DNA of 64,000 nucleotides from Podarcis gaigeae (taxonomy: Eukaryota): assembly GCA_964106915.2 (NCBI GenBank), contig OZ066923.1; one strand, 5' to 3'. The notes below the pieces were generated by a model. It was not told the DNA's origin. It saw only the letters and a program-made list of their open reading frames with translations, and ran no database searches. A program made the position numbers and the translations under genes. This document shows positions 1 through 64,000 of this stretch, one piece after another (within the stretch, counting starts at the first letter, position 1; each line of letters starts with the position of its first letter).

Positions 1-239
1 AGCCAGCAGGGCTCTCTACTTAGGGCTAACCATTGTCACACCACCATTCTCCGGTGCCAGCTTGCAAAAATAAATGAATAAATAATTCCGATAATTTGCC
101 TTCAGAAGCCACAGAAAACGCATTATCTTGAATTGATCATTCCTTTTGCCCCCTAAAGCTCTATAACTCTGGGCAATCTCCCCCCCCCAAAAAAAATACC
201 TCAACAACTTTGGGCAATCCCCTCCCCCCCATTTTTTTT

Positions 240-269
240 GTGGTTGTTGTTATACCCGGAAAAATACGG
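240..269. mobile_element. Right TIR of a Tc2-like (Tc1/mariner) element; extent to the left unresolved
   Basis: ...GAAAAATACGG+TA terminus, the same end motif as the 44261-44722 element. Confidence 0.5.
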
Positions 270-1431
270 TACTTAGGATAATGACTAATCCAGCCTTGAT
301 TGCACTACTTAAAATGGAGAATCAGTATTCATCAAAGAATTTGCTTTTACAGCTGAGTGGGCAGAAGAAGCCAGCCAGTTGCCGATTATTAATGCGGATA
401 TTAATAATGCACATAGGGATGGTGGTTCTAGCACACTGAGTCCTTGAAGTGTGGTCCATTCCCGACAACCAGTATGTGTGCTAGTGCAAAGAGCAGAATT
501 ACAGAGGTCCTGGGACATTGCTTTTCCAGTATCCATGCTAACTGTTGGTGCAACAAATGACTGCTTGGCCATTGCCTTTGTGTGTCATACAGCATGCTGA
601 CTAGTCAGTGTTTTGCGTAAGTTTGCAACATGCTGTATTGACTTTTGTGCCTCCTAGCCATTTCCTTCTGCAGACTACGTTTCCTGCTGTTCAGATTTAT
701 AGATCAAATTCAAGGCACTAACAGCAGAAATGGAGACTCCTGCATTGCATCTCTGACGGAGCATCAGTAAACCAAGATGTTCAGAATCTTTGCAGACACA
801 TGCTTCGTAGTTTTACTCAGAAGCAAACCCCACAGAGTACCCATAGGCAATTATTAGTAAGTGTGATTCAGTTGCCTTTGAAACAATATAGCCATTATGC
901 TCAAATGGTTTGCTGGAGCACGCTAGTCGAATTTAAGAGAATTGTCAGAGTGCCCGAAATAATTAATGTCTTTTTGTGTGACAGTTCTGAACATGGTTCC
1001 TTCTAAACCATCTCTTCTGAGACAGGGCCGGCCCAAGATATGTTGCTGGCTAAGGTAAAGGACAGGATACTCCCACATTCTGACAAGAGGCAGAGTTCTC
1101 CACTGCAGCTGAGGGCAACAGGCTAGTTTTGCAGGTGTAAGCTAGTAGTAGGGCCAGCTGGGATCAGCTACACTCTGGAGTTTCCAGTTGCGAACTCTGG
1201 AATAGAGTTCAACCAAGCAGAACTGGAAGTTGCTGCCGCTCAGCTGATCCAGTCCCAATTTGATCAGCTAGGATCTTCCCTTGCAGCCACAGTATAAAAT
1301 AAAAAATGGGCCACCCAATGATATGGTGTTGTCAGGTGCCTTCCAAAGAAACTGGCTGGGGGCGGAGGAGTTCAGGATTCAGCCCAGCAGGCAACATAGT
1401 TCCTTCTTTCCTGGGACATAGATTGTAGTAT

Positions 1432-1790
1432 ACGGCCTTGGCCCAGTATACCTGAAGGAGCGTCTCCACCCCCATCGCTCTGCCCGGACACTGAGGTCCA
1501 GCGCCGAGGGCCTTCTGGCGGTTCCTTCATTGCGAGAAGCAAAGCTACAGGGAACCAGGCAGAGGGCCTTCTCGGTAGTGGTGCCCACCCTGTGGAACAC
1601 CCTCCCATCAGATGTCAAAACGATAAATAACTACCTGACATTCAGAAGACATCTTAAGGCAGCCCTGTTCAGGGAAGTTTTTAATCTGTGATATTTTAGT
1701 GTATTTTTGGTTTCTATGGAAGCCCCCAGAGTGGCTGGGAAAACCCAGCCAGATGGGCGGGGTACAAATAAATTATTATTATTATTATTA
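1432..1790 (+). mobile_element. L2-type LINE, 3' end (5'-truncated)
   Basis: Close match to the 3' end of the 27788-29256 copy; (TTA)n tail; apparent TSD TAGTAT. Confidence 0.9.
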
Positions 1791-1795
1791 TAGTA

Positions 1796-2038
1796 CAGTG
1801 GTACCTCGGGCTAAGAACTTCATTCGTTCCAGAGGTCCGTTCTTAAGCTGAATCTGTTCTTAACCTGAAGCACCACTTTAGCTAATGGGGGCCTCCTGCT
1901 GTTGCTGCACCACCGTCGTGCGATTTCTGTTCTCATCCTGAAGCAAAGTTCTTAACCCGAGGTACTATTTCTGGGTTAGTGGAGTCTGTAACCTGAAGCG
2001 TCTGTAATCTGAAGCGTCTGTAACTGGAGATACCACTG
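1796..2038 (+). mobile_element. Tc1/mariner (Tigger/pogo-like) MITE
   Basis: TA-CAGTGGTACCTC...TACCACTG-TA TIRs; family repeated at 8153, 20543, 39370 and 56463. Confidence 0.9.
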
Positions 2039-2640
2039 TATCCTGGAACAAGGAACACTTTGCCAGGCAACGTTTTGTTGCAAGCTCTGCTTGTCTACTT
2101 TATATTCTTGCTTTGAACAAAAATTCCCTACTGGTCATGACACCAACGAAGATGCAAAATCTTGATGAAGCACTTCAGTCTCATTTAATTTTTTTTAAAA
2201 AGCCTACTCTGGATTTTACCTCCTGATGGCTTTGTTTTAAACTTGCATTTAAATTTTAGCAATAACAGTTGTAAAACAAGTGTGTTTGCAACAGTTTCTC
2301 TTTGCCAAATGTAGCATATGTTTACATGTTGAATGAACTTATTTGCATTAAACACTGATATTTTTTTAAAGAAAACTTACCGTGAAACATTTTGTTCTCA
2401 TAAATCCTAAGAGAGTTATCACAAGAGAGCATGTATGCTGAGTTTGCAAGGAGAATATAAAGTATCTATCAGAATGCTAAGGCTGCAGATCTCTACCCCA
2501 CAGACCTGTGTGTAAGCCCCACTGAACTAAGTGGAAATGCACTGTCAAATACTCTTTTGGGGCAAGCTTTCAGAAGTCACCTGACTGGGTTCCCTTATTG
2601 CTGCCTTTTCCGCTAAGGGCTCTGTCTTGGTTTACTACTA

Positions 2641-2844
2641 CAATTGTACCTTGGTTGTCGAACCAAGGTGTGGCTTCCAATTGGCTGCAGTAGCTACCTG
2701 CACACAACTGGAAGCTGCAGAAGCCACATTGGATGTTCGGGTTCCAAAGAACGTTCGCAAACCAGAACACTCACTTCTAGGTTTGCGGCGTTTGGGAGCC
2801 AAAACGTTCAAGTCGCAAGGTGTTCAGGATCCAAGGTACAACTG
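2641..2844. mobile_element. Tc1/mariner (Tigger-like) MITE, second family
   Basis: TA-CAATTGTACCTTGG...CCAAGGTACAACTG-TA. Confidence 0.8.
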
Positions 2845-5800
2845 TATTGGTTTTAGTGATGGCTGATGCTCACTGGGACTGGAAGGGTGGAAGGCAGGGA
2901 GACCAACAGTAAATGAAGTCAGAGAGCCAACGGTAAGTGAAGCCAGAGCCGATGACCAGCAGAACAAACTCGTTCTAGTTTTGTCCCCATCCTCTTCCTT
3001 GCTGAATACTGCAAGGACACTGAGCAGTGCCACGGCTGGAGTAGATGTAATAAGAAGGCAGGCAGGTGAGGCCTGGATGAAGGCAGAATGGGGTTGGTGA
3101 GTTCACAATTGGTGGTCCACGGACCCCAGGGGTTCCTTGTAGCCCACCTAGGGGATCCGAGGCACCATTCACATAGAAACTACCATAGATGTATAAACAG
3201 TTTCAAAAGTAGGGGATCCATGACTTGGCTTTTGAAAAACAGGTGGTCCGCAATACTCCCTGCCTCCTTTGCTCAGTTGTCAATTTGTTTTCTTGACACT
3301 GCTGCATTGTATTCTCAGTTGCTGCTGTACCTGCTCCTTATTCCTACCCCACAATTTTGACCTTTGTGGTGGTAGTTTTTAGTTGCCTCTTCTTTAGCAG
3401 CTTTGGCTCCCCCCACCTCTAGAAAGAAATGCAGGATACACATTTTAAAGTGGTTTACAGCACAATCCTATACGCTACTCAGAGATAAGTCCCGTTAAAT
3501 TTGGTGGGGATTACTCCCAAATAAGTGAGTACTGAATTACATCCTTGATTAGCTAATTCTCTTTCAGAATGCCAGGGGATATCAAGCTTCACCACCAAGT
3601 CCTCTACTAAGAACAATTAACAATGTGAATGGAATCATCTATGGCCCATGTGTTTCCTGTTTCCTAGCATTTCTAGGAGGACATGGAATCAAGCTCCAGG
3701 GAGAGGAAAGCATAATTCTCAATAATTGTTCATTGGTGGTCCTCTGAGACCACCACACCCCCATGGCTGGCCCATCCTAACCCAGGGTCCTCCAGATGCT
3801 TTGAACCACAACTCCCTTCCACCCAGGCAGCAAACTCAACAGGCAGGGTTGATGCGAGTTGTTGTCCAATAACATATGGAGCTCTCCAAGTTGGAGATGG
3901 CTGTTCTTGGTGGTTTGCAGAATCTTGATGCATCCTGACAGTGAAGTGTGGGAGCTTGGTCTGGGAAGCAGGGCATAAATCTCATGAATGAATATAGGGG
4001 GCTCTTCTAATATTTGTTTGAGGTTGGTGCCCATCTTGGAGCACCTGGATGACCCTGGTCTTCCACAGAAAGCCTTGCCAACATCTTTGCACGCATTACG
4101 GAAGAATAGGTTATAAAATCAACAGGTTGTGTTAATTTTTAATTTGGTTGCTAGACATGTCTCACAATCAAACAGGGCAATAGACTTTCCTCTTCGAGGA
4201 ATCTGCTTCCAGTAGCAGTTTTTTCCCCCCTTTCCCAAATTGCTTAATCTTTGTTTTATTTTTTTTTATCTCTCATTCTCCCAATCTTGCTGTAAACTCT
4301 GTACTTTGGAAAGTGATTACTCTCACACATAGTTGCACTGCACCATGCCCTCTTTCTAAGGCTGCTGCCGTTGGGAAGCTATTAAGTCTACATAGTGCAC
4401 GATATGGCCTCTATCCTCAACACAGTAGTTTCTGGAGCCAGCTGTGCTGGTGTGAAAAGCAGAACCTATAGGCAGTATTGATCTGGGATCTGAGGCGGAA
4501 ATTTTTATAGCATTCAGGATTCTTTCGAGATAAAGGCCAACAAGAGAGTGGGAGCTGATATGATGTATTGCTTTAGACCAATATAATGCTCTAGAGGGCG
4601 AGTGTGTTGCCAGCTCGTCAGAGTTTACAAGCCTAGGTCAGATTCCATGGCTGGAAAGCTGAAGGTTGCCAGAAAACAAATATGATACTTTGGCAAGAAA
4701 AATGCTGTGTTGGACACAAAAAGGGAATTGCCAGATTTATTAAGGACTGTGATAACATAATTAGAAGCTGATGAAGCCAGTTGTCGTGTTTTTGGTTCAG
4801 TAAGGCCAAATATTTTATGGTATTTGTTGTATTCTTCCTTTTTTGTTTCCTGTCACTCTCTCACACCTCTCCTCAGTCTGCCTCCTGACAAATCCGCTCC
4901 ACTTCCCAGTAGGGAGGAGTTGCGGTGGACCACATGGCCACCCACTCCTCTCTGGGGGCAGGGAATGAAGTCCCGCGTCCCCCGGAGGTTCCCAGCCATG
5001 TCATTCGCCTGCCAGCCAGTGTCTTATTCATCAATGAGGGGGTGGTCTCGGGGTCTCGACACGCAACTGGAGCCTTTTGTGAGCACTCACCCAAAGTACC
5101 ATTAGGCTCTGATGTTATTATTAAACTGAGTTATTTTAAATCATCCAAAAGCAAATCAGGACGGCAAGGACACAGAGGCTGTATACACCTCTACTTTGGA
5201 GTAGGGACAGACTGATCTATTTCTGGTCTGTGTCACTTTTGCATCTTGCCACTTTTAGTATATTTGTCTATTAATGGATTTTTATTGTCTATTTGTATCG
5301 TGCCCCTGTAAATCACACTCTGGCAGTGTGAAGTGATATGCAGATTGAATTGAATTGCTAACTACTAAGTATGTTCTGTCCTTGTTTGGCTTTCATTTGA
5401 GAATTGTATTTCTTATGGATATTTTTTTTTAAGCTGAGTACTTTAGTATATGTCAATGTACTAATTCACAAATGTCAAGTATATTTCAATGTACTAATTC
5501 ACAAATCTCAAGGATAATTGCATTCTGATTCACACATTATTCTGGGATATGCAGATCAGACCAGCTACTATCAGAATTCACAGAAAACAAATTCCTCAAG
5601 CATCCCGTTGAATTCAGTAATAATTCTGCATAGGATTGAACTGTTGGGCATTCTTGATATCTTCCTCTCAACAGTCTTGGAATTCCCTTCCCCTGGAGAT
5701 GCATCAAAGTTCAACATCAGCAGAAATCAGCATACAATGCTTTTATTCAACAAGTTTTGTTCAACCCTTCAGTGGGCTATGAATCCACATTAGCAGTAAA

Positions 5801-7914
5801 TAAATTTATTTCCCATCTCAACAATGACACTGAAGCCTTTGTTGATGCTAGTGCCTGAATATTTTTTCAATACACCTTAATCACCATCCTGTATAAAGAC
5901 CTGCATTTTTAAATATCAAAGGCTGATATTTTCCCAGTATCTAAATTCTATGCAAATACCACTGTCAATAAAGAATTCAGCACACTCTGAACATCTCTAA
6001 TCGTTACTTGACAAATATTTTTGTGTCACCAGCACCTCTACAATTCCACTGTCTCTAATAATTTCAGAGAAATACTATCAAATGCACTGTAGACCTTTGT
6101 TGCATTTTGAAATGAGTGGTAAAGAAGAAAACATTTTTTTCTTCCACTTCCTAATAGTGAGACACAGGAGCAAGTCTAAAAAAAAGTTAGTCGGGGAAAA
6201 TGAAGGTGTTGCGAAGATCATTATTAACAGAGCAAGAATTTGATTCAAGCTATATGGGAACATAATATACTGTTACTGAAAACTGAGGAGGAAAGAGGGT
6301 AATGGGCAATAGTTTGGGATAACAGGAAATAGTTTGTGGGTGTGTCTGCTACCCCTCACTATCCCTTGTAGATATGCTCAGGCAGAAAAAGTACAAACGG
6401 TGTACTCCACCATGGTGGTAAAAAAAATTTGTAATAAACTAATTGACCATTTGTTGTTACAATGCACCAGACAATCATTTTTCTGAGATAGGCTGTCCCA
6501 CCTTGCCTAATGTTAGGGCTGGCCCAGTTTTCTTTATTATTCTTTATTAATTAATTTCTATACTGCTCTTCGTGAGAAGATCGAAGGGCGGCTCACACTT
6601 TGGACTACAATTCCCAAGGGGCAAATCCACTTCTTATATGTTACAGTGCAGTGCCAAAGAGCCATCAATCTATGCTTCCTTTATTTCATTTTATTGTGTT
6701 CGTGTGTGAGACTCATAGGCTGCTTATCAGTTTGATCACTGACAACTCAGTTTACTTTTTGTATGAGGACAATCTGTGCAATCCAGAGAAAATCAATTGC
6801 GTAATTTAATCCGTCCTGTTGTGCATTCGTTATGATTCATGCCCATAAGACAGTCACATGCAAACCTTCATTCAGTACTGTTTGCACCTCAATAGGTTTT
6901 CAGAAGTCACACTGGTTCATTTCCAAGCAAAACACATGCTCTAACTTTTTATATTACAATAGTTCTGGTTATTGTTTTTTGGTCCTGATTTTGCGGTGCT
7001 ATAGCTGTCCAGACACCAATGGTGTAGTAGCAGTGCAAAAACATCAGGCGATCAACTCTCAAGATTGAGATACTCACTGGGTAGTATTTCAGGGCAACCC
7101 ACACTGATTTCTCTACTGATGAAAACATCTTAGAACTCCCCCCCCTCTATATGTATGAGAGAGAGAAATCCAAAAGGGAATCATATCCAAACTGCAGCAT
7201 TAGCCACATCAGGGGTTTGGGTATGCTCAGTTGAATTCTGATATTTTTTAGAAAGTTCTTTCTGTTTCCAAAGTGATTTACCATGTGGCATAGTGGGATG
7301 TTGTTAGAAGAACACAGTCCCCAAGTCCCACTGAATGCATGGAACTAGTGGTGCAAGACATTGAATCCTGGCCACAGTATTCCCATGCATTCTCTAATAA
7401 GTTAATAAGCTTTTAATTGGAAAAGAAAAAGAATTTCCCCCCTTCTCCCTCCACTTCTTACAGGGAAAAACTCTTGAGACTTTTCCACATTCGTATTTGT
7501 TGGTCTTTCAGTTGTTAGTCTTTTTAATGTTCAATAAATTCAGTTTTCCCTTACAGTTAGGCTTCTAAAGTAATCATAGTAATTCCTTTCTTGCACTATT
7601 TCCAGTCCAAGTTTTCTGAGAGTTTGACATGAATCCTAAGAACATTTAAAGATGTTTCTCAGCAGTACTTTATTATTTTTTAATTGGCAACTGTTCTTTC
7701 CTTTGTTTCATTGGATTCAAACTCTGGATTAAACAAACATCATAAATTATAGAAAAGCTGGATCACACTGAAGCTAGATCTAGAAAAGAATAATGTTTCC
7801 ACGCAAAATTTTCTTTGCCTGGTCAAAACATCCCTATATTTATTTGAAAGTGCCAAACCTTTGTTTTAGAATTTACCTACATAGGGAATGTACTTTGTGT
7901 ACCCCACTGGGGCG

Positions 7915-8070
7915 GGGGTGAAGGATTGTGACTCAGTGGTAGACCATCTGCATTGCATGCACAAGGTCTCAGGTTCAATCCTTGGCATCCCCAGGAAGGC
8001 CTTTAATTGAAATCCTAAAGTGCACTGCCACTCAGTGTAGATGGCAAGATAGACCAATGGTCTGACTCGG
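7915..8070 (+). mobile_element. Old tRNA-derived SINE
   Basis: A-box-like GACTCAGTGGTAGA and B-box-like GGTTCAATCC followed by a non-tRNA body; related fragments near 9530-9632 and 11090-11180 on the minus strand. Confidence 0.6.
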
Positions 8071-8152
8071 GTTGCATACACATAACATTTTACTCAATGG
8101 AGACTGAGTTTTCTTATTTGGTTCTACATAGTCTACATACAATCTAGACGTA

Positions 8153-8378
8153 CAGTGGTACCTCGGGTTACATACGCTTCAGGTTACAGACTCCGCTAAC
8201 CCAGAAATATGACCTCGGGTTAAGAACTTTGCTTCAGGATGAGAACAGAAATTGTGCAGCGGTGGCGCGGCGGCAGCAGGAGGCCCCATTAGCTAAAGTG
8301 GTGCTTCAGGTTAAGAACAGTTTCAGGTCAAGAATGGACCTCCAGAACGAATTAAGTACTTAACCCGAGGTACCACTG
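8153..8378 (-). mobile_element. Tc1/mariner (Tigger-like) MITE
   Basis: TA-CAGTGGTACCTCGGGTTA...TAACCCGAGGTACCACTG-TA. Confidence 0.92.
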
Positions 8379-8887
8379 TATTGCATATTTTTTGCTCTGA
8401 GGAAGTGCTTCGTGGGAAGCTGGATTCATGCCAAAAATAAAAGCTTATTGCAGTGTGTCCATTTCGAAACAGATGTAGGTGGTCCCAGCAGTGGGGTGGC
8501 TGCATCTACACCCGCCAAATGACATTATAGGTGGGTTAATATGTAAGGAGCCTCAATATAAGGCCGCAGCTCCTTATAATTTCTAACTCTGAAATTATAA
8601 TTATAATTCCTTATAATTTCTAACTCTGAAAGATTTGCATAGCAGTGACTCAGTAAGGATTGACTTGCACTGTGGTTTCCATGACGAATGGAGTGGAGCA
8701 TCCACCTTACTGTACTGCCTGTAAGTTGTTGTTATATTTCAACTACATTGTGTAGGTCTGCACAGAGACATAGCCATGTCCCTATTGGTTAAAAACCAAT
8801 TTGTAAAGTGGATAGGTGAACAATGCCTTGTTCCATCCCCATTTTACTCCTGGTGTGCCCTATGCTACTATTGTGCATTATGTATAT

Positions 8888-9126
8888 CAGGAGTGGGGAA
8901 TCTGTGGCCCTCCAGTTGTTGTTGGGCTACATTTTTATGATTGTGAGTTGTGTTTTAATGCTGTAACTCACTGTGGGACCTTAGGGTAGAGGGTAGGTAA
9001 TACATAGATAGTGATAATAATACATACATACAAACGAACACCCATCACCTGTGACCATCAGCTGGCTGAGGATGATGGGAGCTGTTGCCCAACCACCTCT
9101 GGAGGTTCATAGGTTCTCCATCCCTG
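8888..9126. mobile_element. Old hAT MITE with a nested LINE-tail-like insert
   Basis: CAGG...CCTG ends; 8-bp TSD atgtatat/atgtacat; body related to the 53924 family. Confidence 0.65.
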
Positions 9127-9839
9127 ATGTACATGTATGATCATGTAACATTATTGTTTGCTAACTGTAATATATCAGCATGGAAATGCCCTTTAATGGC
9201 TTGCAATATTGCTACAAGCTGTGACAGTGTGCTGAGGGAGCAGTTAACGCTCCCCAGTCTAGTAACTGATTTGATAAGTATGGATCCATGGCTCAGAAAG
9301 CTGAGAGGTGTGAAAGATGGGGAGATGCCGTCTAGTTAAGCGTTGCCCATCCCACGGGTAGTTAACCTGTGGTCCATCAGATGTTGTTGAACTCCCATCA
9401 ATCCCAGTTCCCATCTTCCTGAGAAACTGGCCATGTAGCCTGTGCCATGTGGGCTGCTGGAAGTCCAACAAGCCCTTGAGGGTCATAGGCTTTCCACCTC
9501 TGGTTTATGGTGATAACAGCTCTACAAGATTCCAGAAAGCGGTCCTTCACCAACCTACCTGGAGATGCTTGGGAATTGAACCTGGCACCTTTTGTATTCA
9601 GGACCCGTGCTCTACCACTGAGCTATGGCCCTGAGGAAGACCACTTCTCAAATGTTGCAAAGTGCATGTTGTTCAAACACTTCAGGTTCTAATAAAAAGC
9701 AAAGTAGATTTAACAAGTCTGAAGTCTGTCTACCCTGTCTACCCAGCCTAAGCTCCTGAAAGGAAAAATGAGGCTAAAAAATAATAAATGCAGTAATAAC
9801 ACTGTTCAAGACATTTGGCCCACAATAGAATAGACGGTA

Positions 9840-10201
9840 GGGACGCAGGTGGCACTGTGGGTTAAAGCCTCAGCGCCTAGGACTTGCCGATTGAAAGGTC
9901 GGCGGTTCGAATCCCTGTGGCGGGGTGCGCTCCCACTGCTCGGTCCCAGCGCCTGCCAACCTAGCAGTTCGAAAGCACCCTCGGGTGCAAGTAGATAAAT
10001 AGGGACCGCTTACCAGAGGGAAGGTAAACGGCGTTTCCGTGTGCGGCTCTGGCTCGCCAGAGCAGTGATGTCACGCTGGCCACGTGACCCGGAAGTGTCT
10101 CCGGACAGCGCTGGCCCCTGGCCTCTTAAGTGAGATGGGCGCACAACCCTAGAGTCTGTCAAGACTGGCCCGTATTGGCAGGGGTACCTTTACCTTTACC
10201 T
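9840..10201 (+). mobile_element. Sauria SINE, young full-length copy
   Basis: GGGACGCAGGTGGC head, B box GGTTCGAATCC, (ACCTTT)n tail, 14-bp TSD TAGAATAGACGGTA. Confidence 0.95.
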
Positions 10202-13200
10202 TAGAATAGACGGTATTTGAATCCTACTATGCAGTATATGAAGAAGAGTCTTCACTTCCTTTCCCTTCAAATTAAACCCTAAGTAAGTGGAAAGCGACTG
10301 CTGTAAAAGTATTGCAGAATGAAGAAAGGGAATAAAGTTCATACATATATAATGATAGGATTATTGTGTAATCAGTCTTGGCACCTTCCTGGCTGTGCCC
10401 ACATTATTCTGTCACAGCTTTTCACTGCACTGTTTAGAGAAGAGGTCACTAGCCGTGTTGTTCTTGACTGTTTGGAGTCATATTTTTTTTGCCCAGTAGC
10501 CCTGTCATCCTTAAAGTGGAAGGAGAGCCTGTGGAAGTGTGGAGAGCCTGCCATTCCTGTGAGATAAGACAGTTTGGGGTTTCAATGGCATCCTTCAAAT
10601 ACAAGCACAGAAAGGGTTTTTGGGGACAGTTGAATAGGTTATTTAGAAATGCACCACTTCCTTAACTGTCAGCCTTCACCAACCCAAATGTCTGGGGCTG
10701 ATGGGAGTTGTTGCTGGGGACTGAGAGAGGAGTACCAGGATGCTGGGGTGTGGAGCTTGTATGCATACCTCTGTCCCCCATCCCCAGTTTTAGCTCACAC
10801 ATGTTCAGATGAACACCTGAACACATATTTTATCTTTGGGGCATCTCTCAGGATGATACCATGACAGATCACAGTCAGGACGACTTCCCGTCTTACATTT
10901 TGTGATGCTAATACAGATTGAAGGGGTGAGCTACATGTTATTCTAAAAGCACATTTGGAAGTAATAACAAGTGGTGGGGATTTTCAGTGGGTAAAACTGA
11001 GTACAGGAAAGAGTTAAGCCAACCTCCCTGTGACCCCAGTCCTGATTGGTGCCCTGTGTACCTGCTTTTTCTGAAAGATGAAACTGGCCAGTGACTTTCC
11101 AGGATTTCAGTCAGGAGTCTTTCTCAACTCTACCTGGAAAAGCTGGCGACTGAACCTTGAACGTATTGCATCTGTGTTTAGCATGACACAGAGCAGGACT
11201 CTGAAGCTTTAGCTAAGTTGGAAACAAAGGAGAGGCCTCCTGAGAATAAGTAGATGCAGCATCCATACTCATTATAAATTATAACTTCTAATGAAGTCAC
11301 ACTCCAAATCCCGGAGGGCTCTGATGTGCTCTTATAACTTCTGCATGGAGGGGCTGTCCTGATAATTATGCCCTGGAATAATCCACTCATTTAATTGTGA
11401 ACCACCCTGGCATCCATGGAACATTCCCAGGCTCATGGAAGAGAATGAGAAAAAGATTAGGGTTGGAGAACCTGTGGCACCGCAGAAGTTGGTGAACTCC
11501 CAAGTCCCATTGGCTCAAGCCAGCATGACCCAATGGTAATGGATGATGAGAGATATAGTGCAACAATATCTGGAGGGTTACATGTTCCCCACTCTCAGAG
11601 GTGTACCTAGGCTCCCCTGTGCTCTTGGCAAGAAGACACATCGGCCCTTCCAAAGCTGGGACAGACTATGGACCAAAAACAGAAAAAAACGTCACTTTTT
11701 GTCACCTTGCGTGCTCCTCCAGTAACTTCCTCCACGGTCATCAGGGTCTGCTCCACTCTGCCCCTCCTCCTCCTCTTCCATCTGCCTGCCTGATTGCCTC
11801 TCTTACTTGCTGCCTCCCTCCCTCCCTCCTCCTTCCCTCCCTCCCTCCTTTCTTCCTCCTGCAACTCTTGCTTGCTCTCTCATCTTTCTTCCCTGAGCAC
11901 TCTGCTCACATTTCTAACAGTGCCGCCAGCCAACTGGGGAGGGGGCACTGGGGGGCTGCTGCGTTGGCCCAAACCAGCGACCAGATTCCTCTGCCAAGGT
12001 GCCCAGAGGAACCTGCATGCTTCATCTGGCTGCCCAGAGCAGTGTAGGAGTGCCCTGGGGAGCATGCAGATGGGCAGACGCGCGAGCGGGCTACTAGCCA
12101 CTCTGAGCCACAGGCACAATTTTTGTGCCTCCCTGGGCCTGTGCCCTTGGTGGGGGCCAACCTAACCAACTCCTTATAATGTCCCTGCCCACCCTTGACA
12201 TCGATTAATACACATAAACATGGAAAACTCCACAAACACACTAGAGCTGCTAGACTAGAGAAGTTTGATGCTACCCGGACAAAATAAAACTTTATCCAGT
12301 TCACACCTTGTGCCCTTGACCTAGGTTTCCCATTGGTACCCCTAGAAGCTGAAAGGGAACCTTGCACTCAGATGACAGCCCTATGAGCCATAGGGCACAT
12401 GCCTGGTTCAGTATTGTGGCTAATGCATCTATAATTCTTGAATAAGTAAACAAATATTTTTCCCGCATTTCCCAACTTGCAAGTAGATGTAGAGAGTTGA
12501 GCACTTTTGCCAAAACAAAGGAAAGGTTTTAAGCATTTGCCATCACCGCTATCCCCCCCCCCCCCATGCCAACTGTCTGAGCCTAGTTTCTGCTGCACCT
12601 CACTGGATCTCTTCACAATTATTAATAACTTTCTGGAAATGGAGCTGTTGGCTGCTGCATTCTGTGTAATGTTGTTTATCCCTCTAGCAGTCAGACAGCA
12701 GGCCATTAAAAATAAATTGCAATCTTTGGAAGGCTTTCCCACCACCTTTTCATCTTTTTAAAGAATTTCCAGCAATTAAAGGTTGACTAAAGAATGCTGA
12801 TAAGGAGCAAACAAAATGTTGTGGTTGGCATGCAACCAGGAAGCGTAGTGCAAACTGGAATCCCATCTGCACCTTGAATATGCAGGTGTAACAAACCACA
12901 ATACAGCTTATTAGTATATATTTGATTACAACAAATAAATAATGTGACACTAGGAACCAGAATATTCTTACTTAGCACTGACAGTGTAAACCTGTGCGCA
13001 TTTGCTTGGAAGTAATTCCCCATGCAATTTAGTGGAGCTTCTCGTTAGCAAGTGTGATTAGGCTGCAGTCTCAGATCTGTGCCTCTTTCCCTCCATTCCT
13101 CCCCCCACCCTTTCCCGTCAACTTTATACTGCAGAAAGTTGCAAAGCCGACATCTGGTTCTGGAGGAAACCACCATTGGAGACTTGTTAAATATTCAAAA

Positions 13201-14197
13201 ATGCTTGGAAAGTGTTGCAGTACAGTAGGAAGACAAGACACTTAACCACGCTGAAAACCAGAGACATTGCCGCTTATACAATCCGTAACTTGTTCCATCT
13301 GTGCACCGTGCAGTGTTCCAAGTCAATCCTAATTAAGCATATGTATGAGCCGAGAGGTGTATTCATCAGAAATACTCTCAGTTCCTCAATAATGTGGCAA
13401 TGAGCAGGAGATTATCCTTGCCTTCTTTCCAAGGTGACGTCACTACATGAGGTCTTTTGTGCTGATAATCGGGACTTAGGAAAGGTTTTATGTTCTTAGC
13501 GCCAGCATTTTAAAATCTACTCATACTGATTTTAATGTAATAAGGGTCAGCAGAGCTTTAAAAATTAATATTTATCTTGAAAGATCAGAATTCAAATCTT
13601 TTTCTCTCCCCACTTTGGGGAGTGTGTGTGTGAGAGGGGGAAAGGAGTGAGAGGGGTGATTTAAGGATAAGCAAGCTTTGGGCTTCAGTGTTCCTTTGTC
13701 ACATCTGGCAAAGATCTAGAATATCATCCAAACTGATTTGCTGTAAAAAGAACACAGCATTTCAGGCATACAAACCTATTGCTAACATTTTAGTGCTGAA
13801 GCTGGCAATAATTATAGAAGTCATTTAATAGAGTAGACATTCTTAATTTGTGAGTTCAGGTTGTAAGCTTCCATGTCAGACATTGTACTGGCTGAAGATT
13901 TAGTAGCAGTGATATGGCACTTTCATTCTAAGACAGGAGGAGCAACTGAGGTCGCAACATCATGTTAAGATCTATTTGGAGCACATCCCATATTTTTCTG
14001 AAGAATCCCTCATGTGCTTTCTAGTCCCCACAGTCCCTTCCTTAGTTACCACCACTAGCAAACACCTCTACACAATACTTTTGAACTATTCTGTTCATCA
14101 CGTGCTTAGTCACTTAAGGCCTGTTCCTCAGCCAAACTCTCAGCACCACCTGGCAATATTGTGCCACTCAAATTTGGCTGAGGTAATGAGCTGTGAT

Positions 14198-14546
14198 GGG
14201 ACGCAGGTGGCGCTGTGGGTTAAAGCCTAGGACTTGCCGATCGAAAGGTCGGCGGTTCGAATCCCTGCGGCGGGGTGCGCTCCCGCTGCTCGGTCCCAGC
14301 GCCTGCCAACCTAGCAGTTCGAAAGCACCTCCGGGTGCAAATAGATAAATAGGGACCGCTTACCAGCGGGAAGGTAAACGGCGTTTCCGTGTGCAGCTCT
14401 GGCTTGCCAGAGCAGCGATGTCACGCTGGCCACGTGACCCGGAAGTGTCTCCGGACAGCGCTGGCCCCTGGCCTCTTAAGTGAGATGGGCGCACAACCCC
14501 AGAGTCTGTCAAGACTGGCCCGTACGGGCAGGGGTACCTTTACCTT
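14198..14546 (+). mobile_element. Sauria SINE, young copy
   Basis: Same structure; 12-bp TSD TAATGAGCTGTG. Confidence 0.95.
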
Positions 14547-14733
14547 TAATGAGCTGTGCCTTTATTCAGAAATTTAATTTGGAAGTCAGAAATTTAATTT
14601 TATAACAGAAGTGAAAAATGTCTCTGTATTTGTATTTTGTGGCTTGCAACTCCCCCTAGAAAATTGTCTCCAGCTTTGAGTTGGACCCCAAAACATTATT
14701 TTGGGAGCTCTCTCAAATCACTTGTGTGGTAAT

Positions 14734-15164
14734 TAGGGATGGATGAATCTTTCAGTTTTTGTTTCTAATTTTTCCAGATTTATGTTCAGTTCTCCACATT
14801 TGTACATCCCTTTGTTATATATATATGTATGTGTGTAGTTAGGTAGAGTTAGAGTTATATATAAATAAAATTTCATAAGGATTTTAGTGTGAAATTTTCC
14901 TAACGTATATGCTTGTGTGCAATTGTGCCTAACATACACTGTTTTGCAAAGCAATATTCTTATATATAACACATTTTTTAAGTTATTTTCACTAGTACAT
15001 GTGCTTTCATGCACAAGTTACCCTAATATGTGCAGTTTTGTATGCATTACTTGGCTAGAGAGCTGCTTTCCAACATTCAGAGAAATGAGGATTTTGAAGG
15101 ATGGATATGCTTCTGTTTGTGTATTTTTTTCAGAAAGTGTGAATTGATTTCTCCTCCATCCCTA
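14734..15164. mobile_element. hAT non-autonomous element (TAGGGATGG TIR)
   Basis: TAGGGATGG...CCATCCCTA; 8-bp TSD gtggtaat/gtggttat; related copy at 19862. Confidence 0.8.
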
Positions 15165-15320
15165 GTGGTTATAGAGGATCACAGGGAAGAACCCAACTTT
15201 CGGTGATTTTCTAAAACATGGTGGGGTTGCAACGAAAGTGAGGTTGAATATGATGTACATGCAGCCATTGTGTCATACACTACGGGAGGAAGTGACTATG
15301 GGAGGAGAGGGGCATATTCC

Positions 15321-15458
15321 TGTTAGGATATCGTTCCATTCCTCCTTAAAAGAGTCAGGCATGATTGTTGTGTGTCACATGCCTGTTTACTCCCAGCACT
15401 GTTCTCGCTGAGAACTTCCGTTTTGTATATAGCTTTTGTTCTGGCTGTTTCCTCAACA
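15321..15458. mobile_element. Short LTR-like unit (138 bp)
   Basis: TGTTAGGA...TCCTCAACA imperfect terminal inverted repeat, internal TATATA, AGTAAA on the minus strand; abuts the gag fragment. Confidence 0.5.
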
Positions 15459-15910
15459 CGGATGGTACAAGCACTCGTTTTGCAAGGTTGCCAAAACTTT
15501 TGCAGCAGTGAGGTCCTGCGCAGGAAGAGTTGCTAGCTGGCTTGCCACAGCATGATAGCTCTCATCCAGGGAGTCCAGAATAAGGATTGCAAACAAAGAC
15601 TCCGGCATATTGAAACCTCTATGAGTCAATTCCTGTCTGAGATGCTGCAAATGTAAAACGTGGGCTCTAAGGTCTTCCCCTGGCTCCAAACGCTTCCTGT
15701 GCAGCTTTCTGAAGTAAAGCAACACAGACCCAGCCTCTTGTCGGAGATGACAGGCCTTAAGCCCTTCCCACATCTCACGGGCGCTGGCCTTGCCAGCCAG
15801 GGGGATTAACTCTTCAGGAACTACTGAGAGCAAAATTTTTCCCATGACTCTTGAATCCTGTGCCTCCCATTCATCCTACTCCTTCACCATGCGAGAGATT
15901 GGGCAGTCAG
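15459..15910 (-). pseudogene. Ty1/copia-type gag fragment (UBN2 / Retrotran_gag_2-like)
   Basis: E*DEWEAQDSRVMGKILLSV...SAREMWEGLK...LHRKRLEPGEDLRAHV...LILDSLDESY fits the copia gag pattern W..D..a...I / A.E.W..L / l.l.sL..sY; in-frame stop upstream of ORF 15453..15845. Confidence 0.8.
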
Positions 15911-17444
15911 GTTATGTATGAACTGTATCTAAGTAATAAGGTAAGTGGCAGAGATGAGCAGAATACAAAACACATGCCCATTGCTGAAATACTATGCTAT
16001 CACAAATACAATGTATAATCAAATTGGATGCAACAACTTTCAGCCATGAAGAACTCCAGGGAAAGAGACTTGGAATCCTAGATATTGTTGGAAAAGCCAC
16101 TCATCTGTTCCATTAGCACCTACTATGGAACTCTGCCTGCTATACTGATGCACCTGCAAGAAATGAAATTATTCCTTTGAGCAAAAAAAAAGTCTGCTTG
16201 CCACAAATATAACAGGATGGTTTCTGAGATTCCAGAAGCAGAGTTCCACTCACAGAACCTTGTACTCGCGGAAAAAAGAAAGTGATTGCCATTGATTTCT
16301 TTTCCCACTGCAGCCTGCTATCATTTACTTTGTGAGAGTGGAAGACTCTCCGGAATGGCATGGGAAGCAGAAGGAGGAATTGGAGAAAAATCTCCTCCCC
16401 TTCCAGGAGCATCAGCCTCCACTGGTTTGCCAGCTCTTCTGCAAACAGATGGAACCCTTTTTGTGGAAGCTCTATTGCCCCTGACTATGTTCTTTATAGT
16501 GCCTCTTTCCTTTGAATAAAGAGGAAGTAACTCTGCACACAAGTGAGTTCATACTTCGGAAAACTACCTTGAACTATATATAACATGTTGGTGAGATTTT
16601 AAAATTACGGAATGTGTTTGCAAAACTGGCATTCCTGTGCTCATGGGTCACACAAGAGTCTGATGTCAGCCTTCTCGACTGGAGTCATACTATTGAGCAA
16701 CTTGGATGGGAGAGTTCACATGCAAGAGTCTTTCCAACAGTTCTAGGAATTTTATATCTTTAAAAGCATTCAATATATTTCTTTTCATGCTCAAGCATGG
16801 CCCTTCCAAACCTGCATTGTTGTTTTCCAGAAATTTCAGTGAACTGGGGTCACAGAGTAGATTTCTCACTGTCTACATGGAAGCTGGGCAATAATCTGCT
16901 CCCTCAGTAGATTCTATAACAGAATTCTAAGGTGAGCTGGTATAATAAGTTTCATATAAGATATTCCTTACACATAGTGCTGGCCTGGACAGCACACCAA
17001 TGGATAATTTTTTTCTGGCAAAGCTGTCATTTGACACTGTTTCATCTGTTGACATTGTACACATATGATGCAGGAAAGCCGTGATCAAAAATGTAATTTC
17101 GGTGGGAATGTTAATAGTTATTTTCATGATTTAGTATTATGTGACTCCAACTCTCTACCCACACATTTTTCTTTCCTAATTGCCTCTTGTGTACGGGAAT
17201 TGTGTTTCAGTTTTCAAACCACTGACACACTGGCTTAAGGGTCTATGCTTAGACCATTGATCCAGTAAGGAATATAATTTTACATCTTTTTAATCCCTCA
17301 GGACAAATTGAAAGGCTACATTTTACAGTTAGGACAAATTCTAAAAATGATTCTTGCGTCTGAATTTCATTTAAAACAAAAGGTGCATAACTTGCTTTCC
17401 CACAAACTGTTTTCTTTTCTTTTTTGCAGAGTTAAATATAAAAC

Positions 17445-17607
17445 CCCTGAATATCAGCGGCTGGGGAACAACAGTGGGAGAGTCAGGGGGCAATTTCATA
17501 GTCTTCCTAGATGCATCTGGTTGGCCTCTATGAGGAACAGGATATTGCACTAGGTAAGCCTTTGGTCTGATTCAGTGGGCTTGTCTTATGTTTCTATGTT
17601 CTTATGC
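17445..17607 (+). mobile_element. CR1 LINE 3' end, degraded
   Basis: GCATCTGGTTGGCCTCTATGAGGAACAGG...CTTATGTTTCTATGTTCTTATG tail. Confidence 0.65.
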
Positions 17608-17836
17608 TCTTAGTATATGCTCTTAAGATAAGCAAGTTACATTACTGAGACAATTCCAGGGGTGCACTGGACATGCCAAAAGGGCAGGTAGCAGCAGATG
17701 ACACACCCTTCTTTGGCAGTGTCTTTAAGTGTGAGTCCAAGAAATTTCTTACTTCTAGAAATTCAGTATGCATTTTCATTCCCCATAGGAAACTGTGGAT
17801 ATGCACACAACTCAAATATGCTGGACTTCCTCTTAT

Positions 17837-18290
17837 GCGGCCTAGGACTCACATACCTACGGGACCGCCTCTCCTGGTATGTCCCGCGGAGGACCTTAAG
17901 GTCCACAAATGACAAGACTTTGGAGGTCCCAAGTCGCAAGGTGGTTAGATTGGTCTCAACTAGGGCCAGGGCCTTTTCAGTACGGGCCCCGACTTGGTGC
18001 AACACTCTGTTACAAGAGACTAGGGCTCTGCGGGATTTGACATCTTTCTGCACGGTCTGCAAGACAGAGCTGTTCTGCCTGGCCTTTGGTTTGGACTCAG
18101 CCTGACCCTTATGTTTCCCTCCCCTTATGGTTTTGAACTATGGGCTACTATTAAAATGAGGCTGCATTTTAAATTGTATTTTTACCCATATTTTAAATTG
18201 TTCCCCCCCTCCCCTATTATGTTTTTATTGTGATTTTACTGGTGGTGTTAGCTGCCCTGAGCCCATTTAATATTATTATTATTGTGATTA
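17837..18290 (+). mobile_element. L2-type LINE 3' end, second family
   Basis: Translates YLRDRLSWYVPRRTLRS...RARAFSVRAPTWCNTL, typical of an L2 ORF2 C-terminus; AT-rich tail. Confidence 0.8.
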
Positions 18291-19299
18291 TGTTGATGAT
18301 GATGTTCTCCATGCATACAAATCTGCAAATCACTTATCAGAGTGATCTTGTGCTTTCAAAAATGGTATGTCTGCATTTAACTTTGCTCTCTGGCACTAAA
18401 ATAGCACCTGTTGCTGGCATCAGCCAATCAAATTATATCTATTCTTGCTTCTCCAAGTCATGAGGACAAAAGACAATTTACCACAGTGGCAGAGCGCTCC
18501 TTACTTGGTACTTTTAATGTTCAGTGAAGAAGATATGAATCACCTTATAAAACATGCATTATGCCAGAAGACTTACATTAAGTGTAGTTAAATTGATTTT
18601 GATTGTTCTTACAGTTTCCTGTTGTTTGTGAACTTTGAATCCCAATTTGTGGGGTTTTTTTTTAAAAAAAGAGGAATGTCTAAATTTCTAGGAAAAGCCA
18701 GCACTTGGAACCCTGAGTAACCTTTGTTAATTTTTAAAATGCAAATGCAGACTATATGTCCCTTCAGTTTCAGCCATCATTATTTTTAACTCATGTCATG
18801 AATTATTAGTTTTCATTGAATGCCTCTCATATTCTTGCCAGAAGATTCATTTTAAGTGTATTAGGATGTTCTGTGTGTCAGGAAGTCAAATCTTTAGGTC
18901 AGCCTTTACTCACTCTCTCTCTCTCTCTTTTTTAAGTGACTGGTGTATCTTGAAGTTCAAGTGGGACAATTGCTGATGATTCAGTAGCTAGCAATAAACC
19001 TATCTGCCTTAAACACCTAGCCTGGATAATACTGAGGAGCAGTCAATTTTTGAAAAGCTAAGGGTGCATGCAGTGAAGTAATCAAAAGGGTGCAATACAT
19101 ATTTGGATTCTGGGTCTTGAAAAGTGTTAAAAGATCTGGGGGAATGTCAATTTCTGGTGGCAGAAAAACAGAAATGTGAACTAACTTGACAATAATCTAA
19201 TAATCTACAATTGTCTTCAAAAATATGACCAGCTGAGAGAACAGCCAGTTCTAGACAAATCATAAAGCAACCCTAAGCTACGCTAGCTCATTTGAGGTA

Positions 19300-19516
19300 C
19301 AGTTGTACCTCGGCTCCCGAACGCCTTGGGAGTTGAATGTTCCGGCTCCAGAACGATCAAAAACAGGAAGTAACTGTTCCGGTTTTCAAACATTCTTTGG
19401 GAAGCTGAATGTCTGTAGCTTCCGATTGGCTGCAGAAGTCGCCCTTTGGAAGTCAAATGTTTTGGAAGTTGAACGGACTTCCGGAATGGATTCTGTTCGA
19501 CTTCTGAATACGACTG
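19300..19516. mobile_element. Tc1/mariner (Tigger-like) MITE
   Basis: TA-CAGTTGTACCTCGG...TACGACTG-TA. Confidence 0.75.
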
Positions 19517-19861
19517 TACTAATGTTTGGAGAATATACACTTCAACTAATGTTCCATCCAATGAAAGCTTTTATTGGACGAGGCCAGTGGCATCATATTG
19601 GCTCAGTAGGGTGACACTAATAAGCTTTCAGTTTCCTTGGAAGTTTTGTATAGAACAGTCAAATGGGTTAGCCTCCTTTTCAGCCCATTTTCTTTTCTCT
19701 TAACCATGGCATGTGTGCCTTCCACAGATCCCTATTTGGTAGCTGTTTAGATACTGTACTGACTTTGTGCAGATCTTTTCTTGCCCTCATCATTAACATT
19801 AGCTGTCCACTCTATGTTCCTCTCCATCAGGAAGTTTCTGACTTTTAATTAAACTTGTATA

Positions 19862-20038
19862 TAGGGATGGATCGAGAATCAACTTTGATCCTCTCAGTTT
19901 CCCATTTTCTAATCTAAGATCTGGTTCTCCACATTTTTCTGCAGCAATTTGTGGGATGGGGGGAAAATCAAATCATGAAAATTTGTCAATATATTAGTGT
20001 GAATTTTTGCTAATAAATACCTTTTTGTATGCAGTTTT

Positions 20039-20069
<31 letters not shown>

Positions 20070-20315
20070 GAAAGCAATTTCCCTAATATAGTGCATTTTG
20101 TATGCTATATGCATTTTATGCACGTTCTCCCCAACCTATGCATTTTTATTTTTTTTTGGTTAGAGAACTTTGGTTGGAGAACTGCACCACAAAATTCAGA
20201 GCAGTGCAAAGTTCAAATGATGGCTGTGTTTCGGTTCTCATATTGTTACAGAAAGTGTGAATTAAGTAGTTTTGCCTTTAAATGCAAACTGAATTGAATT
20301 TCTCCCCCATCGCTA
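19862..20315. mobile_element. hAT non-autonomous element (TAGGGATGG family) containing (CA)n
   Basis: TIR-like ends; TSD cttgtata/cctgtata; body similar to the 14734 copy. Confidence 0.75.
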
Positions 20316-20436
20316 CCTGTATAGAATGAGTCATACAGTTTGACTGTGGCCTGCATAATATGAAGCTCAAGATAAGTTAAACGTTTTTGTCAAATGTTTA
20401 TTTACCTCTACAAGACTAACTGTATGGAATAGAAGC

Positions 20437-20460
20437 TATATATATATATATATATATATA
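20437..20460. repeat. (TA)12 microsatellite
   Basis: Direct read. Confidence 0.9.
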
Positions 20461-20542
20461 TTGCTTCTAATTTGCTAATCTCCTGTTGTTCAGTAACCCT
20501 GCCTCTCTAACGTCTTTGAGACACCTGTCCCAAGCAACTATA

Positions 20543-20783
20543 CAGTGGTACCTCGGGTTAAGTACTTAATTTGTTCCGGAGGTCCGTTCGTAACCTAAAA
20601 CTGTTCTTAACCTGAAGCAGCACTTTAGCTAATGGGCCTCCTGCTGCTGCCACGCTGCCGGAGCACGATTTCTGTTCTCATCCTGAAGCAAAGTTCTTAA
20701 CCCGAGATACTATTTCTGGGTTAGCGGAGCCTGTAACCTGAAGCGTATGTAATCTGAAGCGCATGTAACCCGAGGTACCACTG
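20543..20783 (+). mobile_element. Tc1/mariner (Tigger-like) MITE
   Basis: TA-CAGTGGTACCTCGGGTTA...TAACCCGAGGTACCACTG-TA. Confidence 0.92.
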
Positions 20784-21189
20784 TAGTTGCATTTTTGGGA
20801 ATTACACCCCCTGTTTTTATTTAAACTGGGTGGCCTCTGCTTGTGTCATAATCTAAAAAAAAAAAAGAATGATTTGAAATAAAAATCTGTTGTCTATTAC
20901 TTGATTGCTAATAGTGCCATCAAATTGGATTTATTTTAAAATTTAAATCTGTTTTGACATCTTTAAGATTCATCTGTTTTGAATCATCAATGATCTTTGG
21001 GAAGACATGCATTTGAATCAAACACATAAAGCTCCCTGGTATCGCCCTTGTTTGTTCATCAGGACTTTAGTTACAGGAGAAATGTACAGCCACTTTCGTG
21101 AAAGCAATAATCAGAGCTTTCGGAAATCAAAGAAAAGCCACACACCACACAGTAGAAGATGGCACTATAATTTTCACCAAAATATTATT

Positions 21190-22460
21190 TGAACCAGTTA
21201 TTTGCAATTGGGGTTAGGCCTGGTTTTAGCACAGAAACTGCTTTGGTCACCCTGTATAATGACCTCTGTGAGGAGAGGAAATGTTTCCCTGTTAATTCTC
21301 CTCGACCTCTTAGCAGCTTTTGGTACCATGAACCATAGTATCCTTCTGGAGCTGCAATCTGAGTGGGTGGCAGGGGCGCCGACTTATAAAGAATATTGGG
21401 GGGGGCGGGGGCCCATACCGACTTATAAAAAATATTGGGGGGCCCCAAGACCTCCAAACCGCTGCTGCTGGGGGAACGAAAGTGGCGAGCCCCGGGCTGC
21501 CCCGACCTTAAGTGAACCTGTGAGGGCTCGCCCTTTGCGGTAGCCGATTGGCTGCCGCCGTGGGCGGTGAATATTAATGAGCTAGGGGGAATCCCCGCTT
21601 CTCGCTGACGCCAGCCCCGCGAGATTGTTGATGGGTTGAGAGCCCGCAACCCCACCCCCTCTCTAGATCGGGAGTGGCTTTGTTTTAACTCATTACTGAA
21701 TGTATTTTAAAAGGTAACTATCGTCAAACAAGGAAAATAAAAAATACCAACATAATTTTGTGATTTTACAAAGCATAATATAACTAATAATTTTCTTAAA
21801 TTATTGGGGGGGGGGTGCCTCAGGCCCCATGGAGTCAGCGCCTATGGTGGGTGGCACCGCTTTGCGGTGGTTCCAGCCCTACTTGGGTGGACTTTCCCCA
21901 GGTCTGTTGCTTGGGGAGTGTTTTCAGCCCCATGGAGCCTTCAATATGGGGTTCACAGGGTTTGATTTTATCCCCCATGCTGTTTAACATCTACATGACA
22001 CTGCTGAGTGGGGTTATCCAGAGGTTTGGAGTATGTTGTCAGCGATATGCTGATGACACACAACTCTACTTCTTTCTCCTGTACACCTGCATGGGAGGCA
22101 GTGGATGTTTTGGACTGTCATCTTACTTCAATAATAGACTGGATGAGAGCCAACAAACTGAAGATCTATCCAGATAAGACTGAGGCACTGTTAGTGGGAG
22201 GTTCCCTAGACCAGATGGTTGGGAGGTTGCCTGCTCTTGATGGGTTAAACTCCCTCTGAAGGAGTGGGTACGTAGCTTGGGGAAACTCATTGATACTTTG
22301 CTGTCACTTCATGCTCAGGTGACCTCAGTGGTGTGGAGTGCCTTTCATCAACTTCATCTGGTGGCCCAGCTGTGCCCTTATCTGGACAGGGAAAGCCTAA
22401 CTACTGATGTCTATGCTCTGGTAACCTCTAAGTTAGATTACTGCAACATATTATATGTTC
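21190..22460 (+). mobile_element. Old L2 LINE RT fragment, interrupted by a hAT insertion
   Basis: LILLDLLAAFGT, GSQGLILSPMLFNIYM, YADDTQLY and KLDYCN motifs, with frameshifts. Confidence 0.85.
21371..21846. mobile_element. Young CpG-rich hAT non-autonomous element
   Basis: CAGGGGCGCCGACT...AGTCAGCGCCTATG TIRs; perfect 8-bp TSD GTGGGTGG. Confidence 0.88.
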
Positions 22461-22956
22461 TGGACCACCCTGAGATCTATGGGTATAGAGCAGCATACAA
22501 ATTTAATATAGAGTACAAAATAATAATCCAACAGTAAAATAATGCATAGCCACAATGCATAGCTAAAAACTAAAAGAGCATTTATTTTGTACAGTTATGT
22601 ACAAAACCCACAAAATTAGCAGGACCTGGCACAGGATATCCATCTAGGATAGAATTGCTCCTAAACTTCCTTGCACCAGCAGTTTCCCTATGGGGGAAAT
22701 GCACCAGTGTTGTGAGCCCTTTGCAGTGATGGCTAACAGTTGTGCAAACTATGACAGTGGATGTCCTGCAGTAAAAGGATAAAAATTTAGCAGAGCTAAG
22801 TGCATTTGAAGGGGTGGAATGGGTGTTGTTCTCAACACAGGTGTTCATGTTTGCTTAGTAGTTGGTTCTATCCTTGATGGTGGTACAACATTATACCTGT
22901 AACAAAAGGTGGTGTAAGTTAAAAGTCTCTTGTGGAGAATGGAGTTTCTCAAGAGA

Positions 22957-23265
22957 TAACTTAAGAGGCCTGCTGGATCAGACCAAAGACACACCTAGTT
23001 CAGCTTCCTGTTCCCCATAGCTGCCAACTTGGTGCTGGATATAACATATAGATATCACAACTAGTATCTACTGATAGCTTTATCCTTTGTGATTTTTTCT
23101 AACCCCCTTTTAAGCCATCTACCGTAAATTGGTGGCCCACCATTGCATATTGTGGCAGCAAATTCCTTAGTTTAACTATGCACTGTGAGAATAAGTCTTT
23201 TGTCTGTTCTCCACAGTCTCACATTATGAGAGACAGAGAAAAATTATCTATCCAGTTTCTCCACA
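22957..23265 (-). mobile_element. CR1 LINE 3' fragment
   Basis: CTGCTGGATCAGACCAAAG...CTAGTTCAGC.TCCTGTT motif, the reverse complement of the squamate CR1 3' end. Confidence 0.6.
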
Positions 23266-24350
23266 CTGGGTATCTCTATCATGCCCTGCATACGCCCCCC
23301 ACTGTCTTTTGTAACCTTTCCTCACAAAGGGTTTCTCCAGCCTCTCCCTCTATTTACTTCTTCTCTGACACGACACCACAGTGCAGCATAGGATTACAAT
23401 TAACTCAGTGGCCAATCACAGCACTTCATCAAGGTATATAAGACCCAGCCAGGGAACACAGACAATATATATCAATACATGTGGCATGAGATTTCATTAC
23501 TCTAACTGAAAGTCTAGGGTACCAGTGAGGACTTTAGTGATAAGATACTTTAGTGATAAGAGAACAAACTAAGTCCAAAATGGCCCCAATGAGATATGAA
23601 TTGCAAAGGCATGTAAAGTAAAGGGACTGCGTACTTATTTACTCATTGCTGACATAAATCTCTCTCATTTTCTCCCTTTCTGTCATTTTTGAAGAACATA
23701 ACTATTACAAAATGGCAAGATGGGACTAAATAAGTACAGTTTCTGGCCCACACCACTGGTTTGGAAATTGCAACCACAGCAATTAGCATTTCCAGTTTCC
23801 AGTTCAGAGGAGGTCAGGCAGTGGGGTTATCCTTGGAGCAGTTGTATATTACCTCAAAGGAAAAAGGAAAACGGAAAGGCAGCACTCTGAGAGACTTTGC
23901 ACTCTTGACTTGGCTTAAGCTTCAATGAAACCTTATCCTCAACCAGCTTTTTGTTTACTTCAGTCAGCTGTCTGTCTTCCACATAGTGATGAACTCACTT
24001 GCTTTCATTCAAGAAGAGCCCTGAATTCTATTCTCACAGTGGCCTGTTAGAAGCCTTCGAGCAGGGCATGACCACAACAGGACTCTTTATGTAGGGCCTA
24101 TTATTGTTACTTGGATCACATCTACATTACTATCCTAAACCAGGTTTGAACAAGTTTAGGTTTCCCAAAGGAATCTTAAGAAACTGTTGTTGTGTGAAGG
24201 TGCTGTGGCCATTTTGTGTTGTAGATAGGTTGTTGTCCTGAAGATCATTGGGGTTGGGGGAAGAGTCATATAATATGACAATAAAATGACTTTTGGTCTA
24301 TAGGATTGCCGCATAAGTGAATATAAAATATTTTCAATACGACATTAGAC

Positions 24351-24483
24351 CAGGGAAGGGGACTATGCAGCCACCAGATGTTAGATGTTCCCATTCTCCC
24401 TAATCATTGGCCATGCTGGTAGAAACTATTGGGGTGCAGGGGTCCAACAACATATGGGGCCGTTATGGGGTTTTCCACCTCTG
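24351..24483. mobile_element. hAT MITE (older copy of the 53924 family)
   Basis: CAGG...CTG ends; perfect TSD CATTAGAC. Confidence 0.75.
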
Positions 24484-24675
24484 CATTAGACAAAGACATC
24501 AATCATAATAAAACATGTTTCTGATGTTTTAAATTTCTTTTTTTTAAAAAAAATGCTCCCTGAATGGCAGCTTAGTAATAGGCATAAATAAGTAAATATA
24601 AATCCACTGATGAAAACTGAACTAAGAAAACATATTTACAGCTGAATCCTGAGGAGTAGTAGTAGAAGTAGTAAT

Positions 24676-24940
24676 TAATAACAATATTATTATTATTAAT
24701 AATAATAATTTTATTATTTATACCCTGCCCATATGGCTGGGTTTCCCCAGCCACTCTGAGCTGCTTTCAAACTTTAAAAACTTCACAATATAGGTCTGCC
24801 TTCTGATGTTTTTCTAAAACTTGTGTAGTTCTTTATCTCCTTGACATCTGATGGGAGGGTGTTCCACAGGGAGGTGACACTGCCGAGAAGACCCTCTGCC
24901 TGATTCCCTGTAACTTCACTTCTCGCAGTGAGAGAACCCA
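24676..24940 (-). mobile_element. L2 LINE 3' end
   Basis: Reverse complement of the 1432 / 29000 L2 3' sequence, with (TAA)n tail. Confidence 0.85.
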
Positions 24941-25973
24941 GTGAGTGTTGTAGGAAGATGCTTTAGGGCTAATTGACAGACAAGCAACAGACAACAGACA
25001 AGCCTGAGGCTTCTTTCCCCTCATTTTTTCTTTAAATGAGTTGAATAGAAAGTGATTGCACCCTAGAACTGCCAAAAATTGTTGGGCTTACAACCCTGAA
25101 TCCACAAAAATGTTGAGCTCCATTTCTAGACACCCCCAAATACATTGGACTGGTCTGAGGAATTCTGCAAGAGGTTCTGTCATTTTGATTGCAAGAGACA
25201 GAAACCACTTTACTATGTTAACTCAGAAGGGAATCCCGCTGATTCCCAAAGTGTGCTTAGGACTGACACTGTGCAGCCCTGTGCTATGCATGTATACTCA
25301 GAAGAAAGCCTCTCTGAACACAGTGGGACCTGCTCCAAGCATGGCACTGATGTAACACTGAACTGTGGAGTTTGAGATTCAGCTTAAGCAGTGACAACAA
25401 CACCCCTATCAAAAACAAGAGAATTTAATCTCTTGGTGTTTAAAGAACATACACACGCTATCTAATTTAGAGAAAATGAAGCACTAGCCTAGAGATTTTT
25501 GAAAGGCTACATTTGGGGCATCAAATTTAAGTAGGGTTGAAGACCGAAAAAAACCCCCAACAACCACTCGTTACTTTGTGATTCTACCCACTTATCCATT
25601 CCCTGCTCCTAAATTACACAAAGAGAAATTAGATACATTTTCAGTAGCTCATTCTCAAATCTTTTCCATGACTCAACATTACTCCTTTTGCCAAACTAAA
25701 TACGTCTGAGAAAGGTTGGAAACTTTAATGGAAAGAAACATAAAACTTGAAATATGTAAAGGGGAGGGGGGAGGAATCAGGTTCTTCTATGAAGCCTGTT
25801 GAATCATAATTCAGCAATTTAAGGGATGCAGAAGTGAGATGTTATAACTCGATTTAAAGGGCTTTTGAGATAATAATTTTGACCATGCAAAATTGAAAAT
25901 AAAATAGATGCAACAATTAGCTTTCCATTAACCTCCAGGGGCTGAAGCAGTGAACACAGTTGCCCAATCACAT

Positions 25974-26226
25974 AGAAGAGAAGAAGAGTTTGGATTTGAT
26001 ATCCCGCTTTATCACTCCCCTTCAGGAGTCTCAAAGCGGCTAACATTCTCCTTTCCCTTCCTCCCCCACAACAAACACTCTGTGAGGTGAGTGGGGCTGA
26101 GAGACTTCAGAGAAGTGTGACTAGCCCAAGCTCACCCAGCAGCTGCATGTCAAGGAGCGGAGACGCGAACCCGGTTCACCAGATTACAAATCTACCGCTC
26201 TTAACCATTACACCACACTGGCTCTC
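25974..26226 (-). mobile_element. Squam3-like tRNA-derived SINE, young
   Basis: GAGAGCCAGTGTGGTGTAATGGTTAAGAG head, GGTTCGCGTCTC B-box region, (CTT)n tail; near-identical to the 35147 copy. Confidence 0.85.
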
Positions 26227-26604
26227 ATAAACAAACATATAAGCAAACAAGCAAACAATAAAACAATAAACTAACAAAAAAAAAAACCAAAAACCCAAAC
26301 AATCCAAGGAAGTCTTTATGTGAAAAGAATAAATGTCAGGATAATGAATAAGAGTAAACCTCATTGGCATGATGCACATGTGGGGAAATGCCATCAAAAT
26401 AATGCTTGATGCCAGTCCAGCAGAGATGTGATGAAAGAGCTAAGGAGTGAGGGGAACATTGATGCCTCCTCAATTAGGGTGAAGTGAGCTAGCTTCTACA
26501 AAATAGCTTGCAGCTGAGGGTGGGGGTGGGGGGTGGGACCCTGCTGAGTGTGAGATGCTTGTGGGCCTGCTGAAGGCCAGAAAAGCAAGGGGAAGCTTTC
26601 TGGG

Positions 26605-27442
26605 ACATACATAATTAGGATGTAACAAAAGCTGTTGTGAATCAGACCAGCAGTATGGCTGGTTCAGCATCCTGATTCCTGCAGTGGCCAACCAAATGCC
26701 TCTGGGAAGGCCATAAGCAAGGCTGCCAGCAGCTGATATTTTGGTGCAAACGGTCTATGAACCTCAAGGCTACATATAGCCATTGTGACCAGTAACCACT
26801 AACAGCCTTATTTTTCATGTTATCTGTCCAATCCCATTTTACAGCCATCGGGATATTGTCCATTACCAAATCCTGTGGCAGTGAGTTTCATAAAACAATT
26901 GCTTGATCCATGAAGAAGTGTTTCCTTTTGTCTGTCCTGAATCTCCTGCATCATTGAATGAGCACAACGAAAGGGAGGAAAATATCGATCCACTTTCTCC
27001 TAACCATGCTCTTCTGTCATGTCCCTCCATACTTGCCTTTATTCTAAACGAAAAAGCTCCAAAGGTTGTAACCTTCCCACATAGGGGAATTGATCATTTT
27101 GGTTGCCGTTTTTTCGAACCTTTTCCAACTCTACAATATCCTTTCTGAGGAGATATGAGGTAGCCAGAAATGAACACAGTATTCCAAGTGAAGTTGCACC
27201 ATAGATTTGTATAAAGGCATTATGATATTGACAGTTTTATTTTCAATTTCTTTCCTAATGACCCCTAGCATAGAATTCACTCTTTTCACAGCTGGTGCAC
27301 ACTCGGTCAATGTCTGAACTGAGCTACCCAGCAAGGCTATAGGTTCTTGTTCCTGGCAAGTCACTGTCAGTTCAGACTTCATGAGTGTATATGTGAAATT
27401 AGGGCTTTGGGCCCAATGTGCATCACTTCACACTTGCTTACA
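26605..27442 (-). mobile_element. CR1 LINE, 3' part of ORF2 plus 3'UTR
   Basis: Starts at SKCEVMHIG; includes PLYKSMVQLHLEYCVHFW; CR1 3' end near 26605-26700. Confidence 0.85.
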
Positions 27443-27445
27443 GGG

Positions 27446-27757
27446 AAAGTACCTCACCAAAGACTTCTGAAGAAGCTTAGCAATCATGGAAAAAGAGGTG
27501 AGATCCTTTTGTGGTTCAGGGACTGGTTAAATAACAGGAAGCACAGAGTGGGAATAACTCGATAATTCTCCTGACTGAAAAAAGTGGAGTCACCCAATGA
27601 TTGCTATTGGGACCTGCGTTTTATAACGTGTCCAAAAACTATCTTAGGGCTGAGCGGTGATATAGCCAAGTTTGCTGATGATACCAAATTGTTCAGGATG
27701 GTTAAAGCAAAATGAGACTGCAAGGAGCTGCAAAAAGATCTCTCCATACTGGGTGAA
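27446..27757 (+). mobile_element. CR1 RT segment, inverted relative to the rest of the element
   Basis: KVPHQRLLKKL...WFRDWL...FADDTKLF...LQKDLSILGE. Confidence 0.85.
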
Positions 27758-27787
27758 TGCGGCCACGATGATCTCTCCATACTGGGT

Positions 27788-29256
27788 AGATGCTGCCACA
27801 ATGGCCAACTATCGCCCAGTCTCAAATCTTCCATTTTTGGACAAGGTGATTGAGCGAGTGGTTGCTGAACAACTCCAGGCACGCCTGGAAGAAGCGGAGC
27901 ATTTGGATCCCTTCCAGTCGGGATTCAGGCCTCATCATGGGACTGAAACTGCCTTGGTCGCACTGGTTGATGATCTCCGGCAGGCTAGGGACAAAGGTGA
28001 GAGCTGTTTCCTAGTTCTGCTAGATCTCTCAGCGGCGTTTGATACCATCGACCATAACATCCATCTGGACCGTCTTGAGGGGCTGGGACCTGGGGGCACT
28101 GTCATACAGTGGTTCCGCTCCTTCCTCCTGGGCCGCGTTCAGAAAGTGGTGGTGGGGGATGAGTGTTCAGACCCCTGGGTTCTCACTTGTGGGGTGCCTC
28201 TGGGTTCTGTCCTCTCCACCATGCTTTCTAACATCTACATGCAGCCGCTGGGAGAGATCAACAGGGGGTTTGGGCTGGGTGTTCATCAGTATGTGGATGA
28301 TACCCAGCTCTACCTCTCTTTTAAATCAGAACCAGTGAAGGCGGTGAAGGTCCTGTGTGAGTGTCTGGAGGCGGTTGGAGGATGAATGGCGGCTAACAGA
28401 TTGAGGTTGAATCCTGACAAGACAGAAGTACTGTTTTGGGGGGACAGGAGGCGGGCAGGTGTGGAAGATTCCCTGGTCCAGAATGGGGTAACTGTGCCCC
28501 TGAAAGACCAGGTGCGCAGCCTGGGAGTCGTTTTGGACTCACAGCTGTCCATGGAGGCACAGGTCAAATCTGTATCCAGGGCAGCTGTTTACCAGCTCCA
28601 TCTGGTATGTAGGCTGAGACCCTATCTGCCTGCGGACTGCCTTGCAAGAGTGGTGCATGCTCTGGTTATCTCCTGCTTGGACTACTGCAATGCGCTCTAC
28701 ATGGGGCTACCTTTGAAGGTGACTCGGAAACTACAACTAATCCAGAATGTGGCTGCTAGACTGGTGACTGGGAGTGGCCTTCGAGACCATATAACACCGG
28801 TCTTGAAAGACCTACATTGGCTCCCAGTACGTTTCTGAGCACAATTCAAAGTGTTGGTGCTGGCCTTTAAAGCACTAAACAGCCTCGGTCCAGTATATCT
28901 GAAGGAGCGTCTCCACCCCCATCGTTCTGCCTGGACACTGAGGTCCAGCACCAAGGGCCTTCTGGCGGTTCCCTCACTGCGAGAAGCCAAGTTACAGGGA
29001 ATCAGGCAGAGGGCCTTCTCGGTAGTGGTGCCCTCCCTATGGAACACCCTCCCACCAGATGTCAGAGAGAACAACAACTACCAGACTTTTAGAAGACATC
29101 TGAAGGCAGCCCTATTTAGGGAAGCTTTTAATGTTTGATGTATTACAGTATTTTAATTTTTTTTTTTTGGAAGCCACCCAGAGTGGCTGGGGAAGTCCAG
29201 CCAGATGGGTGGGGTATAAATAATAAATTATTATTGTTGTTGTTATTATTATTATT
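27788..29256 (+). mobile_element. L2 LINE, 5'-truncated, RT domain to tail, inactivated
   Basis: NYRPVSNLPFL, QSGFRPHHGTETAL, LDLSAAFDTIDH, YVDDTQLY and HITPVLKDLHWLPV motifs; stops at 28383-28385 and 28836-28838; (TTA)n tail. Confidence 0.95.
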
Positions 29257-29273
29257 AAATGGCAAATGCAATT

Positions 29274-29400
29274 GTCAAAGTATCATTGAAAGTCTACAGG
29301 ACCACCTCTATCAATATGCTTGTTGACACTTTCAAAGAACTCTAATGGTTAGTGTGACAGGACTTGACCTTGCAAGAAACCATGCTGGTTCTGCTTCAGT
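29274..29400 (-). mobile_element. CR1 RT segment, 5' part of the 26605 element
   Basis: Minus strand NQHGF...LEFFESVNKHIDRG...tttgac, directly preceding KVPH in the CR1 RT. Confidence 0.8.
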
Positions 29401-30344
29401 TAACAACAAATTTCAATTCCCAGAGAGCCCTGGGGATTGTGTCTCTGTGAAGGGAATAGGGGTCTCCTCAGCACCCTTAACAAACTACAGTTCTCAGGAT
29501 TCCTTAGAGGAAGTCATGATTGTTTAAGGTGATGATACTGATTTAGAAGTATAGTGCAGATGGGACCTTTGTTAGTTTACTTAAACTAAATGCTGAAAAT
29601 TCTAAATCATACCACAAACACTTCATTGCTGTTCCTTTATATCTCTTCAGTAAACCCTCACAGAGGAGCCACTGTCCAACTCTTTTAAGACAGTGAAGTA
29701 CCAGCAGATACAGATGTCTTGTAAAGCCTGGTAGCCAGGCAGGCCATTTCACACACAAGATGGCAATAAAATCAGATTTCCTACCATGTGACTACTCAAA
29801 GAACCTTGGATAATCTCTCTAATGGGTGTCTCCAAACAAAACATATGTTTTCAAACATTCACAGTTCATGATATTACATCTCAGCATGTAATATAAAATT
29901 TATATTAAAAATTATAAGGTGTGAAAAAGGCCCAGAGGCAGGACACAATCTACTGTGCATTATATATTTCACAGCGCGTGAAATCCATGTTAACCAGGCT
30001 CTGGATTGGAGTTGCCATGTAAGTTGCCTTATATGTTTCAACATGTTGAGCAAAAGGTTTTAATTAAGAGACTGTGTGGTCTTGGTTGACTGTATGATAT
30101 GTCTGAATGACTCTTGCTACCCCTGGTCAAATATTGCAAAGCCATTAATAATATCAGGACAAATAGAGGAGATCATGTGCAAAGGTTTTGGCTGATTACA
30201 TAATAGAATATGCCAGAAAGTAAAGCAAGTCAAGGCTGTCTTGGTATTTAAGGTCCTGTGAAAAAAGTGAAGGGGGTTAGTCATGCCAGAACCAGGGCTG
30301 AGCTTGCCAAGAGCTTCTTTAAGTAACTTTTGCCAACATGACAC

Positions 30345-30640
30345 TATCAATCAATCAAATGTTTATTACGGCTGACTGACCATTAAACAAAGTACAAAAT
30401 ATGAACCAGTACAAAAATCACAGCCTCAGTGGAACCCATTATTATTTAGGGCGACAAAACCAGGAGCTAACTTTCACAGCAGGTCTAAGAAATACCACAG
30501 CATTCAGAGACATTGCCACCTGTTCAGTAACAGATTTATTGGAATCCTCAAGGAAGGCACACAAAAGAATCTCTAAGGCCGCCTCCTAATAAGGTGATAC
30601 ATTATGTGTTCTCTAACCCTTTGATAACGTCCACAGTAGG
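30345..30640 (-). mobile_element. Unclassified LINE 3' end
   Basis: Minus strand ...CCGTAATAAACATTTGATTGATTGAT: polyA-like signal followed by a (TTGA)n tail. Confidence 0.4.
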
Positions 30641-33600
30641 TGAACATGAGAGATTGCTTCAAGCTCCAAGTGGCTGCAAGGGCAGCACTGATCCATGACA
30701 CTAAATAAGGCATGGAGGACAAACTCAGCACAACAAATGATGGTTAAGGATTCTAACCTTAAGTAACTCAGTCCCCCTCTTGTACCTTTTAACTATTTTC
30801 ACCTGACACACAGTCTTTAAATCTTGTCGCTCAGCAGCTACCCCTCACAGAAAATTGCCATTATAATTTATATATTTCTGCCAGACTTCATGGCATGCAC
30901 ACATGTAAATAACCCCAAGTACTTGTACTGAGGTCCCTACTCCACCTATTATTCCACATTACTTTCAGATTCGAAAAGTGACCACCAACACTGCCTCAAG
31001 AAGACTATTTAAACAAAATAAATGAGAAATGGTTGAGAAAAAGCAGCGATAAATGCAAGCCTACATGACCGCAACATTGCCTCTTGCTGGTCTTTTTTGT
31101 TTTTCTTCTCTGCAAGGTTCAAATTCCTCCATATAAACTTTCTTCCTGGATACTACTGGAAAAGTGTAATGGTGGCTCTCATTACCGGAATTCTTGCTCA
31201 GTCAGGCTTTGGGACATGCTGACAAACTCAAGAGTCCTACCGATTCAGTATTCTAAAAGGGTCATCAGTTCCAGCATAAGCAAGATCCACTTTTCTTTCT
31301 TTCCTGAAATTTTGTATGGTCAAAAGCAAAACAAACAAACAAACAAACATACGCTGCATTGTTTCAAGCAGCATACATGTGGATAGTTTTTAGATGACGG
31401 AGGGGTTCAGGTACCTATGAAAGCAACTGTAAGCATGAATATTTCTATGTACATCTGACCTCCGCAGGTGATGATGGGCAGCAGAGGCAGCCCTCTGGCC
31501 ATTCCCATTTGATAGAGGGCAGAGCTGTGTATGCTGCACAACATGCCATTGCCCCCTTAAACTAACCCATGGCCTAGGGCAGTGGTATCTTTTCAAAGAG
31601 GGACTCATTTGATGAAGTGAAGGGCCGTAAGGGCCGACCAAACGTGTTGACCTTTTCTTAGGGTTGAAGTTGTTGAGCTTTTTCAAGGATTGAAGTTGCT
31701 GAGGTTTCTTTAGGATTTTACCCCAGGAAATAAACTGCCATGGGGGCTGGATTAAACCAACCAGGGGCCCAGATTAGGGCCCCCGAGGCGGACTTTGGAC
31801 AGGCCTGGCCTAGGGTATAGTGGAGGATGCCATCCTATTACAAATACTGAAGTAAGATTCAACTGACAAAAGCTTCTGTATATGGAATGGGGTGGTGAGC
31901 CCCATCTTGTCCTTTGCTTTAGGCAGTAAAATATCTCATACAAGACACAATGGATCCCTCTGTTCCTCAAATACTGATGTCTATTGCATCATGGGTATAG
32001 AGGAGGCACCTTGATGCTGGGAACGGGGACCAACCCAATGAGGAGTTTCAAGGATGGTAAGTAAGGAAGCGTGTTCATCTGAGCAACATAAAACTGGTGT
32101 CATTATATTAGCTACTTTCAATGGATTTGAATAGAGAATCAAAATATCAAAGTTTGGAGGAGGTCAGTCATAATTATTAGGGATTTTTATGGTCTTGTTG
32201 ACAAGAAAGCCAACAGTCAAATGACGTCATGGATGGATTCAGGCAGTGCCGAGTGCTGAATATCAGAGAAACCAAAATCTGCCCAGTTCTTTTATGAAAT
32301 TCCTTTTTCTGTTCAAGGAAGCATGTGTTAGATCATTCTTCCTGCTCAGTGCCAAGTCTTTAACTCCAACTTGTGATTTTCATTTTTAAAGCCAGCAGTG
32401 CCTCAGAAGATTTGCTTTAAGCACACAGATGACTTTTGTAACTGGAAAAATGCATTTCATTTTGTAAAAATGAAAACTTCTATGGTTGCTTTTAGATTTA
32501 CGCTAGGTTTGTTGAATGAATGAATCAAGTATTCATTAATTTGCTTCTGACCCACTTTCCAAAGGACTATTGTCCCCTTTCTTACAAGTAAATACCTATT
32601 ATGTTGCTGACTTTCCACTGTTTCCCCAGATTGGTGAATAGGATCCATCATGGGTGGAGCAAGAGATGTTATTTTATGGGGAAATGGTAACAAGACCTTG
32701 AAAAAACAAATTAATGATAAAAATGTGTTATTTCCTTTATAGATTTGTGAGAAAACTATTATCTTCCTCTAGAAATGGAATGGTCAGACGTCATCTTTAG
32801 AAAGCAATGTTTCTAACCTGGCAGGCACCTTTCTTAGTGGAATGAATTTTCCCTAGCTAGTCTGCTACATCTGGGTGATCTGTAGGAGGGCAGAGGCTCT
32901 GGTCAATGAATAACTTGGCTGGGATCATCTCTCCCCCCACCTCTCAATGAAGTTGGTATTTCCTGGTACAGTGGAGAGAATGTTGAGTATAGACCTGGGC
33001 TCAAATTCCCTCTGAACCTTCAAGTTCACTGGTGGCCTTGAACCATTTCTCTGCCTAGTGTACTTCTGAGGACAACGTACCGTAAACCTGAGTATGTTGC
33101 TTGAGTTCTTGAGATAAGAGGCAGAACACCAAAGCGAAACACGTGAAGGCCCCTTCCTACAACTGGTTATTTTAAAGGTGTGCGATTTATCTTGATCACA
33201 TGCAAAATACTAGGAAAAGAGAATCAGCTATTATAATTTGTCGCAGTCAGGTGAAATCTACAGAGTTGCTTGCAAAGTTCTCCTGAGCCAGGCTCTGTTA
33301 AAAACCCAGAGTTAGTAAAAGCCAGCCTCAAATGCGAGGTGAGCTTTTAATTCTTGCTTCAATCCTTCCCCAGCTAGGATCAAAATCTGAGCTAGAGAAG
33401 AATTCCCAATTTTCCTTCCACACCAGCTCTTCACTGTCTCCCAAAGCCCTCCTTGTTTCTCATACATGACAATTCATAGCGGAAGCACATAGGGAGAGAA
33501 AGGGTTGCTCGCTATTGTTCAGCCTCTTTGTCATGGTGAATGTCTGTAGGTTTCTGAAATTGTGCTATTGCTAAAACATCACATGAGAAGAAAAGAGGAC

Positions 33601-34463
33601 AAATCTCCTTGTCCCACAATTGTGCCACTATTTACCCCACTGATCATCAAGGAAGAGAAAGCCAGGGTGTGTTTTAGAGTATGTGAGAGGCTGATGGGGA
33701 GTTCATTTATTCAAGCTCATAAAATTGTGTCATCCCTGAGGGTTGGAGAGCTGTGTATGAGAGAAGATAATTTCTGAGTTAAATTCAATGACTATTTCAG
33801 AGTTAAATTTGAGGAGAGCAAGAGACAGCTTGCTATTCTGAACAGATTAGTTGAGCATTCCCTCTTATCCTACTTTGGATCCCAGGATCCATTTTATATA
33901 CCAGCTTTATATTTAATTCCTTTTTTTTTTTTAACCCTGACTTGTTATTTATTTGCATGCTTGCTAGCCATGCACCCCTGCTGGGTCAAATCTAGTGCAT
34001 CAGTTATAGATCTGTAGCATGATTATAAGAGAGGAAATAATAAAAAGCACAAACGTCAAAATCCTGTCTTGAATACCTGTGGTTCCTTCTGAAAAAGACA
34101 TAAGATTTCAGGTAATTTCCCAGCTGTTTGGGCCCCAAGGGCCAACAGGCTCAGATACAAAGCTTTATACTGGTTGTCAGGCATCTTATTGTGAGCTTGG
34201 AAAGCCACAATTTCACCATGCCATGGAATTTGGGAGACCAAACAGCTTGCTTTAGCAGCAAAATGGAATGCTGTTCAAAGAGAGAAGAGAGGAATAACTT
34301 GGAAACGTCTGATGCTACTTGGCAACCAGTTTGAGATTGCTTTACTCAGTGAAATATGACTTGTCCTTTATCACCTAGCTGCTCATGGCCAAGTTTTCCT
34401 TCTGCATTTTACATCTTTCTTTGGTTCACCCTGCCTGTTGTATCTTTGGATAATTTTCTCAAC

Positions 34464-34466
<3 letters not shown>

Positions 34467-34516
<50 letters not shown>
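34467..34516. repeat. (CT)25 microsatellite
   Basis: Direct read. Confidence 0.95.
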
Positions 34517-34520
<4 letters not shown>

Positions 34521-35030
34521 GTAATATTCCTCTCTCTTTAGTTGTGCATAGGTTTGCATATAAATCAAGCCTTTCAGTGCCATAGAGGCTAAGAGGCTGA
34601 ACCATGGAATACGTAGTCTCTGCTTGAAGTCTTGCATCTTACCAGGTGGCCTTGAACAAGCTGCTACTGCTTAGCCATAGTCTCTAGTATGAGAAGAATA
34701 TGGGGACATAGGAAGCCATCTGGCCTGACCACTATATCTAGCATTATATTGCCTACACCACAGGTAGCCAATGAGCCCTCTGGATGTATTGAACTACAAC
34801 TCCAATCAGCCCTAGCCAGCATGACCAGTGGACAAAAAGGATAGAATTTGCAGTCCAGCAACATCCATCCCTTCAGGATCTAAACATGCAGTGAAGTCAT
34901 CAAAGGTGTCAACTCCACCCAGATTCCTAGGGTCCACAGTTCAGTCTCCTGCTGGGGTGTTGTGAATCTTTACTGCTAAGTATCTAATGTTGAGATGATC
35001 TTTCTCCCTCTTTAATGGGGCCCTTCACCC

Positions 35031-35634
35031 CAGCGGTGGAGCATATGCCCCTGCTGCCCAGGGCGGGTGTGCTCCTGAAGGGTGTGGGGTGTGGGGGGTG
35101 CCCTCCCACATGCCACAGTTCAGGGTAGGAGAGGGGCAGGGAAGCTGAAGAAGAAGAGTTTGGATTTGATATCCCGCTTTATCACTACCCGAAGGAGTCT
35201 CAAAGCGGCTAACATTCTCCTTTCCCTTCCTCCCCCACAACAAACACTCTGTGAGGTGAGTGGGGCTGAGAGACTTCAAAGAAGCATGACTGGCCCAAGG
35301 TCACCCAGCAGCTGCATGTGGAGGAGCGGAGACGCGAACCCGGTTCCCCAGATTGCATGTCTATCGCTCTTAACCACTACACCACACTGGCTCTCGCTGC
35401 TGCTCACTCTCCTCCTGCTCTCCTCAGCCGGGTCAGACATGACCCAGCAATGGAGCTGCTGCGGCTGGGTGCACCTCACCATGGTTGAGGAGGGCTGCTC
35501 TTGGCCGTTGGGTCAGAAGAACAGCTGCCGCCCAGTGCAAGGTGTGCCACCCACTCGCCTGCCATTTTGTCACCCCCCTCAGTCATGACACCCGGGGCGG
35601 ACCGCACCCACCGCACCCCCTTCCTATGCCTCTG
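35031..35634. mobile_element. GC-rich hAT-like element with a nested SINE
   Basis: CAGCGG...GCCTCTG ends; imperfect 8-bp TSD cttcaccc/cctcactc. Confidence 0.5.
35147..35395 (-). mobile_element. Squam3-like SINE, young
   Basis: Same head and (CTT)n tail as the 25974 copy. Confidence 0.85.
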
Positions 35635-36024
35635 CCTCACTCCCCATGAAGGGGGAGAATGTTCAGGAGGTTTGGGGAAGCAGGTGAATTTCTCTGATTT
35701 TTAAAAAGGAGTTTACACCAGAGATTGGAATTCCGTTGGCCTCTAGATGTTGTGGGACACTAACTGTCACCATCCTGCACCAGAATGGCCAATGGACAGG
35801 TAGCTGGTGACAGGACAGGTAGTTGATGGTAGCCGGAATACAACAATACCTAGAGAGCCCCAGGCTCCTCATTCATGGTTACAGGAAAGCAATTGGTTCG
35901 TTTTTTGTTTAATATATTTATATGCTGCTTAATATTTTAAACCATCCCTTAGCAGACAGAGTGCAATAGATATAACAATGAAACTGAGAAAATATAATTC
36001 AATGCAACTTCATATGAACCTACC

Positions 36025-36380
36025 TGGACCCTGCGATCAAAATGTGAGGTGGTTCTTGGTGTGCCTCCTCCACGACAACATCAGAGGGTGGCAAACCAAG
36101 AACAGGCCTTTCATGCAGTGGCTCCCTGTTTGTGGAATGCTGTCCCCAGGAAAGTTCAGCTGGAACCTTTGTTATACACCTTTAGGCGCCAGGCAAAAAT
36201 GTTCTTCAACTAGGCCTTTGGCTGATTAACACCTGATGCCCTTTTAAATAGATTGGGGGGGGCATTGGTTTGTTTTTGTTTTTATTATGCATTTTGTGTT
36301 TTTATATTGTATTTTTATGTTGTGAACTGGCCTGAGATCTATGGATGAAGGGTGGTATACAAACGTAAATAAGAATAAGA
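36025..36380 (+). mobile_element. Old L2 3' end
   Basis: AGAACAGGCCTTTCATGCAGTGGCTCCC..GTGGAATGC motif, then an AT-rich 3'UTR ending GGGTGGTATACAAA. Confidence 0.65.
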
Positions 36381-37167
36381 ATATTGCACAATATTACATC
36401 CCCCCTTTTTTACAGCCTTTCCACCTTTCATAGCAGAAGCAAGACTGCTCACAACACCTCCACAACCTTTCATGTGTCAGAATTCTCATGGAAGTTATGC
36501 TACATCATGACTTAGGTAACATTATAGGTTACAGGTAGCACAGAATGTACTGTATGATTGGCATAAGGAGAACATACATCAATGAGCCTTGGGCTCAAAT
36601 GCTATTCCCTCCTTTCCCTCCTTTCTCATAAGAATGGCACCAGAAGTGGTTTTATTAGATTAATTGCTGTTTAGTGTGTCATCTGACACCTTAACTGTTG
36701 CTAATATTAACTATGGTTAGTTGAAACAAGACAGCTTCATAAACTATGGTTTGGCTTATTTCAACTCACTAAAGTTAAGATTTACCACCGTTTGCCAGGA
36801 TTCAGTCACTATGATAATTTATGGTTAATCTAAAACAGAAGGGAAAGCTTTTGAACTCTTCCTTAAGGTCATACCACAGGAGGAAGCAGCAGCAGGTGGG
36901 GGAGCAAGCAAACCCAGGGGGAGGGTATGCGAATTCTCATAAATCCTATCTGAACCAGTCCAACGTCTCTGTACAAATCAGTGGCAAAACCTGACAGGTA
37001 TTAAATCTAAGCCATACCTTAACTGTTAGGCCATATTTTCTATTGTAGCTTTAAACTTAGCAAAGTGCTTAAATGAAAATATAGTGACCCCCATTTTCAG
37101 CAATCCTTGTCAGGGGGCACTAAAATGGGTGGGGAGGGGAATGCCTGTGGTTTTTTTTTTTAAAGGA

Positions 37168-37209
<42 letters not shown>
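37168..37209. repeat. (ATT)14 microsatellite
   Basis: Direct read. Confidence 0.95.
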
Positions 37210-37212
<3 letters not shown>

Positions 37213-39369
37213 CAAAAAACAACTCCATACATTAATGTTGCTTTTTTAAAAAGGAAACTTAATTCTTCCATTGTTTTAATTTCTTTCATTTACCTCATTG
37301 ATAAACTGTCCTTCATCCCACTGCAATCCCATAGGGGTTGAAACCCCCATGGGTTCACATCTTTTGATGTGAATCAGCCCATCACAAATTTAATAGGGTA
37401 AATTGAAGCCCTGTTCAGGAATTCCTGAATTTTTACATGAAATTCCAATGGGGTAAGAAGGAGGAACTGATGGGCACTGGTGCCATTGCTGCAGTACTTG
37501 TCACTCCACACACACTCCTACACCAGGGAGCCATCCTTACTCATATAGATTCAAAATGCAATCTAGAACTCTGGCCAGGGAGAATTCCCCTGCTCTTTAA
37601 AATACAGTCCTTTCAAGTAGAAGAAAAGAAATGGCTCAAAAGCAGCAGCAGTTCAGGGGAGCAATGGATGTGAGTGGAAAATATTGTGAAACAATGGGAA
37701 GCAGGATTTTTTTCTTTTCTTTTTTGCATTAAAAAAATACAGAGCACCATAAATTTTGCTGCAGTGCCACCTGAGATCTGATTGCAAGAGCCCTCTAACA
37801 GAAGATCAATTCCCCCCCCCCCCAGCCCACCTTATCCCAAGACCTCGGGGTGGGTAATGATTTAGAAGCTCTATATTAACAACCACTGATGCCTGGCAAA
37901 AAGAAACATGTGCTGAAACCCTCACATCCTCAAGGGCTTAGTGCCATCTCATATTCTCAGTGTTATCAGAATGTGGTTCCTGCCAAGACCAGCTTTATCA
38001 GTAGAATGGGAGCAGATGTCCAGTGTGCTTAATTAGAAGGTAGAATTCCGTCTCTCTTCGTTTTGACACCAGATACAATCATTTTCAGGATCTCTGCCTA
38101 CCCTAGCAAAACAATTATATTTGGGAGCTGAATTTTATGATACGGGATGGGGGCGGGGAGTGCAGATCAGTGATATTTCCATGGATGTTTTTATAAGTGG
38201 TGTGGGGCAGGAAATGGGGAGGAAAAGGCTACGATAAAGGAACCAGAAGAAAGAGTACCATATCCCATTTGCAATGTCAGGCACGCAGAGGGAAAAGATA
38301 AAATTCAGCTTTCCTAAAGGTAGCCTTACTTGTACACTTGAAAAACCACAGTACTGGATTTTTTCCTCTCCAGTGGCTAGGATGTCTCTTTGTCAGCCAA
38401 ATGATGGCCTTTCTCTAACCCTGAGCATGGACTGACTCAGATGGCAAAGTAAGGTCAACTGAATAAGCATTTCCTGAGCAGCTTGTTTTCCTTGGAGAAC
38501 TTCCACCCAAGCAGTAACTACTGGACCTGACCTTACATGGAACATTAATTTTATAGCTGGCAGCCATAAGGTGATACACCCCCAACTGCAGGATTCCGTC
38601 TAGTGGACAATGGACCTATGTCTATGTCACCACCCTCTCCCCTCCCCAAAAACCCCAAACCCCTACCAACAAAATAAGCACTAATTAATGAGTACACTTG
38701 TTGGCAGTGTTGGCGGAGAAACTAAAGAACAAAATGAGCATGTAGAATGAACTGCCATCACACCCCTAGAGATTGCCCCTCTGTGTCAGGGGTAAGGCCC
38801 ATTGGTGGAATGGTGGGTAGAAGCTCACACTGGCACTGCCCACAGCCCATGCAGCTAGACGTGCTCTATGAACAAACAGAGAACTTCATTCTCCCGGACA
38901 TTCAGTCCAGAAACTAGTATGTCCATTGCAATGACTCAAAGTTCCCAGGCACTTAATGCTTGAACACTGGTAAAAAGTTTGAATATCATGGCCGTCTATA
39001 GAGATAGAATGCATATAGGTTTCATTCATATGTCAGTGGCTTGGTGCAGGGAAATCTGTGCCCTTCCCAATGTTCCTGGAATGCAACTCCCATCAAGGGA
39101 GGGAGAGAAATTTGATTGAGTTTGCATTTAAGGCAGGTCTATCAAATTTGCATGTGGCCCTCGAGGGTTGGCCTAGGATGAATGTGGCACTCAGGTGATT
39201 AATAATGAAATAAATTGTTAATATTTTAATCCCCAAAATGTGTGGAGTTTCAAAACAGGTGGTGTGGGGATGTATGTCTGAATTATAATACCATAGCAAT
39301 CTCCAGTGCTTTTATTTTTTTCATCTAATATACACTTCAAAAGAGTACACAAGGGGAGTTGTAACTGTA

Positions 39370-39610
39370 CAGTGCTACCTCTGGTTATGAACTTAATTCA
39401 TTCCAGAGGTCCGTTCTTAAGCTGAAACTGGTCTTATCCTGAGGCCCGCTTTGCTAATGGGGTCTCCTGCTGCACGCACACCTCCGGCACACGATTTTCG
39501 TTCTCATCCTGGGGCAAAGTTCGCAACCAGGAGCAGCTACTTCTGGGTTAGTGGAGTTCGTAACCTGAAGCGTTTGTAACCAGAAGCGTTTGTAACCAGA
39601 GATACAACTG
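39370..39610 (+). mobile_element. Tc1/mariner (Tigger-like) MITE, diverged
   Basis: TA-CAGTGCTACCTC...GATACAACTG-TA; same body as the 1796 copy. Confidence 0.85.
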
Positions 39611-40060
39611 TACATCACACATAGGAATGAGGCTGCCATTACTCTCTTTTTCTCTATTTGGGTACATTTACAGAAAGATTTCAACACCCCAGGAGCACAA
39701 ATCAAGTAACGTTTTTGTCTATTATCCCATAGCTAAGATTTCAAACCTTGTCACCTTATTCATTTTGAGCCAGTAGTTCAACACTTCATTTTGACTTACT
39801 CATACTTAGCATACCAGTGATGTGAAATTGATTTAACTCGGCATCAGGAATACACCTTCTACCTTTTCAGTTATCACGTTGATTCCTGTGGTGGCAACTA
39901 AGACAGACCTCAGAAGTGAGGCCAAGCATTATAAAGAACCCCCTAAAGTTAGACAAGAGTTTTCTACTTGGGTATTCTCCCTGACAGTAAAATATCCATT
40001 GTTTGGACTTCAGTTTTAACCTCCCCACAAAGAGTGATGCTTTTTTATTTCTAATGAAGT

Positions 40061-40061
<1 letters not shown>

Positions 40062-40131
<70 letters not shown>
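40062..40131. repeat. Compound (GT)15(GA)20 microsatellite
   Basis: Direct read. Confidence 0.95.
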
Positions 40132-40134
<3 letters not shown>

Positions 40135-40144
40135 TCACAATCAT

Positions 40145-40355
40145 GTCACAACCCATACCGTACATCTAAAGCACTCTTATACCACTTTAACAGTCATGGC
40201 ACCCTTCAAAGAAACCCGAAAAGTGCAGTTTGTGAAGTGTATCAACATCACAGAGCTATAAGTCCCAGCACCCTTAAAAGCTTCAATTCTCAGGATTCTT
40301 CATGACTCTTAAAGAGTATAAGAGAGTGCTTTAAATGCACGGCATGGATGTGACC
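40145..40355. mobile_element. MITE with long imperfect TIRs (possibly Harbinger-like)
   Basis: GTCACAACCCATACCGTACATCTAAAGCACTCT versus AGAGTGCTTTAAATGCACGGCATGGATGTGAC; related fragment near 29405-29570. Confidence 0.55.
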
Positions 40356-40359
40356 CTTG

Positions 40360-40597
40360 TCCAACTCCCTGCTCAATGCCATATCCGCAATGCAGGATGC
40401 AACTACAATGCTTGTCCAGCCTCAGCTTAAATATTTCCAGCAAAGCAGAGCCCTTCACCTCCCAAGGCAGTCCACTGTTCCACTGTCAAATAACCCTTAT
40501 CACTAGGAAGTCTCTTCTAATGTTTAATCCAAATCAGTTTCCTTGCCATTTCCACCGATGGGTTCAAGCCCAGCCCTCTGGAGCAACAGAGAACAAA
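40360..40597 (-). mobile_element. CR1 3' fragment
   Basis: CTGTTCCACTGTCAAATAACCCTTATCACTAGGAAGT, the reverse of the CR1 ORF2 C-terminal region. Confidence 0.65.
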
Positions 40598-41292
40598 TGA
40601 ACAAAGAAATCGAGGAAAGCAGTGGAGACACAGGCTATATATGACTTTGCTTATACACACTGCCTCTGGAATGGAAGCCTTGTGTGTGCTGCATTTACAC
40701 TGTACCCTGACATATGTTGTAGCTTCCTAGCTGCTAAATATCACTGCTCTGCAACTGATCCACTATTGATAACCAAGGGCAAATCCTTTTAATCAAAGAC
40801 TGAAACTCTTATAGATATTAGCTGAATTCACCTTAAGGATCAGAGAGGAGATGCCACTTAGCTACTCTAGTGCTCTTCTCCGGCCAAGCAATGGCCTTTA
40901 TCCATGCAGTCACATGATCACCTAGCTTTCTAGAGGCCAATGCAGGTTTTTTTCCCCTATCCCTGCTACCCAAACCCATTGAAGCCAAGTCAATAGCAAG
41001 GACTGATCAATGCAAAACACTCATCTCCTAGCAGTTGCTTTATGCAGTCATTTCCTGTCTCCCACACTTCCCACTTCAATAAACGTCAATTCATACAACC
41101 GCTCAGACCAGATGCTGTAGTAAAGCGAGTTTGGCAATGCAATGTGGAACCCTCTTTGTCACTTGCTTAAAAGTGCTGTGCTGCACTTCTCAAGAGTTGC
41201 CAGATGCAACATGTTCTACCGGAGGTGGGGGTGGGAATCCTAGCAAATACAACAGGAGGATGAGGGAAATAACTGTGTTAAAGGTTGCTGGG

Positions 41293-41560
41293 CAGTGCCC
41301 CATTTATGTATAAGCTAAACAAGCTATAGCTTAGGGCCCCACTCTCTTGGAGGCCCCGAAAAAATGTAAAGGAAAAAACCTGTATTAATTGTATTTCAGT
41401 TCAACAATTACTTTAATACATATTTTGTTATGTGCAAATGGCTTTAGATACCTATTAGGTCCATAAATTACCATATAGCATGTATTCAACACAAAAAAGC
41501 AATTTGTTGTTGACGAAGGACCCCATTACCTTCAGTAGCTCATCAAACCTAAATCCGGCA
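41293..41560. mobile_element. hAT-like non-autonomous element 230 bp from the exon 2 donor
   Basis: CAGTGCC..ATTTA...TAAATCCGGCA partial TIRs. Confidence 0.55.
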
Positions 41561-41790
41561 GGGAGTGGAGGGCAGAGGGAAGATGCTGAACTTAGACCAA
41601 ATATTGTGCTTTGCTTGACCTTTGGATTTTGAAGAGCTCTGGGGTGCAGTAGAGTAAGCCACATTTTGTGCGCGGTTTGCTAGAACTATGCATACGCAAG
41701 CCTCAAATAACTGTATCCCCATGAAAAACGAGGGGAGAGGGGATTAGAACTGATTGCATGAGGGAAATGGTAGCAAATGTTCAAACTTAC

Positions 41791-41950
41791 TGAAATAAAA
41801 TCCTCTTTCTCCGCAGACAAATTGAAGAGCGTCAACCAGCTCAGCACCACAAAGTGTCTCCGGGGCAGCAGCAGCAGAGGAGCTGGTTAATGTAAGCAAA
41901 CACAGGCCAAAGTAGAAGAGATGAATGTAGGACACAGTGTGCATCTTCAC
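41791..41950 (-). CDS. IGF1: IGF1 coding exon 2 (= mammalian exon 3): rest of signal peptide and B domain
   Basis: Pyrimidine tract ...cttttacttctttggcag|GTG AAG ATG, then [53 protein letters not shown]+A|gtaagt. 160 nt with a phase-1 donor, as in other IGF1 genes. Lies inside ORF 41744..42064. Confidence 0.99.
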
Positions 41951-42211
41951 CTGCCAAAGAAGTAAAAGAGAGAGAGAGACTGCATCAGAGTTTCCCAGTA
42001 GAATCCTGAAGCATGGCCTTTTTTTGGGAAATTTCCCATTCTGCTTCACCCACCAGGTCCACACTGTTCCTCTCCCACCTCCTATTTACTGTGAAAGTTG
42101 GTTGCCATATGCCATGTGTTAGGAGAACCCCTGGTGCTTTTGACAAAAGTGAACTTTAAAGCAAATTTGGCAAAGGGAAAACTTGGAGATTTGATAAGAG
42201 CATTAGCATTA

Positions 42212-42448
42212 GAGAGCCAGTGTGGTGCAGCGGTTAGAGTGTCAGACCAGGACGTGGGAGACCAGTGTTCAAATCCCCACTTGACCATGAAGCTTACAGG
42301 GTGACCTTGGCCCAATCACTGACACTCAGCCTGATCTACGTCACAGGGTTGTGGTGGGGATTACATGAGGAGAGGGACACCCACGTACGCCACCTTGAAC
42401 TCCTTGGAGAAAAAGTGGGATATAAATACAACAAATCCATAAAATAAA
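42212..42448 (+). mobile_element. Older Squam3-like SINE
   Basis: GAGAGCCAGTGTGGTGCAGCGGTTAGAG head, GTTCAAATCC B box, (TAAA)-rich tail. Confidence 0.75.
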
Positions 42449-43848
42449 TTAGTCAACAGGTCTCACACAGTCTGGTACACCACTAGATTTCTCCTGAAAA
42501 GTGAATTCAGGAACATTTGGCCTCAGATGATAACATCTGGGGAATTTTGAGGGCCCAAAGAGTTTTGGTAGACTAGAGCACTGGTGGAGAACCTCTGACC
42601 TGGGGGTTCAACGTGGCCCTCAAGGCATCTCTATCCATCCCTCAGAAGTGCCCCCAGGCCACATCCCATAGCCGTCCTGCACCATGCTCTGAATGCTTTT
42701 GCCTGGGTAGAATGTATCCTTGAACCGTAATAACACATCTTGATTTTCTTGAAAGAAGTGTGTATGTGTGTGGCTGGAATGCAGACTGCTGAAGATGAAT
42801 TGCCTCACCCACTTTTTGCCTTGGACCACACCCACCATTGGCACACGGTCCCTCTGAAGGTTGCCCAGGAGAAAATGTGGCCCTTCGGCTGAAAAAGGTC
42901 CCTGCTGACCTGATAGTAGAGGAATTTCTTTGTATGTGCAGGGTGCATTTTTACCAAGTGCATATGTTGTTTCCATAATCACAGAGCACACGTCCAATAA
43001 TTTCTGCTTGGTAGGCAATTTCTGCTGGGGTGATTCTTTCCCCAATGCAACAGCTAGTTGGAACCCCCAGTCTACTGTGGCTGATAGTGAGAGCCCACTA
43101 CGCACTTGGTGTCCTGGACCAATTTCTGTGTTGTTGGATACACAACATAGACAAGATAGCACACAGCAGGGGCTACAAGCTTCAGTAGATTAAAATCCTT
43201 CCTTACTTCCCACCGCGTTAATTGATGGCGCTAAGAATAAGACTTAGGATCCATGCAGAGGGAATATCAAGATGCTGGTCTGATTAAAGAGATGCATTTT
43301 CTTTTCATCTTGTACCACAGCAAGAAGCTGGTTCAGCTTTCAGGGCACCACCACCACCACAGGAACAATGGAAAGAGACATTGCTGGTTTCCGGGGCGAG
43401 AACACCTGCATAACATGCTTGCAATTATGTTCTGTGCAGTCATGTTTTATGTTCTGGGTGAACCCTTAAACCATATTGTACGAGAATGCAGATGCTGGCA
43501 AGCCAAAGGTGTAATGAAGGTGGGAGAAGGACATAGGCTTCCAGGCCTAATCTTTCCTTCAATGACCCATTTATGACTAATAGCTGGGAATGGCTGAGGA
43601 TTTATTGCATTCAATCCATCACCACATTTCCTTATTGGCCAATTAGATGTCTCTGGGAAGCCCAGAGGCAGGTTATAGGAACATAGAATATAGGAATATA
43701 GGAAACTGCCTTACACAGTCAGACCATTTGACCATCTAGCTTGGTATTGTTTACACCAGTCTTCTCCAACCTTGGGTCCCCAGATGTTGATTCAGACTTG
43801 TTAGAGTTGCATCCAAGATAGCTCACATTATATTGAAACAGAGACTAT

Positions 43849-44176
43849 GGCTGCATTCACATGGCGGTTCATTCCATTTTCATGACTTTCCCCTAAGTGT
43901 TAAGTTCCTCATCATAGTTCAGATTTCACACAATGTAAAAGCCACTTCTGGGACTATAATGTAATATACTCCAAGTTCAATGCTCTTTTCCATATTATTT
44001 GCTTCCAGAAAAATAATAATCTGTTTATAACTAGTATGGAAATGAGTGCTAAACTTGCACTATATTCCACTATAGTCCTGGAAGTGGTTTTTACAGCATG
44101 CGAAAGCTCAAATGTAATGTGGACATTAACAGGGAAAAGTCCTAAAAATGGAATAAACTGCAATGTGAATGCAGCG
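43849..44176. mobile_element. PIF/Harbinger-like MITE
   Basis: GGCTGCATTCACAT...ATGTGAATGCAGCG TIRs; 3-bp TSD TAT. Confidence 0.7.
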
Positions 44177-44260
44177 TATATGTGACAATGTTAAGTTATA
44201 CAAAAAATCCTTGCTTTCCTTCACAATAAGGAAATATCTTCTAAGGTCCTAGGATAAGTA

Positions 44261-44722
44261 CCATATTTTTCGCCCCATAGGACGCACCGGCCCATAGGAC
44301 GCACCTAGTTTTTTGGGGGGGAAATAAAGGGGGGGGGGGAATTATTTTTTTCCCAGGTGCAGGGGGGGGGGAGCTTCCCCTGCCCCCAACACAGGCTGCT
44401 ATCCGCAAGCCGTGTTATCCCACAGCTAGCGGAGAGCTGCGTGAAGCCGGAAGCCTGGGGCATGCTGAGCTCAGCACGCCGCAAGCTTCTGGGTGCAGGC
44501 AAGCTCTCCGCTAGCTGTGGGAGAGCTGCGCGAAGTCGCGCAGCTCTCCCACGGGTTGCAGATAGCTTCCTGAAGCCTGGAGAGCGAGAGGGGTCAGTGC
44601 GCACTGACCCCTCTCGCTCTCCAGGCTTCAGCGAAAGCCTGCATTCGCCCCATAGGACGCACACACATTTCCCCTTCATTTTTGGAGGGGGAAAAGTGCG
44701 TCCTATAGAGCAAAAAATACGG
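44261..44722. mobile_element. Young Tc2-like (Tc1/mariner) MITE with internal palindromes
   Basis: TA TSD; 27-bp TIRs CCATATTTTTCGCCCCATAGGACGCAC / GTGCGTCCTATAGAGCAAAAAATACGG. Confidence 0.9.
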
Positions 44723-45927
44723 TAATGTTTGGAGCAATGAGTCTTCCTGCCTGCCTGGTCAGTTTTTCAGCACTGTCCAATTGTGTGGCTTGTACAGAAT
44801 TAGAAAACCTAATTCTGCACCCACCAGGGTTTAACTTGAGCCAAACCTTGTTTGTGGGTTCAGTCACAGAAGATACTTTCAAATATAGGGCTCATCCCAG
44901 GAACATGTGAAGTCATTAACAGGGCACCACTGAACATGTGTTGGGTGCATTTCGTTCTTCCCTGAGCAACTGCTTTTTGCCCACACATATCTGGGACTGG
45001 TGGGGGAAAGGCACAGAGAGCCCAGGGCTTCCAGACAGAGGCATGGACTCAAGCCTCCCTTGATTGGAAATGGACATTCTCCCACCATATGTGAGACAAC
45101 CAGGGCAGGGATCAAGCCAAGCCACATCCCATGCAGTCAAAGATCATGCAAATCAATCCTCTGAGGGAAATTGTAGGGTGGGGAGGGGTAGAAAAACACG
45201 GAAAACGTCCAGAGTCCAAAGTCTCTAAAGACTTTCCAGTCCCTTTGTTATGAAGACTGTTCCTGAAAGTGTAGGGAAAAGAGAGTTGCCAGATTCAATA
45301 GAAGACAAAGCTTCTCTAACCACTGTAACTCACAGAGTTGCCCCTGCCTCCCCCAAAATGCTCTTTTGCATTACAGTTAAAAGCACAGGAGCCCTACCCT
45401 GAGTATATTATTGATCCTGGCAGCTAATAGGTAAACCCAGGCAGTGTTACAGTTGTCAGTTTGCAGAGGGTTTAAATCAACAGATATAGTATGGTTCAAC
45501 TGCAAAGGGCAAGGCCAAATGGATTGGGTGTGGTCCAGCTACCAAAGCAGCTCTAAACCCTTGTATAAATGCTGTTTAAATTAGGATTAGCAGCTGCTTT
45601 GTGTTACTGGAGCAGCACAAAGCAGCTGCAGTGAACTGATCTCTCCTGGACATCAGTGACAATTTAGTCACATTCTTCCCCAGAACGTTTGATGGACCAG
45701 GCGGAAATGGCAAACACAAGCACCATCAAAGCACAAAAGCACTTCTTATGTTTTGTTAGATTCAGAAGCAACTGGGAACACCTAAACACCTGCTAGATAG
45801 GAATTCTGAAATACAGCTGGGACTGGTTCTAGTGTGCTGCTTATTACTTCTTCCAGGACACTCCATTCTGAATCTCCTTGGTTTTCTCCAGCTCCCTGCA
45901 ACAGATGCTCAACATTTTCTGGCTACT

Positions 45928-46278
45928 GAGAATGGAGAGGAGATATGATAATCATCTTCAAATATCTAAAGGGCTGTCACCTGGAGGATGGGGCAAGCTT
46001 GTTTTCTCCTGCTCCGTAGGCTAGGACCCAAACCAATGGATTCAAGTTGCAAGAAAGGATATTGCAACTAAACTTCAGGAAGAACTTTCTGACAGTAAGA
46101 GCTGTTTGACAGTGGAACAGACTCCCATGAAAGGTGGTGGTCATTCCTTCCTTGGAAGTTTTAAAGCAGAAGTTGGATGGCCACCTGTCATGTATCATCT
46201 AGTTGAGATTCTTGCATTGCAGGGGGTTGGCCTAGATGATTCTCGGGGTCCCTTCCCAGTCAACAATTCTGTGATTCT
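45928..46278 (+). mobile_element. CR1 LINE 3' end
   Basis: GDMIIIFKYLKG...RKNFLTVRAV*QWNRLP-like coding; ends in the CR1 hallmark ATTCTGTGATTCT. Confidence 0.88.
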
Positions 46279-47767
46279 CCACCCCCAACCCACTCACACT
46301 GATACCTCCATCTTGTTTTTCAGCTGTGTTTTGGCCACATTAACATCATGATCCTACACATTTGTTATATTGAGTAATCCTTCATATATAAGACATTTCT
46401 CAACTCCCCCCCCCCAGCACTGTATCATATCCCAACATGACCAAAACCCCAGATCCAGAAGAGCCTATGCAAATAGGAAAAGAGGATATTCTCAATGGCT
46501 GGGTTCACCCTGGTTGTAAAGTAGGTTTGGTCTCAGTAGTGTCCTCTTTCACTTTGTCCCATATGGCTGCCATTCACTCTCATTGGAAAAAGTACATGGT
46601 AAGCTTATTCTGTAAGGCATGACTGGAGAACCTGTGGTCCTCCAGGTATTTGTCAGCCCCACCAAGCATGGCCAACAGACAGGGATGATGGGAGTTGGAT
46701 CCCAGCAACATCTGGAACATGGTTTCCCATTGCTAGCATAAGGGCAGAATCTACCCTTGGCAACACCTGGACTGGTCCTACCATCCAGGGAGCTCATGGT
46801 TAATACAGAGCAAGTGAGGATCCATTGCCCCTGCGCAGGCCTTGCTCTTTGCAAGCCAACACTCTATGCCCAGCTATGACTGGTGGGTTAATTGCTAGAT
46901 TGTATTGAAACAGCTAGTATAGAAGCTGGAACCATCACTTTCATTCATCATACTGACATTGATACAATGAAAACATCCAACACAAAGACCAAAATGAGAT
47001 ACACCAAGGAGTGATTGGAAAATACCCCTTCTTCCCATTTGCAACATGAGTCCTCCCTCAGCTTTGTAACGTTAAAAAATAAATTGGCAAAACAAAAGAA
47101 AAACCCTGAATGCATGAACATGACAGTAAAGCCCCTCTGTATTTCATTCTTAAAGCTCTGAAGAGGCGATGTTTTAATAATATCACTTCCTCTGTTCAAT
47201 GATATCTTAAAAGCTGTTGCGTGCAGAGGTAAATCACCTGCTGACTTCATGCTCTTGCTTCCAAGGATGCAGTTCAAAGAGCTCTTCCATCATGGTCTCA
47301 ACGGAATGGCATTGTGTATCTGTCTAAGAACACTGTGTGTTTAGCAGGGTGTTCTTAATTCACATCTGGCCTTGCCTCAAACATAAGCCTCATTCAGCAA
47401 TGTTATATTTTTTAAAGACTTTTCAGGAGAGTTACGTTGTAAGTGAAATATCAGTTCTGGGACAAGATACAGGGTTTCCATGTTCCCCCCCTTCTTTAGT
47501 GCAAGCCAAGAATATGACACAATGCAATTGCCAAGAGTTTCAACACTCCCCCACCCTGACAAATTATAAAACAATCAATGACTTGGAGGAAAGGGATGGA
47601 TTCATATGCTCCTAGGCCAAATGGACCTATCGACCTAGCTCTGAAAAAACATAAAATTGTCCCTTAAAGAATATTCAGGAATCTGACAGAAATAATACTC
47701 TCTTCTGTACCTTTCCTGTTCATTTTCATTTAGATGGGGATGGTGGGATTCATAAGAAAATACTTAC

Positions 47768-47925
47768 GATGATCTAACAATTTGGCCGCTGGTCTTTTCA
47801 ATAGGTCGGGGTGTGTCCAATTTATTGTATGTCCAAATTGAATGGGAAACAGAGGCCTTTAAAAGCACACACTGTCATGTGGGTGGAGTTTTATTGAAGC
47901 ATCTGATTACATTTGGACTCTGAGT
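47768..47925 (-). other. IGF1: Putative homolog of mammalian IGF1 alternative leader exon 2 (non-coding here)
   Basis: Minus strand GTCCAAATGTAATCAGATGCTT...AAACTCCACCCACA...CACCCCGACCT..TGAAAAGACC...AAATTGTTAGATCATC|gtaagtattttct. Motifs are collinear with human exon 2 as I recall it; consensus donor; about 2.2 kb downstream of exon 1. Confidence 0.65.
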
Positions 47926-48000
47926 CTGACTCAGGACAGTGCAAGGCAGACTAAACACCCCTATAATGAATGACCAATTGTGTTTACAGCTGAGATTTTC
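47921..48000 (-). promoter_or_regulatory. Candidate promoter-2-like region with AP-1 (TGACTCA 47927-47933) and forkhead (TGTTTAC 47981-47987) motifs
   Basis: Motifs lie directly 5' of the exon-2-like segment, in a TE-poor stretch. Confidence 0.35.
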
Positions 48001-50083
48001 ACGAATCTCTCCTTCAGGAGAAGATCCAGTGTCTACTGCATGTGGAGAGTGGCGGTCCAAAACAGTGGCACTTAAGGAAGCCAACAGATGGCTTGCTCCA
48101 TGGCTTTTACACCTTCCTTGCCCTTCCGCAACTCCTCCCATTCAACAAGCTTTAAATCAAGCAGCACATATGAATGTTCCAGCGAAATTTGGGTGAGCGC
48201 TGATTCGTCTAAACGGATGACGCTTTCAATTGACTGAAAACATTTCTCAGAGACACAGCGGTGGCAGCAGGGATGCCACAGATTAAAATGCATTCATTTG
48301 TATGTTTCCGAACTTGTCTGGCTGCCCCAAGAACCAAGTATCAGTCTATGCTAAGTAAATACACATGCAAACTGCCCTACTGTCAAAGACAGCACTACAA
48401 ATCATCAATCTGTTACTAGACACATCTTGTGATAGAGAAATAACCTAACACAGTGGATACAATCAAAGTAATGCAGTGGAAGATTTAAACAAGAGGTCTA
48501 AACGGATGGTTTTCCCAACCGACAATCACAAGTCACACAGCCTCTAGTTCCCATGGAAAGGGATTAGCAAAATCAATGCAGATAGCAGAATGTAAAGGAA
48601 ATTTGGGGGTAGACCCCCGTGCTTCTAGCTCATATGAAAGGGTCTAGTAGAATCCGGAATGTTGGGGAAAGCACCCATACAATATATTGCTTATCTCTTT
48701 CTGAAGATGCCTTTGACCCCTCTTAGAACTTCTGGACTGAAACTGCAGTCCTTCTTAGACTCACTAGGGAGTAAGTCCCTTAGAGCTTAGTCAGATGTGG
48801 CTCTGTTAGCATGTTTAGGTCATGCACACCAAACTGGCAGAAGCTGTCTTCACTTATAAATTGGGATAGCTCAGTTGATTTCAGTAGACCATGGCTAAAT
48901 GACAGCAATTTGGAATCTGTAGTATATTGGAGATATATATATATATAAACAACCTCAGTAGTTTAATTCCAACTCTTCAGTAAACTGAGCAAAGGATGCA
49001 CATAGTTGTGGAGTTGTAACTCTGACTCTCCAATGGCTACTGAATTCAGCAATGCATTGCATTGCATTCTGTTTGCTTCTACTGTTACAAAATCCCCCCA
49101 TCTTAAAATGAAATGGATAAATCCTACTTAGATAATTAAAAAAACAAAACTAAATTGGCACCTATTGCTTTAGAGACTGTGTCAGCTGTACAAAATCCTG
49201 CTACAAATGGAAAAACAAAACAAAAAAAATTGTTCTTGAAGGATATAATCTTGCTGAGAATGGAAACTTGAGTGAAGGCCAGCTGAGAGAAACAGAGGTC
49301 AGTGCATCTACTGAAGCCAAAATTAACCTTAAAAGCTTTTTATGTTCTTAAGGAGCAATGACTAGTAATATGGTATAAAAATTCCATCTCCAACTTTGCC
49401 TGACTAAAGCCTCTTTGCAGAGTGCAAAATAAAGCTTGACTGGAAGATATCTCTACTTTCCTTAATGCAGAATAACTTAATCTTATCATCAATCTGCATA
49501 GCCAGCAAAAGCTGTACATGGTTTCTGTTTTAGAAAAGGAAAAACAAACTTAATGTTGACTTAACAGGAAAGCATTAAAAAGAAGTAAATGTACAACACT
49601 GTCAGAAAACAGCTGTACATTCAATGTTAATTCTGTGCATATAGCAGTCTTACAGAAGTGAACCAGCTACCTGCTGTCAAATGACTATCACATTTGCATT
49701 TGCACCTGCAGAGAAACTTTAAAATTTCTTGCTCCATGCTAGCAGCACTAGCTACAGAAAATGATGTTAGTAGAAATTTCAGATATGACAAGCTAGCCAG
49801 AATTTTGCAAAAAAGTTTCCCCAACACAAGCTGAATTCCTAAGTACCTGCAATAGCTTTACCTCGTCAGTTACCTAGCTGTGTTCAGAACAACCATCACA
49901 TGCAGTCATTCTTCAGCTCTGCTAAAATTGTCTGTTCAGCAGTTTAGAAATAAAATTCCCAGTACAGAAATAATGACACTGAAAAAAGTGCATATAACAC
50001 TCTTCTAAGCAGAATCAGATTACACACAATATAATCATAATATTTTCTTTAAAAAGAAAAATCAAATAGGAAGAAAGATTTAC

Positions 50084-50146
50084 CTTCAAGAAATCACAAA
50101 AGCAGCACTTAAATAATTGTGTTGAAAGACTGTTGATTTTTTCCAT
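50084..50146 (-). CDS. IGF1: IGF1 coding exon 1 (class 1 leader, N-terminal 21 aa of the prepropeptide)
   Basis: Reverse complement reads ATG GAA AAA ATC AAC AGT CTT TCA ACA CAA TTA TTT AAG TGC TGC TTT TGT GAT TTC TTG AAG|gtaaat = [21 protein letters not shown], the sauropsid IGF1 exon 1 peptide. 63 nt, phase-0 GT donor. Too short to appear in the ORF track. Confidence 0.98.
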
Positions 50147-50271
50147 TGCTTCTTAAGTGCAAACTCTGGAAATGAATTGGTTAGCAGTAATAATGAGGTG
50201 GGGGAGGGAAAAAAGGGAAGAAAAGAAATCCAGAGAGAGGTGAGATGTTGAGAGCAATGTCACATTTCAAT
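50147..50271 (-). other. IGF1: IGF1 exon 1 5'UTR (partial, runs into the assembly gap)
   Basis: Minus strand ATTGAAATGTGACATTGCTCTCAACATCTC...CTCTCTGGATTTCTTT...CATTATTACTGCTAACCAATTCATTTCCAGAG...GAAGCAATG matches the conserved class 1 leader as I recall it from human and chicken. Confidence 0.9.
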
Positions 50272-50529
50272 NNNNNNNNNNNNNNNNNNNNNNNNNNNNN
50301 NNNNNNNNNNNNNNNNNNNNNNNNNNNNNNNNNNNNNNNNNNNNNNNNNNNNNNNNNNNNNNNNNNNNNNNNNNNNNNNNNNNNNNNNNNNNNNNNNNNN
50401 NNNNNNNNNNNNNNNNNNNNNNNNNNNNNNNNNNNNNNNNNNNNNNNNNNNNNNNNNNNNNNNNNNNNNNNNNNNNNNNNNNNNNNNNNNNNNNNNNNNN
50501 NNNNNNNNNNNNNNNNNNNNNNNNNNNNN
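50272..50529. other. Assembly gap (258 N) over the expected IGF1 transcription start region
   Basis: Run of n between the 5'UTR and the proximal promoter. Confidence 0.99.
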
Positions 50530-50620
50530 GCACTGGAGCATGTTCTCTCCCCCCCACCCTTAAAAGAATGTACATTAGCAAAGGGCAGGGGGAGGAGGAA
50601 AAACAGTTTAAGAAGTCAAA
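50530..50620 (-). promoter_or_regulatory. IGF1: IGF1 proximal promoter 1, conserved block
   Basis: Minus strand GCTAATGTACATTCTTTTAAGGG(G-run)AGAGAACATGCTCCAGTGC resembles the CACATTCTTTTAA-GGGG...ATGCTTCTGTGC block of amniote IGF1 promoter 1 (from memory). Position directly upstream of exon 1 fits. Confidence 0.7.
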
Positions 50621-51160
50621 GAAACTGAAGCTGCAATGGGAAATGAAATGTATGAATGGTCACGTTTCAGCCGGCTTCACACACAGCCAGAGATCAGCTG
50701 TCGTTTACCTTTCAGCTGAACGAAATGAGAAGCTGGATACATCTATGCACACTTGAGCTCACCATCAAAACAAGCTCCTGCTAACGTTAACTCTGAAATC
50801 ACAAGTTTGCAGACTGATCTGTTATAGAGTGCTTGATTGGAGGCTTTCTAACTTTTATTAAATCACATTAAATCACATTGCAATCTGCCCTACCTTACAG
50901 GCTAATGTGATTTCCTACCCTCTCTGACTACAGCAAAGAGCACTTCCATTTCTTTTAGTGGCTGCCTCGTGGGATTTTGTTTATTCTGTTTGTAAAAAAA
51001 AATAGTAATAGAGGGTTGAAGAGGTGCTTGGGAAAAGGGGTGCTTTGTTTGAGAACTGCATCACAAAATTTGGGTAAGTGTGAATTTTGAAGTGTGGTGA
51101 ATTTGATAGATTCTGCTTAAAATGCAAACGGAATCAATTTTTTCTCCCATTCCTAGGTAG

Positions 51161-64000: not shown

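What the first reader, a model, noticed from the sequence alone, without database searches (positions are those of the whole stretch)
47761..48000. Apparent lizard homolog of the mammalian IGF1 alternative leader exon 2 / promoter 2, with an intact splice donor
Seen: on the gene strand, about 2.2 kb into intron 1, the sequence is GTCCAAATGTAATCAGATGCTTCAATAAAACTCCACCCACA...TGCTTTTAAAGGCCTCTGTTTCCCATTCA...CACCCCGACCTATTGAAAAGACC...AAATTGTTAGATCATC, followed by the consensus donor GTAAGTA (exon end 47768). Recalled, not computed: human exon 2 reads roughly GTCCAAATGTAACTAGATGCTTTCACAAACCCCACCCACA...TGTTTTTAAGACTTCAGTTTTCTATTCA...CACCCTGACCTGCTGTAAAAGACC...AAAATGATTACACCTACA, giving at least five collinear blocks in the syntenic position. 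Non-mammalian IGF1 genes are generally described as having one promoter and no class 2 leader. Here the MITPT start codon aligns to TTG, and there is an in-frame TAG two codons before the junction, so the exon would be non-coding and translation would start at the Met of VKMHT, giving a shorter signal peptide. Inference: the two-promoter architecture may be ancestral to amniotes, with the coding ATG gained in mammals or lost in reptiles. AP-1 and forkhead motifs lie just upstream.
Basis: partly seen in the sequence, partly recalled or inferred. Interest (0 to 1): 0.85.

Follow-up and report, generated by a model that had tools for sequence, protein, structure and literature searches.

The report
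Lizard keeps IGF1's second leader exon
The second start exon and promoter of the growth-factor gene IGF1, described as a mammal-only feature, is also present in this lizard and in a gecko, a snake, alligators and a finch, so it dates back to the common ancestor of mammals and reptiles; its use in this lizard is likely but was not seen in RNA.

Summary
Homology confirmed; use inferred. Window 47768-47923 (minus strand, IGF1 of a lacertid-like lizard) is the ortholog of mammalian IGF1 exon 2 and its proximal promoter. It matches a rodent exon 2 at the syntenic place: 69% identity, E 1e-21 with a sauropsid-only profile, same donor position, same CCACCCAC box 121 bases upstream of the donor. The element is also in gecko, snake, two alligators and a finch, and not detectable in a frog. 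The GTAAGTA donor is kept in gecko, snake and alligators, and the finch has lost four bases of it. Best evidence of use: NCBI isoforms of four advanced snakes begin with a 23-residue leader that, in the one snake genome read, is this exon, ending at the same donor. In lizard and gecko it is non-coding, like the marsupial and platypus exon. So the ancestral exon was probably non-coding, and placentals and advanced snakes gained start codons separately. No RNA run was available for this lizard. The AP-1 and forkhead motifs are not conserved, and no paired STAT5 sites were found in introns 1-2. The accessible literature gives non-mammals one IGF1 promoter. No earlier scan note covered this.

The parts
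50084..50146 (-). IGF1 exon 1 coding part (21-residue class 1 leader) and its donor
   Evidence: aligns to exon 1 of rodent, finch, frog, alligator, snake, gecko
47924..48203 (-). Upstream flank of the element, conserved among squamates (85% mean column identity lizard/gecko/snake), weak or absent in alligator, finch and rodent; candidate extended promoter 2 region
   Evidence: promoter function inferred
47768..47923 (-). Ortholog of mammalian IGF1 exon 2 plus proximal promoter 2 (90% to gecko, 80% to snake and alligator, 66% to finch, 69% to rodent over aligned bases)
47879..47888 (-). CCACCCAC (CACCC/GT-box) core, invariant in all six amniotes aligned; 121 bases before the donor in lizard, gecko and rodent
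   Evidence: identity with the functional CACCC box of rat promoter 2 is inferred (paper title seen; its position recalled, paper not held)
47809..47836 (-). Positions that align to the two rat exon 2 start sites (about 50 and 70 bases before the donor); predicted start zone, not observed
   Evidence: PMC3607797 mapped through alignment A4
47768..47836 (-). Stretch that is a 23-codon coding leader in advanced snakes; here it has TTT where the snake has ATG, one extra base near the end, and an in-frame TAG at 47776-47774, so it is non-coding
47760..47767 (-). Splice donor GTAAGTAT, at the same alignment column as the rodent exon 2 donor and the donor used in the annotated snake isoform
41791..41950 (-). 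IGF1 exon 3 with acceptor at 41951 and the Met (third codon) that would start a 26-residue signal peptide on exon 2 transcripts, against 49 residues for class 1
   Evidence: cleavage site inferred from homology to the mature N-terminus

Best explanation
The element is the squamate ortholog of IGF1 exon 2 / promoter 2 and works as an alternative, non-coding first exon. Shown: orthology, conserved CACCC-type box, conserved donor, absence of an in-frame start in lizard and gecko. Inferred: a TATA-less promoter around the CACCC box starts transcription about 50-70 bases before the donor, the exon is spliced from 47768 to exon 3 at 41950, and translation starts at the exon 3 Met, giving the same mature IGF1 behind a 26-residue rather than 49-residue signal peptide. 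The exon arose by the amniote ancestor as a non-coding leader; placentals gained an ATG 15 bases before the donor, and advanced snakes gained another 69 bases before it along with a one-base loss that removed the stop.
For: Syntenic match to rodent exon 2 through the donor, E 1.3e-21 with a profile built without the rodent; reversed controls and frog blank. The lizard-alligator match spans 47923-47754, i.e. about the 160-165 bases given for mammalian exon 2 and ends just past the donor. Donor GT(A/G)AGTA kept in lizard, gecko, snake, two alligators and rodent. NCBI isoforms of Crotalus tigris, Notechis scutatus, Thamnophis elegans and Ahaetulla prasina start with a 23-residue leader that maps 100% to this exon in Ahaetulla, ends at this donor and continues in frame into exon 3. 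Lizards, pythons and boas have NCBI isoforms that start at the exon 3 Met, including Podarcis lilfordi X2. The three ATGs in the lizard element all lie upstream of the mapped start zone. The same non-coding state is reported for opossum, devil, platypus, rabbit and squirrel.
Against: No RNA run holds this stretch; all four runs laid were genomic contigs. The snake models are predictions whose read support I could not see, and annotation runs can borrow from each other. Isoforms starting at the exon 3 Met also exist in frogs, axolotl and birds, and squamates have other alternative 5' exons, so they do not single out this exon. The finch keeps the promoter block but lost four bases of the donor, so the block can be conserved without this splice. 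The exonic side of the donor (ATC) is non-consensus. No paired STAT5 sites in the lizard's introns 1-2, whereas the rodent has a pair 1.5 kb into intron 2.
Confidence: 0.72

Rival explanations
1. Orthologous element, but in this lizard it acts as an intronic regulatory element (enhancer or weak promoter serving promoter 1); the donor is a remnant that is rarely or never used, and real exon use is limited to mammals and some snakes.
For: No lizard RNA evidence. The most conserved part is the upstream promoter block, not the transcribed part, and the finch keeps it with a damaged donor. A survey of 21 non-mammals reported one promoter (PMC6317063 citing Rotwein 2018).
Against: An unused donor should decay, yet GTAAGTAT is intact in lacertid, gecko, snake and alligators, and GTAAGTA is unique on the gene strand of the window. 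Four snake annotations use the same junction.
Confidence: 0.2
2. The exon is spliced but is not a first exon: it is an internal or extended 5' UTR exon of transcripts that start further upstream (in the squamate-conserved 47924-48203 stretch or at exon 1 or beyond), with short upstream reading frames that damp translation.
For: Squamate conservation runs about 280 bases upstream of the amniote core. The snake ATG sits at the distal rat start site, so its use needs a start further upstream. Three short upstream frames lie in the lizard element.
Against: Orthology to a mapped mammalian promoter with its CACCC-type box at identical spacing; I did not search for a splice acceptor, and none is evident in the alignments.
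Confidence: 0.07
3. Chance similarity, repeat or assembly artefact.
For: Pairwise identity to rodent is only 69%.
Against: No shuffle of 200 reached the score; profile E 1e-21; syntenic in six species; no tandem repeat or Rfam match; genomic contigs agree.
Confidence: 0.01

Closest known systems
Placental IGF1 exon 2 / promoter 2 (class 2 leader; rat, mouse, cattle)
   Same: Position in intron 1 (1.9 kb in the rodent, 2.3 kb here, donor to donor), sequence blocks, CACCC-type box 121 bases before the donor, donor position, same exon 3 acceptor
   Different: No 5-residue coding leader (TTG for ATG, in-frame TAG); no paired STAT5 sites in introns 1-2; start sites, expression and growth-hormone response untested
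Marsupial and monotreme IGF1 exon 2 (opossum, Tasmanian devil, platypus; PMC5730178)
   Same: Homologous exon without a reading frame; translation would start at the exon 3 Met
   Different: Reported by DNA homology within mammals; their DNA was not fetched here
NCBI-annotated IGF1 isoforms of advanced snakes (XP_058047440.1, XP_039194120.1, XP_026550799.1, XP_032077564.1)
   Same: Same exon and same donor; 76-85% protein identity to the lizard's stretch read in the snake frame
   Different: Coding in snakes (23-residue leader), non-coding here; the records carry only isoform numbers and do not name it as exon 2
[quoted passage not shown]
   Same: Lack of the mammalian growth-hormone STAT5 enhancers agrees with what I saw in introns 1-2
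   Different: An exon 2 / promoter 2 ortholog is present in five sauropsid lineages. The paper itself was not held, so one of its 'extra' reptile exons could be this one, unrecognised

Membership tests
IGF1 exon 2 / promoter 2 (class 2 leader) | Lies between exon 1 and the signal/B-domain exon of IGF1, about 1.5-2.3 kb after exon 1 | tested here: met
IGF1 exon 2 / promoter 2 (class 2 leader) | Significant collinear sequence homology to a mammalian exon 2 | tested here: met
   rodent Scotinomys: 69% identity, 0 of 200 shuffles, profile E 1.3e-21
IGF1 exon 2 / promoter 2 (class 2 leader) | Splice donor at the homologous position | tested here: met
IGF1 exon 2 / promoter 2 (class 2 leader) | TATA-less proximal promoter with a CACCC box | tested here: met
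   motif invariant in six amniotes, no TATA motif in 47760-48300; sequence level only
IGF1 exon 2 / promoter 2 (class 2 leader) | Spliced to exon 3 in mRNA | tested here: inconclusive
   no RNA run for this lizard; junction annotated in four snakes
IGF1 exon 2 / promoter 2 (class 2 leader) | Own transcription start sites 50-70 bases before the donor | not testable with these tools
   needs CAGE or 5'RACE; mapped only by alignment
IGF1 exon 2 / promoter 2 (class 2 leader) | Liver-enriched, growth-hormone-responsive expression | not testable with these tools
   no expression data; no paired STAT5 sites in lizard introns 1-2; distant enhancers not examined
Placental coding class 2 leader (five residues) | ATG 15 bases before the donor, in frame with exon 3 | tested here: not met
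   TTG and in-frame TAG; also missing in marsupials and platypus, so not required for exon 2 identity
Snake coding leader (23 residues) | ATG 69 bases before the donor and open frame into exon 3 | tested here: not met
   TTT at that place, one extra base and TAG in lizard and gecko
Structured non-coding RNA or tandem repeat | Rfam match or repeat array | tested here: not met

The most novel reading that the evidence does not exclude
The two-promoter IGF1 design is an amniote invention, promoter 2 is active in squamates without the nearby mammalian STAT5 sites, and the same ancestral non-coding leader was turned into signal-peptide coding sequence twice, in placentals (5 residues) and in advanced snakes (23 residues, translated), while at least one bird has damaged the donor.
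Probability: 0.45. Interest if true: 0.72.

Novelty: new member of a known kind. Interest (0 to 1): 0.6.

Why it matters
IGF1 is the central growth and life-history hormone gene, and promoter 2 is the arm that responds most to growth hormone in mammalian liver (PMC3607797). The accessible literature treats it as a mammalian addition. If it is amniote-wide, its origin moves back to the mammal-reptile ancestor (over 300 million years, general knowledge), the coding leader becomes a late add-on gained twice, and reptiles give a natural test of whether promoter 2 came before its growth-hormone/STAT5 control. It also matters for reptile IGF1 assays placed in exon 1, which would miss these transcripts. 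The limit on importance: mice lacking class 2 transcripts grow normally (PMC3607797), and the mature hormone is unchanged.

Tried and rejected
Rotwein 2018 (Endocrinology), Rotwein 2018 (JBC) and Wang 1998 are not held; literature searches found no paper describing a reptile or bird exon 2, which is weak because most subscription papers are missing. The gecko Heteronotia isoform leader MIAIRYQ looked like an exon 2 product but maps, in Gekko, to another donor 385 bases into intron 1: rejected. Loci for platypus, softshell turtle and coelacanth were not on record and Heteronotia came without DNA, so the outgroup rests on one frog. AP-1 and forkhead motifs: not conserved. The sequencing-run search gave no RNA run and the contigs laid were genomic, without joints. 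The lack of substitutions in 47672-47868 in one related lizard is not used as evidence, since an equally long blank lies in plain intron. Rfam and tandem-repeat scans blank.

Full report
Setting. The window holds the 5' part of IGF1 on the minus strand: exon 1 coding part 50146-50084 and exon 3 at 41950-41791. The leader and exon 3 protein are identical to Podarcis and Lacerta entries, so the animal is most likely a lacertid lizard (inference). Exon 4 is not in the window. The masked run 50272-50529 was left alone.

Observation. GTAAGTA is found once on the gene strand of 64 kb, at this place. A genomic run reproduces 46800-48900 exactly, though it may be the source of the assembly, and two related lizards carry it at 95-99%.

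Homology. I fetched IGF1 loci of a rodent (Scotinomys, L001), a finch (L002), a frog (L003), two alligators (L004, L005), a snake (Ahaetulla, L006) and a gecko (L007). In the rodent, 47918-47823 matches a stretch 1.76 kb after exon 1 that runs on to the coding leader MTAPP and the exon 2 donor. Local scores against shuffles: rodent 49, finch 50, alligator 92, snake 175, shuffled maximum 29-32; frog 22, chance. A profile built from sauropsids alone finds the rodent exon through its donor at E 1.3e-21 and nothing in frog or reversed controls. Identity to the lizard from the first block to the donor: gecko 90%, alligator 80%, snake 80%, rodent 69%, finch 66%. The lizard-alligator match covers 47923-47754, close to the 160-165 bases listed for mammalian exon 2 (PMC5730178). 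Homology is therefore shown, and the element is at least amniote-wide; one fast-evolving frog is thin evidence that it is absent outside amniotes.

Anatomy. The best conserved block is CCACCCAC, 121 bases before the donor in lizard, gecko and rodent. A CACCC box is required for basal activity of rat promoter 2 (title of Wang 1998, seen); from memory it lies 53 bases before the first major start site, which would put it at this block, but the paper was not held. Rat class 2 transcripts start about 50 and 70 bases before the donor (PMC3607797), which maps to 47809 and 47836. The three ATGs of the lizard element lie upstream of that zone and close within the exon. The donor column reads GTAAGTA in lizard, gecko, snake and alligator and GTGAGTA in the rodent; the finch lacks four bases there and has another GTAAGTA about 45 bases upstream. 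Squamates share a further 280 bases upstream. The AP-1 and forkhead motifs are lizard-only. There is no TTCnnnGAA pair in the lizard's introns 1-2, while the rodent has one 1.5 kb into intron 2.

Is it used? No RNA run holds the lizard stretch, and the contigs laid were genomic, so there is no direct evidence in this species. The indirect evidence is good. NCBI isoforms of a rattlesnake, a tiger snake, a garter snake and a vine snake begin with a 23-residue leader before exon 3. In the vine snake genome this leader is the exon 2 ortholog: all 23 residues match, it ends at the same donor, and exon 3 continues the frame. It is 76-85% identical to the lizard's 47834-47775 read in that frame. Alternative RefSeq isoforms normally rest on aligned transcripts (my knowledge; support not inspected, and annotation runs can share protein evidence). 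Lizards, pythons and boas have isoforms that start at the exon 3 Met, which fits a non-coding exon 2 but does not prove it, because frogs, axolotl and birds have them too and squamates have other 5' exons.

History of the start codon. All sauropsids read have TTG where the rodent has ATG, and opossum, devil and platypus have no frame in exon 2. The simplest reading is a non-coding ancestral exon and an ATG gain in placentals. The snake ATG is elsewhere, 69 bases before the donor, where lizard and gecko have TTT, and the snake also lacks the one base that gives lizard and gecko their TAG. That is a second, independent recoding. Caveat: the snake ATG sits at the distal rat start site and has C at -3, so it may be outside or skipped in many transcripts and the annotated leader may partly reflect a longest-frame rule.

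Mechanism, shown and inferred. Shown: orthology, conserved box and donor, non-coding state, snake models using the donor. Inferred (0.72): promoter 2 starts transcription near 47809-47836, the exon is spliced to 41950, and translation from the exon 3 Met gives a 26-residue signal peptide instead of 49, with unchanged mature IGF1. Rivals: regulatory element with a little-used donor (0.2); internal or extended UTR exon (0.07); artefact (0.01).

Against what is known. [quoted passage not shown] From memory, the 2018 abstract says there is no homolog of promoter 2 or exon 2 in any of them; the paper was not held. My searches found no report of a reptile exon 2, with the limits of the library. The element is a member of a known kind in a group where it was reported missing; the snake leader is in the databases but not named as exon 2.

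The two notes returned by the findings search concern other genes and were not used.

Verdict. Interest 0.6: surprising to an IGF specialist and directly testable, but limited by the lack of lizard RNA evidence and by the mild effect of losing class 2 transcripts in mice.

Noticed in passing
window 49671/49670 (minus strand); L007 2428-2448: A second donor in intron 1 (CAG|GTAGCT) is kept in this lizard and in Gekko; in Gekko the seven codons before it read as the leader MIAIRYQ of Heteronotia isoforms X3 and X6. In the window the matching stretch has stops and is non-coding. Not found in the snake by exact search.
   Followed up: partly
window 49205-49325 (minus strand): Conserved non-coding element about 0.8 kb into intron 1, 95% to rodent over 38 bases and alignable to gecko, snake, alligator, finch and even frog; older than the exon 2 element. 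It resembles a branch point and acceptor in squamates, but the AG is missing in alligator, finch and rodent.
   Followed up: partly
window 45409-45730 (minus strand): Block in intron 2 conserved among squamates (77% to snake, 83% to gecko), not seen in alligator, finch or rodent; possible squamate enhancer or extra exon.
   Followed up: no
window 47325-47588 (minus strand): Block 0.2-0.45 kb after the exon 2 donor conserved among sauropsids (67-69% to alligator, finch, gecko), not in the rodent.
   Followed up: no
L006 9383-9638: Isoforms of two elapid snakes use an upstream exon that ends about 360 bases before the exon 1 start codon; the matching place in the window falls at or next to the masked run and was left alone.
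   Followed up: partly
L002 11910-11975: The finch lacks GTAA at the ancestral donor but has a GTAAGTA about 45 bases upstream; birds may have shifted or lost the splice. One bird only.
   Followed up: no
L004 3715-3867: Alligators lack about 19 bases covering the distal start-site position, and the last 25 codons before their donor are open in frame with exon 3 but have no ATG.
   Followed up: no
proteins P0031, P0033: Some mammalian gene models extend the exon 2 frame upstream to an earlier ATG (squirrel, titi monkey), showing that longest-frame annotation can read promoter sequence as coding; a caution for the snake leader too.
   Followed up: no
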